Virus record (IMG/VR): IMGVR_UViG_3300020161_000771
Span: 5,311 to 69,310 of that record
Direction: 5' to 3' (one strand)
Source of the DNA: a virus
Taxonomy: Duplodnaviria > Caudoviricetes
Length of the DNA stretch: 64,000 bases
Positions 1 to 64,000 of this stretch are shown one piece after another (the first letter of the stretch is position 1; every line of letters begins with the position of its first letter). The notes below the pieces were generated by a model, which saw only the letters and a list, made by a program, of their open reading frames with translations, made no database searches and was not told the origin of the DNA. Position numbers and translations under genes: made by a program.

Positions 1-1612
1 CACTAAGGTTAGAGACAACGGAACAGAATACGTTTCGTATAGAGATGACAAATCTCTAACAAAGCATAGCGGATTCGTACCTATTGATATAGATGATATT
101 GATGACGTAAATGAGATGAAGCAGGAGTTAATTAACAACCCTATCATATACGCATTATGGATATCTTCTAGCGGTAAAGGTCTTCACGGATTAGTGAAGA
201 TAGGAGACGGAAACAAACACACACAGCATTATAAAGCACTATTAGAAAAGATACCAGGGTTAGACCCAACAGCTAAAAACATAGCTAGGGTCCTGTATGT
301 TTCTTATGATCCTGAGATATACGTTAACACATCATCAAGTGTGTTTTTCGATATCGTACAGGAAGAAGAAATCAAACCATCTTCTGTTAAAATGGGAGAC
401 GGATTTACAGACTATAAGAAGATAGATGTAGCGTCAAGAATGATTAGGCTAGCACCTGATGGGCAAAAGCACTACACATTACTTAGGGCAGCTACACTAT
501 TGGGAGGATATGTTGCAACCAAGTATATCGAGTATGATATTGCTTACGATATTCTTTCTCATGAAATATCTAAGAAAGAAGTAGACGACATCCAACTAGC
601 CAAGAAAACCATCGAGGACGGATTGCGTCATGGTATGACCAGGCCTATACATGAAGTAGAGTCTGAGTACAGAGAAGTTGTTCGTGAAATAGGAGTCATG
701 GAGGAAGATTTGTCCTTTCTTTCTTCACGCGCTAGAGACGACGACTTCATCTACAAGTTTAGGTCTGGTCTTATACCTATGGGTATGCCTTTTGGATATA
801 CCCATCTAGATGAACATTTAAGGCTAAAAGAAGGCGAATTTTACGCCTCCCTAGCACACAGCCACATTGGTAAGACAACCGTTAATTTGTGGCTTATTTT
901 CCTATCTGCTGTACATTACGATTGGAATTGGATGCTGTATACAGGAGAGAACCAATCAGCATCGGTAAAGATGAAACTCATGGAGTTTTTCATAGGTAAG
1001 AAGATTACTAATATGAATGACCTAGAGCATGAGGTATCATTAAAGTTTGTCGAAGAGCACTTCTTCATACTTTCTACTGATAACATGTATACATACGGAG
1101 AGATACTAGACCATTCTAAAGTGCTTATGAATTATAAGTCATTGAAAGGGCTGTTCATTGACCCGTACAACTCTTTGAAAATGGAGTTGACAGCAGCAAA
1201 GAATAAATACATATACGACTACGAGGCATACAGCGAGATGCTAAACTATACCAAGAAGTACAATACTTCTATATTCCTATCAGTACATAGTACAACAAAC
1301 TCACAAAGGGAAAGAGACAAAGATGGCAATCAAAAGATGCCTCACGCCTCTGATACCGAAGGGGGTGCTGCACTTTACAATAGGGTTGATAACTTTGTGA
1401 CTTATCATAGGAAAATCAAGGACCAATATGAGTGGATGATTACCGAGATTTCCGTTGATAAGATAAGAAATAAAGAGACTGGAGGCAAGCCGACAACACA
1501 AGGGAATCCATGTATTTTAAGAATGAACAATGGAGTTGAATTTGTTGACGAGAATGGAATGCTACCTTTTAATAGAGATTATTTATTATTAAAGCATAAA
1601 TGTAGATTTTAA
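1..1612 (+). CDS. Primase-helicase fusion (BT4734/VirE-N-like prim-pol, PriCT-like region, DnaB-like SF4 helicase); 5' truncated by the window
   Basis: Frame is open from nt 2 (TKVRD...KHSGFVPIDIDD) into track ORF 116..1612. Motifs SSSGKGLHGLVKI (prim-pol), AHSHIGKT (Walker A-like), LFIDPYN (Walker B), C-terminal KIRNKETGG. Confidence 0.85.
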   Translation, partial: TKVRDNGTEYVSYRDDKSLTKHSGFVPIDIDDIDDVNEMKQELINNPIIYALWISSSGKGLHGLVKIGDGNKHTQHYKALLEKIPGLDPTAKNIARVLYVSYDPEIYVNTSSSVFFDIVQEEEIKPSSVKMGDGFTDYKKIDVASRMIRLAPDGQKHYTLLRAATLLGGYVATKYIEYDIAYDILSHEISKKEVDDIQLAKKTIEDGLRHGMTRPIHEVESEYREVVREIGVMEEDLSFLSSRARDDDFIYKFRSGLIPMGMPFGYTHLDEHLRLKEGEFYASLAHSHIGKTTVNLWLIFLSAVHYDWNWMLYTGENQSASVKMKLMEFFIGKKITNMNDLEHEVSLKFVEEHFFILSTDNMYTYGEILDHSKVLMNYKSLKGLFIDPYNSLKMELTAAKNKYIYDYEAYSEMLNYTKKYNTSIFLSVHSTTNSQRERDKDGNQKMPHASDTEGGAALYNRVDNFVTYHRKIKDQYEWMITEISVDKIRNKETGGKPTTQGNPCILRMNNGVEFVDENGMLPFNRDYLLLKHKCRF

Positions 1613-1613
1613 C

Positions 1614-1850
1614 ATGGGGTATGAGTTTATTGATGAATCAAGAGTTACAATTTTAGCTTATGACTTATCTATTGAAGATATTCAAGAGCGCAGAGCAAAG
1701 GCTATTGAGTTTAAGACATTGAAGTTAGCGCAGCAGAAGCTAATCATTGGTCAAAATGTTATTAAAAATGCCATCAGGCAGAAGAAGCGCGTCTACTCAA
1801 AGGAATTAGACAAAGAGTTTGCATTAAGAATTAAACCAATAAAAAAATAA
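1614..1850 (+). CDS. Hypothetical protein (78 aa)
   Basis: Track ORF tightly packed between neighbours, AT-rich phage codon usage. Confidence 0.7.
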   Translation: MGYEFIDESRVTILAYDLSIEDIQERRAKAIEFKTLKLAQQKLIIGQNVIKNAIRQKKRVYSKELDKEFALRIKPIKK

Positions 1851-1854
1851 AACT

Positions 1855-2256
1855 ATGGCGAAGCAAGTATTTAGTGACCCATCATTACAAGCAGCATTTG
1901 AAAAATCAGTAGACCTATACGAAGCATACAGGTCTATTGTTGCTAAAAAAATAGATTGTAGTGACCCTAGGGCTATTGTAGAACACCTATCAGAGATAAC
2001 ATCAATAATGGGAACAGGAGTTACAGCAAAGGCTCAGTTTCAATTCCTTACAGAGAAGTTATCATTCTCTAAACTTATCGTATTAAACAATGACGACAGG
2101 TCTGCAACTGAAAAGAAGATGCTTATAGCATACGAGATTGGAGATTGTAGTTATTATAACAATATCATGGAGTTGTTGATAAAAGAGTGTCATTATAAGA
2201 TAGAAATCTTACGCTCTTCATTGTCATATAGCAAAAGTGAATTAAATTTGATATAA
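1855..2256 (+). CDS. Hypothetical helical protein (133 aa), possibly recombination-mediator-like
   Basis: Track ORF in operon context; mostly helical/coiled sequence; function is a guess. Confidence 0.65.
   Translation: MAKQVFSDPSLQAAFEKSVDLYEAYRSIVAKKIDCSDPRAIVEHLSEITSIMGTGVTAKAQFQFLTEKLSFSKLIVLNNDDRSATEKKMLIAYEIGDCSYYNNIMELLIKECHYKIEILRSSLSYSKSELNLI
2243..2250 (+). promoter_or_regulatory. Bacteroidota -7 promoter element TAAATTTG
   Basis: Matches TAnnTTTG 11 nt upstream of ATG at 2262. Confidence 0.5.
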
Positions 2257-2261
2257 TTTTT

Positions 2262-2363
2262 ATGAAAGACAATAAAAACAAAGAAAGACCCGTTTTAGTT
2301 TTATTAATAATATATTTATTAGTACTAGGGTTATTACTTGTGCATTCATTATCAGATTTATGA
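2262..2363 (+). CDS. Small single-TM peptide (33 aa, not in ORF track)
   Basis: Manual translation MKDNKNKERPVLVLLIIYLLVLGLLLVHSLSDL*; its TGA overlaps the ATG of 2360 (ATGA coupling). Confidence 0.55.
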   Translation: MKDNKNKERPVLVLLIIYLLVLGLLLVHSLSDL

Positions 2364-2728
2364 CACAAATTAAGAAGGTACAGAAGTATGGATTAAAGTT
2401 TGACTCTAGATTAGAGTTATTCTTCTATGAACTATTGAAAAGCGAAAAGATTGACTTTGATTTTCAAGTTCCGTACCTTCTTCATCCAACATTCAAGTAT
2501 CAAGGAAAGTCCGTTAGGGCCATGACACTGACTGTTGATTTTGATTTAACAGAGAAAGGGAAGTCTGTAATAGTTGACACCAAAGGGTTTCAGAGGAATG
2601 ACAATAAGTTGAAGTGGAAGCTCTTAAAGTACAGGCTTTATAGTGAATTCGGAGAACAGCCTCATATATTTTTACCAAAAAATCAAAAAGAGTGCAGAGA
2701 AGTTGTTGAGTTTATTAAAAAGTTGTAG
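2360..2728 (+). CDS. DUF1064-like PD-(D/E)XK endonuclease
   Basis: KFDSRLE...TVDFD...IVDTKG pattern typical of the DUF1064 family. Confidence 0.75.
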   Translation: MTQIKKVQKYGLKFDSRLELFFYELLKSEKIDFDFQVPYLLHPTFKYQGKSVRAMTLTVDFDLTEKGKSVIVDTKGFQRNDNKLKWKLLKYRLYSEFGEQPHIFLPKNQKECREVVEFIKKL

Positions 2729-2754
2729 TTTAGCAAAACCTAACCCATAAATAC

Positions 2755-3795
2755 ATGAAAAAAGACATCAGACCTCGCATTACTGAGGCAGAATTTGATA
2801 TTCTAAAAGATATCAGGTCTCAGCACGAAGCACTATCTGAAGAATGTGAAAAACAAGGTATCCCCGTCCAAGATGTAAAACATTATTGGTTCAAAGGGGA
2901 ACACTTCTCAATCAATGTAAAGGGCTCTCAAGTAAGTTATAATGACATTAAAGATGTTATTATACAAGAGATGAGAGATTATGCACCTGAGTACATTGAA
3001 ATTCAGAGAGAACCATTCAAGAAACCAGAAGATGCTCATTTATTAGTAATCGACCCCGCCGATATCCATATCGGTAAACTATGCTCTGCATTTGAAACAA
3101 ATGACGAGTACAACAACAAGATAGCTGTTGACAGAGTGATGCAAGGAGTATACGGAATACTTGAGAAGGCTTCTGCCTTTAACGTAGACCAAATACTATA
3201 TGTTATCGGTAACGATATCCTGCATGTTGACACTCCAAAGAGACAGACTACATCAGGAACTCCACAGGATACAGATGGCATGTGGTATGATAACTTTTTG
3301 ATTGCCAAAAGACTGCACGTTGAAATTATTGAAACACTTAGAGAGGTTTCTAATGTATACGTTCAGTACGACCCATCTAACCACGACTACACAAATGGAT
3401 TCTTCCTAGCGGATACAATTCAATCTTGGTTCAGTAGAGATAAGAATGTGCAATTCAACTGCTCTATTAACCACAGAAAATATTACAGATACTATAATAA
3501 CCTTATAGGTACTACACACGGAGACGGAGCAAAAGAAAATGATTTGCCATTACTTATGGCTCATGAATCTGGAAACGATTGGTCTTCTTGTAAACATAAA
3601 TACTTCTACATTCATCATATCCATCACAAGCGTTCTAAAGATATCATGGGAGTTACTATTGAGGCTTTAAGAAGCCCATCAGGAGCTGACTCTTGGCATC
3701 ATAGAAACGGATATGTACATGCTCCAAAAGCTGTAGAAGGATTCTTGCATCATAAACTACATGGTCAGATTGCAAGATTCAGTCACATATTTTAA
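2755..3795 (+). CDS. Calcineurin-like metallophosphoesterase
   Basis: Motifs PADIHIG, GNDILH, PSNHD, THGD, HHIHH. Confidence 0.85.
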   Translation: MKKDIRPRITEAEFDILKDIRSQHEALSEECEKQGIPVQDVKHYWFKGEHFSINVKGSQVSYNDIKDVIIQEMRDYAPEYIEIQREPFKKPEDAHLLVIDPADIHIGKLCSAFETNDEYNNKIAVDRVMQGVYGILEKASAFNVDQILYVIGNDILHVDTPKRQTTSGTPQDTDGMWYDNFLIAKRLHVEIIETLREVSNVYVQYDPSNHDYTNGFFLADTIQSWFSRDKNVQFNCSINHRKYYRYYNNLIGTTHGDGAKENDLPLLMAHESGNDWSSCKHKYFYIHHIHHKRSKDIMGVTIEALRSPSGADSWHHRNGYVHAPKAVEGFLHHKLHGQIARFSHIF

Positions 3796-3818
3796 TTGGT
3801 GTAAATAAATGACAATAA

Positions 3819-3851
3819 GAAGGGGTCGTCAATCCCCCCAACGACTCCTTC
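3819..3851. terminator. 11-bp stem-loop near the convergence of the + and - transcription arms
   Basis: GAAGGGGTCGT / 11-nt loop / ACGACTCCTTC pair with one G.U; T-rich tail only on the - strand. Confidence 0.4.
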
Positions 3852-4002
3852 ATCGTCAGATATAAAATCATTTATATATGAAGTGTTAAGTAAATCAACA
3901 GGATCTCTCTTAGTACACAGATATATCACTTGAAATTGTATATTTGAGTCCGTTTCTTCGATTGGATGCACTGAAATAATCATAACATAATTAATTAATA
4001 CT

Positions 4003-4170
4003 ATGAAGATAATCAAAATGACCGAGTCTGTTAATGACTCGAAAGACCTAGAGGTTTTAATGGCAGAAAAGAAAAAAGTAGAAGATTATCTTCAGTTATT
4101 ACAGACCAAGATTAGGTCTATTGTATATAAATATGATGTGGGCAAGGTAGATTATACAAAGAAAGGCTAA
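4003..4170 (+). CDS. Small hypothetical protein (55 aa, not in ORF track)
   Basis: Manual translation MKIIKMTESVNDSKDLEVLMAEKKKVEDYLQLLQTKIRSIVYKYDVGKVDYTKKG*; stop overlaps the stop of convergent 4167..4382. Confidence 0.55.
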   Translation: MKIIKMTESVNDSKDLEVLMAEKKKVEDYLQLLQTKIRSIVYKYDVGKVDYTKKG

Positions 4171-4382
4171 GAAGGGTTAGATTTTCCCTTCTTTCCCTTC
4201 TTCAACTCTCTATACTTGATAGAGATGTTGATTAACAGGTATGTTATTGACAATAATGAAATTATTAAAGTCAATATCATGTTAATGTTGGATAGATTGA
4301 GCATCTGCATAATATTTAAAGTTATTGCCCCTAGCGTACTTGGTATTCCTACCGAATCCGAAATCTTTAAAGGATGCTCCAT
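4167..4382 (-). CDS. Holin-like small membrane protein
   Basis: 71 aa, hydrophobic segments and a basic C-tail (KKGKKGK); last gene of the lysis region; TATATTTG promoter motif at 4400-4407. Confidence 0.6.
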   Translation of the reverse strand: MEHPLKISDSVGIPSTLGAITLNIMQMLNLSNINMILTLIISLLSITYLLINISIKYRELKKGKKGKSNPS

Positions 4383-4407
4383 TAATCTGTTAATTTTTGC
4401 AAATATA

Positions 4408-4689
4408 TTACTTCTTAGTTGATTTGCCGTTACGGCCGTTTCTAGCTCTATTAAGTCTTTGATGTTCCATTTTAAGTGAACCTGACTTGGTATGACTCAT
4501 GTCTTTATTATCTCCATTACCATACGTACCGGCCTTCCTGTTTGCTCTGTTTAGTTCAGCACGATACTTCTTCTGTTTTTCAGAAGAGCTATATTCTTTA
4601 TCGTACTCTCGCTTTCTCTTTATTGAGCTTGGGCTCCAGTTGAGACGGAGATAGCTCGGATGCTTTCCAGCGTTATTGTTTCTAGGCAT
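4408..4689 (-). CDS. Small basic phage protein, HNH-like remnant
   Basis: RAELNRANR...DNKDMSH...NRARNG pattern of small HNH-related phage proteins. Confidence 0.55.
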   Translation of the reverse strand: MPRNNNAGKHPSYLRLNWSPSSIKRKREYDKEYSSSEKQKKYRAELNRANRKAGTYGNGDNKDMSHTKSGSLKMEHQRLNRARNGRNGKSTKK

Positions 4690-4720
4690 ATGTTACCAGG
4701 TTGTGCGGGTTTATTATCTG

Positions 4721-4864
4721 TCATTTCTTATATAATTCAAGCTCTGACTTTAGAACTTCTATTTCTTTTTTTTGTCTATTTACTTTTCTATCTGAAATCA
4801 CTAGAGATACAAAAAGAAATATAATTAATAGTACCATAGTTACAAATATTAATCTTGGAATCAT
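4721..4864 (-). CDS. TM-anchored coiled-coil peptide (47 aa, not in ORF track), possible inner spanin-like protein
   Basis: Manual translation MIPRLIFVTMVLLIIFLFVSLVISDRKVNRQKKEIEVLKSELELYKK*; its ATG overlaps the endolysin TGA. Confidence 0.6.
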   Translation of the reverse strand: MIPRLIFVTMVLLIIFLFVSLVISDRKVNRQKKEIEVLKSELELYKK

Positions 4865-5457
4865 ACCAATAAGTTATGATATTCTTTAAAGTGTTTGATT
4901 CTGTCAGCTAGACCAATAGTGCCACCATTTACTCTTTTCGTAATCTTAGTTACTATATCGTCTGAAGACCCTTGGTCAGATATTGTATTCAAACCATTCT
5001 TAGACCAAAACCATGCAGCAGACAACAAAGGATACTTAGTAGAAACCAAATCAGGATTAGCTAGGATATTATCTTCAACAGTCTTATCAAAAGCTGTGTA
5101 GTTATCCTTACCTGTTAATTGAATATAACCTCTCCCTCTGAATTTAAAACCATCTCCACTAGCTTGATTCCCGTTACCCATTCTATTTGCGTAAACGATA
5201 TTAGCAATCTTCTCAGGCTTGCGTTCAAACTCTTTAGCACTTATTGGAGTAAAATACTTCTTGAAGATATTTGTTAAGCCTTTGGCACTATAGTTTAAGT
5301 TTTCTGATACTGCTCTAAAGCCACCTGACTCATGCCCTGTTTGAGCTAAAAAATGAGCCAAACGCAATGGAGTATTAACACCAAATTTTTCAGAAACTAA
5401 AGGAATCTGAGCTATAACAGAATCTGGAATGTGTCCTTTTAGTTTATCTAGTTTCAT
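4861..5457 (-). CDS. Endolysin, glycoside hydrolase family 19
   Basis: RLAHFLAQTGHESGGF, FRGRGYIQLTGKDNY, SAAWFW, ITKRVNGGTIGLADR. Confidence 0.92.
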   Translation of the reverse strand: MKLDKLKGHIPDSVIAQIPLVSEKFGVNTPLRLAHFLAQTGHESGGFRAVSENLNYSAKGLTNIFKKYFTPISAKEFERKPEKIANIVYANRMGNGNQASGDGFKFRGRGYIQLTGKDNYTAFDKTVEDNILANPDLVSTKYPLLSAAWFWSKNGLNTISDQGSSDDIVTKITKRVNGGTIGLADRIKHFKEYHNLLV

Positions 5458-5735
5458 TATTGCTTTTCTTTTAAGTTTTTGTTACCAAATACGGCTTCTA
5501 CACCTGTAATGCCACACATAGTCATTGCGGTATACATAAGACCGTTAAACACAATAGGTTCAATTACGAAGGTAGCACCAACTACTCCTGTAATTATATC
5601 TGCAAGAGCATATAATACCATTAAAACAAATGATACAAACCCTAACACAGCCTTCTGATTTACGTCAGACTTGTCGCTGAACATTCTAAGTAAAAAATCT
5701 TTCATATTATTTAATTTTCCAATAAATAGACGCAT
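5457..5735 (-). CDS. Holin candidate (2 TM)
   Basis: Two hydrophobic helices; directly upstream of the endolysin. Confidence 0.6.
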   Translation of the reverse strand: MRLFIGKLNNMKDFLLRMFSDKSDVNQKAVLGFVSFVLMVLYALADIITGVVGATFVIEPIVFNGLMYTAMTMCGITGVEAVFGNKNLKEKQ

Positions 5736-6318
5736 TTACAAATGGAACTTTATTGATATCCACACCTGCACCTACGCCATAAATTTTATCACACTTCGTC
5801 TTTATGAGTAAATTGGTTTGTACGCTATTTACAAAGTTAACCTTATCAAACGAAGTGCCCAAACCCCAGAATATCTGCATCTTAGGTAGCTCCTTAACAA
5901 TGGTTGTTTCTTTAATTGTACGCTCTTTTACTTTAGCATTATACAATCTGCTTACAATAGCGTTCTTGCTAATTGTATCTGTAATAGCTACATATCCTAA
6001 AGAATCATTCAACAATAATGTATCCTTATATACGTTCTTAGCATAGTAGTCCATCAGGATTGCCATTGTATCAATAGGCTTATCTACAGGGATAGCTACA
6101 TAAATTGTAGTATCGTGGTAGATATCTTCCCCTTTAACTTGTTTTACAGTAACCTTATCAACGTAGGTAGTATCAATATCATGTTTGATTACCTCGTAAG
6201 GCTTACCATTAACGTACTTAATTGTCGGAGAGAATGGGTTATGAACGCCATTAAGTTTGAAATATAGGGCAAGACCAACTATCATCAAAAGCCCAACTAC
6301 TTGTAATATCTTCTTCAT
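5707..6318 (-). CDS. Envelope protein of the lysis cassette (spanin-like candidate)
   Basis: N-terminal TM/signal and a beta-strand-rich C-terminus ending ASIYWKIK; adjacent to holin and endolysin; promoter motif at 6335-6342. Confidence 0.55.
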   Translation of the reverse strand: MKKILQVVGLLMIVGLALYFKLNGVHNPFSPTIKYVNGKPYEVIKHDIDTTYVDKVTVKQVKGEDIYHDTTIYVAIPVDKPIDTMAILMDYYAKNVYKDTLLLNDSLGYVAITDTISKNAIVSRLYNAKVKERTIKETTIVKELPKMQIFWGLGTSFDKVNFVNSVQTNLLIKTKCDKIYGVGAGVDINKVPFVNASIYWKIK

Positions 6319-6339
6319 ATTTTATAATTTAACGCAAAT

Positions 6340-7566
6340 TTACAAATTAAATCTAGAGCCTACTAATAACCCTATCGTCTTACTAGGTCCTCCCATATAC
6401 TTAAGATTAGCACTTATCCTGAACTTCTTTGTTAAGGCTAAGTCAAAGGTATTCCCAAATATATATGATATCTGCTTATTGACATTTAAGTCCCTGGATC
6501 CCATGCCGTAAGACAATGGAGAACCCATTAAAAAGAACTCGGGTATTATCGTAATCCTTTTATTTATCTGCACAGACCTCATGCCAAACAGGGTAACAGA
6601 ACTCATTGTAAATATCTGTTTACCTGTTTCTGCCGGAAGCCTCATACCTATAACAGCTAGGTTGTATCCTAGAATGTAGGATTTTACCATCGTTACATAG
6701 GAATAAGCCCCTATATGCGTGAAACTTCCATCATTATAAGCTGTTGTGTAAGAGTAGGTAGATATACCACATAATTGGTTATCCTTGAACTGCATTTTAG
6801 AATACCTGCTAGACAGGGCAAATTGCTTCAAATTTGACCATATAATTGCAGTAGCCCCGTAAGATACGTCTCCTGCTAAAGATGACCTAGAAAGGCCTAA
6901 ATTGGCCATTAAATTAAAGTCTCCGTTAATTACTTGTACGGAACTTAAATCAGAAGAAAATACAATAGGCGTCATAGCTGCCTTATTGCCTCCCTTTTTC
7001 TTTTCTTCTTTCTTCTCCTCCTTTTTATCTTCCTTCTTTTCCTCTTTACTCTCCTCCTTAGACTCCGACTTTGATTCCTCCTTGCTTTCACTTTTAGATG
7101 AACTCTCTTCGCTCTTTGATGACCCTCCTTCGCTTTTGGTTGAACTACCCTCACTTTGTGACGAAGATGACGAAGAACTACCCCCACTTTGTGCAGCAGG
7201 AGCTGGCGCAGGTGCGGGAGGCGGTGGAGTTGGTGGTGGCACGGCTGCCACACTAGCTGCTACGGCACTAGCAACCGTCTGTGTAGTTACCTGTGTAGTT
7301 ACTTGCGCAACAGGGCATGGCGCAGCATACTCTGCATAAACCTGGTTTATCCATGCCATCAAAGCCCCACTACGCACATCTGCCGAGGTAAAGTATTTTG
7401 ATTTACCCATAAACACAATAGTAGTGCCCTGCAACGGGACTACAAATGTGGTTACCTTCTTGGTACATGGGTCTACGAAAGTACTCGTAATTATTTGAGA
7501 ATACGAGAATATAGGTAGTAATCCTACTAATATGTAAAGTAAAATAAACTTATTTCGTAAAGACAT
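6340..7566 (-). CDS. Secreted protein: N-domain, Pro/Ser/Glu-Lys low-complexity linker, probable outer-membrane beta-barrel
   Basis: Signal peptide; PPPTPPPPAPAP, SSSSS and EEKK linker; alternating beta-strand pattern in the last ~200 aa. Confidence 0.65.
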   Translation of the reverse strand: MSLRNKFILLYILVGLLPIFSYSQIITSTFVDPCTKKVTTFVVPLQGTTIVFMGKSKYFTSADVRSGALMAWINQVYAEYAAPCPVAQVTTQVTTQTVASAVAASVAAVPPPTPPPPAPAPAPAAQSGGSSSSSSSQSEGSSTKSEGGSSKSEESSSKSESKEESKSESKEESKEEKKEDKKEEKKEEKKKGGNKAAMTPIVFSSDLSSVQVINGDFNLMANLGLSRSSLAGDVSYGATAIIWSNLKQFALSSRYSKMQFKDNQLCGISTYSYTTAYNDGSFTHIGAYSYVTMVKSYILGYNLAVIGMRLPAETGKQIFTMSSVTLFGMRSVQINKRITIIPEFFLMGSPLSYGMGSRDLNVNKQISYIFGNTFDLALTKKFRISANLKYMGGPSKTIGLLVGSRFNL

Positions 7567-8263
7567 TCTTTTTAACCATTCTACTTAGGATGCGAGCGCA
7601 CGCAATATCTAACGCTTTTTTAGTTGCTGTTCCTATGGTAGATTGATTAAACTTAACTTCTGATAGATTAGCATCACTCAATAAGCTAGCTTCTCTAGTG
7701 GTCTTTGCTTCTCCTAGACCAGATGCTGCAATAATTTCCCCTGTTTCTGCGTTAGTAAATCTAACTTGCAGACCTATACGAGTCACTACTGTCTCCTTTA
7801 CCCCGTCCTTAACCTTTATTTCCTCGTCCTCAGATATGCTGTAATCATAACACTCTATCTCAACAAAATAGTGAGCTAGTCTAATCTTTCCTCGTCCGTC
7901 CAACTTATCTTGAGTGATTCCTGATTGGCTCGCTTGGAACTGCTTAACCATTCTGTTCTTAATCTCTGTCTTGTCTTCTGTAAACGTGAATCTGTTGAGG
8001 TTTTCAAGATATTCCAACGTGATATTAGCGACCCCAAGACCGACTCTTTTCTCTTTGAGCTCAGGGTATTGTTCATACATTTCATCTGATATTCCGCATT
8101 TAAGGATTTGTATTGGTATAGTAGGTCCGTCATAATCCAAGAACTGACTTATATCAATCTTGGTCTCAAAGCTAGCCTTGTATTGCTCTGTAGAGGTTTT
8201 AGCAACCTGTGCTTGTAACAAATTTGTATATAAAAATGTTACAAGGATTAGTATCTTTTTCAT
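7550..8263 (-). CDS. CsgG/HfaB-family protein
   Basis: Signal peptide; GLGVANITLEYLENLNRF..EDK and GLQVRFTNAETGEIIAASGLGEA match the CsgG-type fold pattern. Confidence 0.75.
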   Translation of the reverse strand: MKKILILVTFLYTNLLQAQVAKTSTEQYKASFETKIDISQFLDYDGPTIPIQILKCGISDEMYEQYPELKEKRVGLGVANITLEYLENLNRFTFTEDKTEIKNRMVKQFQASQSGITQDKLDGRGKIRLAHYFVEIECYDYSISEDEEIKVKDGVKETVVTRIGLQVRFTNAETGEIIAASGLGEAKTTREASLLSDANLSEVKFNQSTIGTATKKALDIACARILSRMVKKNVFTK

Positions 8264-8266
8264 ATA

Positions 8267-9100
8267 TTAAAAGTTAATACCCAATCCAAAAGTTCCGCTA
8301 TTGATTACTGGGTCATAATCAGTCTTTATGGTAAAGTTTTTGTAATCGTGCAACGCTCCCACTTTAATTGTGGTAAATCTGTCTAGATACTTAGGGAATG
8401 TAATGTACCCTAAATCATCCTTACCTCTCCACTTTGCGTCTTCGCTAATAGTTCCAATCATAAAGTGAACACCTGTTCTTTTGATTCTTTTACCTGCCCC
8501 TATATAGAAGCTGTTTCTTTGAATTAAATCACTTACTAATGGAAAATCAACTTGGGTAATGTTTGCAAATGGGAAGAATGTAGAGTTATCTCTTTCAAGG
8601 CTTGAGTTGTACTCTGTTACAAGATATGCTTTACCACCTATTGTAAAGAAACCTCCTAACTGCTTATCTGATGTTCTTTGGATACCAAAACTTATTATAG
8701 GCTTTTTACCTCTAATAGTATCCCTCTTCCCATCTTTATAAACATATATTCTTGCAGGTTGTCTGTAACCAAAGTCGTTCCAATACCAACTTGGTTGCCA
8801 AAACCACCAATTTGCTCCAAATCCAGGAGCTCCCCACATATCCCATCTATTCCATCCCCATCCCCAATTATTCATGAACGGGTCTCCTACAACGATATTT
8901 GACCCTGGTTTCATCCTTTCCGGCCTATTGAACTCTCTAGGCGATTCATTCCTCCAACTACTAATATCATTTCTTTGAGGCATTGATTGTTGAAATGATT
9001 GAGTGCTTCTTTGTGTTTGCTGTGCGCCACCTCTCCAACCGCTAACTTGTGATAAAGATAGCATTGGGAATAGAAGTAGCATTAAGGTTAGGTTTTTCAT
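8267..9100 (-). CDS. Secreted protein with Trp/Gly-rich region and probable beta-barrel
   Basis: Signal peptide; WGWGWNRW region; C-terminal GTFGLGINF with terminal Phe (BAM-type signature). Confidence 0.65.
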   Translation of the reverse strand: MKNLTLMLLLFPMLSLSQVSGWRGGAQQTQRSTQSFQQSMPQRNDISSWRNESPREFNRPERMKPGSNIVVGDPFMNNWGWGWNRWDMWGAPGFGANWWFWQPSWYWNDFGYRQPARIYVYKDGKRDTIRGKKPIISFGIQRTSDKQLGGFFTIGGKAYLVTEYNSSLERDNSTFFPFANITQVDFPLVSDLIQRNSFYIGAGKRIKRTGVHFMIGTISEDAKWRGKDDLGYITFPKYLDRFTTIKVGALHDYKNFTIKTDYDPVINSGTFGLGINF

Positions 9101-9699
9101 TATGCTTTATCTTTTAAAAGTCCACAAATTTGACATTCTAATTCTCCGTCGTTATCTGCGTCTCCCCACTCGTGTTCACATTGTCTGTGTGCGTGAAACT
9201 CGAATTCTAGTTTCTCCATTTCTTGGTCATGCTCTTGCTTGTCTACTTCCATAGCTTGTCTATGCTCTTGCTCATCTTTGCTTAGGTCATACTTCTGTTT
9301 GTTTTCTACAACAGCTAATTCTCTAGCAGCTTGAGCACCTGCTACAAAAGCATCAGGAATGATTGGGGTAAATGGCTTATTTGTTTCTTTCATGTCGTTT
9401 GTGTGAGACATAGAAGTGCCATCTTCTTCATCCATCTTTTGTACAAGCATTTTATCTTTATCTGTGTCACTGAACCAATAATCAATAATCTTTCCATAGC
9501 TGCCAATAAAAGCACCTAGCAATAACAATAACAGCTCTTTCCATTCTGCTGCCATTGGAGTTTGAAGTGATATAGCTGAGAATATGCCAATGATGATAAG
9601 TAAGAATCCGCCTAATACCATTGCGGTAATAAGCCATCTTCTAGTCATCATTGCAGTTAAAAGTTCTTTAAAACCTGTTGGTTGTTGATTGTTTTCCAT
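9100..9699 (-). CDS. Inner-membrane protein (2 TM) with coiled coil and C-terminal metal-binding motif
   Basis: Two TM helices; IIDYWFSD; C-terminal CEHEWGDADNDGELECQICG. Confidence 0.7.
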   Translation of the reverse strand: MENNQQPTGFKELLTAMMTRRWLITAMVLGGFLLIIIGIFSAISLQTPMAAEWKELLLLLLGAFIGSYGKIIDYWFSDTDKDKMLVQKMDEEDGTSMSHTNDMKETNKPFTPIIPDAFVAGAQAARELAVVENKQKYDLSKDEQEHRQAMEVDKQEHDQEMEKLEFEFHAHRQCEHEWGDADNDGELECQICGLLKDKA

Positions 9700-9800
9700 A
9701 CGTTATTTATTACTTGTTGATTGTGTTTAATGATTGACGAAGTCTTTAAGCCAGACTTCCTACTTCTCATTGGTTTCTTTTTTTTCTGTGCGTTAGCCAT
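9657..9800 (-). CDS. Small basic protein (47 aa, not in ORF track)
   Basis: Manual translation MANAQKKKKPMRSRKSGLKTSSIIKHNQQVINNVWKTINNQQVLKNF*; fills the gap between 9804 and 9699. Confidence 0.45.
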   Translation of the reverse strand: MANAQKKKKPMRSRKSGLKTSSIIKHNQQVINNVWKTINNQQVLKNF

Positions 9801-9803
9801 ATA

Positions 9804-10124
9804 TTACCATTTAGGAGCCTCTTCCTTAAACTCGTCGCCTTCTTTTTTCTTTTCCTTTGCAGGTTTAGCGGCAGGTTGGGCTGCAGCTTTTTCTACAACT
9901 CTTTCTTTAATAATAGTAGTGCCACCACTAGCTTGTTGAGCCTGTTGGTTGGAGTTTGTGATATTGATTACAGGAGCTGGGGCAGGAGCAGCTTTATCGT
10001 CGCTTCCACCACCAAATAATGTTGATCCTAACCAAGCACCACCTGCTGTTACAACTGTAGCCAAAGTACCTACAACGGTTTTTTTTAGACTAGACATTGT
10101 GCCTTCTTGTTGTTCTTCTGACAT
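9804..10124 (-). CDS. Membrane-anchored low-complexity protein (106 aa)
   Basis: One glycine-rich hydrophobic segment followed by an Ala/Pro/Lys-rich tail. Confidence 0.7.
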   Translation of the reverse strand: MSEEQQEGTMSSLKKTVVGTLATVVTAGGAWLGSTLFGGGSDDKAAPAPAPVINITNSNQQAQQASGGTTIIKERVVEKAAAQPAAKPAKEKKKEGDEFKEEAPKW

Positions 10125-10129
10125 AAAAT

Positions 10130-10492
10130 TTATTTAATAATTATAGGGTATTTAACTTCTTTCCCATCAATATCTATAAAAATAAGGTCATAATCTTTCT
10201 TATCCAAATTTGATAGGTCTAATACTTTTATTGTTACATCACTATTGGCTGTAAAGCCCTCTTTTCTAACAGGTTCGTCTGAGCCAAACGGAACTATTTG
10301 CAAAGAGTATTTAGCCCCCGCAGTAGTGCTAAATTCAGCCGTAATTACGTTACCCGATTCGCGAATCGACTTGATAGCTGTTGATGTAGATTTAACGCCT
10401 AAATCAATCACTTCTGGCATAACTAAATCAATCTTAGTACAAGCCATCATGATAAACGTTACGATACAAACTAAAATAAACTTTCTTTTCAT
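10130..10492 (-). CDS. Lipoprotein with small beta-sandwich domain
   Basis: MKRK + hydrophobic stretch + MMAC lipobox-like cysteine. Confidence 0.65.
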   Translation of the reverse strand: MKRKFILVCIVTFIMMACTKIDLVMPEVIDLGVKSTSTAIKSIRESGNVITAEFSTTAGAKYSLQIVPFGSDEPVRKEGFTANSDVTIKVLDLSNLDKKDYDLIFIDIDGKEVKYPIIIK

Positions 10493-10493
10493 A

Positions 10494-12569
10494 TTAAAAA
10501 TTTTTATAACCTGTTAGTTTAATTTGAGTTGAGTTTAAGTTAATTCCTAATTGGTTACCCTTATCATCACTAGCGTCCATTATCTGAGAAACTCTGATAG
10601 AAGTTACCATGTTAACACCACTTTCTTTTGCAGAGAATTTAAGCTTAAATGGAACGTTTGCTCCTTTGATTGGAAGAGACTTCGTTTGGTCTAAAGAGCC
10701 GAACTTAACTCTGCCATTCTTACTATCTGCAAAGATATACCAAGAATTAGGAACATTAGCAACTAACTCCTCAAATTTTAATTTAGATTCATCAAAAACA
10801 AACTCAAATTGAAGTCCGCTCATATTAGCCCCATTTGTATTGATAGCCACAGGCACTTCAATGCTGTTAGATGTGATTGTCATATTAGATAATGTAACAT
10901 CTATAGCAGACACATTGTTTGGAGTATTAATGAATCCATTTGTAGAATTAACCTGAACAACAGGAGCGCCATTTTCAGCCAAGATAACTCTAGACGAATG
11001 AGACCTGTTTACATCTCCCCATAATAGATATTTTAAATCTAAGAACTGATTTGTGCCCAATGCCCCTGTTCTAAATATTGTTCTAGGCATTGTGATGTTT
11101 TTCCAATTTGACGCTGTAACAGACCCCCAAGAATTGCTAGGATTAACATTGAATTGGAATTCAGCTTGTAAGGCATAGTCGGTATTAGCGTTATTCATGT
11201 TCCTGATATTACCCAAGAATACCGAGCTGCCATCGCTTACTTTTTGCATGTTAGAAGGCACTTTAAATGAAGCCCAAGCCGCATCTTCGCTAACGTATTC
11301 CACAGGACCAGAATAGATATCAAATATCTGTAAACTCTTTATCTGATTAGGAGTAATACCTGTGCCGGCAAACTCTCTCATATCCACAACCACTTTAGCA
11401 ACTCCTTGACCATATCCGTTTGGAGTAATTATACACCATTCTGTAGCTCCTGCCATGGTTGTACCATCATTGGCCATCCACGTAGGAATACTCATGTATC
11501 CGCCACTTCCAATCGTATATTGACTAGGCAATGCAACTAGCGTATCTAGTCCTGCAATTTGAGCAAGCAATCTAGGCAAATCTCCTCCGTCAATCTTTTG
11601 GTTTCTGTTAATGTCGGCAGCATATAATGATTGCCCTGTCTTTAAGTTTTTACCATTAGAACCATCTAGGCCCATGCTAGTAAATTCACTTTGAGCTGTT
11701 GTGAAATCGGATATTGTAATGGCGTTATTGTATATGCTATATAGCTTATCCATTTCATACATAACTGTAACGTCGTATACCTTATTAGCAGCCAATAAAG
11801 ATTGATTAATGTCTACGTCTCCTGAAGATGTAACATTAAATAATTGCCCCTGATTTGTAAGCGTATCCCTAAAAGAAACTCTTATAGAAGACAAGCTTTG
11901 TAATGCAGAGCTTAAATCTACTTTAGCTGTAACAAACTTCCCAAAGTTTTGGTTCATTAAAACAGATGTCAATAATGGCGTTTCCATAATAGTAGGAGTT
12001 TCTACTCCTGATCCATTCCAACCTGCAACAAAGTTTAACTTTATTGGGTTAAATGTGTAAGCTGTACTTGATGCTCTTAATCTAAACTTAATAACAATCA
12101 GCCTGTCGTATCCAGTGTATGGCATACCTGACGTAGTAGCCCATGTTAAAGTGGTTCTAAGGATAGCATTGTCTCCATTAGCACCATTAAATGTATAGTT
12201 TTGATTTTGGTAGTTTGTAGTACCATTAGAAGTGCTATTTTGCGTGTTAGAATTCCACGTATAGTTCGGGTAATTAGTCCAAGATAATTGGATATTAGAA
12301 CCCTGTGGTAAAACACCTCCATTCCCACCTGTGCCTGTGTGATTGACTGATACTATCTCAAAGTTCTTATGGTCATACATAAGGTCAAATAATAGCTGTC
12401 TAGTTGTATTATTGCCATTACCATTTGCCTGAATGATATAATCAAACTCTGAGCCTCTATTTAGGGAAACTCCACCTACTGAAGATAATGCTCTAAACTT
12501 AATTTGAGCATCAGAAGATGTCACAAATATTTGAAAAATTGTGACAAGAAATAATAATTTTTTAATCAT
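10494..12569 (-). CDS. Secreted cohesin-dockerin-cohesin protein
   Basis: Signal peptide; N-terminal cohesin-like domain (LLFDLMYDHKNFEIV); dockerin/EF-hand loop AADINRNQKIDGGDLPRLLAQIAG; C-terminal cohesin (IEVPVAI...GLQFEFVFDESKLKF). Confidence 0.7.
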   Translation of the reverse strand: MIKKLLFLVTIFQIFVTSSDAQIKFRALSSVGGVSLNRGSEFDYIIQANGNGNNTTRQLLFDLMYDHKNFEIVSVNHTGTGGNGGVLPQGSNIQLSWTNYPNYTWNSNTQNSTSNGTTNYQNQNYTFNGANGDNAILRTTLTWATTSGMPYTGYDRLIVIKFRLRASSTAYTFNPIKLNFVAGWNGSGVETPTIMETPLLTSVLMNQNFGKFVTAKVDLSSALQSLSSIRVSFRDTLTNQGQLFNVTSSGDVDINQSLLAANKVYDVTVMYEMDKLYSIYNNAITISDFTTAQSEFTSMGLDGSNGKNLKTGQSLYAADINRNQKIDGGDLPRLLAQIAGLDTLVALPSQYTIGSGGYMSIPTWMANDGTTMAGATEWCIITPNGYGQGVAKVVVDMREFAGTGITPNQIKSLQIFDIYSGPVEYVSEDAAWASFKVPSNMQKVSDGSSVFLGNIRNMNNANTDYALQAEFQFNVNPSNSWGSVTASNWKNITMPRTIFRTGALGTNQFLDLKYLLWGDVNRSHSSRVILAENGAPVVQVNSTNGFINTPNNVSAIDVTLSNMTITSNSIEVPVAINTNGANMSGLQFEFVFDESKLKFEELVANVPNSWYIFADSKNGRVKFGSLDQTKSLPIKGANVPFKLKFSAKESGVNMVTSIRVSQIMDASDDKGNQLGINLNSTQIKLTGYKNF

Positions 12570-13054
12570 AGCAGTTTGTTAACCAATGAATTACACGACT
12601 TTTTAATTGCTGTGCTTAGATTCTGTTGGTTAAACTTGCCATCGTTGCTAATGATGAGTGTTGAGGTTGATACTTCTGTTGCTTGTTCTTCTACGATATA
12701 CTCTTTAGATTTTTTACCATCTCTTACAATATATCCTTTCATTCTTATCACAACAGCATTATCATCCTTATGGAATATGGATAAGTTACTCTTCGTGGTT
12801 AACACATCCATATAAATAAGTTCTGCAAATATCTGATTTTTTGAGCTAGGAGACAAACTATACCCGCTCTCCTGCAAATACTCTTCTAGTATATTCTTTA
12901 CGCCAAACTCTAGCTTTCTATTGCCGGCTAGGGGGCCTAGTTTTATCGAGTTCTTTACTTCCGCAACAACAATATCTTGTGAATACGCAAGTATGAAAAA
13001 TAAGAAAGCCCCCAATGTTAGGAGGCTTTTCTTATATGACGTAAATAGTAACAT
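12566..13054 (-). CDS. Short CsgG-like secreted protein
   Basis: Signal/TM; FGVKNILEEYLQE resembles LGVANITLEYLEN of 7550..8263. Confidence 0.55.
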   Translation of the reverse strand: MLLFTSYKKSLLTLGAFLFFILAYSQDIVVAEVKNSIKLGPLAGNRKLEFGVKNILEEYLQESGYSLSPSSKNQIFAELIYMDVLTTKSNLSIFHKDDNAVVIRMKGYIVRDGKKSKEYIVEEQATEVSTSTLIISNDGKFNQQNLSTAIKKSCNSLVNKLL

Positions 13055-13055
13055 A

Positions 13056-13496
13056 TTAAATTTCTACAACTTGCGCTACTTCATCTTCGTCTTCTTCTTT
13101 AAGTTCAGGGAACTCAAGGCCTTCAACGAAGCCCTCTAAGAATGCATAGATTTCAATGCCTTCTGTAGAGAATGTAAACTGATAGAATTCAAATTCTTCT
13201 TCTAATAATGCCTTAACTTTCTTGTTAAGCTCTTTTAGCTTTTCTTTTGTGTACTTATAACCTCCATTTTCGTCTAATAATAAAGAACCATCTTTATCTG
13301 TATTAGCGCAATCTAAACGAAGGTCATCTAACTTCTCATTATAAGTATCCAAATGAGACTTTAGCTTTTCACCAATTTTTTGTAATTTTTTAACACCTTT
13401 TGTGTTTGCGTCAGCATGCTCTTTATTATTTACAAGAACATTTACTGCTCGAACTACATTAAGTAGGTCTTGGTAGGTTTTTTTAACTTTTGCCAT
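13056..13496 (-). CDS. Hypothetical acidic helical protein (start likely MAKVKK at 13496)
   Basis: Track ORF 13056..13517; a promoter motif overlaps the track start, favouring the downstream ATG. Confidence 0.7.
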   Translation of the reverse strand: MAKVKKTYQDLLNVVRAVNVLVNNKEHADANTKGVKKLQKIGEKLKSHLDTYNEKLDDLRLDCANTDKDGSLLLDENGGYKYTKEKLKELNKKVKALLEEEFEFYQFTFSTEGIEIYAFLEGFVEGLEFPELKEEDEDEVAQVVEI

Positions 13497-13514
13497 GTTT
13501 TTAGGTTTGTCGTA

Positions 13515-13546
13515 CAAATATATATTAACTCGTACTTATAAGCAAA
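13515..13546 (-). promoter_or_regulatory. Bacteroidota sigma-A promoter TTTG-N20-TATATTTG
   Basis: + strand caaatata 13515-13522 and caaa 13543-13546; canonical spacing. Confidence 0.7.
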
Positions 13547-13560
13547 TATTTTGCCAATAA

Positions 13561-13776
13561 TTAAAACCTGCCATCTGGGCAAGCTTTTTCCTTTGGGCTA
13601 AACACTTTACCCTTTAAAAGACAGCCGCACATGCCACATCTATCGGCAAGCAATTCTTTTTTGATATGCTCGCAAGAGTGACATATGCTGAGTCTATTGG
13701 CAGCTAATTCACGCTGCTCATCTGTAGGGTTGAATGAAATAGCCCAAGATTTAATAATCTCTTCTATTTGATTCAT
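13561..13776 (-). CDS. Small Cys-rich zinc-binding protein (DUF6171-like)
   Basis: RLSICHSCEH...CGMCGCLL..K......CPDGRF. Confidence 0.65.
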   Translation of the reverse strand: MNQIEEIIKSWAISFNPTDEQRELAANRLSICHSCEHIKKELLADRCGMCGCLLKGKVFSPKEKACPDGRF

Positions 13777-13792
13777 GGTAATGGTATGAAAA

Positions 13793-14080
13793 TTAAGGAG
13801 TTACTGGTGCTTCTGGAGTCTGGTCTTCTGACTTAACTAAGCCTAATTGGCTAAGAACGTCAGCTTCTACTGCTGCCCAATTAACACCTGTTGCTGTAAT
13901 ACCTTCAGTAACAGTAAGTGATTTGCTAGCAAAGTTAGTTGCGTTAGACATCATGTTTGCCCATACGCTTACTTGTGTTCCAAATAATTCGCAGCTTCCA
14001 TTAATGGTAACTTTGGTAACTGTACCGATTGCTGAACCATTGATTTCAATACTTGCTGGTTCTACGTAGATTGTTTTCAT
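13793..14080 (-). CDS. Hypothetical protein (95 aa), probably tail-associated
   Basis: Track ORF; TATATTTG motif at 14103-14110 upstream. Confidence 0.7.
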   Translation of the reverse strand: MKTIYVEPASIEINGSAIGTVTKVTINGSCELFGTQVSVWANMMSNATNFASKSLTVTEGITATGVNWAAVEADVLSQLGLVKSEDQTPEAPVTP

Positions 14081-14089
14081 TTTTGTTAT

Positions 14090-14275
14090 TTATTTTAGTT
14101 TACAAATATACTTATTATATCCTATTGATACTTTATCTTTAAAATATACGAACAGCAAAACAGACAATAGGGCTGTTATTAATAAGCTGTTATCGGTGTT
14201 AGAAAAGTTCTGAACTGGTCTTACGACAAATTCTACATTGTTTAGGTTAATTGCTGAGTCTACGATTGTTTCCAT
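14090..14275 (-). CDS. Small single-TM protein (61 aa)
   Basis: Track ORF with one hydrophobic helix; packed between neighbours. Confidence 0.55.
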   Translation of the reverse strand: METIVDSAINLNNVEFVVRPVQNFSNTDNSLLITALLSVLLFVYFKDKVSIGYNKYICKLK

Positions 14276-14296
14276 TTTTTAGGGTTTAAATTGTAT

Positions 14297-14518
14297 TTAT
14301 AATAATGATTTTACATTGTTTAAGAAGGCGGTGAAAGTAGCCTCGTCTATTTCTGTATACCCGTCTGCTTCTGCACGAGCCATTACAGCATCGTAAAATC
14401 TGTCGTCGGTGTTTAGTATTATTCGCTTTTGAGTGCTAGATTTAAAAACTTCGCAAATAGTAAATGTTTCTGCATCTGATTTGATGTAAAGGTTTTCTCC
14501 TTTGTTGTAATATTTCAT
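14297..14518 (-). CDS. Hypothetical protein (73 aa)
   Basis: Track ORF in operon context. Confidence 0.65.
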   Translation of the reverse strand: MKYYNKGENLYIKSDAETFTICEVFKSSTQKRIILNTDDRFYDAVMARAEADGYTEIDEATFTAFLNNVKSLL

Positions 14519-14538
14519 AAGGGTTTATTTATATATTA

Positions 14539-15258
14539 TTAAGTATAACATTCTCCGCAGTCGGTATAAGCATAACCAGTGTACGTACCACAGCTGCCAT
14601 TTGCATAAATATAGTATACATCACAGCCTTGACACTCCGCTCCAATTATTGTTCCATAAGGGTCACAACATCCGCAAGCTGCTTGGTCATATCCTATATA
14701 CTGATTGTAAGTTCCACAAGACCCGTCTGCATACACGCCGTATAGGTCGCAACCGCTACAATATGTACTAATAAGCGTATTGCCTGCTAGACAAGTAGTA
14801 ACAATAAATTCACTATACGGCATCCACCTGCTCTCACAAAAACAATAATACCTAACTCTTACGTAATAAGTTGTATTTGGTGTCAGATTGAAAATGTAGT
14901 TAATACTATTACAAGTACCATTTATTGTTGTATAACTAGCTCCTGCGTTTGAACTATAACCAATCTCTACACTATTACAGCAAATATGACCAAAATAATT
15001 AAAAGATATCTGGACAGCAGTGCGGTTAACGCTAGTAGGAGAAACCGTGTTACATTGACTAGATGCATTATGGTTATAACTATACCACTCACTCATACTA
15101 GCTGGATTGCTTGAAGAAGGTCTACTTGCAGAGTTTTGGTTAATAGCTGCGTAGCTACCATCCTCAGCTGCGTCTAAACTAATAGCAGCAGTACTAGATC
15201 TCCCTAGCTCTGTATTAATCTGGGACATTGATATTGTTCCACTACTTGGTAACGGCAT
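14539..15258 (-). CDS. Tail-fibre accessory protein with FN3-like domain and Cys-rich repeats
   Basis: MPLPSSGTISMSQINTELG N-terminus typical of phage fibre proteins; LTPNTTYYVRV (FN3); two C-rich repeats. Confidence 0.7.
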   Translation of the reverse strand: MPLPSSGTISMSQINTELGRSSTAAISLDAAEDGSYAAINQNSASRPSSSNPASMSEWYSYNHNASSQCNTVSPTSVNRTAVQISFNYFGHICCNSVEIGYSSNAGASYTTINGTCNSINYIFNLTPNTTYYVRVRYYCFCESRWMPYSEFIVTTCLAGNTLISTYCSGCDLYGVYADGSCGTYNQYIGYDQAACGCCDPYGTIIGAECQGCDVYYIYANGSCGTYTGYAYTDCGECYT

Positions 15259-18200
15259 CTAGCTTTGATTTAAGGTCTTCAATCTGTTGTTGCTGTTCTT
15301 TGATAGCTTCGATAAGAAGTGGAACTATCTTTTCGTATTTAACTGTTAAGAAGTTCTCTCCAGATTTAGATACACCCATGTTGTTATCGAATGGAGCTAG
15401 TTTTACAGCTTCAGGCAATACGGCTTGCACATCTTGTGCAAACACACCTGCTTCTCTTTCACTAGATGGAGACCATCCATATTGATTACCTAAACTATTC
15501 CAGTTATAAGTCATACCTGTAAGCTGCTTTACTTTACCTATAGCGTTATCTATAACCTTAACGTTTTCTTTAAGTCTACGGTCAGATGCGTAAGCTATGA
15601 TATCATAGTATCCACGGAAATTATTATCACCATCATTAAAACTACCAACTTGCCCACTTGCTATGTTATGAAACCTAGTACCACCATATGCTTGATGAGA
15701 GCGAATTTCAATACCAGTATAGAAATGTATTGCTAACGGTTTAGTCCAAGCACCAGAATCTTTACCTATATAATAGTCTCTATTACCAGGGTTATGGAAT
15801 TCTAAGCCTCTAAAATCAGATGTAGCAACCGATTCATTATTATTTGTATATCCAATATTGATTGTATTCCCGGTATTTAAATTATTTACATTAAGCGTAT
15901 TTAGTTTAGATGTACCATTTGTAGCAAGATAATAATCATTATTACCATTCATGTAAAGAGCACCACCAATGGTTTTCCTGAAGTCCCATCCTGCCCATAC
16001 TCCATTCAAAAATCCGTAGCTATTTGCTCCATCTCCGTATAGTTGATAACAAAACTGACCGCCATTCCCTCTGCCATATATACCATTATCTGCTGCACCA
16101 CCGCTTAATATTTGAAGGTTTCTGTTATTATTTGTTTGGATATAAACCCCTCCATTCATGTAAATAGATCCTACATAGTCCACAGAATTCCCTAGCATGT
16201 TTACACTTTTGCCATTGTAAATCTTTACGTATGATGTGTCTGTCATGTGCCAACCACCACCATATGTTTCAAAGTATAAACCAGAAGTACCTGATACTCT
16301 TAACCAACCACCATCTGCATATATATCACCCCTAGCATGAATAAGATATGATGCAGAATTTGAATTTCCAAAGTTCCAGTTACCGCTACTATTTACGAAT
16401 GCTGAAATAGATGAAGTGTTCCCTCTACCAAAATATATTTCTGATCCATCATAAAAGTTAAAATATATACCAAGACCACTTGCCGCATCTAGGTGAAGAT
16501 TTCCGTTTGTTGTTGATACGGAAGCAACATCTGCATTATCTATGTATCCTTGTCTACCATCTCCACCAACTAATAAATACTTACCCCATGTTGGATTTGG
16601 ACCATGTAATGCACCACCTCTAACTCTTATAGCTGATTGTGATGTTGAGTTAAAGTCTGCATAGTATCCTGTATCATTAGAGTCGTAAAAAATAGGAGCT
16701 CTCATGTCATCTCTAGCTCTAATTGAACCAGATACTGCCGCCAAGAATGCACCGTTCTCCATTACAAGAAGACCATGAGTATTAAGATTTCCTGCTACAC
16801 CGCCAGCATTAGGATGAGACCATGCTAGACCATAAAGAGAACCAGTAGATGTACCATCAACGGGTAACTTATAAGCATCACCCATCGCAAAAATAGCTTG
16901 ATATCTTGTAGAAGCGTATAGCCCAACCATACCATAACCAAAGTTTCCATCAAAATACATCTGACCTTGACCAGAAGTAGTTGCATTGTTGCGGTATGTA
17001 GTTCCATATAACCACTGTGTACCTTGTGAATAAATACCAGCTGGATGATGAGTAGCTTCCCCTGTACCTCCAACATTTCCAGAACCTCTATACGAAACAG
17101 CATATATTGTGTCACTACTTGGATTTACATAAACACTTCCTGTTCCATATACACTATTCCCGCTACCCCATAATAATTGGTAGTTTGCGTTTGAGTTATC
17201 ATTATAATTAATAGTTACTTGAGAAGAAGTTGATGCAGAACTGGCTGAGCCAGCACTATCGGCATAAGATACTCTTACAGCTGAAGGTGTTGCAGGGCTT
17301 ACTTGAAGAAGCCATCTACTTCCGTCATATGTCATAAACATATAATACGGAGCAGAACCACCATAAGTATAAGGAGCATCTGAAGCGTATAGTCTTGTAG
17401 AATTTAATGAGTATGTTGCATTTCCTGTTACATTAATACCCCATGTACCACTAGCACCAGATCCTGTTAAAGATGGTGCGTATGATGTATAGTTAGAACT
17501 ATCTAATACAACTCTCCATGCTTGCCATGTACCAGATTGTTTACCTCTTATTGCTATTTGACCTGACCTAAAGTCACCATAAATCTGATGTATCCAGTTT
17601 ACGTTATAAGCAGAAGAATATAATCCACCATCAGTTTGGCCAAATAAATTCACACTGGTATTATATCCTAGTTGATTTTGTGTTACTGAATCAGGATTTA
17701 TTGGTGAACTAATACTATTCAAAGTAAGTCCTGATACAGAACCAGAACTATTAGCGTAGTTTACAGATTGAGAACCAATATTGCTAGATGTAATTAATCC
17801 TAGCTGACTTATAAAGTGAGCAGGTGTAGATTTTCTTAAGTAGTTATCTCCTGTACTTTGAGTCCATATCTGACCAATGGTCGGATTCTCAGAATTACCT
17901 AAAGAAGCATTAAAATATGTTCCCAAAATATAATTACCACTAACGTTCCCTGACATAGTCAGATTACCTGATTGGTCCATTATAAATACCTGAGTACCAC
18001 CAGCATTTCTTATTTGGAAGTTAGTTTGAGAAACTATATTATAACTACCTGCACCTGTGTCTCCGCTTGTATTAAATGATATTACAGCAGTTGAACCTGG
18101 AAGCCTAACGTTTTCATTGTAGTTTCCTCCAGGACCTTGAGCTATTAATAATCCTGTTGTTAACTTACCACTAAACGTAGAAGCACCTGTTGATGATATT

Positions 18201-20656
18201 ATAAAACGTTCAGTGTTAAGTGTTTTAAACACCATATCATTGCTAATAGCACCTAGTCTTGGAGCGTTAGCCCAAGTTGGAGTAACGTTATCAGCAAATA
18301 CTAAATATGCCCCTGTATTAAGAGAATTTTGTAATGCAACAACGTCTGACCCAGACCCACTATTGACATATAATCTACCATTAGGAATAGACCCAGAACC
18401 AATAGCCATTGAGCTAGTCGTAGTATTCCCTCTTCCAGTAACAGTAGCTAAAGTTTCACTACCTGCTGTTCCTGTTACATTAATACCCCAAGTGCCACTA
18501 GCTCCACCGCCTGTTAGGGTTGGTGCATATGAGTTATAGTTACCACTATGAATATTTGTATTTCCTGCAATAATTATATTATGTTCAAAGTACCAACCGT
18601 TATACGGAGAGTTATGAGCATACACTCTACTTGTTAATCCAAGGTCAGTTCTATTTAAGGCAATGTGCCAAGGACTACCTGAATTTGTAGTAAGACTTAA
18701 TGGTTGAGTACCTCCTCCGTTTATTGTTATTGGAGAAGTAGTAGTAGCACCCCTAGCTGTAACACTAGCTAAAGTGTCGGTCTCAGTGTAACCTGTAATA
18801 TATCCATTAGGATTGGTAGCATTATAAGGGGTATATCCTAACGCGGTAGTTACCATTCCTGATGTAATACTTGTTATATACCCTGCACCATTAGTAAGTT
18901 GATTTGTATTAGTAATAGTGTTAACTATATTCAATGTTCCTGATGTAGTAGAAACACTTATTCCTGTTCCTGCTGTTGCAGATAATAAGCCTGTGTTAAC
19001 AATATTAACATTCTGACTCGTAGTACTTACGCTAATACCTGAACCTGCTGTTGCAGATAAAAGTCCTGTATTTACGATATTGAGATTCTGACTCGTAGTA
19101 GACACAGATATACCTGCACCTGCCGTACCCGATAATAAACCAGTATTGACAATATTCAAGTTTTGGCCTGATGTACTTACCGATATACCTGAACCTGCTG
19201 TTCCTGACAATAACCCTGTATTCACAACAGTTGCAACCCCAGAGGTAGTTGATACACTAATACCAGAACCCGCTTGAACAGATGATACTCCCGCAGCTAT
19301 AGTCCAAGACCTGTTTGCAGATAAATCATATGAAGTTCCATTTATTGTTAATGTTCTTGAACTTGGAACATAATCATTTGAACTTGGTATATCACTTACA
19401 AGAGCTATAGTTCCCGAAGCTCCTGGCATAGTATAAACATAAGTATTGTTACTTATTGTTGAGCCTAATGTTAATTGTCCTGATACTCTTAGAGTACCAT
19501 TTATATCAGTCGTATACGCTGATGTTGTTCTTGTTCCAATTAAAACTTGACCACCTGCTGGTTGAAGTCTTAATGCTCCTGAAGCAATTGAAATTCCATA
19601 ATATGATTGCAATTCCGCGAATGCTGTAGCAGTATTACCACCTGCGGTAAATTGCACGAAACCATTATTGCCGCCTGTTGCAGGGTTAGAATTTATTAAA
19701 ATTAATTGTGCAAGAGTGCCTGAAGTACTTTTAATAAGCACCCCTCCATTAACATCTAACTTAAAGTTAGCCGAGTCGTAAGGAGAAGTTGTATTAATAC
19801 CTATTCCGCTACCATTATCATATATTAAACTATCTGTTAATGTTGTAGCTCCTGTAGCTTTAGGAACATATCCCGTAGTTAAAGAGCCTGTGTGTGTACC
19901 TACTGACCAACTTCTATCTGCACTTAAATCGTATGTTGTTCCGTTGATTGTTATGTTCCTTGCATTTGTCGTAGGAGTATATCCTAACAAAGTAGGGATA
20001 GACTTCATCTTGTATAAAGATGTAGAAGTCTCATACGCTAGAACTGCATTATCAGAAGGAGTAGATGTTATTTGAACGTTGTGAAGCTCCTGAAGCTCAA
20101 AGCCGTTCTGCACCTTAACAAAAATCTCACCATTATTAGCATTCTTTCTAGTAACAATACCAATGAATACTAAGTGGTCTGGAGCATAAGGTTTAGCACC
20201 TAATCCATATATTAAATTACCATCAGTTCCTAACCATACAGGATCCCCTTCGGTCCCTGCAGCCATTGTATTTAATCCTGATAACAACCCTTCTGTAATA
20301 ACGTATCCTTTACCATTTATAGAAAGGTCTTGAGCTATAAGTCCAAGAGTCTTACTAGAAGTACCCTCTGAAGCATTAGATGCCTTGCTAACAATCATGT
20401 TAGTACCATCAGCACTTGTAACATAAACAGCCTGACCTTTAGTTAGAGCTACAGCTGCTTTTACTTCATGTTGAAGTGTTGATGTATAGGCAGCAGCCCC
20501 ACCAGCTCCGATATCATTATACAACTCGGCTCCTGTCCTATATTTAACTATACCACTAGAATCTATGACAAGAAACTTGTCAGTATCAGTATTGGCATCC
20601 GCAACTGAATTTAATCCTAATGTTCCGTAAAGAGATAAATTAGATAATATTTGCAT
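15242..20656 (-). CDS. Long tail fibre with C-terminal intramolecular chaperone (peptidase S74-like)
   Basis: 1804 aa, G/S/T/N-rich with internal repeats; SDRRLKENVKVIDNA...V.YEKIVPLLIEAIKEQQQQI chaperone motif. Confidence 0.9.
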   Translation of the reverse strand: MQILSNLSLYGTLGLNSVADANTDTDKFLVIDSSGIVKYRTGAELYNDIGAGGAAAYTSTLQHEVKAAVALTKGQAVYVTSADGTNMIVSKASNASEGTSSKTLGLIAQDLSINGKGYVITEGLLSGLNTMAAGTEGDPVWLGTDGNLIYGLGAKPYAPDHLVFIGIVTRKNANNGEIFVKVQNGFELQELHNVQITSTPSDNAVLAYETSTSLYKMKSIPTLLGYTPTTNARNITINGTTYDLSADRSWSVGTHTGSLTTGYVPKATGATTLTDSLIYDNGSGIGINTTSPYDSANFKLDVNGGVLIKSTSGTLAQLILINSNPATGGNNGFVQFTAGGNTATAFAELQSYYGISIASGALRLQPAGGQVLIGTRTTSAYTTDINGTLRVSGQLTLGSTISNNTYVYTMPGASGTIALVSDIPSSNDYVPSSRTLTINGTSYDLSANRSWTIAAGVSSVQAGSGISVSTTSGVATVVNTGLLSGTAGSGISVSTSGQNLNIVNTGLLSGTAGAGISVSTTSQNLNIVNTGLLSATAGSGISVSTTSQNVNIVNTGLLSATAGTGISVSTTSGTLNIVNTITNTNQLTNGAGYITSITSGMVTTALGYTPYNATNPNGYITGYTETDTLASVTARGATTTSPITINGGGTQPLSLTTNSGSPWHIALNRTDLGLTSRVYAHNSPYNGWYFEHNIIIAGNTNIHSGNYNSYAPTLTGGGASGTWGINVTGTAGSETLATVTGRGNTTTSSMAIGSGSIPNGRLYVNSGSGSDVVALQNSLNTGAYLVFADNVTPTWANAPRLGAISNDMVFKTLNTERFIISSTGASTFSGKLTTGLLIAQGPGGNYNENVRLPGSTAVISFNTSGDTGAGSYNIVSQTNFQIRNAGGTQVFIMDQSGNLTMSGNVSGNYILGTYFNASLGNSENPTIGQIWTQSTGDNYLRKSTPAHFISQLGLITSSNIGSQSVNYANSSGSVSGLTLNSISSPINPDSVTQNQLGYNTSVNLFGQTDGGLYSSAYNVNWIHQIYGDFRSGQIAIRGKQSGTWQAWRVVLDSSNYTSYAPSLTGSGASGTWGINVTGNATYSLNSTRLYASDAPYTYGGSAPYYMFMTYDGSRWLLQVSPATPSAVRVSYADSAGSASSASTSSQVTINYNDNSNANYQLLWGSGNSVYGTGSVYVNPSSDTIYAVSYRGSGNVGGTGEATHHPAGIYSQGTQWLYGTTYRNNATTSGQGQMYFDGNFGYGMVGLYASTRYQAIFAMGDAYKLPVDGTSTGSLYGLAWSHPNAGGVAGNLNTHGLLVMENGAFLAAVSGSIRARDDMRAPIFYDSNDTGYYADFNSTSQSAIRVRGGALHGPNPTWGKYLLVGGDGRQGYIDNADVASVSTTNGNLHLDAASGLGIYFNFYDGSEIYFGRGNTSSISAFVNSSGNWNFGNSNSASYLIHARGDIYADGGWLRVSGTSGLYFETYGGGWHMTDTSYVKIYNGKSVNMLGNSVDYVGSIYMNGGVYIQTNNNRNLQILSGGAADNGIYGRGNGGQFCYQLYGDGANSYGFLNGVWAGWDFRKTIGGALYMNGNNDYYLATNGTSKLNTLNVNNLNTGNTINIGYTNNNESVATSDFRGLEFHNPGNRDYYIGKDSGAWTKPLAIHFYTGIEIRSHQAYGGTRFHNIASGQVGSFNDGDNNFRGYYDIIAYASDRRLKENVKVIDNAIGKVKQLTGMTYNWNSLGNQYGWSPSSEREAGVFAQDVQAVLPEAVKLAPFDNNMGVSKSGENFLTVKYEKIVPLLIEAIKEQQQQIEDLKSKLDAVTK
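18917..19276 (-). repeat. About 5 tandem 75-bp (25-aa) repeats in the tail fibre
   Basis: xAGxGISVSTTSxNxNIVNTGLLSx occurs five times in the translation; ends approximate. Confidence 0.85.
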
Positions 20657-20662
20657 TTATTT

Positions 20663-21751
20663 CTATTTCTTTATAATAACTCTGTAAGCATTTGTTGCAG
20701 GTGCTACTGCGAAACTGATTGTAACCGTGTTTGCGTCTGTGATAACTACATCAGCAAAAACTTGTGCTAAAGTACTATTATCTTTTAACATAACGTTTAC
20801 ATCAATTGTCCCCAATCCGTGAGAAACAGCATATGATGTTGCTGCGCCATTACCAATGTTTGCAGCATATCCACCTGTTCTATTATCTATAAATGTTTTT
20901 AATTTCAAAGGAGTAACGATTCTTTGGTCGTCTGTTCCTGTGTTAACTTCTGTTTGAGTTGCAATTTCTGCTAAACCTAAAACGGTTTCTGTAGCTTGGT
21001 CTCTGTTAACTTCTAATTGAATCCAATCAGCAGCAGAGCTAGTAGATGCGTTATTTACCTTAGCAACAATCACATCGCCAACGTTAAAAGCTACACCACC
21101 TGTTGTGCCAGCTACACTTACATACCAATAGTCACCCGACTTCGTACCTGCAACAGGAGAAGAGCCTACAGGGAATGAACCGCTTGAAGCATCCCATGCA
21201 CCTTCTAAGTTACCAAGGTTGCCTACGTTAGTGTCAATATATGTTTTGATTGCAGCAGATGTTGCAAGTGTTGTAGAACTAGCGCTCGCTAAGTCGGTAA
21301 CTATCACCACTTCAGAAGGAGTAGCTGTACCACCTGATGTATTACCAATCACCGTGTTGTTAGCAATCTGAGCAAGTTTAGCTAGTGTTACTTGGTTTGC
21401 ACCAATCTTAATAGTAGTTACGGCGCCGTCATTCAACTTGCCTGTAGTGATACCTAAGTCTTTAACACGAACTATATCGTTATCTACTTCAATCGTAGCG
21501 TTATCTACATTTACATCTAAAGTAACAGAACCTCCTGTGCCTCCACCTGTAAGACCTGAACCAGCTACAACAGCTGTAATGTCTCCTGAGATATTTACCC
21601 ATTGGGTAGAATCCCAAAAGTAAATAGCTTTATCTACTGTGTTGTAATAAACTTGACCTGCAACAGGAGAGCCTGGAGGTGAAGATAAGTTCTGCAACGC
21701 TACGTTGAGAATCTGATTTTTAGTTAAGTCGAGGTTGGTAAGAAACTGCAT
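20663..21751 (-). CDS. Tail/fibre structural protein (362 aa)
   Basis: G/T/A-rich; GAWDAS...GDYWYVSVAG...GDVIV motif and HGLGT C-terminal module typical of phage fibre proteins. Confidence 0.8.
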   Translation of the reverse strand: MQFLTNLDLTKNQILNVALQNLSSPPGSPVAGQVYYNTVDKAIYFWDSTQWVNISGDITAVVAGSGLTGGGTGGSVTLDVNVDNATIEVDNDIVRVKDLGITTGKLNDGAVTTIKIGANQVTLAKLAQIANNTVIGNTSGGTATPSEVVIVTDLASASSTTLATSAAIKTYIDTNVGNLGNLEGAWDASSGSFPVGSSPVAGTKSGDYWYVSVAGTTGGVAFNVGDVIVAKVNNASTSSAADWIQLEVNRDQATETVLGLAEIATQTEVNTGTDDQRIVTPLKLKTFIDNRTGGYAANIGNGAATSYAVSHGLGTIDVNVMLKDNSTLAQVFADVVITDANTVTISFAVAPATNAYRVIIKK

Positions 21752-21758
21752 TTTAATT

Positions 21759-22373
21759 TTAATTTATATAAGCTTTCCCGCTTATTTGTGATGTAAATGT
21801 TATTGTTAGTTGATTTAATGTATTGTAAGTTATATCCCCTACAACAGCTTGGTTAGCTGTATTTACTATGCTAACAGAGGGGAATTTGTCTAACTCATGG
21901 ATAACTACCCATGAAGCAGATGCTACTTGTTGGTCGTGAACATAGTTCTCTCTAACTTGCTCTTGCACATATTCATAATCCAATGATACGTTAATAGTCT
22001 CCTGTGTAAAGTTAGTAGAGCCTATTATACCAGGTCCTAAATTTAAGTTAGTGGTTTTTAAAACATAAGGACTAACTGTAGAAATAGCATTCTGAGTAAT
22101 AGAATCAGAGTATATAGGAGTCAGCTTCCCATAGTCATAAATATTAACTTTTGCCGACAATCTCTCTACGATATTATCTAGCTTAGGGTCATTTATGTAA
22201 AAATCATCAGCCCATTCTACACATTTCTTGTAGATGAATATGATGTCTCTTTCATAGTCAAGAGTCTCACTATCTTCCGCAAACATATCGTCATAGGCTA
22301 CTGAGCCTAATCTGTATATAGTCTTGTCGGCCTTTAAGAGTATCTCTGATATTTGAGGTAGAGTAAACGACAT
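21759..22373 (-). CDS. Virion structural protein (204 aa)
   Basis: C-terminal HDQQVASASWVVIHELDKFPSVSIV...SGKAYIN module common in tail proteins. Confidence 0.7.
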   Translation of the reverse strand: MSFTLPQISEILLKADKTIYRLGSVAYDDMFAEDSETLDYERDIIFIYKKCVEWADDFYINDPKLDNIVERLSAKVNIYDYGKLTPIYSDSITQNAISTVSPYVLKTTNLNLGPGIIGSTNFTQETINVSLDYEYVQEQVRENYVHDQQVASASWVVIHELDKFPSVSIVNTANQAVVGDITYNTLNQLTITFTSQISGKAYIN

Positions 22374-22903
22374 TAATATCCTATTTTAAGTGCGTCTGAA
22401 ATTTGTTTAGCTCTATCTAGGCATCCTTGTGCTGCCCCGATATCTCCATCAGCACCCGCTTTTTTAGCAGATTCTTGCTCTAGGAATAGTCTCATAACGT
22501 CTTTAACAAATTTGTAATCCTTCTCCATTCCATTGTCTAATGACATCTTGTAGGTATTAGAATAGAATGCACTCATTATGTAGCAAACAAAAACAGGCAA
22601 TTCTGTTTTAGTATATATAGACCCTGTTTGAGGGCTAGTAGAAGTTAATTCTAGCTTTATAGTAAACGCATAGTCTACCGAAAGATTAGGTACAATAATG
22701 TTATTGCCGCTAGCAAATGGCCAAACGTATTGATTATAGGTAGTAGCACCAACCGAAAGGTAAGTACCATCTGATTTCTGTATAGTAAGTTTTCTAGCAG
22801 AAAACGTGCCTGTTCCCTCAACATTGTATGTTGAACTATCTGCAATAGTAAACTGGCTACAATCTGCCCCCTGAGTAATACTTACTGATGTTGTAAAAGG
22901 CAT
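22373..22903 (-). CDS. Virion structural protein (start likely MPFTTS at 22903)
   Basis: Track ORF 22373..22921; TATATTTG motif at 22919-22926 overlaps the track start. Confidence 0.7.
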   Translation of the reverse strand: MPFTTSVSITQGADCSQFTIADSSTYNVEGTGTFSARKLTIQKSDGTYLSVGATTYNQYVWPFASGNNIIVPNLSVDYAFTIKLELTSTSPQTGSIYTKTELPVFVCYIMSAFYSNTYKMSLDNGMEKDYKFVKDVMRLFLEQESAKKAGADGDIGAAQGCLDRAKQISDALKIGY

Positions 22904-22951
22904 ATTTATTTGTTTATGCAAATATACCTAAAAAGCTTTATTCAAATAATA

Positions 22952-25900
22952 CTATTGGTCTAGACCGCCAGCCTCTCTCATAGCCTTTTGCTGTTCCTCA
23001 AGTCTTGCCGCCTCTTCTTCTGCGTCTTTAGCCTCCTGCTCTTTCTTACTAAATTCAGAGTATATCTTAATGAGCTTATCAAGGTCTTTTGCATCTAACT
23101 TTTCTGCAAGCAATTTTATTCCTTCTCCATTAAGCATTTTAAAGTCTAAGGCAGAACGAATTTTCTTAAAGAATCTGTCAGCCCCTATTTCCTGCCTTGT
23201 TCTCATTAGAGACTCTACTTTAGATTCTGCTTTATCTAATGAGAATGCCTTGTACACCTTCATAGCATCTTGGTCATTATTAATCATAGCTGTCATGAAA
23301 GCAATTGTACCCCCGTCAATGATACCTGCTTTAGGACTAGATATTAAGTCCATCTCTTTAGACCAAAGGTCATCACCATACTTCTTCTTTAAATCTAATA
23401 AGTATTTAGCTCTAGATTCAGGATCTTTGAACTTAACAGCTTCTGCTGCAGCCTGATTTATAGTCTTGCTATCAAGTATAGTTGGCTTTTCTTCTTCAAC
23501 AGGAACCGTGCTAATCGCCTCGTTAATTAATGCCTTTTCTTCTGACATGCCCCTAGCGCTAATATTCTTGATGATTTTATTTGAAATATTAGCCATATCT
23601 GAGAATCCAAGAGTTCTGCCTAATATTGTAAGTGGCATCCAAGACATAGCAATTTTCTTGTCATCTCCTGTTAACTTCTTAACTTGCTCTTCTCCAAATG
23701 GGTCTTCAGTTTTAACCTCTCCACTTATGGCAACATCATTATATCTAGAAGCGTCCATGATATTCTTAAGTAATATACCTCCTACCCCGTAATTCTTAGC
23801 CCATGCATCTTGACCTCCTCCGTCGTATAGCCTAACCTCAAATGCTTTCGGAGTATTAGGGTCTATTTTTTCTAGCGCAAGGTTAACCATCTTGTCTATA
23901 GCGTCATTAAAAATAGGGTGAGGAGAAATCAAGTCATTTGTTAAGTTTGTAATAGTTGTTTTTTTAGAAGACAGAGCTCTTCTTCTTTTCTCTTCTTGAG
24001 AAGGGGTTGTGTTTGACATCTTATCTGCAATACCCCATTGTATGTTATTAGCCATCTGCCATACAGCATTGTAAACAAACATTTCGGCAGCAGTACCTGC
24101 TAAAGATTTTACAGCCAATCCTCTATCTTCAGCAGCCACACCTTTACCTAAAGCAACTCTAATATTACCACCAATTTTTGCTTTTTGGTTCATTGTGTAG
24201 TTAGCTAGAGTCATTACTGTATTCTTGAATAATTTATGATAAGGATCCTGAGAACCAATAAATGTACCCTGTAAATCTGTATCAGATACGTTTTGACTAA
24301 CGTTTGTCATCTGTTCAGCAAAATCTGCTGCATCCTTATTTATTTCATGAGTATTCCAGTCAAGATTAGATACATCTTCTCCTTGCTTCCTTAATTTTTG
24401 TTTATAATAAGATAGCCAAGACAATCTAGCTGTAAATATATCAGAGTATCCAACAAACAATCTTAGTTTAGCTTCTTGTATCTTACCTAGCCCAGTTATA
24501 CCTCTCGTTAATGCATTATTATCTGCTTTTCTTAGCATTGATGATACACTCTCCATATTAAACTGAGACCCCATTCCTCTATTTGATATTCCATATCCTA
24601 TTCTATTTAACCAATCATGAGCATCTGCACTAAGGGCATCACTTATTTCTAATTTACCATTATTAGCTATAAAAGTATGCGCTATTGGAGCTAATTGTTT
24701 AAATGGCTGTGCGAACGAAGATAGGGCGGTTGATACGGCTGTAGTAGAGAATACAGATAGAGACCTGCCTACTTGACTAAGCTCTCTTGATGCAGCAATA
24801 TCCCTATTCTGGATTCTTTTAGCATAAGTACTAATCTTACCCTTAAACACATTACCATCCTCTTTGTTAAATATTTTCTCAAAGAATGGGGAGTCTCTAA
24901 ATGCTTTAACCTGTCTCAAGTCTTTAGCTGTATGTATATTAGTTAGTGCTGTTTTAAGTGCTCTATTGCTGTTGTAGTCGAAGTCTAAATCAATAAATTT
25001 GCCATTAGGTAGGATTTCTGGTTCAGTTGTCTTCATTAATGTTCCGCTCTTTGCGTCAGGTATGTAATCATAGCTAGAAAAGAATGGGTTATCACTCAAT
25101 GGGTCACTAGATTCTGTAGGGGTACTATTATCAAATTTACTATAAGTGTCTTGAGTGTAGTTATTATGAAATCCTAAATCCTGATTGTATATGTTCAGGT
25201 TGACATCTCTCATTTTTTCATAATGCTTACCCCACTGATTAGTCCACCAATTAACTGCTTCTAAATTTGTTGCATCTGCTTTAGATTCTACATCTAATGC
25301 ATTATTAGAATCCTTTACAAGTTTATCAAACGTTGTTTGGTACAAATCAGCCATCTTAGCATAGTCTCCTCCATTACTTCTTAAAGCTGTAATAGTCTCT
25401 TGCAATAAAGTTTTTCTTCTATTAAATTCTTTAGCTATAGCTGCTTCATTCCCTCCCCTATTCCTTCTCATAAAGGCTAGCATGCCTCTTTCGTATATAT
25501 TCTCTTTTGAATCAAATCTTAGCCCATTTGGATTTGTCTTAGACTTTAAAAGTCCTCCGTATTTACCAACAAATTTATCTGTATACTCTTTAGACGCTTC
25601 TTGGTAAATATTCTCTGCCATAGTCTTATTGCGCATTAATGAAGACATTCCCATCGCTTTTTGAACCTCTAATGACTTATTAGTTCCAAATGCTTTGTCA
25701 AATAATACAGGTAGGCTAGTCATGTCTGCAGCAAACGTTCGAGCTATTCCTTTACCAAAAATTCCCTTTATCGTTAAAGATTTTATCCCTTTAGACTCTA
25801 GAATTCTACCTCCTCTATAAGCTTCACCAACAGCTATCGCTGAGTCAAGATTAGACATTTTACCATTAGCTGCAAAGTTTCCTAACGCCTCTATGACTAC

Positions 25901-28900
25901 ATATGAATCTTTAATAGGTAAATCATCAATACCCAAGTCCATTATGTCATTTAATCTTTTTTTATCAGCAGCAGATATATTGTATGAAAAGTATATATCT
26001 TTTAACATAGAATCAACTTCACCAGATAGTGATTCAAATCTTTTTTTAATATAAGACTTTATTTCATTCTTCTTATTTTCAATGTCAAGGACATCGCTGT
26101 CTTTTTTCTCTTCTATTAGCTTTACAATCTCATTTATTTGGTCAAGAGTCATGTCTTTAGATATAGTTCCATCTTCAACCAACTCATTATAATCATCTAA
26201 TTTAGATTGTCTTTTAGATTCCTCTATTTTTTCTGATTGATTTTTAACGTAATCTAATATATCAGAATCTTTAAATGCTTCAGAAAAATTAACCTCTTTA
26301 CCTTTAGCTCTAGAAGACCTTACTCCATTTAATACTTCATTTGCTTTTGATATATATTCATCTATGTTTTCTATATCAGCAGGATTAATGTTCAAGAATT
26401 CTCTAGCTGCAGCAACCAAATTAACTTGCTTACCTTTTGCACTAGCAGCTTTCTTAATTAATCCTTTAAATTTATTTGCCTTGTTTAATTTATCGTTATA
26501 GCTTGCATCATTAATAACCTTTGTAACATATGATGTAAATTTATCTATAGCTGCCTTATTAGACATGTTTAATGAATCATACTTCTTAAGTATTGATAAG
26601 AATTGAGGTGTCTTAATAACGCCTTTCTTCTTTAATTCATTAAGACCATTGCTAATAGACTTTCTAGTTCCTTTAACCCACATAACAGCATCCTTAGCTG
26701 CTTTTGCCTGTAGTTTTAACTGCGTCTTTAATGCAGCCATATTATTAACAGTCGTTGTGGCATTATTAGATGTCCCTAAAAGTCTTTGAACCTGTGGTGA
26801 TGGAGGTCGCTTACCTTCAAAAAACTTAGTAGCAGCTACTACGTATTTTTCCCTTTCATTCTTATCTAGACCTTTGTAGAACGCAGAGTTCTTCAATGTA
26901 GACAATGCCTTTCTAGAAGCTCCAGAAAAATCATCTGTTTTCTTGGAAAGATACTCTTCGGCAGCTTTCTTCATCTTCCCGAATACTGTAGCAGTTTCGT
27001 TGTTATTAAACTCTTTTGGAGTTTCCTTTTCAGGCTCTACTTCTAGCTTAGGGGCTTCTACTTTTGGTTTCGCTTTGCCGCCGATATTGCTATCGCCAAC
27101 ATTTGCTTGAGGGGTCTCTTGTTCTTTGAGGCCTTCAGTTCTCGTAGGTTCGCCGATATTGCCTTCTGTACCGATTTTTTTTGCTGGCTCTTGGCCGATT
27201 GGAGTGGCATTTTCTGTAGGTTTGTTTTGTTCATTAATAGGCTCTTCCGGAGAGAAAAATTCTCGCTTGCTCCCTTTCAAACTAATTCCTTGCCTCCTAG
27301 ACGCAGGTGTTTCAAAATAAGCTTTTATAGCTAGCTCTGTAGCATTGTCTAGCATTGATTTACTAAAGTCTATATTAGAATAAGCATTGCTAGAACCATA
27401 GGTATTCAGCAAGTCTTTGATAACCCTTCTAACATATTGAACAAGAATAGTTATTAAATCAGCATTTGAATCGAATTTAGAATACTTAACAATCATATAC
27501 TTTTCAAACTCTGCCTTACTCTCAAACATTAAATCCGATATGCCATCTCTGAAATCCTTATCAACTAATAATTCTGCCATAAACTCATTGATGTTAGTTA
27601 GGCCATAATTATTACCACGAAATCCATATTCTTTAATTCTATTTGCTTTTTTATCACTTATGTAATCATATATGTCTGCTAAAGACTTGTATTCAGGAGT
27701 ACGACTATACTGATTTCTACTACTCAGTGTAAGCCAATGCATTGCTTCATGAGCTAATACTATATATTCATTTATGCCCCCTCCAAGAGTTTCATTTAAC
27801 AACACATCTATTTTAGGCTTACTAAAAAGCCACGGACGAATATATTCCCCACCAGATATACCTCCTGTGTATGGATTGCGTTCTATAGGCATTGAGGACA
27901 ATCTTATTTTATCTACTTTAGGCATGTTAGATAATGCCTTAAAGATAGCTTGATATGGCCCTTCAATTTTAGATAGCGTAGTAGCTGCGCTTTTCAATGT
28001 CTCATTACCACCTGCTATATCTACTCCAAAATCAGATAACTTAGTTTGCGTATTTTTTGAAGCTAATTTAATGTTAGGTAGGTTATTGAAGTTCTTAAGA
28101 TCTTCTAATGATTGCTCTTTAGGTTGTTCTGTTTTAGTTTCTGAAGAACTAGGCTTAGCATCAACTTCTAACTTAGGACCCTCTACTTTTGGTTTCGCTT
28201 TGCCGCCGAGATTGCTATCGCCAACATTTGCTTGAGGGGCCTCTTGTTCTTTGAGGCCTTCAATTCTCGTAGGTTCGACGATATTGCCTTCTGTACCGAT
28301 TTTTTTTGCTGGCTCTTGGCCGATTGGAGTGGCATTTTCTATTTGTTTATTATCTTTATTAATAGGCTCTTCAAAAAAAGCCCTTATACCTAATTCTGTA
28401 GCATTGTCTAGCATTGACTTATCAAAATTGATATTCGAATAGTCTTTGCTACTGCCCCAATTATCTAGTAAGTCTTTAATAGTTTTTCTTACATACCGAA
28501 CTAATATAGTGATTAAATCAACGTTTGCGGCCAAGTCAGAACCTTTATTTGCAAAATATCTTTCAAATTCTGCCTTGTCTTTTACAATAACATCCGATAT
28601 TCCATCTCTAAAATCCTTATTAACTAATAATTCTGCAAAAAACTCTTTAATATTCGTTAAGCCGTAATTACTTCTAGTATTTTGTCCTTCTTTTGAAATT
28701 TTATCTGCTTTCTTGTCTCTTACATATTCATATATGGCTGACAATGATTTATACTCAGGAGTATCTCTATTTTTGTTTATGCTATCTATTGTAACCCAAT
28801 GAAGAGCCTCATGAGCAAATGTTTGATATTGACCATACTCTTGAGTATTAATTTCCACCTTATTCCCTCCAGGATAAAAAAGTCCTAACGTTGATGTCCC

Positions 28901-31135
28901 TGTTCTAGGGTCTACATAATTCGGGTCTTGAGACAGAACAGAAATTTTATCGGCTCCTGGTATACTTGATATCGCTTTAAATATTGCCTGATATGGACCT
29001 TCTACGTTAGCTAGAGTATTTGATACACTTTTTATTGTCTCACTTCCTGTATTTAAATCTATACCAAATTCAGATAATTTAGGAGACTCTTGTCTAATAG
29101 TCCATCTAATGTTAGGTAAATTATTAAAATCTTTTAAATCATTTAATGAAATTGGCTTCGTATTAACTTGATTTATACTTTCAACTTTTGGAGTTTCTTT
29201 TGGTGCCCCCTCATCAATAGTTGACGGCAAAACTGCATCTACTTCTAATGGATTATCTGATTCAAGAACTTTTATAGCTTTATTATTATACTCTTCTTTC
29301 ATCTTTTCAACCCTCTCGAAAAACGGGCTATCCTTACCAAGTTTACTAGACATCTTATCAAGCTTATTTATCTTAACTTGAATACCTCTAATAATATCTC
29401 TTTTTTCTTTTGGTATATCTGTAGGGACTTGAGCGTCTGTTTCTTCAAACAATTTTTTATCTGATTCGAATTTCTCAAAAGTTCCTTGTTCAAAAACGCC
29501 TTCTCTTTCGCCAGCCTTTATAATTCCCTCCACTTCAACAGAAGGCAATTCTTTTGCAACCAAAAATGCTTGAAATCTAACTGAAGGATTAATTCCCTTT
29601 AGGGCACCTGTTGATATGCCTACTGCAATACTAATATTTCTAGCATTAACATCTCTTACAAATGGTATTGTTTCTGCTATCATTCTACCGGCTTTTGCTC
29701 CAGCAGGTAATGCTCCAAGAGCAAACACCATTTTGAAACCTTCTTCAAAGCTTTTAAAGCTGTCTTCAAAAGTTTTTTCAATAGGTATGTCAGCACCAAA
29801 AGCATTAGCTGAAACATCTTTAGCAACAGAACCTGCACTAGATATTCCACCAATTTTAGTAGATTCTTTTACTACAGGAGCAAATTGCTTAATTGCTCCC
29901 TTGTAAGAATTTAACATAGACCTCATGAATGGAACGGTATTGATTGTTCTTGAACCCTGTTCAATACCTTTAAACGTCATTTTAGGTTTCAGTAATTTTG
30001 AAAAACTTGTACCCATCAATATTGCTTCCGCCGATCCAACTGCCGCCCCAACATTGCCCTGCATTTCAGCAATTTCCATTGCTTTTAAAGGGTCCATTTT
30101 AGGGTCGTTTTGCATCAATCTATTATACGTCTCTTTTATTTCCCCGACAGCACCCGACTGAGACATGTCTTCAATAAAAGACACTGTAGTACCAAACTTC
30201 TTAAGACTAGCTATCGTTTCTGCTGTCATAGTAGCCCCTGCCGAAGGCATAAATCTCCCAATAGTAGCAGCGCCAATTCCGTACATGGCAGCCTTTAATA
30301 AAGGAATAGTAACATCCCCTATAAATTGAGTAGCCTTCGAGACTCCTGTAGCTTTTAATGGCAAATAAGATGGTCCAAAAGCGTTTTCATATTGTATACG
30401 CTTTACCTTTTCTTCTCTAGTTAGAGATAGAAAATCACGATGTTCAAGTGCTATTTGAGACCCTTTTTTAAGAGATTCTGATAATGCAAAAAATGGGTTA
30501 TCATATGTTTGAGCTAAAATAGGGGCGCCCGTTAATTCATCTTTAGTTAGTTCAAATTGACCTGTATGTAAGCCATATTCTAGCTCTTTTCTTTTTGAAA
30601 TAACATCAGGATGACTATATGGGTCAACATCTTCAAATTTTTTGGTAGACTCATTAAATACACTATTAAACTTCCCTTGTTTTTTTATATAAGCATCAAT
30701 CGTATTGTTAATTGCGTCGTATTCATCTACTACCTTAAGAGCTGCGGCTTTATTTGCATTATCCTCCCACTTCTTCTCAATAGCCTCCCTTGTATTTGTG
30801 ATGGTATTAGGCGGTGTAGGTTTATTGAATTGTTGATTTATTAGAGCGCGGTCATACTTAGTATTTCTAGTAGCATATTCGCCTAATGCATTAAGCTCGG
30901 CATTTTCAGCATCTTGAACACTCTTAATTTTTTCCATTACAGAACGTATGCTACGATTCTTTTTAGAAGACGTAACGGTTACTTCTGGAAGAGTTCTTAC
31001 TTTAGATTTATCTAAAAATGGCAAACCATTAGCATTGCTTAAAAAAGGCAAGGCACTAAGATTAGGTTTTGGACTAGGCTTAGGAGATGGATTACTCTTA
31101 GGGTCTGGTGTCTGAGCGTTTTTTGTTTCAGCCAT
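22952..31135 (-). CDS. Giant internal virion/ejection protein with two tandem HExxH metallopeptidase-like domains
   Basis: 2727 aa, helical; HEALH (28799-28813) and HEAMH (27737-27751), each followed by EFxAE; position among core genes of a podovirus layout. Confidence 0.75.
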   Translation of the reverse strand: MAETKNAQTPDPKSNPSPKPSPKPNLSALPFLSNANGLPFLDKSKVRTLPEVTVTSSKKNRSIRSVMEKIKSVQDAENAELNALGEYATRNTKYDRALINQQFNKPTPPNTITNTREAIEKKWEDNANKAAALKVVDEYDAINNTIDAYIKKQGKFNSVFNESTKKFEDVDPYSHPDVISKRKELEYGLHTGQFELTKDELTGAPILAQTYDNPFFALSESLKKGSQIALEHRDFLSLTREEKVKRIQYENAFGPSYLPLKATGVSKATQFIGDVTIPLLKAAMYGIGAATIGRFMPSAGATMTAETIASLKKFGTTVSFIEDMSQSGAVGEIKETYNRLMQNDPKMDPLKAMEIAEMQGNVGAAVGSAEAILMGTSFSKLLKPKMTFKGIEQGSRTINTVPFMRSMLNSYKGAIKQFAPVVKESTKIGGISSAGSVAKDVSANAFGADIPIEKTFEDSFKSFEEGFKMVFALGALPAGAKAGRMIAETIPFVRDVNARNISIAVGISTGALKGINPSVRFQAFLVAKELPSVEVEGIIKAGEREGVFEQGTFEKFESDKKLFEETDAQVPTDIPKEKRDIIRGIQVKINKLDKMSSKLGKDSPFFERVEKMKEEYNNKAIKVLESDNPLEVDAVLPSTIDEGAPKETPKVESINQVNTKPISLNDLKDFNNLPNIRWTIRQESPKLSEFGIDLNTGSETIKSVSNTLANVEGPYQAIFKAISSIPGADKISVLSQDPNYVDPRTGTSTLGLFYPGGNKVEINTQEYGQYQTFAHEALHWVTIDSINKNRDTPEYKSLSAIYEYVRDKKADKISKEGQNTRSNYGLTNIKEFFAELLVNKDFRDGISDVIVKDKAEFERYFANKGSDLAANVDLITILVRYVRKTIKDLLDNWGSSKDYSNINFDKSMLDNATELGIRAFFEEPINKDNKQIENATPIGQEPAKKIGTEGNIVEPTRIEGLKEQEAPQANVGDSNLGGKAKPKVEGPKLEVDAKPSSSETKTEQPKEQSLEDLKNFNNLPNIKLASKNTQTKLSDFGVDIAGGNETLKSAATTLSKIEGPYQAIFKALSNMPKVDKIRLSSMPIERNPYTGGISGGEYIRPWLFSKPKIDVLLNETLGGGINEYIVLAHEAMHWLTLSSRNQYSRTPEYKSLADIYDYISDKKANRIKEYGFRGNNYGLTNINEFMAELLVDKDFRDGISDLMFESKAEFEKYMIVKYSKFDSNADLITILVQYVRRVIKDLLNTYGSSNAYSNIDFSKSMLDNATELAIKAYFETPASRRQGISLKGSKREFFSPEEPINEQNKPTENATPIGQEPAKKIGTEGNIGEPTRTEGLKEQETPQANVGDSNIGGKAKPKVEAPKLEVEPEKETPKEFNNNETATVFGKMKKAAEEYLSKKTDDFSGASRKALSTLKNSAFYKGLDKNEREKYVVAATKFFEGKRPPSPQVQRLLGTSNNATTTVNNMAALKTQLKLQAKAAKDAVMWVKGTRKSISNGLNELKKKGVIKTPQFLSILKKYDSLNMSNKAAIDKFTSYVTKVINDASYNDKLNKANKFKGLIKKAASAKGKQVNLVAAAREFLNINPADIENIDEYISKANEVLNGVRSSRAKGKEVNFSEAFKDSDILDYVKNQSEKIEESKRQSKLDDYNELVEDGTISKDMTLDQINEIVKLIEEKKDSDVLDIENKKNEIKSYIKKRFESLSGEVDSMLKDIYFSYNISAADKKRLNDIMDLGIDDLPIKDSYVVIEALGNFAANGKMSNLDSAIAVGEAYRGGRILESKGIKSLTIKGIFGKGIARTFAADMTSLPVLFDKAFGTNKSLEVQKAMGMSSLMRNKTMAENIYQEASKEYTDKFVGKYGGLLKSKTNPNGLRFDSKENIYERGMLAFMRRNRGGNEAAIAKEFNRRKTLLQETITALRSNGGDYAKMADLYQTTFDKLVKDSNNALDVESKADATNLEAVNWWTNQWGKHYEKMRDVNLNIYNQDLGFHNNYTQDTYSKFDNSTPTESSDPLSDNPFFSSYDYIPDAKSGTLMKTTEPEILPNGKFIDLDFDYNSNRALKTALTNIHTAKDLRQVKAFRDSPFFEKIFNKEDGNVFKGKISTYAKRIQNRDIAASRELSQVGRSLSVFSTTAVSTALSSFAQPFKQLAPIAHTFIANNGKLEISDALSADAHDWLNRIGYGISNRGMGSQFNMESVSSMLRKADNNALTRGITGLGKIQEAKLRLFVGYSDIFTARLSWLSYYKQKLRKQGEDVSNLDWNTHEINKDAADFAEQMTNVSQNVSDTDLQGTFIGSQDPYHKLFKNTVMTLANYTMNQKAKIGGNIRVALGKGVAAEDRGLAVKSLAGTAAEMFVYNAVWQMANNIQWGIADKMSNTTPSQEEKRRRALSSKKTTITNLTNDLISPHPIFNDAIDKMVNLALEKIDPNTPKAFEVRLYDGGGQDAWAKNYGVGGILLKNIMDASRYNDVAISGEVKTEDPFGEEQVKKLTGDDKKIAMSWMPLTILGRTLGFSDMANISNKIIKNISARGMSEEKALINEAISTVPVEEEKPTILDSKTINQAAAEAVKFKDPESRAKYLLDLKKKYGDDLWSKEMDLISSPKAGIIDGGTIAFMTAMINNDQDAMKVYKAFSLDKAESKVESLMRTRQEIGADRFFKKIRSALDFKMLNGEGIKLLAEKLDAKDLDKLIKIYSEFSKKEQEAKDAEEEAARLEEQQKAMREAGGLDQ
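27057..28340. repeat. Direct repeat pair, 159 bp (27057-27215 and 28182-28340), 4 mismatches
   Basis: Manual base-by-base alignment; offset 1125 bp = 375 codons. Confidence 0.95.
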
Positions 31136-31185
31136 TTGGTATCTTTATAATACGCAAATCTAACGAATTTTGCTCTATTTGAAAT

Positions 31186-32496
31186 CTATTTGCCTTTGCT
31201 TTTCTTGATAGCTTCTAATGCTGCCGCAATCGGATCTGGCTTCTTCTTGCCACCACTTAACTTATTTTCATTTATAATTTTAAGAGCAGCAGGGTCTAGC
31301 GTAATGCCCAGCTTTTTAAGCTGTTCAATGACATCAGGAGCGATAGCTGTACCTCCGCTAAGAGAAAATCTTAAAAGACTCATTGTAGCTAAATTTGCTG
31401 CGTTATTAGCTTGTAATGCAGCATTTTGCATCTGTAGAGCAAAAGCTTGGCTTCTTATATCCATCCCAAAATCAGAGGCTATCTTAGCCATATTTAACTT
31501 AAATTCCTTATCGTCATAGAAGAATCTTTTATTTGACCCATTCAATAATCCTCTTTCTACTGCATATAATTGAGAAGGTCTGACGTCTTTAATGTCTTTT
31601 ACATCAGCAGGGAATGACGATTTTATTTGAGCAAATTTAGCCTCTGCCATTCTTTTTTCTGAAACCTGAGCAGGAGTGGTATTTGGATTATTCTCATCAA
31701 TAGATAGAGACTTAACTAAGTTATTAAGTTGACTAGAAGCGAAGTTCTTTATTTTTTCGCCTCCAGATAACATGAAATTATTTTCAATAACGCTAATCAC
31801 AGACAATGGGTCTCTACTCTCTTTTTCAACTTTCCATGGAATATTATATGTAGTACCTGCCGCTTTACCAGGATTAGGAACCTCTATCGAAAATGATACA
31901 GGTTTACCGCTTGCGTCAAGAACTGTCTCGCTGTTTATAGAAGTACGAATATTCTTTAAAATTCTGTCGTCAATAACTTTAAGGTCATCTGCGTTAACCA
32001 TTGTCTTAAATCCATACGGATCTATATCAATATCTGCATCAGCTAGTAATTCTAAAGGAGTGTTGCTTAATTTATTAAACGCGTCCTTGAACTCACCTAC
32101 TGGCTCTATTCCATTTCTAAACATAGTTTGACTAGCAGAATTCAATTGCTTTAGTTTTTCAAAACCTCTATTAGATTTAGAAAAAATATCATTCATTCTA
32201 GAGTACGTTTCATCAACCGCCTGAGATGCCGCATATATCTGATCTGCACTAGCATTGCTATTATTGACTCTAGTATATGTAATTAAAGCGTTTTTGTGGT
32301 CGTTAAACGCATTTAAAAATGAAGGAGCATCTCCCGGTCTCATCTTCTTCGTGTCATAAGACCTTCTTAAATCATTCATCGAGTCAGCAAACAATCTATC
32401 CTGTCTCATTCTGTACTCCATGGCTTTATTAATGCCAGCTGTTATTCCAGAAGTAAATCCAGTCGTGTCTACAAAAGAAGGTTGGTATATTGCCAT
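31186..32496 (-). CDS. Internal virion protein (436 aa)
   Basis: Helical; located between the nozzle gene and the giant protein as for ejection proteins. Confidence 0.65.
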   Translation of the reverse strand: MAIYQPSFVDTTGFTSGITAGINKAMEYRMRQDRLFADSMNDLRRSYDTKKMRPGDAPSFLNAFNDHKNALITYTRVNNSNASADQIYAASQAVDETYSRMNDIFSKSNRGFEKLKQLNSASQTMFRNGIEPVGEFKDAFNKLSNTPLELLADADIDIDPYGFKTMVNADDLKVIDDRILKNIRTSINSETVLDASGKPVSFSIEVPNPGKAAGTTYNIPWKVEKESRDPLSVISVIENNFMLSGGEKIKNFASSQLNNLVKSLSIDENNPNTTPAQVSEKRMAEAKFAQIKSSFPADVKDIKDVRPSQLYAVERGLLNGSNKRFFYDDKEFKLNMAKIASDFGMDIRSQAFALQMQNAALQANNAANLATMSLLRFSLSGGTAIAPDVIEQLKKLGITLDPAALKIINENKLSGGKKKPDPIAAALEAIKKSKGK

Positions 32497-32515
32497 TTTA
32501 TAGGTTATTTATGTT

Positions 32516-33178
32516 TTACGGGTTTTTCTTAATATAATCAGCTATATTACGATAATCATCCATAGTAAGTCCAGAGCGTCCTTGAGACCCATAGTAAGAT
32601 TGAGCTCCAACTGCCTGACCAATACCAGCTAAATTTCTAGATATGGATTGGTTAGATTCAGCTTTTCTCATTCCCCAGAATTGTCTAGCCTCGTCTTCTT
32701 TTCTAAGTCTATCCTGAGTTCTTATACCACCCATTTTAAATGCAGCTTCAGCAGCAGCACGTCTATTCTGCATTAACATGTTTTCGTTCATTTCTCCTTG
32801 TCTTTTAAGGAAATCGTTACCTGCATCCGCAACTTGTCCTATCCCGCCTAATAAAGACTTTTTAGAGCGTAGTGCATTAATCATAGACCCTTGCTGTCTA
32901 GCGAAAGACTCATTCATTAATCCACGAGTAGCTCCACTGAGGCCCGTATTACCCATTGACTGCATTCTATTATACCAATCAGTATAACCTGAATCAATTG
33001 GAGTAGCCTGAGATTTCTGAAAATCACTCATTAATTTTTGACTAGCTTGTCTTGCTTTGCCACTAAAAAGACTATTTTCTCCAATCAGAAGCCCTGCTAC
33101 TGAAGGAAGCGCTTGAAGAGCTAGGCCGCCTGGACTAAAACCAGCACCCATGTTTAAAAAATCCCCGATTTTACCCAT
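32516..33178 (-). CDS. Internal virion/pilot-like protein (220 aa)
   Basis: Gly/Ala/Gln-rich, typical of podovirus DNA-transfer proteins. Confidence 0.65.
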   Translation of the reverse strand: MGKIGDFLNMGAGFSPGGLALQALPSVAGLLIGENSLFSGKARQASQKLMSDFQKSQATPIDSGYTDWYNRMQSMGNTGLSGATRGLMNESFARQQGSMINALRSKKSLLGGIGQVADAGNDFLKRQGEMNENMLMQNRRAAAEAAFKMGGIRTQDRLRKEDEARQFWGMRKAESNQSISRNLAGIGQAVGAQSYYGSQGRSGLTMDDYRNIADYIKKNP

Positions 33179-33179
33179 A

Positions 33180-36100
33180 TTATCTATTATTAAAAGGTTC
33201 TAAGATTGATAAATCTATATAATACAAATTTACTAAGTTTTGCGGACTTAAAGCTTTTAAATTTATTTCAAGCCAAGATCCATGAAGAGTTCTACCATTA
33301 TACAGCCCACCTACGCTTAACATATCCCTCTTGAATGCTGCATGGTATTTATCATCTTTTACTCTATAGTCAGACTGAATAAGCTTAGACTCATTACCCA
33401 TATTTGTTAATACGTCACCCTGATTCTCAGATAGCCAATAATCATTAGCTAGTAAAGATATAGAATTAAAATGCTTTTTTACAATAGCTGTCTCGTTAAA
33501 TATTAACTTAATAGAACATGTATATTGTGTATTGTAAAAGTTGGCTCTAGTAGTCTCATTATCGTGCGTCCACAGCTTGCCATTTCTCCAGCTAATTACA
33601 AGGTTTCCTGCAGAGCAAATCCACTCAGGATAATAGTCATAGAAAGCTGTATAAGCGTTTCTTGTTTCAGAAAATCCAAATGTGATTGAAGGCATATTAT
33701 CTCCTGAACTAGCCGACGCTTGCATGCATGTAATAAACTCTTCTTCAAATCCATCATACACACCAAGTATCTTAGCCTTTCCATTATTGAAAGAGTTAGT
33801 AACCTCTTTTTGATACTTGTTTATCTTGTTTGTAAAGTAGAAGTGTCCTTTATATAATTCTGTTATAGAAGTCAACCCATCATTAGCAACTCTAACCTGA
33901 CACCCTATAATTGGGTCAGAGAAGTAGTCTGCGCTTGCAGAAGAAGCTAAAGAGCAATATTGATTACCTATGCCAAACTCTCCGCTATAGTATTGAATTC
34001 TATTTACTATCTCCGTGCTTTGACTAACTACATTGTCGCCAGAGGCTGTCTGCATGATATTTTGGTAGATTGGAACAACCCCACATGCTCTACTTTGGAA
34101 TACTCTTAATTGACGTCCTCTAACTTTAAATCTTTGTATATCACCCTTCTGTCTGTCATATTCATCCATGTTTGCCGCATAGAATCTATTGGTCATATTT
34201 ATATTCGTACCTTGTTGATAATCAAGAGAATATCTATGCAAAGTAGGGTAGTATGTTTCTTTTGCAAACTCATCTATAACAAATACCCTTCCTGTTCCAT
34301 TTACTTTAGAGTCAAACTTGTCAGATATAGACTTATCGAAAATCCATATGTTATCTCTCTCTCTTAAATACACATCGCCACGGAAAAAGTTATAAATAGC
34401 AGGTTGAGACCCTGAGCCTATAACTTGATTCTGCTGCTGACCTAAGTGTATTCTATTGCTATTTACATCAGTGCCTATCGCGTAGGTTTCACCGAACTCG
34501 TAAAATAATTGAGAAGTTGAATCCGCATTCTTACTAGGAGTATATACTTCTATATAATACTCCCCAAATAATAAAGCAGGGTTAGTAGGCCATCCAGACA
34601 TGAAAGAACTATCATACTCTAACTTTAAAAAGAATCCTGCGCTAGGGTCACCTGTAACAGTAGAGTTAGGGTGCTTTGTTAGCATGTCTAATATAGGATA
34701 GTCTTTTACTGAAGTGAGTGTACCATTGTTAGTTCCGTATATACGTATTCTATCGCCTTTTGTAAAGTCATAAGAAGGGTATCCAGAAGTATTCGTATTA
34801 TAATTTTTTATATTAATATACCCATACTTTGTATCTCTGTAAACACCATAAGATAAGTCAGATATAATAAATTTAAAATCGCTATATGTTAAATTACTTG
34901 TCCTTACAAAAGAGAAGTATTTAGCCCATGAAGGTGGCGTATGATTAATAGAGAATTGGATATTAGGCACTACAAATTGGTCAGTACCTAAAGCGCTAGA
35001 TATAGCCTCTCTAGTATTAACGACCATTGTATCGTTAGTAACTACTCCATTTGTTACGCCATATTCATCAAAATAAACCATGCCAAATCTATAAGTAGAG
35101 TTTGGCTTAAACACGGCTGTATTTACATCTAATGGGTTTGTATTAGCAGAGTATGTTATTGTATATGTACCTGTGATTATTTTAGAAACACCTCCGTCAA
35201 TAGTAAAACCTTGACCACTAGCATATGATACATCAGATGTTGTTAATCCAGGGTAAGCATTTACTAGGGCCTTTAAAGCTGTATTTACAGAAGATAAAGT
35301 ATCTCCGCTAACAACCGTATAACTGAAAATATGGAAATAAGTTGTCCCTGCACCCTCATCAATAGTAACCTTTAAGTCTATAACATCTCCAGGTATAGGA
35401 GAGTTGAATAGAACATAAGTCCACTTTCTAGCACTAGCGTAACTAGATATTGTTAAAGGGTATGCGTTTTGGAAATATGTTAAGTTCTTGGTTACATTAA
35501 GAGCTGTATCAAATGTTACGCCTTCTGTAATCCCGCCATATGATAAAATGTTTCCATTTAAAAGCTCTTGAGTATTAGCCTTCTTTGGAACATAGTCAAA
35601 TAGTTGTATACTTTCAGATTTACTAGCGTATTCATAAGTGCTATCGTTATAGAACTTGTATGTATACGACACATCATCTCCTATTGCTAGCTTCTTTTTA
35701 TTTAAACTATACACTATAAATCTATCGCTAAATGCTCCTGCCAATACGCCCCTAGCAGAGAATTCTACACTCAAAGCGTCTTTAGGACCTGTGTTTATCA
35801 AAACAGATATATAGTTATTTACAGATGGATTTGTCTCAATTGATAATGTATCTATCTTGTAAGGAGCGAATGATTTACTCCATGGACTCCATGTAGATTT
35901 AGTGTTATCCTTATAAACCCATCTATAACTAAATTGGAATAGGTTACTTTTTAGGTTATTTATAGTTTTTGTAAGGTCGTCTCCGTAAGCGCAAACAGGA
36001 GCAATCAAAGGCATCTTTCTAGCAACTGTTAAATAATCTTTCTTCCAATCTGACGCATACACGGTGTCTAATGCATCTTTTATATTCAGCTTCATTGGTC

Positions 36101-36365
36101 TCTGATTTCTATCGGTCCAATGAAGTATATCTCCTTCTTCCTCTGTTCTGTATAAAATATTTACACTCGCGATAGGGTAGTTTGGGCTAAAATTTAATAT
36201 ATCTGTTGTGCTGTGAATCAATGAAACAAGTAATGGCTTAATGGTCTTTGTCTTTATATCATACATATAAATGCCATTATACCCGTCTGAGTTCCAGTTA
36301 AAATAGAACACACGATGCTTTAACTCGTCATAACAAGAACCTATACATTGATTTACTGAAGCCAT
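33180..36365 (-). CDS. Tail nozzle/stabilization protein, main body lacking the usual N-terminal segment
   Basis: NQCIGSCYDE..RVFYF, ILHWTD.NQRPMKLNI, FQFSYRWVY...STWSPWS, NFY......S IKLIFN patterns of crAss-like muzzle/P22 gp10-like proteins. Confidence 0.8.
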   Translation of the reverse strand: MASVNQCIGSCYDELKHRVFYFNWNSDGYNGIYMYDIKTKTIKPLLVSLIHSTTDILNFSPNYPIASVNILYRTEEEGDILHWTDRNQRPMKLNIKDALDTVYASDWKKDYLTVARKMPLIAPVCAYGDDLTKTINNLKSNLFQFSYRWVYKDNTKSTWSPWSKSFAPYKIDTLSIETNPSVNNYISVLINTGPKDALSVEFSARGVLAGAFSDRFIVYSLNKKKLAIGDDVSYTYKFYNDSTYEYASKSESIQLFDYVPKKANTQELLNGNILSYGGITEGVTFDTALNVTKNLTYFQNAYPLTISSYASARKWTYVLFNSPIPGDVIDLKVTIDEGAGTTYFHIFSYTVVSGDTLSSVNTALKALVNAYPGLTTSDVSYASGQGFTIDGGVSKIITGTYTITYSANTNPLDVNTAVFKPNSTYRFGMVYFDEYGVTNGVVTNDTMVVNTREAISSALGTDQFVVPNIQFSINHTPPSWAKYFSFVRTSNLTYSDFKFIISDLSYGVYRDTKYGYINIKNYNTNTSGYPSYDFTKGDRIRIYGTNNGTLTSVKDYPILDMLTKHPNSTVTGDPSAGFFLKLEYDSSFMSGWPTNPALLFGEYYIEVYTPSKNADSTSQLFYEFGETYAIGTDVNSNRIHLGQQQNQVIGSGSQPAIYNFFRGDVYLRERDNIWIFDKSISDKFDSKVNGTGRVFVIDEFAKETYYPTLHRYSLDYQQGTNINMTNRFYAANMDEYDRQKGDIQRFKVRGRQLRVFQSRACGVVPIYQNIMQTASGDNVVSQSTEIVNRIQYYSGEFGIGNQYCSLASSASADYFSDPIIGCQVRVANDGLTSITELYKGHFYFTNKINKYQKEVTNSFNNGKAKILGVYDGFEEEFITCMQASASSGDNMPSITFGFSETRNAYTAFYDYYPEWICSAGNLVISWRNGKLWTHDNETTRANFYNTQYTCSIKLIFNETAIVKKHFNSISLLANDYWLSENQGDVLTNMGNESKLIQSDYRVKDDKYHAAFKRDMLSVGGLYNGRTLHGSWLEINLKALSPQNLVNLYYIDLSILEPFNNR

Positions 36366-36368
36366 TTA

Positions 36369-36617
36369 TTACGCAGTTAAAAAAACCATTGTTAATGAAT
36401 TCGTACAAGATGATGTGCTTGACTCAACCTTAATTTTGTACGCAGTATCGGGTACATCGGCAAACCTTTTAGCAACATTCTGAATAAATGTTTGAGCTGT
36501 TTTAGGCCATACCCCTGAAACAACAATCTCAACATCTGCACTTGTAAGCGCTCTAACTGTGAAATTGCCCGTATCTGCTCCTATAGCTGTTAAGGTTACG
36601 TCTACTACTTGGGCCAT
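36369..36617 (-). CDS. Small Ig-like accessory protein (82 aa)
   Basis: VTLTAIGADTGNF...IKVESS...CTNS resembles a recurrent small virion module; own promoter motif at 36637-36644. Confidence 0.65.
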   Translation of the reverse strand: MAQVVDVTLTAIGADTGNFTVRALTSADVEIVVSGVWPKTAQTFIQNVAKRFADVPDTAYKIKVESSTSSCTNSLTMVFLTA

Positions 36618-36636
36618 ATTAATTAATTTTTATTAT

Positions 36637-36644
36637 CAAAGATA
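36637..36644 (-). promoter_or_regulatory. Bacteroidota -7 element TATCTTTG
   Basis: + strand caaagata in the 40-bp gap between 36617 and 36658. Confidence 0.6.
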
Positions 36645-36657
36645 CAATTTTATTAGT

Positions 36658-37290
36658 CTAGCAATCAACTGATGATATATTTACTGCCGGATCACTACAG
36701 CTAATTACGCAAGTTGAGCATATATCAAATGGGAATCCTACATATGCACCTTGAGTACACATATCCAACTCTACTGCATTGCTTCCAGCTGGCACTACCA
36801 ATGTGAAATTCGCATAAAAGAAATTCTCTAGAGTACAGGTATTGCCGCTATACACATATTTAACTTCTAATTCAAAAGTAGTATTTGATACAACTATATT
36901 GTTCAACCCAATATACGCTGTCATGTACTCATTAATTGTACCGCCTATACAAGCACCAGAATATGCCCCAACCCCTGTAACGGCTATATTAGGGTCAACG
37001 ACAGTTACCTTAACTGAATTACCAAGTAGCGTACAATCTTTAATAATCTTAACAGCCGTTCCCGTGAAACCACATTCTATTCTTCTAGCAATACCTCTTA
37101 TGGTACAATTGTTTGTTATCAATTCCTTATTTGCAGACTCTTGGTTGCCTCTAATTGTCTCGTACCTATTGTACGTACCATTACCTCTAAAGACGCCGTT
37201 TTTAGCCTCCCTATGATGACTAGGAGGGAATACTTCCCTTGGGTCATCTAGATTCATTATACCCGATAAAGTCTTCCTTTCTGTTTTCAT
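36658..37290 (-). CDS. N-terminal nozzle-protein segment fused to a Cys-rich beta domain
   Basis: First ~55 aa (LSGIMNLDDP...HHREAKNGVFRG...ETIRGN) resemble the nozzle-protein N-terminus; the remainder is unrelated and Cys-rich. Confidence 0.65.
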   Translation of the reverse strand: MKTERKTLSGIMNLDDPREVFPPSHHREAKNGVFRGNGTYNRYETIRGNQESANKELITNNCTIRGIARRIECGFTGTAVKIIKDCTLLGNSVKVTVVDPNIAVTGVGAYSGACIGGTINEYMTAYIGLNNIVVSNTTFELEVKYVYSGNTCTLENFFYANFTLVVPAGSNAVELDMCTQGAYVGFPFDICSTCVISCSDPAVNISSVDC

Positions 37291-37291
37291 A

Positions 37292-38062
37292 TTATATCTT
37301 AACTGCTAGTTTGGCACCCATTCTGATAACCTCGTTAGCATCCCATAAGAACATAGGAGTCTCTCTTAGGTTAGCATTTCTCTTTTGGTTGTAATATTCT
37401 TTACGTCTTAATTGTTTGTCTCCAAGACTAGCTTTCCTGCCTAATGGCAAATGCTCGATATCTTTCCATGCAATAAAAGCCAAAACGGCCTCTCTAATTT
37501 GGATAGGTATCTTGTAATCAGGATCACTAGCAGGAGAAGACATGTACTCTAAAACAACGTAATTAAAATCAAAGTCGTTGCCTAGGTATATTAAGCCTTC
37601 TTCTTCGTCTATATCAAACTCCCCTGCATTATTTAGAACAGAGCCTACACCGAATATATTTACATACCTAGCCCCATCAAAGTAATTAACATAAGCTAAA
37701 TCTTGTAATCTATATGTGTTGCCTGTTGTGTTGTCTGTATTGCTAGTAAGTCTATCTGATTGAAGGATTTTATATGAACTAAGTCCAATGTTTCTTCTTA
37801 AAGAAGCAACTTCTCCTTTAGCATTAAAAACGCCCACTTTAGAGAACCCTATATAGTCAGAAGGAAGATTAACTGTTTTGTTTGGATTGATTGGTAATTT
37901 GACCGTTCTTGGTGTAGAGTATACATCTAGACCCATCTCTTCTACTCCTCTAATACCTATAGTCCATAGTCGTCTGTAGTCTGCGTTAGACATTCTAGCC
38001 TGATCTATGTATTGGTATACAATTTCAGATAACGGAACCCATTTTGCTGTATTCTTTGCCAT
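37292..38062 (-). CDS. Head-tail ring/adaptor protein
   Basis: Position between capsid and nozzle genes; VVLEYMS...IP...EAVLAFI pattern of ring proteins. Confidence 0.7.
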   Translation of the reverse strand: MAKNTAKWVPLSEIVYQYIDQARMSNADYRRLWTIGIRGVEEMGLDVYSTPRTVKLPINPNKTVNLPSDYIGFSKVGVFNAKGEVASLRRNIGLSSYKILQSDRLTSNTDNTTGNTYRLQDLAYVNYFDGARYVNIFGVGSVLNNAGEFDIDEEEGLIYLGNDFDFNYVVLEYMSSPASDPDYKIPIQIREAVLAFIAWKDIEHLPLGRKASLGDKQLRRKEYYNQKRNANLRETPMFLWDANEVIRMGAKLAVKI

Positions 38063-38067
38063 ATTAT

Positions 38068-38691
38068 TTAAGCTTTATCTGCACCATCGTTAACTGCTTC
38101 CTCTGGTGTTCCTTTTCTAATTTTTAATTGATTTAATACTAAGTTAATCATATCTGAGATATATTCTTGAGGAACATTAACCTCAGCAGTTAAATCATCG
38201 TTTTCAGAGCTTACCATTCTAACAATAGGAGCTTTACCAACTAAGTTTGTATAACTCTTGAACCAAAGTTTTTTACCTTCAGCCCAATAGAATATTTTAC
38301 TAGGAGGATTCTTTAAGTTGTCCATGTAGTCCAATTCTCTTACAGATATTGGTATTGGAGCTTTTGCTAGTCCTGTAGAAGTAGGAAACGTTACTGTTGA
38401 AATACCATATCCTCTTGATAACCCTAAAGGCACTTGAGGTAATTCTGTATAATAATACCCTGTGTCTGTATCTAGCAACACGGTTAAGTTCTTGAACGTA
38501 GCATAAAAAGAATCTGCAACAGTTTCTATACCATCTAACTTAATAGCATCTGTATAGTTGATTTTAGCAATATAGGCTATCGCCTGATTCAAGTATACAT
38601 TTATTTCTTTTTCAGAAACACTTGCATCATCATTTGGCACACCGCCATATAAGATACGTCTTATCTGTTCTATTAATACTTTTCTAGTCAT
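38068..38691 (-). CDS. Head-tail ring/adaptor protein
   Basis: 207 aa; synteny and similarity of pattern to adjacent ring proteins. Confidence 0.65.
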   Translation of the reverse strand: MTRKVLIEQIRRILYGGVPNDDASVSEKEINVYLNQAIAYIAKINYTDAIKLDGIETVADSFYATFKNLTVLLDTDTGYYYTELPQVPLGLSRGYGISTVTFPTSTGLAKAPIPISVRELDYMDNLKNPPSKIFYWAEGKKLWFKSYTNLVGKAPIVRMVSSENDDLTAEVNVPQEYISDMINLVLNQLKIRKGTPEEAVNDGADKA

Positions 38692-39332
38692 TATTGACCA
38701 TCGTTTTTAACTGTTAAAGAAGCTCTTACTAAATCGCCGTCTTTTAAATTTATTCCTACAATACCTATTGTTCTATAGATAATATCATTCAAATCATTTT
38801 CAGGCCACTCTAATTGAGTACTAGCCGCATTATCATAATTTAATGTCCCAGTTACAGGCACCCATGCAGCATCTACAGGTTTCTTAAAATATACAATCTT
38901 AGCTGAAGCTAATGTACTTGGGAAGAATTTTAAATTACTTCCTATTTCTGTATATATAGGCTCTGTTATTGTTGGAGCATCTATTGGATTATTTACATAA
39001 GCGTATACCTTATCCGCACCTACTTTTCTTATAGAGAAGTCGTCGTTAGTTGTTCTCATAGCAGATATCTTATAGAAATCTGATGGGTAGGTAGCTAACT
39101 GACTAGATATAGTTAATGTAGATTCTTTTAAAAATCCAGACAATGACCCGCGAGTAACAAAAGGCTGACCTGTGCCTCTACCTGTTGTTTCTAGTGTTTC
39201 TTCTGTCAGGAAGTTCAAGTATTGCCTTTGGGCCATATTGATGGCCATGTTGAAATCATCTGGAGATAAATATGTGCCTTGGTATTTATCTACCAAATAT
39301 GATACAAGTTTATAGATGTCGTTAATATTCAT
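38691..39332 (-). CDS. Head-tail ring/adaptor protein (start likely MNINDIY at 39332)
   Basis: YLSPDDFNMAINMAQ...YFKKP..A.W...LEWPE pattern; the upstream track extension runs through a terminator and promoter. Confidence 0.75.
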   Translation of the reverse strand: MNINDIYKLVSYLVDKYQGTYLSPDDFNMAINMAQRQYLNFLTEETLETTGRGTGQPFVTRGSLSGFLKESTLTISSQLATYPSDFYKISAMRTTNDDFSIRKVGADKVYAYVNNPIDAPTITEPIYTEIGSNLKFFPSTLASAKIVYFKKPVDAAWVPVTGTLNYDNAASTQLEWPENDLNDIIYRTIGIVGINLKDGDLVRASLTVKNDGQ

Positions 39333-39343
39333 ATTGCAAATAT

Positions 39344-39376
39344 AAATAAAAAAAGCCCCCTGTAGAAACAAGGGGC
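39344..39376 (-). terminator. Rho-independent terminator
   Basis: - strand GCCCCTTGT-TTCT-ACAGGGGGC followed by TTTTTTTATTT. Confidence 0.85.
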
Positions 39377-39409
39377 CCTAACCAATAAAACCATAAAACA
39401 CGAAGCGTC

Positions 39410-40330
39410 TTAGGAATTAACCATATGTTTAATCTGAGAATAGAATTCCTTTCCTTTTTCAGTTAAGCAGAACTCTGATAAGAACTCAACAGGACTCTTA
39501 CCATCAGGAATTTGAGCAATAAACGATTTGCTATCGCCCCAAATTGCCTGGCCTTTAACCGAGCTTGTGTCTACTAATCCAGAATTCATAGCCTTCTGTA
39601 CGATGTACTGAATCTTTACTAATGGGTTATTGTAGGTTTTAATAAACATATCAGACTTCTTATCGGCTATGTCTAAGTAGTCGAATCTGATAGCTTTGTC
39701 TCCTCTTTCTACGTTTTGGCTGTTTGTGAACTTGATACCAAGATATTTAGCATGAGGAATCATCATATCTAATGGAGCTTCCATGGCAATCTTCATAGCC
39801 TGCATTCTAGTTTCAGCCTTCTCTAAGTTCTTATCTTCTTCAGCTTGGAAATCAAGCAGCTTGTACAAAGACTTGGTGCCTGCCATTCTATTCTTGTTGC
39901 TTTCGTTCATGTTGCTTTTCATCAAGAACTCAAGTAAAGACGGCTTGTTAGCTGGTACTCTTAAGTATCCGTTTACAAATCTAATATCTGGTCTAGAGCG
40001 TTTCTTTTGTTCAGACAAGTGTTCTTGCTCATCTTCCCAAATTGTGCTTACGCCCTCTAAATATCTAATGTTTCTTTCTGTGCCTGTTTCCTCATCATAA
40101 ATGATGTCAGCATTCTTAACAAGCCAATTTTCAGGGTAAGGTAACTTACCTGGACTTGTTACATAGAATTTCTGTGTTAATTGGAAAACGTAGAACTCTG
40201 GCTTCTTAGCCTGTTTTTTAGGAGCCTCTACTTTAATATCGGCAACCTCTTCAATTTGAGTTGGCGCTTCTAAGATATCAACGATATCTCCGTTAGCGTC
40301 AATAGTTTGTTTTTTCGTGGTTTTTGACAT
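39410..40330 (-). CDS. Conserved capsid-downstream structural protein (306 aa)
   Basis: RNIRY...TIWEDEQ...I.FVNGYL.VP pattern typical of the gene after the major capsid gene in this phage group. Confidence 0.7.
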   Translation of the reverse strand: MSKTTKKQTIDANGDIVDILEAPTQIEEVADIKVEAPKKQAKKPEFYVFQLTQKFYVTSPGKLPYPENWLVKNADIIYDEETGTERNIRYLEGVSTIWEDEQEHLSEQKKRSRPDIRFVNGYLRVPANKPSLLEFLMKSNMNESNKNRMAGTKSLYKLLDFQAEEDKNLEKAETRMQAMKIAMEAPLDMMIPHAKYLGIKFTNSQNVERGDKAIRFDYLDIADKKSDMFIKTYNNPLVKIQYIVQKAMNSGLVDTSSVKGQAIWGDSKSFIAQIPDGKSPVEFLSEFCLTEKGKEFYSQIKHMVNS

Positions 40331-40359
40331 AATGGTTTGTTTTATGTTACAAATATAAT

Positions 40360-40393
40360 AAAAAAAGAAAACCCCACCGCTAAACGATGGGGT
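40360..40393 (-). terminator. Rho-independent terminator after major capsid gene
   Basis: - strand ACCCCATCG-TTTAG-CGGTGGGGT followed by TTTCTTTTTTT. Confidence 0.85.
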
Positions 40394-40414
40394 CTCTTTA
40401 TAATCAAGTTAAAA

Positions 40415-41755
40415 TTAGCTCTTAACGCTGATGTATTGATTTGCAGCAAACACTTGGATACCGCAGTATGCCATATGGTGTACATTCAATTCCATCTTGT
40501 CAGAAGTAGGAACTTTAGCTAAAGCACCAGTTTCCCAAACTTTGATTTCTTTACCAGCTTCAACTTCATTGTAAACGATACGTAATGAAGGGATTTTGTC
40601 GCCAGTCTGAGCATCTCTACCGTCTTTAACAGGGATTAAGATACCGCTATTCTTGTAGTACTCTGTAGAAGGAGCAACACCATAAACAGCTTCAGCATTG
40701 AAAGGTAAGTATTTCTTTAAGTGGAAAGTAGTACCATCAATCTTTAATGAATCGAAACCATATTTGATTGCAACTTCGTTAGAACCACCAACTGCAGCCC
40801 ATTGAATAGCGCCGTTAGTGTACTTGTTGAATAATGCATCGTCAACAACAGTTCTTAAGTAAGAATCCATTAAGAAATGGTATTCGCTAGAACCACCATT
40901 GAAGTCAGCAAGACGAGCAAGAGCGTGGAAATCATCAATAGTGAAACCGCTAGAAGAAGCGTTCCATTGGTAAGTTTGACCGCCAGCCTCGATTTGAGGA
41001 ACAAGACCTGTAGTACCTACAGTTCCGCTGATGTTATCAGAAGGCTTACCGAACATTAATTTGAATTCCTTATTGTTCATGAAACGACGAACAGCTTCAT
41101 CAAGACCTTTGTAGGTATAGTAAGCTTGACCGTTTACTTCGAAATAAAGTTCTTCAATTTTAGCTCTATCAGTGATAGAGAAATCTTCACGGATTTCAGT
41201 TGTGTAGAAAGTCTTTCTTTCTGTAAGACCTGTTAAGCTGTTGAACTTAGTAGATGCTTCACCAGCTTCTGTAAGACCACGGAATAACAAGTGTGCAGTT
41301 GAGTTAGCACCTAAATCTGTGTTTGCGTCGATTGTAGAATCTAACGGCTTGATTGTGCAAGCAGTTGCAGAAGCTACCGCAGTGATTTTGTACTGAACGC
41401 CAGTTGCAGCGTTTTCAACTACTTCACCTACGCGTAATGGGCTTTTACCACCACTAACAAAAGCAGAGCTAATAGCTACGTCGATTTGAACACCTGCAGC
41501 TACGCTAGCTAAAGCACCACCATCCAACTGAACAGCTGAATGTAATTTACCTTTTGACTCAAAGTGGAAGAATTCGCGAGAAGGAACTGTAGCCTTCATG
41601 CCTAAAGCTTCTAATAATTGAGTGTAGTTCTGAGAACCATACTTCTCAATGAATTTGTCATAGTACTGTGGTTTTAAGATAGATAAGTCAGAAACGAACT
41701 GACGGGCTACCTGACCACCTGTAGGCTGTACACTGCCTGGTTGTAAAACTGCCAT
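40415..41755 (-). CDS. Major capsid protein
   Basis: 446 aa; follows portal and scaffold; strongly biased codons; strong terminator downstream. Confidence 0.85.
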   Translation of the reverse strand: MAVLQPGSVQPTGGQVARQFVSDLSILKPQYYDKFIEKYGSQNYTQLLEALGMKATVPSREFFHFESKGKLHSAVQLDGGALASVAAGVQIDVAISSAFVSGGKSPLRVGEVVENAATGVQYKITAVASATACTIKPLDSTIDANTDLGANSTAHLLFRGLTEAGEASTKFNSLTGLTERKTFYTTEIREDFSITDRAKIEELYFEVNGQAYYTYKGLDEAVRRFMNNKEFKLMFGKPSDNISGTVGTTGLVPQIEAGGQTYQWNASSSGFTIDDFHALARLADFNGGSSEYHFLMDSYLRTVVDDALFNKYTNGAIQWAAVGGSNEVAIKYGFDSLKIDGTTFHLKKYLPFNAEAVYGVAPSTEYYKNSGILIPVKDGRDAQTGDKIPSLRIVYNEVEAGKEIKVWETGALAKVPTSDKMELNVHHMAYCGIQVFAANQYISVKS

Positions 41756-41778
41756 TTTAAATTATTTTAATTTGTTTT

Positions 41779-42912
41779 TTAAATATTAAACATTGCATCC
41801 ACCATCTTATCGTAGTCATTAGAGCTTATAGCTGCCGATTGTCTTGGAGAATTGCTATAATCAATATTCTTCATACTCTTTAACAAATCTGCTTTCGCTT
41901 TGCTAACGGCTTGCGTTACCATAGAGTTCACAACTTTGTCTCTGTTCTGTAAGAAGTAGATGTCTTCTGCAAGTTGCTTGGTATCATACTTACCTTCCTT
42001 GTAGTAACGATTACCGTAGAAAGACTCTAAATCGAAAGCTTTCATGGTGTCTTGAAGCTGGGTTCTCTCTTCTTGCGTTAAAGAGAACTTTCCGTCAAAC
42101 TGAACATCCTCGTCCTTGTAATTGACGTTAAATCCATCAAAACTCCTCAAACCATCTTCAACGCTTTTTTCAAACGTCTCCCTAGCTTGCTGATACGCTT
42201 TCGTTTGCTCTTCTTGTTGAGCTGTCAAATACTGATTCACGTACTCTTCAGGATTCACATTTTGCTGTGGGGCCTGTTGGACTTGACTCAGAATATCTGG
42301 AAAACTAATGTCCTGTTTTAGCGTTTGCAAGTAATCCTTAGCCTCTCTCACATCTTTCTTAATCTCTCTTGCAATAGCCTTTTGCTGCTTCTCGATTTGT
42401 TTTTTCTTCGAAGCAATTTCTTCATCAGTAAGGAGTAAATCATCAAAGTCTGAATCTACAGAATACTTTGAGTGAAACTCTTCCTGAATTTCATCTGGAG
42501 TCCAATCTGGATAATCATATGCCATTTTAAGCATAAGAACCTCGTTTTCATCCATCTTATCAAGTTCTGAAAGAACTTTCTGTTCATACATAATATCCGC
42601 TAGCTGAGAAATATCTCCACTAACAAGGCTATCATATATAGTTTTAGCCATATCATTGTTCCACTCAAAATTGAATGGAGTTAGATCTTGGCCTTGAGCC
42701 TTATTTTCTTCCGTTTGCACAACTGGTTGTGCAGGTTCGGTATTTGTTTGCACATTTTGTTGTGCAGATTCGGTATTATCTTCAGAAGGAGCAGGATCTT
42801 GCTGTGGCAATTCTGTACCTTGTGATTCTTCTACTACCGTGGTAGTATTTGCTTGCGTATCTTGCGTTGAATAGCTAGACACGTCAAACGGGTTAATGTT
42901 CTCTTCGGTCAT
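41779..42912 (-). CDS. Capsid scaffolding protein
   Basis: Acidic disordered N-terminus and coiled coils; between portal and capsid; TATATTTG at 42932-42939. Confidence 0.75.
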   Translation of the reverse strand: MTEENINPFDVSSYSTQDTQANTTTVVEESQGTELPQQDPAPSEDNTESAQQNVQTNTEPAQPVVQTEENKAQGQDLTPFNFEWNNDMAKTIYDSLVSGDISQLADIMYEQKVLSELDKMDENEVLMLKMAYDYPDWTPDEIQEEFHSKYSVDSDFDDLLLTDEEIASKKKQIEKQQKAIAREIKKDVREAKDYLQTLKQDISFPDILSQVQQAPQQNVNPEEYVNQYLTAQQEEQTKAYQQARETFEKSVEDGLRSFDGFNVNYKDEDVQFDGKFSLTQEERTQLQDTMKAFDLESFYGNRYYKEGKYDTKQLAEDIYFLQNRDKVVNSMVTQAVSKAKADLLKSMKNIDYSNSPRQSAAISSNDYDKMVDAMFNI

Positions 42913-42959
42913 ATTGTTTGGTTTTATGTTGCAAATATATAAATATTATCACTCATTTG

Positions 42960-45410
42960 TTATTCAGCCTCAGGCTCTTGCATTCCTTCCTCATTCATCA
43001 TCTCTTCTTCACTCATCATTTCTTCTTCAGTAACAGAAGGTCCGCTTCTTTCTGCCTCTTCTTTAGCTATTTGACCCGACTCTTCTTGAACTTTCTTATC
43101 AAGTGCTTCTGCCATAGCTTGCTCTTCTTGAGCTTGAGGGTCTTGTTGCTGTTGTGCTTGCATCTGCTGCATCATAGCTTGCTGCATCATCTCTTGCTGT
43201 TTCTTGGCAAAGTAAGAACCTACGATTTGCTCTAACTGAGGACTTAATGGTCTACTAAATTCAAAAGACTTAAGAAGCGCTAACTGAACAAACTCCTGTT
43301 CTGACAAATCTTTCTTCATTGTCATCTCTGCACTTACAACAGATAACTTTCCTTGACTCTGTATCTGCTCTAGTTGAGCATCCATTTGAGCCTTCATTTG
43401 GATAGATTGTTGTTGAGATTGAGCATTCATTTCTGAATTCATTTGAGCTTTTTGAGCTTCGTCTTTCTGCTTTTTCTTTTTAGCTTTAGATAGATACATC
43501 TCAGATAGTTTAGTATTCTTGATACTCTTAATTCTGAAAGCATCTTCAAATTCAATCATTCCAGCAGATAGTGCAGTTTGAATCATTTGCTCCATAAACA
43601 TTTTTTCCTTGTCGTCTGGAAGAACTTCAATTTTCACGTCAAATGACTTACCTTCTACATTCTCAGGATTGAGGTAGTTTCTATATTGCTCACCACCATA
43701 TAATACTGAATCATATAATAGTAAAGAAATCTTAAATGCTGTTTGTTGGTATATATTTAAGTATGCGTCATATAAGAAATCGGTAGCGTTGTTAGATGCT
43801 TGTATTTGAGCTTGTTGAACTCCAAGACCTAGCTTTGGATTAACTCCAGAACCTTCTCTGTATTCGTTAACACCGATTTCATCACGAAGTCTATCTAAAT
43901 AATGGTTGTAAACTAAAATCAATTCTTGAATCTGACCAATACTTCCGTTATTTGGAGCTTCTTGTATTGGAAGGCCATTTGTTCCTTCTCCATCTTCTGT
44001 TCTTCTCTTATAGTAGATATTACCAGTTTGGTCGTAAACCTTTTGAAGCTCTAATGGATTCAATGCTTTACCCTGACCAATGTTAATATCAGATAATGAG
44101 TCGATGTCTATGATTAAACCTGACGGTCTAAGTTTTGCTACTAATTGCTGAATCTTTAAATGAGCCAATGTCATCTGCCTGATAGATGTTTCCATTCTTT
44201 CAGGGATAGCCATATTCTCTAGGTCAAGATTCTCAAACATATATAAGCTGTAGCTAAAATAAGCATCTGCCATTTCTTTTGCTACAGATGGCTTAATCAT
44301 ATTCTTGGCCACACCCCACTCTAGCATTATTTCTGTATTAAGAACATATACACCACGATATATAACATACATATCTCTAGTAAATAGTTCTTTATTCTCT
44401 CCTAGTCTTTGAGGTGCTTTTTCTTTCTTCTCTACAATAAGATTACCATACTTATTAGTCTTGAACTGATACATCATAGTATCAATAGTCTTGATTTCGT
44501 AGTCTATTACATCTACTGTCCAATCGTCGTATGGTCTGTCAATTGAATATCTAAATCTATCTTCCCACTTAACAGTTTGAGTGTATTGCTTAGAGTGCTT
44601 AGATAGTTCGTATATCTTTTCTTCGGTCATGCTAGGGTAGTTGTTTCTAATATCTACAATCTTCATAGATATAATTTCCCCTATAAAAGAAACATCTCTA
44701 AAGTCGTCGTATTGAGAAAACCCATAAAATAGGTTCTCAGGAACTACTCTTCTAACGTTAATTTTACCTGTATTAGCTACGCTAACCTTTGTAGCACCAA
44801 CTCCTGTTTCAGAAATATCCTCCAAAAGCTTTCTTTTAATTACCGGCCATCCATTGTCATGGAATACGTAATCGCAGCCTTTTTCAAATAAAATCTCTTC
44901 AGGTAATTGATATTCTAAACCAAAATATAATTCTAGCTCTTCGTAGTCTTCTGGAGTAAACCCGCCGTCTGGCATCAACTTAAGTCCAACTTGTTCTTCT
45001 ATTAGCTTTACTTTATCGCTATGGTTCATTCTGAACTCTGCATTCTCTTTATCGTAAACTTTCCTATCCACAGACACAGGATCAACAGCAGATGCTCTAA
45101 CCTTTTCTTCTCTCTTCATGAAACCACCTATAATAACCTGCATGAATTTAGGAGCGATTGCAGGGGCTTTCATATCTAGATTCACGAATGCTTCTTTACC
45201 ATCAACATTCAATAAGTCTAAAAACTCTGCCATCGGCTGTCTACCTCTTGAGAACTTTCTATTCTTTTCGAACTTCTTGTTCCTTCTACTGAAGTAGCCA
45301 CTATTATATGCCTGTTGCAAAAACTTAGATATCTTTAGGCCTTCTTTTTCATCTCTCTTCAGCTTGGAGTTGCCAAGGTGAAAATTAAGTATTTGTTTAT
45401 TCTCGCTCAT
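42960..45410 (-). CDS. Portal protein
   Basis: 816 aa directly after terminase; GVNEYREG motif; Q/E-rich C-terminal tail. Confidence 0.85.
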   Translation of the reverse strand: MSENKQILNFHLGNSKLKRDEKEGLKISKFLQQAYNSGYFSRRNKKFEKNRKFSRGRQPMAEFLDLLNVDGKEAFVNLDMKAPAIAPKFMQVIIGGFMKREEKVRASAVDPVSVDRKVYDKENAEFRMNHSDKVKLIEEQVGLKLMPDGGFTPEDYEELELYFGLEYQLPEEILFEKGCDYVFHDNGWPVIKRKLLEDISETGVGATKVSVANTGKINVRRVVPENLFYGFSQYDDFRDVSFIGEIISMKIVDIRNNYPSMTEEKIYELSKHSKQYTQTVKWEDRFRYSIDRPYDDWTVDVIDYEIKTIDTMMYQFKTNKYGNLIVEKKEKAPQRLGENKELFTRDMYVIYRGVYVLNTEIMLEWGVAKNMIKPSVAKEMADAYFSYSLYMFENLDLENMAIPERMETSIRQMTLAHLKIQQLVAKLRPSGLIIDIDSLSDINIGQGKALNPLELQKVYDQTGNIYYKRRTEDGEGTNGLPIQEAPNNGSIGQIQELILVYNHYLDRLRDEIGVNEYREGSGVNPKLGLGVQQAQIQASNNATDFLYDAYLNIYQQTAFKISLLLYDSVLYGGEQYRNYLNPENVEGKSFDVKIEVLPDDKEKMFMEQMIQTALSAGMIEFEDAFRIKSIKNTKLSEMYLSKAKKKKQKDEAQKAQMNSEMNAQSQQQSIQMKAQMDAQLEQIQSQGKLSVVSAEMTMKKDLSEQEFVQLALLKSFEFSRPLSPQLEQIVGSYFAKKQQEMMQQAMMQQMQAQQQQDPQAQEEQAMAEALDKKVQEESGQIAKEEAERSGPSVTEEEMMSEEEMMNEEGMQEPEAE

Positions 45411-45431
45411 AATTATAGCAAAAGTACAAAA

Positions 45432-47459
45432 TTAGATTACATCTAACTTGTAGGTTCTTACAGGCAATGTCGCCAATTTAACTTCTGTTTTGTTGTTTTC
45501 CAAAGATACACCAGAAAGTAGACTAATCATAAATGAAACTGTTCGGTCAAACGGAGTTCTATGCTCGTGGTCGTACTTTAGCAACTCTTCCAATAAATCA
45601 GTGAAATATATCTTCTCGCAATGGTTTTCTACATATGTGATACATGTGTCTAATTGCCTAGCCAAGGCAAAAGCATCTGATGACGCAACGCCATACTTAA
45701 CAGGTCCTTGTCTTCTCTTGAACCTATCTACTGCTGATTCTGGAGTTTTCATTAAGTACCCTTTATATCCTTTGTTTGAAAAATAGTCCACAAAGTCATC
45801 GCCTACGTCATTTTCATAACAAGCTTTATACCCCCAAAATATAGCAGCCTTTAGCATCTCTTCGTGAAACAGACTCTTTAATCTAGGTCTGTCTACGTAT
45901 TCAGCTATTGGCATACATGTATTCTTTGGGTCTTTTATATCAAGTCTTTCAAATACGTAACATGCTCCCATAGAACCTTTGCCACTAATAACAGAAGATT
46001 TGAATGGGTCAATTCCGCTACTATAAATCTCCTTATTGGCCGGGACTCTAATTCCGTTAATTTCTACCCACTTATTCTGCATGTCCTTTTCAGGAAACTT
46101 GTAGACTAGCCATGATCCATTAGGGTCATCAGCCCAATCTATAGTTTTATCGTCTTTCCAAAATAGTCTAACCTTTCTAAGTTTAACTCTTTCTTCTTTT
46201 AAGAAATCTAGTTGGTCGTATATCTTATCGGCATTGAAGTAACACTTCTTTGCGTCAATCATAAATGCCTCTTCTTCCGTAAACGGATTCATGCGGACCT
46301 CTTCTGATAGAGCTTTCTTATCTGTAATGATTCTTCTTTGGTTTAAAAGATAGTCTTTGCTTCCTATCTCTATCTTTAATCCATATCTTTCAAATATGTA
46401 CTTTTTCTGCTTCTCTGTAGGTACATCTATTATAGACATTCCATATTCGTCAATAAAACCTTCGTATCCGTCATACGCAGGGCAGAAGTATCTATATAGT
46501 CCTGTTGCTGTAACAGACTCTTCAAATTGATTACTCCCATCAAATAGTTCCTTGTATGGCTCTCCACCAGACTTAGCATCATTCGCTGTTGATGGGATAA
46601 GGCAGAATCCAACCTTAATAGCCCCTCTACCTAATGTCTTTTTAACAATAGGCCAATATTGGTTTACAGGAACTTCTTTAGGCCATTTGCCTGCCTCGTC
46701 CATTAATAACGCACTAACACGACCAGAGTCGTATGAGTTAAGCGCGGTATTCTTAAAGTTTATTTTAGATTCTAACCCTATGTCGTCATTGAATACTTTA
46801 CCCTTCTCTCTAGCCTTGCTCTTTCTCTTGTCTTTCTTCTTTTTAAATACAAGTTCTGTTTTAGTCTCTTCGTCTTCAGCCCTAGGCTTAAAGAATATAG
46901 GCAAGTTCCTATATCCGTTCATAACCATGTATACGAATGCATCACTAGCATCCTTACCTGTCTTAGATATGATACCGCAGAAAGACTTTCTTTTGGTAAT
47001 CGACTTCCATACTAAATAGCACGTGGCTTGAGATGTGGCACCCTCACGACGCTTCTTGATACGTATAATACCAAAGCATTGTGGGATAGATTCGCAATAG
47101 TCTTGGAAGTAATAGTACCTTCTATCCACATCTCTATAGTCTGGAGTATTGCCATCCTCTAGAGTCCAATATGTTAAATAGAAATAATGTAGTCCTGTGA
47201 TATATGTAGGCGTTCCGTTATTGTAAAACCAATATCCATTGTTTACCTTGTTCCACTCCTTTATTACAAAATCACGCTGTTCGTCAGAGTATAGAGCATT
47301 CTCGTCTTCATCAAATTCAAGGTCTTCAAATATATCAGGCAGTTCTAGTTTATAGAACTTTTGGTCCTCTTTGTCCATATCCCAATTATCTATATCTTCC
47401 TTCTTTGGAATATTTGGAGTCTTATATTTTATTCCGTATACCTCTTCTTCTTTATACAT
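45432..47459 (-). CDS. terL: Terminase large subunit
   Basis: KKRREGATS (Walker A), LMDEAGKW (Walker B), GIDP and FDRTVS nuclease residues. Confidence 0.92.
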   Translation of the reverse strand: MYKEEEVYGIKYKTPNIPKKEDIDNWDMDKEDQKFYKLELPDIFEDLEFDEDENALYSDEQRDFVIKEWNKVNNGYWFYNNGTPTYITGLHYFYLTYWTLEDGNTPDYRDVDRRYYYFQDYCESIPQCFGIIRIKKRREGATSQATCYLVWKSITKRKSFCGIISKTGKDASDAFVYMVMNGYRNLPIFFKPRAEDEETKTELVFKKKKDKRKSKAREKGKVFNDDIGLESKINFKNTALNSYDSGRVSALLMDEAGKWPKEVPVNQYWPIVKKTLGRGAIKVGFCLIPSTANDAKSGGEPYKELFDGSNQFEESVTATGLYRYFCPAYDGYEGFIDEYGMSIIDVPTEKQKKYIFERYGLKIEIGSKDYLLNQRRIITDKKALSEEVRMNPFTEEEAFMIDAKKCYFNADKIYDQLDFLKEERVKLRKVRLFWKDDKTIDWADDPNGSWLVYKFPEKDMQNKWVEINGIRVPANKEIYSSGIDPFKSSVISGKGSMGACYVFERLDIKDPKNTCMPIAEYVDRPRLKSLFHEEMLKAAIFWGYKACYENDVGDDFVDYFSNKGYKGYLMKTPESAVDRFKRRQGPVKYGVASSDAFALARQLDTCITYVENHCEKIYFTDLLEELLKYDHEHRTPFDRTVSFMISLLSGVSLENNKTEVKLATLPVRTYKLDVI

Positions 47460-48075
47460 CTACTTTAAAATGCTTTTTAGTAAACCTATCAACCTTATTA
47501 AATACATCTAGCCCTAGCGCAGTCAATGCATACCTTTTAATAGTATTGTCGCTAGATACAGATATTATAAAGTTATTCTTTTTGCCGTACCCAATAAAAT
47601 TAGTAAAGCTATAGCTTTCCCCTTCAAAGTCTTTTCTAAAGTCGTCTCTAGTAAAAAATGTGTACCTGCCAGCCCATAGGAAAAATGCACACTTGTCTAG
47701 TGGCATCTCTAGTATTTTAGATACCTTTTCTATCTGAAGCAGAAAAGAGTACATCTTGATAATAGCGTAGTCTTTGGTTCTAATCTTTCCCTTGCCTTCT
47801 TCTATACCTAGTTTCTTGTATTTGTATTTGGCATTGGCAGCAAACCTTTGAACATTCTGTAAGTGCTTATTTAATCCGTAGTTTAATTGGTAAGACTTGA
47901 ATAGCTTATATCCAAGTTCTCTTATTTTACCATTCTTTTGCTTACGTACTTCTGATACCTTATCAGCGTTCTTTTTATTCAAATGCTTTTGGGCTTTAAG
48001 TAGTTTCTGAGTCTTTATGTATGCATCATAAATCTCTTCTTTGGTAGAGTCTTTGGTTATATATGCTACGTTCAT
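47452..48075 (-). CDS. Hypothetical protein with coiled coil and wHTH-like C-terminus
   Basis: Track ORF; coiled-coil N-half; RYALTALG wing-like strand. Confidence 0.6.
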   Translation of the reverse strand: MNVAYITKDSTKEEIYDAYIKTQKLLKAQKHLNKKNADKVSEVRKQKNGKIRELGYKLFKSYQLNYGLNKHLQNVQRFAANAKYKYKKLGIEEGKGKIRTKDYAIIKMYSFLLQIEKVSKILEMPLDKCAFFLWAGRYTFFTRDDFRKDFEGESYSFTNFIGYGKKNNFIISVSSDNTIKRYALTALGLDVFNKVDRFTKKHFKVDV

Positions 48076-48365
48076 TTTACTAGCTCTTCAATTAGTGGTT
48101 TGCGCTTTGCCCTATCCTTATCCTCATCTCCTGTTAAAGCATTGTCTATCTTCAACTTCTTCATAGCATCATTGATATCTCCAACGCTATTAAAGAATTT
48201 CATAACCCTTTCTAAAGTACCATCGTCTTTATTAGACATGTCAACTTGAGTTAAGTCATTGTTATTCAATAACTTAGTTATTTCATTAAGCTTTCTATTC
48301 AGTGCATAATAAGCACCCAATATACCATCTTCTTCGTAAAGCTTTATTTTCTCTTTGTCTGTCAT
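48072..48365 (-). CDS. Hypothetical protein (97 aa), terminase small subunit candidate
   Basis: Helical, near terL; function inferred from position only. Confidence 0.5.
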   Translation of the reverse strand: MTDKEKIKLYEEDGILGAYYALNRKLNEITKLLNNNDLTQVDMSNKDDGTLERVMKFFNSVGDINDAMKKLKIDNALTGDEDKDRAKRKPLIEELVK

Positions 48366-48367
48366 GT

Positions 48368-48973
48368 TTAAATTTCTTTTGCTAGGCAGTCTGTATACTT
48401 TAATCGAATAAGTTTCTTTATTTTGCCACCCACATTATGCGTCATCTCATAGTCAGAATACTTGTATACTACAGCTACATCATCAATATCATAGTCAGTT
48501 ATAGACTCTGGCTTACCAATTATTTTAAGCTTGTTAGGTATTTGCTTTGGTTCACTCGTAAATATTAAACCTGACTTGGACTCAGGCATTGGCTCGTATA
48601 TCCTTTCGGCTAACATATAGCCGTCTATACATATAATATTTTCTCCATCTATACCAAAGTATACGAATGTCTCGTCGACTGCGAAGATTTTCGAAGTGTG
48701 TGGGATACCTGGGTAATCCAATTCGCATTCGTCAGACATACTATTGTGGTGTACCAATACATAGTCTCCTGCTTTTAAGTTTTTATAATCTGTTAATAGA
48801 ACTCCTTGTGTAAAGTTTGTAATACGGCTATCCCATGAGTAATCATTGGCAATATACAAATCAACTGATTTGCCGTCTTCTAATTCTATCTTGTGTAAGT
48901 CTTTTTCTTGGGTATCTACGTATACGATAACCCTTTTGCCAACAGGCTTGATTTTGTTAAATAAGTGCTTCAT
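48368..48973 (-). CDS. GroES-like co-chaperonin (tandem two-domain)
   Basis: KIKPVGKRVIV, GDYVLVHH, and a second repeat with SKSGLIF...DDVAVVY. Confidence 0.7.
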   Translation of the reverse strand: MKHLFNKIKPVGKRVIVYVDTQEKDLHKIELEDGKSVDLYIANDYSWDSRITNFTQGVLLTDYKNLKAGDYVLVHHNSMSDECELDYPGIPHTSKIFAVDETFVYFGIDGENIICIDGYMLAERIYEPMPESKSGLIFTSEPKQIPNKLKIIGKPESITDYDIDDVAVVYKYSDYEMTHNVGGKIKKLIRLKYTDCLAKEI

Positions 48974-49003
48974 TCTTATTGGTTATACGCAAATATACGT
49001 AAC

Positions 49004-49309
49004 CTACTTGAATCTCTCTCCTTTGCCTGAACTTTTTCCTGAGCGGTATACCTGTGAGCTTTTAGACCATAGGTGATGATAAGCCCACCAACCTGCAGTT
49101 AGCTTTGAAGAGTTGGCTTCTTTTGCATGACGCTTTCTATATTGCTCTCTAGCTTCTGGGCTATAGTTAGAAGAGTATCCTTTGGCTCCGAATCTAACTA
49201 GGCGTACCTTATCTCCTTCTTTTGCAAGAACTACCTTTTTGTGTACGCCATCTGATGCGTCCTTTGGCTTATTGTAGCCACTGAATTTTTCACCACGATA
49301 CTCTATCAT
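49004..49309 (-). CDS. Conserved small basic phage protein (DUF5824-like)
   Basis: FSGYNKPK...HKKVVLAKEGDKVRLVRFGAKG...RKRHA...TAGWWA. Confidence 0.7.
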   Translation of the reverse strand: MIEYRGEKFSGYNKPKDASDGVHKKVVLAKEGDKVRLVRFGAKGYSSNYSPEAREQYRKRHAKEANSSKLTAGWWAYHHLWSKSSQVYRSGKSSGKGERFK

Positions 49310-49311
49310 AA

Positions 49312-49434
49312 TTATCTACCTTGCCCCCTATACCTCTTAGGTCTAGGAGTATGTTTATTAAATGCTTTTTGAGCCGAACCTAATTTTCTTTTACCAAAGC
49401 TAATCTTCCTGCTATCTGCTTTTGCCTTTGCCAT
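49312..49434 (-). CDS. Small basic protein (40 aa, not in ORF track)
   Basis: Manual translation MAKAKADSRKISFGKRKLGSAQKAFNKHTPRPKRYRGQGR*; exactly fills the gap. Confidence 0.7.
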   Translation of the reverse strand: MAKAKADSRKISFGKRKLGSAQKAFNKHTPRPKRYRGQGR

Positions 49435-49435
49435 T

Positions 49436-50527
49436 TTATTTTTCTAAGTTTTGTCTCATTCTTTGAATATAGTCTATACCATAACCACCTCTAAGCATTC
49501 TTTCAACAAATCTTTTAGAAGATTTGACCATTGACTCCATGCGTTCTCTAGAAATATTACCACCTATTTTAGCTCTTGTTCCAGGTTTTTCAAATCCTTG
49601 ATAATTTTCAGGAACAGATGATGTCTGATATGAGCCAAGCATATCGGCAAATGCAAATTTATATATATCATCCCTATTAATATCTACTTTCCCGAATACT
49701 TGTTTTAGAGTGTTGTCATCCATTTCATTTATTTCTTTTAAAGCTCTTGGAACATACATGGTTTCTAACATTTCGTCTATCTGATATTCATCTGCAGTGT
49801 CTTGAGCTCCACCTTTTATTTCAACCCCATCTTTAACTGATGCGAAATTAAGTTTCTGAGACATTTCATCATTCATTGAAAAAACATTAAATTTCTTTCC
49901 TGCGAATTGAGGAGAAAATGGATTTAATGTATATACATAATCTTCTTTAGTACCTCTGTTTTTAGATGTACTATGTTTAAAAGCATTATATACTTGATAT
50001 GTTCCGTCAGGGTTAGCTCTTAATACAATATTAGTGTGCTCAGGTACACCCTTATCATTATAATGCTGTATTAGCATACCTGGGGCCAATTGTTTCTTTT
50101 TAGCCATATCGGCTATTTCTAAAGCAGTAACTGGTCTGCCTAGTAGTTTTTCAAAACCCGCTTTAGCGTAATTCTTTTCAAAAGTTGGGTTGTATTCTAC
50201 AACCTTACCACCTGTCCTAGATTCTCTTACACCTTCAGCTTCTCCTCCAAACATAGAAAAGTCAACGCCGAAATCTTTATAAATATTACAAGCAGCTCCT
50301 ATACATGTTAAAGAAGGATCTATCCCTTTTTTAGTTGCACTCTCAGCTAATTGATATGGCTGGTCGTTTATAATCATTTGCTGTGCTCTTCTAGCAACAG
50401 CATCACCAAAACGCTTTTGTTGAAACGTCCTTTCTTTTATAGGAACATCTGGGGTAGGATCTGGTTCTTTTTTAGATGGGCTACCTCCATTATTAGCAAT
50501 GATATTTAAAATGTTCTTTAGTGCCAT
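49436..50527 (-). CDS. Protein with CHAP/NlpC-P60-like Cys-His domain
   Basis: LTCIGAAC and PGMLIQH...PEHTNIVL spacing suits papain-like amidases. Confidence 0.5.
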   Translation of the reverse strand: MALKNILNIIANNGGSPSKKEPDPTPDVPIKERTFQQKRFGDAVARRAQQMIINDQPYQLAESATKKGIDPSLTCIGAACNIYKDFGVDFSMFGGEAEGVRESRTGGKVVEYNPTFEKNYAKAGFEKLLGRPVTALEIADMAKKKQLAPGMLIQHYNDKGVPEHTNIVLRANPDGTYQVYNAFKHSTSKNRGTKEDYVYTLNPFSPQFAGKKFNVFSMNDEMSQKLNFASVKDGVEIKGGAQDTADEYQIDEMLETMYVPRALKEINEMDDNTLKQVFGKVDINRDDIYKFAFADMLGSYQTSSVPENYQGFEKPGTRAKIGGNISRERMESMVKSSKRFVERMLRGGYGIDYIQRMRQNLEK

Positions 50528-50528
50528 T

Positions 50529-50678
50529 TTATTTCTTAGTCTTGCCTTTTATTTTCTTTTCTTGTTTTAGCATTGCCGAAGTTGGCTTCTTTTTACTTCC
50601 GACATTGGCACGGATGTTGTCCCACAACCCACGTTGTGAGACAGAACCATCCTTGCGCTTAATCATTTCCTTAGCCAT
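50529..50678 (-). CDS. Small basic protein (49 aa, not in ORF track)
   Basis: Manual translation MAKEMIKRKDGSVSQRGLWDNIRANVGSKKKPTSAMLKQEKKIKGKTKK*. Confidence 0.75.
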   Translation of the reverse strand: MAKEMIKRKDGSVSQRGLWDNIRANVGSKKKPTSAMLKQEKKIKGKTKK

Positions 50679-50679
50679 G

Positions 50680-50934
50680 CTATTTATTTTTATTAGTAGA
50701 CTGAATTGATTTTGCCCTCAAAGCTTCAACAATTGAATTCAAACGAGGTTTAGATCTTGGGATAATTGCATTTTCAACAGCTTTTCTCATTTTTCTTTCG
50801 AATCTAATTTTTGGATCTTTGTTTTCTGGACGAGACTTGAATTGTTTTTGCATAGACGATTCAAATTTATTCTTTAAACTTGGCTTACCCATTTCGCCAA
50901 CTTTTTCAGAAGGCATTTTCTTTTTTTCTTGCAT
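50680..50934 (-). CDS. Small basic protein (84 aa)
   Basis: Track ORF; shares MQKQxKSRPEN with 50936..51160. Confidence 0.7.
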   Translation of the reverse strand: MQEKKKMPSEKVGEMGKPSLKNKFESSMQKQFKSRPENKDPKIRFERKMRKAVENAIIPRSKPRLNSIVEALRAKSIQSTNKNK

Positions 50935-50935
50935 T

Positions 50936-51160
50936 TTATTTATTTTTCTTAGGGGTTGCTCCTTTTATAGAATATTTCATTTGATTTTCTGGACGAGACT
51001 TCCATTGTTTTTGCATAGCTGCCTCATACTTTGCTTTTGAAATTGGGTCAACCTTATTGAGTCTTTCGGCAACTGTTTCTTTTTTTACAGGAACTGCTGC
51101 TTTTTTTGCTGGCATTACTGCTTTTTTTACTGGTGCTGATTTTTTAATATCTTGTGGCAT
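50936..51160 (-). CDS. Small basic protein (74 aa), histone-like PVKKA repeats
   Basis: Track ORF; APVKKAVMPAKKAAVPVKKE. Confidence 0.7.
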   Translation of the reverse strand: MPQDIKKSAPVKKAVMPAKKAAVPVKKETVAERLNKVDPISKAKYEAAMQKQWKSRPENQMKYSIKGATPKKNK

Positions 51161-51161
51161 C

Positions 51162-51395
51162 TTATTTCTTTTTAGATTTTTGTTCTTTCTTTTCTACTTT
51201 CTTACCTTCTTTCTTTTCGTGCATAGCTTTAGCAGCCTTAGAAGCGTATACTTCTTTACCGCCGTACTCTTTGATTTGTTTTTTCACTCTTTTGGGTTTT
51301 TTAGTTTTAAATAATTCCATATCGTCAATCTCTTGTACGATTGGGGCTTCTTCCTTTTTGAAAAGGGATTTTAAGAATTCTATTAGTTTTTTCAT
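51162..51395 (-). CDS. Small Lys-rich protein (77 aa)
   Basis: Track ORF; TATTTTTG motif at 51401-51408 upstream. Confidence 0.7.
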   Translation of the reverse strand: MKKLIEFLKSLFKKEEAPIVQEIDDMELFKTKKPKRVKKQIKEYGGKEVYASKAAKAMHEKKEGKKVEKKEQKSKKK

Positions 51396-51410
51396 AGGTA
51401 CAAAAATAAG

Positions 51411-52031
51411 TTACTTTTGCGAATAAAAACGTACCATGTGCTCTGCTATATCTTCAGGCACTTTCTTGTAGTTTTTCTTAAATGTGCTAGATGCCATAGC
51501 CACTAGCTTATTATCCGAATATATATCTGTAGGGAACTTCTTTAATTTGTGCATCATGCCATAGCTGTATAAATAGATATTAGCCCTTTGTATATACTTA
51601 CCTACGTTAATAGGTAGTCCCCACTTCTTAATCTTATCTACAGCCCTCATCTCACAATCTTTCTCTAGCTCAATCATATCATCAAGCATCTTAGAAACCT
51701 GGGTGCGGTTCATAATCTTCTCTCCTGACAGCCATGCCCACATATTGCTACAGGATACACCCCACTTATCCCACCTGTCGTCACTCTTCCACTGATCCAT
51801 ATGAGATGACTCATGCACAAGTATCTCTACCCACTTATCAAATGGCTTACCACAGGCAACTACCAAGTCCCTGTTGTCTCCATCGAAGTACCCGCCACAC
51901 TCTGTTTCAAAGTCATCTGTTACAACGACCTTTCTTGAGGGAGATAGAACTAAGTCTACCTTATAATCCCTACATTGTCTTTTTACGCTATTTACGAAAG
52001 GCTTAAACTCTTTTGGGATATCGTACTTCAT
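51411..52031 (-). CDS. Zincin-like metallopeptidase (HExxH)
   Basis: ILVHESSHMDQW followed by ELEKDCE; start likely MKYD at 52031. Confidence 0.65.
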   Translation of the reverse strand: MKYDIPKEFKPFVNSVKRQCRDYKVDLVLSPSRKVVVTDDFETECGGYFDGDNRDLVVACGKPFDKWVEILVHESSHMDQWKSDDRWDKWGVSCSNMWAWLSGEKIMNRTQVSKMLDDMIELEKDCEMRAVDKIKKWGLPINVGKYIQRANIYLYSYGMMHKLKKFPTDIYSDNKLVAMASSTFKKNYKKVPEDIAEHMVRFYSQK

Positions 52032-52039
52032 ACGCAAAT

Positions 52040-52546
52040 TTATCTATTATTCATGTATGTTTTTATAGTTGCAACATTGTTGCATTTATCAAATTCCTTG
52101 TACTTCTCGAACCATGAAGACCTAGACCCCTTATATACATAGTCAGGATTGATATAGTAGATATCTGACCCTACACCCTTAGCTATTACCTTCTTGTCCA
52201 TTAGCTCTATAATACCCTTATAAACAGTATTCCTACTTCCTATGTTCAGTTCACTAGCTATCTGCTGTACATTGAGTAATACAGAGTCCCCATTCTTAGG
52301 CATCTGTTTAAAGATATTGGCAAGTATCATTACACCTGCAGGACTCATGGTAAATAGCAAATCATACATATCCTCGTATATACGGACATGGTTCTGAAAA
52401 TCGGCTACCTTGTACTCCTTCTCGTCCCTAAGTACCTCCCCCGTGTCGGAAACGACTTTCTCCTTCTGAGTAGGTATGTTTCTGAAATAATCTCCGTTGA
52501 CCCTAAAAGGGTTGTAGTTGTATACAGGATAATCTTTTAGCTTCAT
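52040..52546 (-). CDS. RepL-like winged-helix DNA-binding protein
   Basis: IASELNIGSRNTVYKGIIELMDKKVI HTH followed by YYINPDYVYKG, a plasmid RepL-type wing motif. Confidence 0.7.
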   Translation of the reverse strand: MKLKDYPVYNYNPFRVNGDYFRNIPTQKEKVVSDTGEVLRDEKEYKVADFQNHVRIYEDMYDLLFTMSPAGVMILANIFKQMPKNGDSVLLNVQQIASELNIGSRNTVYKGIIELMDKKVIAKGVGSDIYYINPDYVYKGSRSSWFEKYKEFDKCNNVATIKTYMNNR

Positions 52547-52586
52547 AGCTTGTATTTTATGGTTTATTGGTCATGCAAGATACCAA

Positions 52587-52672
52587 TGTTCATTTTATTG
52601 AACAAATTTATTTCACTGCAAAAGTTCATTTTTATGAACAAATGGTGCATATTTTGTTCAAAATAGTGAACA
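52587..52672. promoter_or_regulatory. Three palindromic sites GTTCA-N6-TGAAC
   Basis: Cores start at 52588, 52624 and 52656; all have a 6-nt AT-rich spacer. Confidence 0.85.
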
Positions 52673-53002
52673 CGATTTGTTGATACCATTGAGTTGTAGA
52701 GGATTTATATATATATGGATATATAGGAGGTATATAGAGCTGTATATGGATACGCGGTTTCGGTGAAAAAATGGGAGGTGTGTAGTCGTGAAAGGGGTAG
52801 GTATGTAGTCTCGTAAGGGTACCCCTAGCCCAGGAAAAAAAATCGATCCGGTGGAAAGCCAGATCCTACTACTGAGTACCCCAACTTTCAAAATCATATT
52901 ACAAAAAATACTTATTTAATTTTTTTACTATATGTTGTAAGGATATATTACAATTTAAAATATATGCAACGTTGTTGCAAAAGCAGGATACCCCTTTTTT
53001 CA

Positions 53003-53120
53003 TTAACATTTCATTAACAACTTCAATACATAACAAAAAAAAATAATACTAAATAAATTAGTATAAATGATAAACTTTTCTTTAACATATGTTTAACTAC
53101 TCGTTAACACCATTTTAACA
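53003..53120 (+). repeat. TTAAC motifs phased at 11 bp
   Basis: Starts at 53003, 53014 and at 53082, 53093, 53104, 53115. Confidence 0.85.
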
Positions 53121-53176
53121 AATGGCATACTATTTTTACATCATTAATTAATCACTCACTTTTAAATCTTTTAAAA

Positions 53177-53566
53177 ATGTCAAACGCACAAAGCACAACA
53201 GCAACAAACAAAGTAAGCAAAGCAAAAGCCCTAAAAAGCGCAAAAGCCGAAAAACTGTCAAACGTTAAAAAAGTGTTAACGCCTAAAATCACCTACTTAG
53301 CGGAGGGTATCACAGGCAAAGCCCTACAAAGCGCGAAAATCGATACTAACAAAGCGCACAAAGTAGACGCGGGGTCGTTTAGCTATTGTGTTAAACGCGT
53401 GATGCAATTTAACGCGGGATTTTTAGAGGGCTTCGCAGCATATAACGAGGCCGATATCACGCCAAAAAATTTACTACCTCTACGCAGCGAAAAGGAGGCT
53501 TCACGCCCTAATTTTAGCGTGTGGCTTATCATGCAATTAATTTCAAGGTATTACAAAAAAGCGTAA
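53177..53566 (+). CDS. First early-arm gene, Lys/Ala-rich hypothetical protein (129 aa)
   Basis: Track ORF with an A-rich Bacteroidota-type leader; codon usage richer in GCG/CGC than the rest. Confidence 0.75.
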   Translation: MSNAQSTTATNKVSKAKALKSAKAEKLSNVKKVLTPKITYLAEGITGKALQSAKIDTNKAHKVDAGSFSYCVKRVMQFNAGFLEGFAAYNEADITPKNLLPLRSEKEASRPNFSVWLIMQLISRYYKKA

Positions 53567-54080
53567 TACGTTAAAGGTATGTTAACGCACTGAAAATAGG
53601 TGCGTGTCAATAGCGGATATTGGCATACCTCCAAAAATATACCTCTCAAAGCTATTATTGTGGAGAGGTGCAAAGTTTAGGTATAAATTGGCGCAATGCC
53701 AATGGCTAAAATTTTCGGGGTGCAATACCTACAAAATTAGGCCCTAAATTTTAAGGCAATACGTTCTTTGAAATACTAACAACCTTGCAATGTGTAACTC
53801 ACAAAGCGTTAAAGTAATTGTATAAACTCCCTTTTTAGCTATTTTGGGCAATTTAGGGTCGGGAGTATAAACTCAACAAAAATAGATTAAGCGGGTACGC
53901 CTCCGCTCACTTATGTCGTACATAAATAATAGAGGCACAGCAAAACTATCATCAGCTCCGTTCGGAGCAATTCTAATATCACATACATACGCGATAGCGA
54001 ACATATGCACGGCATTGACATGTCGTGATTTTATTATTTGAAGGGAGCTCGGCTAAGGGGGGTCGCACCCCCGCCCTTCA
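53567..54080 (+). ncRNA. Candidate structured non-coding RNA/leader
   Basis: ~510 nt without a credible ORF and with many hairpins (see findings). Confidence 0.4.
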
Positions 54081-54118
54081 TCGAATCAATTTTAATTTTT
54101 AACCTTAAATTTCTAAAA

Positions 54119-54313
54119 ATGGCAACGAAAATCTATTCAAGCAACGGACCACGGATCCGCAGACGCTTATCTGTTTACGACAAAATCGTTAAAAAGTTAG
54201 TACTCCTAGGAGACACAAGAACAGAGGCGCAAAACAAAGCAAGAGACATGTTTAAATTAATCAACATTCAATCACAAGTTAAATTCAGTAATTATGACTA
54301 TGCCTCCAATTAA
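54119..54313 (+). CDS. Early hypothetical protein (64 aa, start MATKIY)
   Basis: In-frame part of track ORF 54038..54313; A-rich leader before 54119. Confidence 0.7.
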   Translation: MATKIYSSNGPRIRRRLSVYDKIVKKLVLLGDTRTEAQNKARDMFKLINIQSQVKFSNYDYASN

Positions 54314-54431
54314 TCAAATGCCATGGGCAGCGTATGCCCAGCTAACACTGTTTGTAATCTTCATGGGTATCTATGGCTACCTAATGGTAAGCCTAATTTT
54401 TTCATTCTTCAAAAAACTATTTAAAAAATGA
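54294..54431 (+). CDS. Small membrane protein (45 aa, not in ORF track)
   Basis: MTMPPINQMPWAAYAQLTLFVIFMGIYGYLMVSLIFSFFKKLFKK*; TGA overlaps the next ATG. Confidence 0.55.
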   Translation: MTMPPINQMPWAAYAQLTLFVIFMGIYGYLMVSLIFSFFKKLFKK

Positions 54432-54634
54432 GCAACAAAAATCTAAATCTGCTTTTCGCAGTACTAATGGCATTAACAACAATGTCAATTACACTTTTAC
54501 TAATAGTGGTACTAGATGCCACGAAAGGTAACATGGGAATACTCTGTATGGTGTCTCTAATAGGTAATATTGTAGCAGCATTGTATTACAGAAATTATAG
54601 AGACCTAAAAAAGAGAGATGACAGAGTTCTATAA
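54428..54634 (+). CDS. Small 2-TM membrane protein (68 aa)
   Basis: Two hydrophobic helices and a basic tail. Confidence 0.7.
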   Translation: MSNKNLNLLFAVLMALTTMSITLLLIVVLDATKGNMGILCMVSLIGNIVAALYYRNYRDLKKRDDRVL

Positions 54635-54848
54635 TAGGTATATAGGACCGCCAACCTATATAGAATTAGAAGATGAGCCAGAATACAAGCTGTACAATAT
54701 CAATGCCACGCATCTAATCAAATATCCCGACGGTAAAATCATAGAGTCGGAGAATGATGCGCTATTTTACTACATAGATGGCGATCGTACGTATTCTGCT
54801 CAAAAGCTATGGCGACTAGAAAAAATCATTTACGAATCTAAAATTTAG
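54618..54848 (+). CDS. Early hypothetical protein (76 aa)
   Basis: Track ORF overlapping its neighbour. Confidence 0.6.
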   Translation: MTEFYNRYIGPPTYIELEDEPEYKLYNINATHLIKYPDGKIIESENDALFYYIDGDRTYSAQKLWRLEKIIYESKI

Positions 54849-54852
54849 TACA

Positions 54853-55089
54853 ATGGATATTATCCAATGTGTCAGGTGTAGTGGGCCTATGCCTGAACTA
54901 CGCTTTACTAAATATGGCTATCGTAGTTGCGTATCATGTAGCACTACTCAAAAGGTAGGCGGTGTACCAATTACTAACCATAAGACAGGCAATTCAATAC
55001 AGGTTGTACCCATGGAAGTAGCTAACAGGATCAATAGACTGGCAGCTAGGCAGGGGTATGGCGTGTGTAAAGGCATGAAACACAATTAA
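54853..55089 (+). CDS. Small zinc-finger protein
   Basis: CVRC...CVSC. Confidence 0.75.
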   Translation: MDIIQCVRCSGPMPELRFTKYGYRSCVSCSTTQKVGGVPITNHKTGNSIQVVPMEVANRINRLAARQGYGVCKGMKHN

Positions 55090-55116
55090 CCAATTCATTC
55101 ATCAAAATCAGTAAAC

Positions 55117-55311
55117 ATGAAAGAGTATAGCAAGTTAGAATTAATCACGCTTGATACTATCGAGCAATCATGGGACGGAGACGAGTTGAAGATAGACGAC
55201 GGAGATACCAGGGTTTGGCTAAGTGCCTATGAAAATAGGCAATACAATGGGGATTACACAATTGAGACGAGGGTAGATGGGAAATGGGAGCAAAAATCAT
55301 TTTATTTCTAA
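55117..55311 (+). CDS. Early hypothetical protein (64 aa)
   Basis: Track ORF with A-rich leader. Confidence 0.7.
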   Translation: MKEYSKLELITLDTIEQSWDGDELKIDDGDTRVWLSAYENRQYNGDYTIETRVDGKWEQKSFYF

Positions 55312-55329
55312 ACCAATAAATCAATACAA

Positions 55330-55560
55330 ATGCAGTATTATCTAGTAGTCATGAATCACGCAGACGTGAGCCTAACACAGTACAAATTACCAATCGGGTG
55401 GGAAGACATGGACGACATCTCATCTGTTGACGAGTATGCAGAAAGGTACATGTACATTGACCTATCCAACTGTAATTGGATGCTAAGTGACAAAGTTATC
55501 TTCATGAATAATGCGTTTTTAATTACACCACAGGATTTCGTAAACCATAGTGTAAGATAA
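55330..55560 (+). CDS. Early hypothetical protein (76 aa)
   Basis: Track ORF with A-rich leader. Confidence 0.7.
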   Translation: MQYYLVVMNHADVSLTQYKLPIGWEDMDDISSVDEYAERYMYIDLSNCNWMLSDKVIFMNNAFLITPQDFVNHSVR

Positions 55561-55680
55561 CTATCATGCTGTTCCTATTAATCATTATCTCTGTTTCTAT
55601 TTCAGTTGTCATAGTCAGAGATGCCCACTCGAAAGATAGCGGGTACACAGACAAATTCCTAAACCTTTAAATCAAATTGT

Positions 55681-56043
55681 ATGATAAATGCAAAAGAAGA
55701 GTTATTAGAAATTCTAAACCATGTTAAAAAAATGCATGGAGCAGATGTATTGTGCGCTAGTATTCACTTTGGGAGTGCCGCTAGTGTTAGCCTCGGAGAA
55801 AATCGCTTTGAATTAAAAAAGGGGTACACAGATGAAGAGTTTGCCTACTTTTTGTCAAGTATTGATTTCGAATATCAGAATGGTTATGGGATACAAAATC
55901 TGTTTGGTAAAGTGTGGCTAACAAATGGAGTTTGGCTAGATAGGGGAGAGTATGACGGATCAGAGTGGTGGGAGCATTATAAATACCCCGAATTACCTGC
56001 CGATGTAATAATAAATGAATCACTTAAAAACCTAAACCTATAA
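55681..56043 (+). CDS. Conserved phage hypothetical protein (120 aa)
   Basis: YQNGYGIQNLFGKVWL.NGVWLDRGEYDGSEWW motif recurrent in phage early regions. Confidence 0.75.
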   Translation: MINAKEELLEILNHVKKMHGADVLCASIHFGSAASVSLGENRFELKKGYTDEEFAYFLSSIDFEYQNGYGIQNLFGKVWLTNGVWLDRGEYDGSEWWEHYKYPELPADVIINESLKNLNL

Positions 56044-56055
56044 ACCCAAATAAAC

Positions 56056-57675
56056 ATGAAGAAAACAGCACTAGAATGGTTCAATGAATTACCTGAACCA
56101 TACAAATCACAAGCAATTGAAAATGCTAAAAATTATAATCATAGTGGCGGCGCAGACACTGAATTCATACTAGATGTTCACCATTATTTTATGTCAGAGG
56201 CAATAACATCTTCGATTCATTGGGCAGCAACACCGCAGGGACATAGTTATTGGAATGCCCTATACGACACATATCTTAGGTCCGAGGAGCCAGAACGAGA
56301 GAGAATAAGGGAGGAAAGGGAGCGGGAGTATGAAGAACAAAGGGCAAGGGAGATAATAGAATACCAACAAAGGCAAGAGAACTTAGTCACCATGAGTGAA
56401 TCTATGAGACAGATGCTGCGAACATTAGAGGACAAAAGTAAAGTAGCTAGTTATTTGATAACGCACTCTGACAAAAGATTATTCTGCAACTACGTTACGA
56501 TGCGTGGCGCGATGACATCGTATCTGCCAAATGGGAGAGAGCATAAGGTAAATGACGAAGGCAGGTGGGCAAGAGACGGACGTCAAGAGATGAAGCCAGC
56601 AAAGTTAGCTAGAAAGGTTCTACCAGAATCATTGAAGCTAGTTGAATCTGACTTCGAGCATTACAATAACCTAGTCAAATCTTACATAGGTTTGAATGGG
56701 GACGAGGACGGGGACGGCAGAAACATATCTGTAAAAGTTGTATCAGGGAATGACATAAGCACATACTACTACGAAGGTAATTATAGTGAACATGCAGACC
56801 ATGGTAGCAACCTATGGGGTTCATGTATGAGGTATGCATCATGCGACGATTACTTCGGTTTATTTGTAGACAATGACAATATCAAGATGCTTGTAGCGTT
56901 AGATTCAGATAGCAAAGTTGTAGGCAGAGCATTACTATGGGAGTGTACTAACGGAAGGAAGGCAATGGATACTGTATATGCACCTGACTCTATCAGACCT
57001 ATCTTCATAAGTTGGGCTGTTGATAATGACTACTATTACAAATCGGATCAATCATGTCATCATAGGTTCTTTAATATGTATCGTGGTAGTAGGATAGCTG
57101 ATTGGTATGGCACAGTAAAAATAAACCATGCGTATTATGATTACTATCCATACATGGATACCATGATGTATCTCGATACAAAATTAAAAACGCTAACGAA
57201 CGACGACAGTGATGGGCATGATAAGACATTGAGGTGTACAGATGGTGGTTACGAGGAAAGCAATACCGTGTATGATGATTATAGCAATCATGACATACAT
57301 GAAGATGATTCAGTATATCTTGATTACCACGTTGGCGACGTAAATTGGTCAGGTTATACACACGTAGACAATACCGTTGAGACTAGATTTGGGTATCGAA
57401 TATTAGAAGACCATGCAGTAGAAGTAGGTAATGATTACTACCCAGAAGGTCATGATGATATTGTGTATGTTGAAACACATGGATGTCATTATCACATAGA
57501 TGATACCGTGTGTACAGAAGACGGCGACCATATACATGAAGATGATGCAAGAGAGTGCGGGTTTAGTAGTTTAGTATACCACAAAGATGATATGACAAAT
57601 TGCAATGGCACTATGGTACACAATGATAATTTGGAATCTTATTATGAACGATTAAATAATGAAGAAAATGTTTAA
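56056..57675 (+). CDS. PcfJ-like domain protein with His/Asp-rich C-terminal repeats
   Basis: LWGSCMRY...VVGRALLW...MDTVY core; YPYMDT; repeated HxDD/HEDD units. Confidence 0.6.
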   Translation: MKKTALEWFNELPEPYKSQAIENAKNYNHSGGADTEFILDVHHYFMSEAITSSIHWAATPQGHSYWNALYDTYLRSEEPERERIREEREREYEEQRAREIIEYQQRQENLVTMSESMRQMLRTLEDKSKVASYLITHSDKRLFCNYVTMRGAMTSYLPNGREHKVNDEGRWARDGRQEMKPAKLARKVLPESLKLVESDFEHYNNLVKSYIGLNGDEDGDGRNISVKVVSGNDISTYYYEGNYSEHADHGSNLWGSCMRYASCDDYFGLFVDNDNIKMLVALDSDSKVVGRALLWECTNGRKAMDTVYAPDSIRPIFISWAVDNDYYYKSDQSCHHRFFNMYRGSRIADWYGTVKINHAYYDYYPYMDTMMYLDTKLKTLTNDDSDGHDKTLRCTDGGYEESNTVYDDYSNHDIHEDDSVYLDYHVGDVNWSGYTHVDNTVETRFGYRILEDHAVEVGNDYYPEGHDDIVYVETHGCHYHIDDTVCTEDGDHIHEDDARECGFSSLVYHKDDMTNCNGTMVHNDNLESYYERLNNEENV

Positions 57676-58717
57676 CAAAAACCTCCTACTAGAAATACTA
57701 TCTATCCAATCAGAGACTTACAACTCTGTTGACATGGAGAACTTTATCATGAATAAGCTAGAAGAAATGAACATCGACTATGTTGTAGATAATGGCAACA
57801 TATATGCAGCCAAAGGTGTCGGTCCTACTTACCCATGTATAGTTTCCCATATGGATACCGTGCACAAGATTATACCACAGGAACATTTCAAAATCATGCA
57901 TGATGACTATTGTGCTATGGGTTTTGATAGAGGATTGAATATGCCAAGTGGCTGCGGTGGTGACGACAAGGTCGGTATATTCATCTGTCTTACAATGTTG
58001 CAGTATCTAGATGACGTGAAGGTTGTGTTTTTCAGAGACGAGGAGGTAGGCTGTCTAGGTAGCGGTCAAGCATTCATGGGATTCTTTGACGATGCTAGGT
58101 TTGTGTTGCAATGCGACCGCAAGGGTAACAAGGATTTTGTAAACAATATATTCGGCCTCGACTTACAAAGCAAGACGTTCAACAAAGATGTGTCAACTAT
58201 CATCGAATACTACGGCTATGCATTCTCCGACGGCGGTATGACCGACGTATACCAGTTAGCTATGGACGGAGTAGGTGTATCTGTTGCAAACATGAGCTGC
58301 GGTTATCACAACCCACACAGCGATGATGAGATTGTAGTATTCGACGAGGTAGAGAATTGCATGAACATGGTATACGATATCATGATATCAATGACAGAGA
58401 CGTACTTACATAAAGCAGAGAAGTCATATGGTTATGCAACAGGATCATACGGGGGGTACGGAGGATATGGCAAGTATGATGATAAGTATTCATCATGGGA
58501 CTTATATGACGATAGCTGGTTAGAAGGTCCTGCTTTAAAGAAAGATGAAGTAAATGATGTATTCTTATGTGAAGATTGTGGCAATGTAACAAACACAGAG
58601 GAGGCAGAATACATAGCAGATTTTAATGCAATAGTATGTAAGCAATGTTTTAGGGTACACGAAAGAGATATATATACAACAAAAAATTACACAACAAATA
58701 AAAAACTACCATTCTAA
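57659..58717 (+). CDS. M20/M28-clan zinc peptidase-like protein
   Basis: VSHMDTV, GGDDKVG, DEEVGCLGS, QCDRKG, GYHNPHS metal-ligand motifs. Confidence 0.8.
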   Translation: MKKMFNKNLLLEILSIQSETYNSVDMENFIMNKLEEMNIDYVVDNGNIYAAKGVGPTYPCIVSHMDTVHKIIPQEHFKIMHDDYCAMGFDRGLNMPSGCGGDDKVGIFICLTMLQYLDDVKVVFFRDEEVGCLGSGQAFMGFFDDARFVLQCDRKGNKDFVNNIFGLDLQSKTFNKDVSTIIEYYGYAFSDGGMTDVYQLAMDGVGVSVANMSCGYHNPHSDDEIVVFDEVENCMNMVYDIMISMTETYLHKAEKSYGYATGSYGGYGGYGKYDDKYSSWDLYDDSWLEGPALKKDEVNDVFLCEDCGNVTNTEEAEYIADFNAIVCKQCFRVHERDIYTTKNYTTNKKLPF

Positions 58718-58719
58718 TC

Positions 58720-59019
58720 ATGACACAAAAAAATAATAAACCAAACCCTAATCAATCCATGAAAACATTTGACTTTTACAAAGATGAAAAAAATACTATT
58801 TGGGTAAGATTAAAATTTAGTATTGAAGCACAAACCTATGAAGATGCATTGGAGAAAATTAAACAGGTAGAGAGTGACCCATCAAAAAGCTATGATAATG
58901 ATTATGGTTGGGAGTACCTAGAAGAAACACTTGAAGGCATGACACCAGTCGAAAACATAGGAGAGTCAACATGCGAGATACATTCAGAAGACACAGGTAA
59001 ATTAGTTTACAAAAATTAA
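58720..59019 (+). CDS. Hypothetical protein (99 aa)
   Basis: Track ORF; the start could be the internal MKTFDF. Confidence 0.7.
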   Translation: MTQKNNKPNPNQSMKTFDFYKDEKNTIWVRLKFSIEAQTYEDALEKIKQVESDPSKSYDNDYGWEYLEETLEGMTPVENIGESTCEIHSEDTGKLVYKN

Positions 59020-59029
59020 AACAATAAAC

Positions 59030-59557
59030 ATGAGCAACCTAACAGAAAATCAGCAAACTATCATCAATCAAATCACTAATGAATTCAAAAAAATTAATGA
59101 CGAATACAGGGCACACGAAGGTGGCCTTATTGATTTAAGCGGAATCGTTAAAGAGTTAAACGAAGACAAGATTAAAAGAAAAGAAATAGAGGTACAGAAT
59201 ATTACAAATACAAATATCTTTCTTCAAAATGTAAATAAAGACGTTAAAAGAATCAATGAAGATTTAGTTAATTATGATTTGGTGGCATTTATTAAATGGG
59301 ATTCTACAATAAGAATATGCACGTTAAAAGAGTTTAGCAAGCTTGGACCATCAGGTGTAAATTATTATACTGATATAAAATGTACCCAAGATGGAGACAC
59401 TATTTACTTTAAAAGTGAAATAGATAACATACGTAAACATGAATCATCTTACCATTACCAAAATTGGAGTGGCGTATTCAAATCGCTAGAAGATTTGATT
59501 GGCACAGCTGCTTTTTCACAAGACATGAGAGGACTTATCAAAAAACAAAACCAATAA
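59030..59557 (+). CDS. Hypothetical protein (175 aa)
   Basis: Track ORF with A-rich leader. Confidence 0.7.
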   Translation: MSNLTENQQTIINQITNEFKKINDEYRAHEGGLIDLSGIVKELNEDKIKRKEIEVQNITNTNIFLQNVNKDVKRINEDLVNYDLVAFIKWDSTIRICTLKEFSKLGPSGVNYYTDIKCTQDGDTIYFKSEIDNIRKHESSYHYQNWSGVFKSLEDLIGTAAFSQDMRGLIKKQNQ

Positions 59558-59559
59558 AT

Positions 59560-59793
59560 ATGAAAAATCAAGTACAAGAATGGAGCGACAAAGCTGCCAA
59601 AGTATTAGTAGGTAAAAAAATAGTAGACGCTAGGTACATGAATGATGAGGAGATGGAGATGATGGACTGGCATAGTAGACCCCTATGCTTTATGCTAGAT
59701 GACGGAACAAGCTGTATACTATCCATGGACGACGAGGGTAACGATGGCGGTGCATTATTTTATGGGGAGCGCGGAGTATTCCCAACACTATAA
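59560..59793 (+). CDS. Conserved phage hypothetical protein (start MKNQ at 59560)
   Basis: LVGKKIVDARYM...LDDG...SMDDEGNDGGAL; the upstream part of the track ORF overlaps the previous gene. Confidence 0.75.
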   Translation: MKNQVQEWSDKAAKVLVGKKIVDARYMNDEEMEMMDWHSRPLCFMLDDGTSCILSMDDEGNDGGALFYGERGVFPTL

Positions 59794-59834
59794 CATATTA
59801 AACAATTTCTATTTTATAATCAATTCAAAATCAA

Positions 59835-60116
59835 ATGAAAATGAGTACAAACACAATCAAGACAGTTAATGGCAAAGAAGTAAAGCAATTAACAAAAGTA
59901 GGTGACCTATACGTAGGTATAGTAGACGGCAAGACGTTAACCTGGAACACACGTGGTAAGCTATCGAATGGCGTTTACAAGTCAAAGAATGACCTTAACC
60001 TTAATGCAAACTACTATGTAGCGATACGTAAGTGGGGTTCAACATTTGTTTCTACACTATACGACAAGGCTCCAAAAGGCAGAGGTATCGTAAAAGTTAT
60101 AGAAGTTTCTATCTAA
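59835..60116 (+). CDS. Hypothetical protein (93 aa)
   Basis: Track ORF. Confidence 0.7.
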   Translation: MKMSTNTIKTVNGKEVKQLTKVGDLYVGIVDGKTLTWNTRGKLSNGVYKSKNDLNLNANYYVAIRKWGSTFVSTLYDKAPKGRGIVKVIEVSI

Positions 60117-60120
60117 TTAT

Positions 60121-60151
60121 TTTGCAAATCAGCAAAAGATTTATAAATTTG
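60121..60151 (+). promoter_or_regulatory. Bacteroidota sigma-A promoter TTTG-N19-TAAATTTG
   Basis: TTTG 60121-60124, TAAATTTG 60144-60151, ATG at 60172. Confidence 0.75.
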
Positions 60152-60171
60152 TATAAACCAATAAAATTAAC

Positions 60172-60381
60172 ATGGAAAACCAATCTGTCTACGAAGACAA
60201 GGCTTTATTAGAAGCCTTTGAGCAATTCGTTCTAGAAAACCAAACATCTGTACCTGCTATGATGGATATAGTTGGGAAGAATGCTGTATATCTAGTATTT
60301 GTAAGCGGGTATATGTCAGCGCTAAATTTTGTTAGCGGTAGTATTAATGATGAGTTTTCAAAAATCCAATCAGTATTATGA
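60172..60381 (+). CDS. Hypothetical protein (69 aa)
   Basis: Track ORF downstream of a promoter. Confidence 0.7.
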   Translation: MENQSVYEDKALLEAFEQFVLENQTSVPAMMDIVGKNAVYLVFVSGYMSALNFVSGSINDEFSKIQSVL

Positions 60382-60632
60382 TTTACAAAGTATTCAGCGA
60401 CATCGACTTCGATGGCACGCACACATCTGACACCCAATCAGTATCTAGTTTAGATGAAGCATTGGACCTATATAGACAAGTGTTCACAACAATGGCTGAA
60501 ACAATCGTAGATTGTGGAGGCTCATTAGTTACAATGCTGTATTCAATAGACGATACCGATAAGATGGTAATCATCAAAAGAAATACATTAGACACAACAG
60601 TAAATATCTTATCAGATGTCCAACATCAATAA
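60378..60632 (+). CDS. Hypothetical protein (84 aa)
   Basis: Track ORF, ATGA-coupled. Confidence 0.65.
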   Translation: MIYKVFSDIDFDGTHTSDTQSVSSLDEALDLYRQVFTTMAETIVDCGGSLVTMLYSIDDTDKMVIIKRNTLDTTVNILSDVQHQ

Positions 60633-60837
60633 CCTTCACATTGCTGCGACTTTGGCCAAGGAAGTAGAGCATTTGTCTAAATGCACTATGATTGGTCAAG
60701 TATTTTTTAAATCTATACCAGAGCATTACGTTTACGACAAAGAATATGTAATACACAATTACAGGATTGGTATCCACCATTCTGACGGCATATATCTACT
60801 AGACGTAAGAGGTGTAGGACTTTTCCAAGTCATGTAA
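60616..60837 (+). CDS. Hypothetical protein (73 aa)
   Basis: Track ORF overlapping its neighbour. Confidence 0.6.
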   Translation: MSNINNLHIAATLAKEVEHLSKCTMIGQVFFKSIPEHYVYDKEYVIHNYRIGIHHSDGIYLLDVRGVGLFQVM

Positions 60838-60847
60838 AACTATCATC

Positions 60848-61240
60848 ATGAATCACATGAATTTAATTAACCCGTACATATATCCTGGTATACGGGGCAA
60901 AGATTTGCCAAAAGGATTCACAAGGCTAATCAGGTTATCGAGCGGCAGGGTAACTCACGATGATATCGTAGCTGCGGTCACAAATGTAATGAACATCACG
61001 TTTGATGAGATGAAAGCTACACGCAGAAAGCAAGAATTGGTTGATGCTAGACGAATATATTGTTATAACGTAAAGGTTAGACTAGGGTGGACGTTAGTTG
61101 ACATAGGTAAAAAATTGTCATCAAGAGACCACACAACTATTATACATAACATCACTACGTATTATGACTTATATAAGACTAATGATATTTTCAAAGAAAA
61201 GGCCGATTGGGTGACAGAGGAGCTAGAATGGAAACCTTAA
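60848..61240 (+). CDS. Stand-alone DnaA C-terminal (domain IV) HTH protein
   Basis: RRKQELVDARRI...LVDIGKKLSSRDHTTIIH mirrors the DnaA pattern ARQxAMY...IG..FG.RDHTTV.H. Confidence 0.8.
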   Translation: MNHMNLINPYIYPGIRGKDLPKGFTRLIRLSSGRVTHDDIVAAVTNVMNITFDEMKATRRKQELVDARRIYCYNVKVRLGWTLVDIGKKLSSRDHTTIIHNITTYYDLYKTNDIFKEKADWVTEELEWKP

Positions 61241-61437
61241 ACTATTATTTAGAAAATGGAATGGTGGTATTCACGGAACAGTTCCTACTTAACAGAGGAT
61301 TCTGCTGTGGTCGTGGATGCCGCCATTGTCCATACAAAGAAAAACAAAATGAACCTATTAAAAAAGATATTCGAGATTCCGAAACCAGAGAAACCTCCGA
61401 TGAGTTACGACCATTCGATAATGACAGCACAGACTAG
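61228..61437 (+). CDS. DUF5522-like Cys-rich small protein
   Basis: YYLENGMVVFTE.FLLNRGFCCGRGCRHCPY. Confidence 0.7.
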   Translation: METLNYYLENGMVVFTEQFLLNRGFCCGRGCRHCPYKEKQNEPIKKDIRDSETRETSDELRPFDNDSTD

Positions 61438-61735
61438 GGATAAAATGCTAGAAGACCTATTCAAGATGCAAAAGGAGATACTATGCAAGAAGGGGTACGA
61501 CTATGCAGGAGAAGATATCCTATCTAATTTCAGGTTAGCTGGCATGATTGTGAATCAGGCGTCAAGTAATCCTGATGCTGTTAATTGCTTGAACTTAGTC
61601 GGCACAAAGGTGGCTAGGCTAGGGCAACTATTAAGTAGCGACAAAGAAGCCTACAATGAGTCAGTACAAGACTCGGTAATTGATTTATGCAACTATGCTG
61701 CATTACTATATTTAATCCTAAAAGTAAAACAATAA
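61349..61735 (+). CDS. DUF1599-like/nucleotide-modification-associated helical protein
   Basis: KKGYDYA.EDILSNF...KVARL...ESVQDSVIDLCNYA; start likely MNLLKK at 61349. Confidence 0.6.
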   Translation: MNLLKKIFEIPKPEKPPMSYDHSIMTAQTRDKMLEDLFKMQKEILCKKGYDYAGEDILSNFRLAGMIVNQASSNPDAVNCLNLVGTKVARLGQLLSSDKEAYNESVQDSVIDLCNYAALLYLILKVKQ

Positions 61736-61736
61736 C

Positions 61737-62015
61737 ATGGCAAAGAACAAAGAAAGAAAAACAGAAGTAAGTGAAATAGCTACAATGACAGGGGAAGATA
61801 AGTATGATGCTATCGTATCCCTAGTTACAATCAACAACTCTATTGAGGTTATTGAAAAGATGTATCTAGATTTCCTACTTAACAATGAGAATACCGATAA
61901 GATGAAGAAAGAGTATGATACTATCGACGAAAAAGACAGGATCCCTTTTGAAGCATATTGCTTTTTAAGATACTCAAAAGCATTAACAGACTCACTTAAA
62001 AAATTAATCATTTAA
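61737..62015 (+). CDS. Hypothetical protein (92 aa)
   Basis: Track ORF packed between neighbours. Confidence 0.65.
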   Translation: MAKNKERKTEVSEIATMTGEDKYDAIVSLVTINNSIEVIEKMYLDFLLNNENTDKMKKEYDTIDEKDRIPFEAYCFLRYSKALTDSLKKLII

Positions 62016-62016
62016 A

Positions 62017-63018
62017 ATGAATCATGCTAGCTTGTTTTCAGGAATCGGTGGGTTTGATTTAGCTGCACAATGGATGGGGTGGAATAATGTATTTCATTGT
62101 GAGTGGAACCCATTCGGTCAGCGAGTATTAAAATATCATTTTCCAAATTCAATTTCATACAATGACATTACCGAAACAGATTTCTCTATTCACAGAGGAA
62201 CAGTTGATATCCTTACGGGAGGATTCCCATGCCAACCATACTCAGTCGCAGGGAAACGTCTTGGCAAAGCCGATGAAAGACACCTCTTTCCTGAAATGCT
62301 ACGAGTTATTAAAGAGGTCCAACCTAGGTTCGTCGTGGGCGAAAACGTTCGTGGGCTTGTTAGTTGGAATGGAGGAATGGTCTTCAATGAGGTGTGCGCT
62401 GACCTGGAAAGCCAAGGATATGAAGTACAGCCGTTTATTATTCCAGCTGCAAGCGTCAACGCCCCGCATAGAAGGGACAGAGTGTGGTTTGTTGCTTACT
62501 CCAACGACGAGGGAAGAGGTAGTCGACCTACAAAAGTTCAAGGAGAGAATGGAGAAGTATCCCAACGGAACGACGATGCCAAATCTAGCAACACAGGTAG
62601 CATCATTACTGCCGACACCTTCGGCATTCGATTGGAACACGGCGCGCAAGGAGGAGACATTCATGGCAGCAAAGGCTCGTCACAAGTTAAAGGGAGTGAA
62701 TTTACAGAATCCATTGAAGCAGATGGCTGTATTAGGTATGCTACCGACACCGAAGGCGCAAGAATCGAGAGGCAACGCATCGAGAGACAGAGGCAAATTC
62801 AATCTAACGGACGAGGTAGCGAGAATATACGAGCCAAGTTCCAAGACTTCCCAACTAAACCCCCTATTTGTGGAGGAGATGATGGGCTTCCCAGAGAATT
62901 GGACTCTATTACCTTTTCTAAGTGGAGAATGGAATCAATAAAAGCCTACGGGAATGCCATTGTACCACAGGTTGCATACAATATATTTAAAGCAATAGAT
63001 TTATTTACCAAACAATAA
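62017..63018 (+). CDS. C5-cytosine DNA methyltransferase, large (alpha-like) chain
   Basis: Motif I LFSGIGG, IV GGFPCQPYS, VI ENVRG, VIII HRRDRVW, X KAYGNAIVP. Confidence 0.93.
   Translation: MNHASLFSGIGGFDLAAQWMGWNNVFHCEWNPFGQRVLKYHFPNSISYNDITETDFSIHRGTVDILTGGFPCQPYSVAGKRLGKADERHLFPEMLRVIKEVQPRFVVGENVRGLVSWNGGMVFNEVCADLESQGYEVQPFIIPAASVNAPHRRDRVWFVAYSNDEGRGSRPTKVQGENGEVSQRNDDAKSSNTGSIITADTFGIRLEHGAQGGDIHGSKGSSQVKGSEFTESIEADGCIRYATDTEGARIERQRIERQRQIQSNGRGSENIRAKFQDFPTKPPICGGDDGLPRELDSITFSKWRMESIKAYGNAIVPQVAYNIFKAIDLFTKQ
62162..62941 (+). CDS. Nested +1-frame ORF, probable second (beta-like) chain of the methyltransferase
   Basis: 259 aa; three (L)LxTP repeats; LNPLFVEEMMGFPENW resembles motif IX, which is absent from the main frame. 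Confidence 0.7.
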   Translation: MTLPKQISLFTEEQLISLREDSHANHTQSQGNVLAKPMKDTSFLKCYELLKRSNLGSSWAKTFVGLLVGMEEWSSMRCALTWKAKDMKYSRLLFQLQASTPRIEGTECGLLLTPTTREEVVDLQKFKERMEKYPNGTTMPNLATQVASLLPTPSAFDWNTARKEETFMAAKARHKLKGVNLQNPLKQMAVLGMLPTPKAQESRGNASRDRGKFNLTDEVARIYEPSSKTSQLNPLFVEEMMGFPENWTLLPFLSGEWNQ

Positions 63019-63024
63019 CCCAAC

Positions 63025-63291
63025 ATGAATACAGCAATTCAATACATCATAACTATGGAGGCAATGTTAAATCAAAACGACTTCCATTCATGGCTTATGG
63101 ATAACAGGTCTAACCTACTAGAACTAGAAAAGAATCAGATATCAGAAGCTATGATGTACGCATTTGACGAAGATGGGCATACAGGGACGTGGAAGAAGGA
63201 TGTTATAGATAAATACTATAATGAGAAGTATGGCAATGGAAAGCTGTATAATGTACCAGGACATAACAATAATATAAAAGATATAATATAA
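63025..63291 (+). CDS. Small hypothetical protein of the TAI/TAVEWL-like Bacteroidota-phage family
   Basis: MNTAIQY...LEKNQISEAM...YYNEKY. Confidence 0.7.
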   Translation: MNTAIQYIITMEAMLNQNDFHSWLMDNRSNLLELEKNQISEAMMYAFDEDGHTGTWKKDVIDKYYNEKYGNGKLYNVPGHNNNIKDII

Positions 63292-63296
63292 ATACC

Positions 63297-63536
63297 ATGA
63301 CAGCAATAGACTATTTAATAAAAGAAATGAGTGCTCTTTACGACAATAAAGACATCAGTGATACAGATAGAAATGATTTAATAGTAGAGTTAACAAAGGC
63401 AGCTAAGTTTAAGGAAAGATTTCAAATAGAAGATGCTTATAGATTTGGCAAGTTGAACTGCTATCAGGTAACCAATGGAGAGACCGGCAACATAACAGCT
63501 ACCGATTACTACGAAGACAAGTACTCGGATGTCTAG
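63297..63536 (+). CDS. Small hypothetical protein, paralog-like of 63025..63291
   Basis: MTAIDYL...KERFQIEDAY..G...DYYEDKY. Confidence 0.7.
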   Translation: MTAIDYLIKEMSALYDNKDISDTDRNDLIVELTKAAKFKERFQIEDAYRFGKLNCYQVTNGETGNITATDYYEDKYSDV

Positions 63537-63684
63537 TTTTTAATATAAAAAACAAGACAAAGTGCATGTGTTTTTTGGAAAAATTCATGCAAAAACAATG
63601 GGGTATTTTACAAATAAAGTGTCTTAAAATGCACTTTTTACTACACTTTTATCCTTTTTATGACACATTACAAACAAATAACCT

Positions 63685-63975
63685 ATGAAACTATATACAG
63701 AAGAACAAGTAAAAGAAGCCTACAATAGAGGGCATATGGATGGTAGATTAAATAATATAGACTATTCTATAACAGATGGTTTAACACCAATAGAACTACC
63801 AAGTGATGAGGATATAAAAAATAATTCAGAACACTTTGAATATACTGATGGTGTTTATGGATTTAAAGAAGGTGTTAAATGGATGAAAGAACAAATACTT
63901 AGGAAAGAAGATAAAACATTTAAGAAAAAGTCACAATGGACAGAAGTAGATAATATGACTAGACGCTTAAAATAA
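63685..63975 (+). CDS. Small hypothetical protein (96 aa)
   Basis: MKLYTEEQV...IELPSDEDI...GFKEGVKWMKEQI, a recurrent phage pattern. Confidence 0.7.
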   Translation: MKLYTEEQVKEAYNRGHMDGRLNNIDYSITDGLTPIELPSDEDIKNNSEHFEYTDGVYGFKEGVKWMKEQILRKEDKTFKKKSQWTEVDNMTRRLK

Positions 63976-64000
63976 GAACAAATACTTAACCAAAACAAAT

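Follow-up and report, generated by a model that had tools for sequence, protein, structure and literature searches.

Two-chain C5 methyltransferases are regarded as rare, and M.EcoHK31I is counted as one of two exceptions (PMC3404938). This enzyme from E. coli HK31 (YGGCCR; Lee, Kam and Shaw 1995) is described as consisting of two polypeptides, the beta chain being encoded in another frame entirely inside the alpha gene, with the TRD assigned to alpha and only motif IX to the 176-aa beta (PMC2836561, PMC3404938). When the beta start codons were removed by changes silent in alpha, methylation was lost and could be restored by co-expression, and the N-terminus of beta was required for association with alpha (PMC2836561). 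In M.AquI, the two chains are split in the variable region, so that one carries motifs I-VIII with a part of that region and the other carries the rest with motifs IX-X (PMC3404938). Natural split methyltransferases are also templates for targeted-methylation tools (PMC2836561). Our literature search found no paper on the nested C5 methyltransferase design as a broad phage family.

Here, we describe a locus on the plus strand of the window (the whole 64,000-nt stretch of DNA analysed), in which an outer ORF, alpha, wholly encloses a second ORF, beta. An earlier note on this DNA had claimed a frame-1 ORF at 62017-63018 and, 145 nt on, a nested +1 ORF of 259 aa at 62162-62941, and both exist exactly as claimed. 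Since beta begins 145 nt downstream of the alpha start, it is read in the +1 frame. We consider it about 85% probable that the locus is a two-chain cytosine-5 DNA methyltransferase made from one DNA read in two frames. The features of the locus are as follows.

62017..63018, + strand: alpha ORF, C5 DNA methyltransferase catalytic chain (motifs I-VIII, linker, motif X), 333 aa
62035..62052, + strand: alpha motif I, FSGIGG, AdoMet binding; invariant columns among relatives
62162..62941, + strand: beta ORF, putative DNA-recognition chain, 259 aa, wholly inside alpha in the +1 frame
62221..62238, + strand: alpha motif IV, GFPCQP, with the catalytic Cys72; the same bases read ...SHAN... in beta
62291..62476, + strand: beta N-terminal domain, about residues 44-105 (SWAKTF, EEWSSMRCALTWK), overprinting alpha motifs V-VIII; doubly constrained zone 1
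62338..62355, + strand: alpha motif VI, GENVRG; invariant columns among relatives
62467..62490, + strand: alpha motif VIII, HRRDRVWF; invariant columns among relatives
62489..62854, + strand: three tandem LPTP modules of beta, ~40 aa each, starting at 62489, 62606 and 62738
62503..62871, + strand: alpha linker, residues 163-285; frame open, protein sequence not conserved
62855..62905, + strand: motif IX-like segment of beta, LNPLFVEEMMGFPENWT, residues 232-248; L232, F236 and M240-G242 invariant
62872..62941, + strand: doubly constrained zone 2, alpha residues 286-308 (CGGDDGLPRELDSITFSKWR) over beta residues 237-259 (motif IX and tail)
62950..62970, + strand: alpha motif X, GNAIVPQ, directly beyond the beta stop codon

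Alpha matched the family profile PF00145 (1.6e-47, 163 bits against a cut-off of 22), phrog_363 (2.6e-73) and TIGR00675 (154 bits against a cut-off of 100.65), the last of these spanning residues 4-174 only. The five motifs that the earlier note had read in frame 1, namely I (FxGxGG), IV (PCQ), VI (ENV), VIII (RxR) and X (GNxVP), were all located in alpha and are invariant across 46 relatives. A profile of alpha relatives aligned residues 5-165 with residues 16-175 of M.HhaI, i.e., motifs I-VIII, at an E-value of 9e-30. In the AF2 model of alpha, residues 1-164 and 313-333 were predicted with confidence, the C-terminal helix having a pLDDT of 81-91, while residues 165-312 had a pLDDT of 24-42 and were predicted to be disordered. 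A Foldseek search with this model found M.HhaI and M.HaeIII at an E-value of 1e-14, with only ~165 columns aligned. The confident catalytic domain and C-terminal helix, together with the disordered middle, suggest that alpha is a complete large domain carrying its motif X helix on a disordered tether.

A TRD and motif IX were absent between motifs VIII and X of alpha, as judged by the TIGR00675 and M.HhaI alignments, pLDDT and conservation. The alpha chains of the window and of Paenibacillus larvae phage Bloom could be aligned over motifs I-VIII only, the linker being unalignable. The earlier observation that frame 1 has no motif IX between VIII and X thus holds, the stretch being predicted disordered (pLDDT 24-42) and unalignable between distant relatives. 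Sequence comparison and structure prediction indicate that it is a linker of ~125 aa, unconstrained and predicted to be disordered.

The nested ORF contains the three (L)LxTP units that had been noted in it, LLLTPTT, LLPTPSA and MLPTPKA, at beta residues 110, 149 and 193. The motif-IX-like segment LNPLFVEEMMGFPENWT is likewise present, although its similarity to M.HhaI is weak: the only PDB matches of beta were to M.HhaI residues 268-302, the motif IX segment, at an E-value of 0.7. No known TRD among solved structures matched beta in sequence. Beta matched phrog_1008 ('DNA methyltransferase') at 6e-24 over residues 13-248; profile searches of Pfam and NCBIfam found no family model for it in either library, and an ESM Atlas search returned only unnamed, mostly viral clusters. 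The N-terminal domain is predicted to form two helices and a hairpin, and among relatives W73 and S75 are invariant, with C46, C78, W82 and R91 nearly so. The tail past motif IX (LPFLxGExNQ) is conserved among relatives as well. AF2 modelled beta alone poorly from 72 homologues (pLDDT 56, pTM 0.26); this would fit a subunit that folds on its partner and proves nothing.

We assessed the openness of the two frames by holding the protein of one frame fixed and resampling its codons synonymously, with codon usage taken from the non-overlapped parts. Upstream of motif VIII, the beta frame (112-149 codons) had a probability of ~0 of staying open in the resampled sequences, and it was observed open in 67/67 unique viral relatives. 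Through the linker, the alpha frame (106-208 codons) had a resampled open probability of ~0.0002 and was again open in all 67. Chance openness of the nested frames is therefore excluded.

The distribution of substitutions was examined by codon position, as the mean pairwise variation among relatives. In the 5' part that is coding for alpha only, the variation at positions 1, 2 and 3 was 0.19, 0.13 and 0.47, respectively. In the linker, the highest variation (0.55) is instead at alpha position 1, corresponding to position 3 of beta, and the amino-acid divergence in this region was 0.68 for alpha and 0.51 for beta. Over the last 23 codons of beta the variation was low at all positions (0.22/0.09/0.21), and past the beta stop the position-3 variation of alpha was back up to 0.51. 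The diversity at four-fold sites of alpha was 0.55 in the non-overlapped part, as compared with 0.41 over beta residues 1-60 (p = 0.008), 0.27 over residues 61-113 (p = 2e-4) and 0.09 over residues 237-259 (p = 3e-4). Close relatives gave a similar picture: in the linker, 15 of the 17 differences between the window and the locus L004 were synonymous in beta and one in alpha, and for the locus L005 the numbers were 24 and 4, respectively, of 42 differences. The substitution density with respect to L005 was 12% in the alpha-only part, 6% over the N-terminal part of beta and 0% over motif IX, and zone 2 (62872..62941) showed zero differences from L004-L006 and one from L003. Beta W73 is kept even under differing alpha residues, MV in the window and LG in Bloom. 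These data show that the selected frame is alpha at both ends of the locus and beta in the middle, with two zones selected in both, and that the two frames are each open and conserved, with purifying selection acting on both. Lack of conservation of the nested ORF had been named beforehand as a finding that would speak against the two-chain idea; the ORF is open in every one of the 67 relatives, and selection is seen in its frame.

In 67/67 unique relatives, a beta-frame ATG was found no further downstream than the one in the window, and in 57 of them it lay at the equivalent position or one codon upstream. Where alpha has YE instead of YND, the beta ATG is displaced by one codon. In Bloom, GGGAGGTG stands 9 nt 5' of the nested ATG, and in E. 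coli phage K1ind2, GGAG stands 6 nt 5' of it; both Shine-Dalgarno sites are within the alpha coding sequence. No Shine-Dalgarno site for beta was seen in the window, and none is expected in this Bacteroidota-type sequence.

The nested layout was found in described phages as well as in uncultivated ones. The described cases are as follows.

Paenibacillus larvae phage Bloom: BLOOM_56 / BLOOM_57, +1 nested
Paenibacillus larvae phage Shelly: 'g55 internal gene', +1 nested
E. coli phage K1ind2: alpha at 988-1917 and 'Mte8-like protein' at 1076-1873, +1 nested
Xanthomonas phage PhiXhv-18: both genes annotated, +1 nested
Bacteroides phage BS-TP4: +1 nested ORF without annotation, the record having alpha only

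Over residues 13-248, the window beta shares 33% identity with the nested protein of Bloom, and it aligns with that of K1ind2 at an hhalign probability of 97.5%. A word-based search found 1278 beta homologues, and an exhaustive HMMER search found 4356 clusters at 50% identity. In the first 82 loci examined, which comprised 80 uncultivated viral contigs and two Paenibacillus phage records, beta was always in +1 and motif X always in the alpha frame; the alpha ORF was broken only in L076, leaving the nested layout intact in 81/82. An intact nested pair was also present in 76 of 80 loci from bacterial genomes, mostly Bacteroidota. We found no genuine in-frame single-chain relative among the longer proteins searched, which instead were long multi-module betas and a few frame-fused variants. 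These observations establish that the nested two-frame layout is widespread in phages. Sequencing error or a pseudogene was considered as an origin of the layout and rejected, as it recurs in >150 independent loci.

The expectation that standard annotation would miss beta was borne out in part. It is true of BS-TP4, but the Paenibacillus, K1ind2 and Xanthomonas records contain both genes, and metagenome gene callers had called >4000 beta clusters.

Separately, we noticed a poly-G tract of 9-15 G in 16/154 unique relatives. The window is without such a tract and reads TGGAATGGAGGAATGG at this place (alpha SWNGGMV, beta LVGMEEW). In L166/L167, L168 and L175, the tract lacks one base, which fuses alpha (I-VI) to beta (73-end), and the same fusion is found in the database proteins P0020, P0032, P0041 and P0060. 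In the relatives with a short tract, the rest of alpha is still open in its own frame. The tracts represent either homopolymer errors of sequencing or assembly, or slipped-strand phase variation of the enzyme.

The locus is flanked by phage replication-type genes and small unknown ORFs (a DnaA C-terminal HTH protein, DUF5522 and DUF1599-like proteins). No restriction endonuclease was recognised in the nine flanking ORFs scanned (60378-63975), which makes an orphan methyltransferase with an anti-restriction role the most likely identity of the enzyme. We infer that beta is translated separately, forms a heterodimer with alpha, serves in recognition and takes part in an anti-restriction function. 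In this model, alpha would supply the large catalytic domain with motifs I-VIII and the motif X helix, and staying open would be the sole demand on its ~125-aa linker. Translation of beta would begin at the nested +1 ATG, 145 nt past the alpha start, and its product would give in trans the part that lies between motifs VIII and X in single-chain enzymes, i.e., a small recognition domain of LPTP repeats together with motif IX, while the N-terminal domain of beta is probably what docks it to alpha. Once joined on DNA, alpha and beta would act as an orphan methyltransferase of the phage and shield the phage DNA from host restriction.

One alternative is that the locus yields a single chain by two programmed frameshifts, a +1 shift after motif VIII into beta and a -1 shift before motif X back into alpha, which would restore the canonical order I-VIII, TRD, IX, X. 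The switch of selection from alpha to beta and back to alpha falls exactly at the supposed borders, and frame-fused proteins do exist in the databases (P0280, beta with motif X; P0286 and P0020, alpha with beta). A T-run, CCTTTTC, also lies directly 5' of the beta stop, but it is dictated by both protein sequences and so is not independent evidence of a frameshift; we rejected it as a slippery site on this ground. Such a mechanism needs neither an open alpha linker nor an open beta frame upstream of motif VIII, yet both are open in all 67 relatives, and purifying selection acts on beta residues 5' of the supposed shift site. The conserved beta ATG, the Shine-Dalgarno sites in Bloom and K1ind2, and the conservation of the tail LPFLxGExNQ past motif IX also argue against it, and we regard the double frameshift as very unlikely.

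It could also be supposed that the nested ORF is a non-functional by-product of the alpha sequence, or an artefact, with the enzyme consisting of alpha only. In favour of this, neither Pfam nor NCBIfam has a family for beta, and the similarity of its N-terminal part is to some degree forced by the alpha motifs, as PCQ imposes (S)HAN. However, the codon periodicity and the synonymous substitutions in the linker belong to beta and not to alpha, and beta is 33% identical across phyla where the alpha linker is not alignable. Along with the 4356 clusters of beta homologues and the lack of a conserved TRD or motif IX in alpha alone, this makes a by-product extremely improbable. We thus prefer the two-chain reading to both alternatives.

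The LPTP modules of beta are mutually homologous, as determined by hhalign (P = 9e-10, 2e-8 and 4e-12, as compared with 0.28 for a control segment). Database relatives carry between 1 and 10 modules, with a mode of 3, and the median length of the protein increases by ~40 aa per module; this spread in number supports modular gain and loss in the family. In an extension of the two-chain model, which the earlier note had favoured, every LPTP module would recognise a target independently, giving a multiple or modular specificity as in the multispecific Bacillus phage methyltransferases. The modules are indeed homologous repeats of ~40 aa, they number from 1 to 10 among relatives with a length gain of ~40 aa each, and the TRDs of multispecific phage C5 methyltransferases are similar to them in size. 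Specificity determinants are expected to vary, however, whereas relatives show hardly any variation in the LPTP cores and the residues flanking them, and known TRDs show no sequence match to beta. Given such invariant cores, structural repeats would fit equally well, and we consider it unlikely that each module reads a target of its own.

A joint reading of these features would see in beta a free-standing, repeat-built DNA-reading chain, the module number of which sets or multiplies the specificity for targets, the catalytic chain staying constant. The alpha linker would then be an evolutionary 'free' track on which modules could be gained, lost and changed without harm to alpha, and poly-G switching would be added in some relatives. 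We put this forward only tentatively, as a doubtful possibility.

The proposal that the locus shares the architecture of M.EcoHK31I agrees with the data as regards the nested frames, both conserved and selected, but not as regards the TRD, since this part appears to lie in beta and not in alpha. Like the M.EcoHK31I beta, the window beta is nested in alpha on the same strand in another frame, and the motifs are split between the chains in the same way, I-VIII and X in alpha and IX in beta, motif IX of the window being assigned by consensus and the weak M.HhaI match. Furthermore, the N-terminal part of the window beta is conserved, and that of the M.EcoHK31I beta is needed for association. In contrast to M.EcoHK31I, in which the TRD is in alpha by its literature description, beta here holds all of the conserved content between VIII and X. 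The window beta is also different in its make-up, 259 aa with an N-terminal domain, three LPTP repeats and motif IX, and the window enzyme is most likely encoded by the phage as an orphan, outside any restriction-modification pair. It may be speculated that the 176-aa beta of M.EcoHK31I likewise holds recognition elements.

The locus resembles M.AquI in having a natural split in the variable region and, as we propose, an obligatory assembly of two chains, but here the catalytic chain keeps motif X, and one gene lies inside the other in a second frame. The single-chain PF00145 enzymes M.HhaI and M.HaeIII share the fold of alpha and its C-terminus with the GNxVP motif X, and the C-terminus of beta resembles M.HhaI 268-302; the window differs from them in that the small domain would be provided by a second chain and a predicted disordered linker joins motif VIII to motif X. 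The closest counterparts of the window beta are phrog_1008, the Shelly 'g55 internal gene' and the K1ind2 'Mte8-like protein', which are homologous betas in the same +1 nested position. Nested genes of the phrog_1008 type are annotated as 'hypothetical protein' or 'DNA methyltransferase' only, and we found no functional description of them in phage records or the literature; the P. larvae phage paper tabulates two methyltransferase genes and does not discuss their nesting. In our best reading, the nested design is known from M.EcoHK31I, and what is new is the recognition part borne by beta and the broad spread in phages.

An arrangement that was supposed to be a curiosity thus turns out to be common, with thousands of phage and prophage genes in the 4356 clusters at 50% identity. 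Where a gene caller does not allow nested genes, it gives one chain per locus, so that for this family the annotation of phage methyltransferases and the prediction of their specificity are left systematically incomplete. The locus is also a large case of true dual coding, in which ~780 nt are read in two frames and zones of ~190 nt and ~70 nt are selected in both. With the whole recognition domain on a separate chain, as proposed here, such enzymes may offer a cleaner split for targeted-methylation tools. Should the joint modular reading be true, phages of at least three bacterial phyla would possess a modular specificity system for cytosine methyltransferases.

The closest relatives of the window were the uncultivated viral genomes L003-L006 (IMG/VR contigs of 17-68 kb), with 90-99% identity in beta, the chain with a motif IX-like end that is nested in the +1 frame inside alpha, the catalytic C5 methyltransferase chain. 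As the longest of these genomes reach about 67-68 kb, the window probably covers the greater part of a phage genome of similar length. The majority of the cellular homologues were found in Bacteroidota. Coordinates of the loci considered here are as follows.

Window 60848-61735: genes upstream of the methyltransferase locus, with Pfam-type domain matches.
L085:1313-2431: nested beta ORF of 372 codons, Bacteroides phage BS-TP4 (PQ571277).
L166:1840-1870, L167, L168, L175 and 12 other related loci: poly-G tract (window equivalent, 62363-62380).

The upstream genes encode a protein with a DnaA C-terminal HTH domain (PF08299, 1.3e-15), a Cys-rich DUF5522 protein (6.8e-18), and a protein with a weak match, under the Pfam cut-off, to DUF1599, "nucleotide modification associated domain 1" (0.0025). 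The listed ORFs 61207-61437 and 61256-61735 have about 180 nt in common, an overlap that is probably only an effect of upstream alternative starts.

In BS-TP4, an isolated and published phage, the beta ORF sits within a 440-aa methyltransferase gene, and this outer gene is the only one of the nested pair annotated in the GenBank record.

The poly-G tract, consisting of 9-15 G, was found inside the dual-coding zone, a stretch selected in both frames at once, in 16 of the 154 unique relatives; the window itself contains none. Tracts that are one base short join alpha (motifs I-VI) to beta (residues 73 to the end), a fusion seen likewise in the database proteins P0020, P0032, P0041 and P0060, and the rest of alpha is still open in its own frame at these loci. 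This variation could reflect either phase variation or homopolymer error. Two other database proteins are frame fusions, either natural or artefactual: P0286 passes from the alpha linker frame into the last modules of beta, and in P0280 the beta chain continues in frame into motif X (...GFPESWTNIDPSRIKSLGNAIVPQM), giving a picture of how a single-chain IX-X junction would appear.

In a structure search, the alpha model matched PDB 3g7u, a putative methyltransferase of the E. coli prophage CP-933R whose structure has been solved. Should the 3g7u gene also contain a nested beta ORF, an alpha-type chain would already be represented by a crystal structure.
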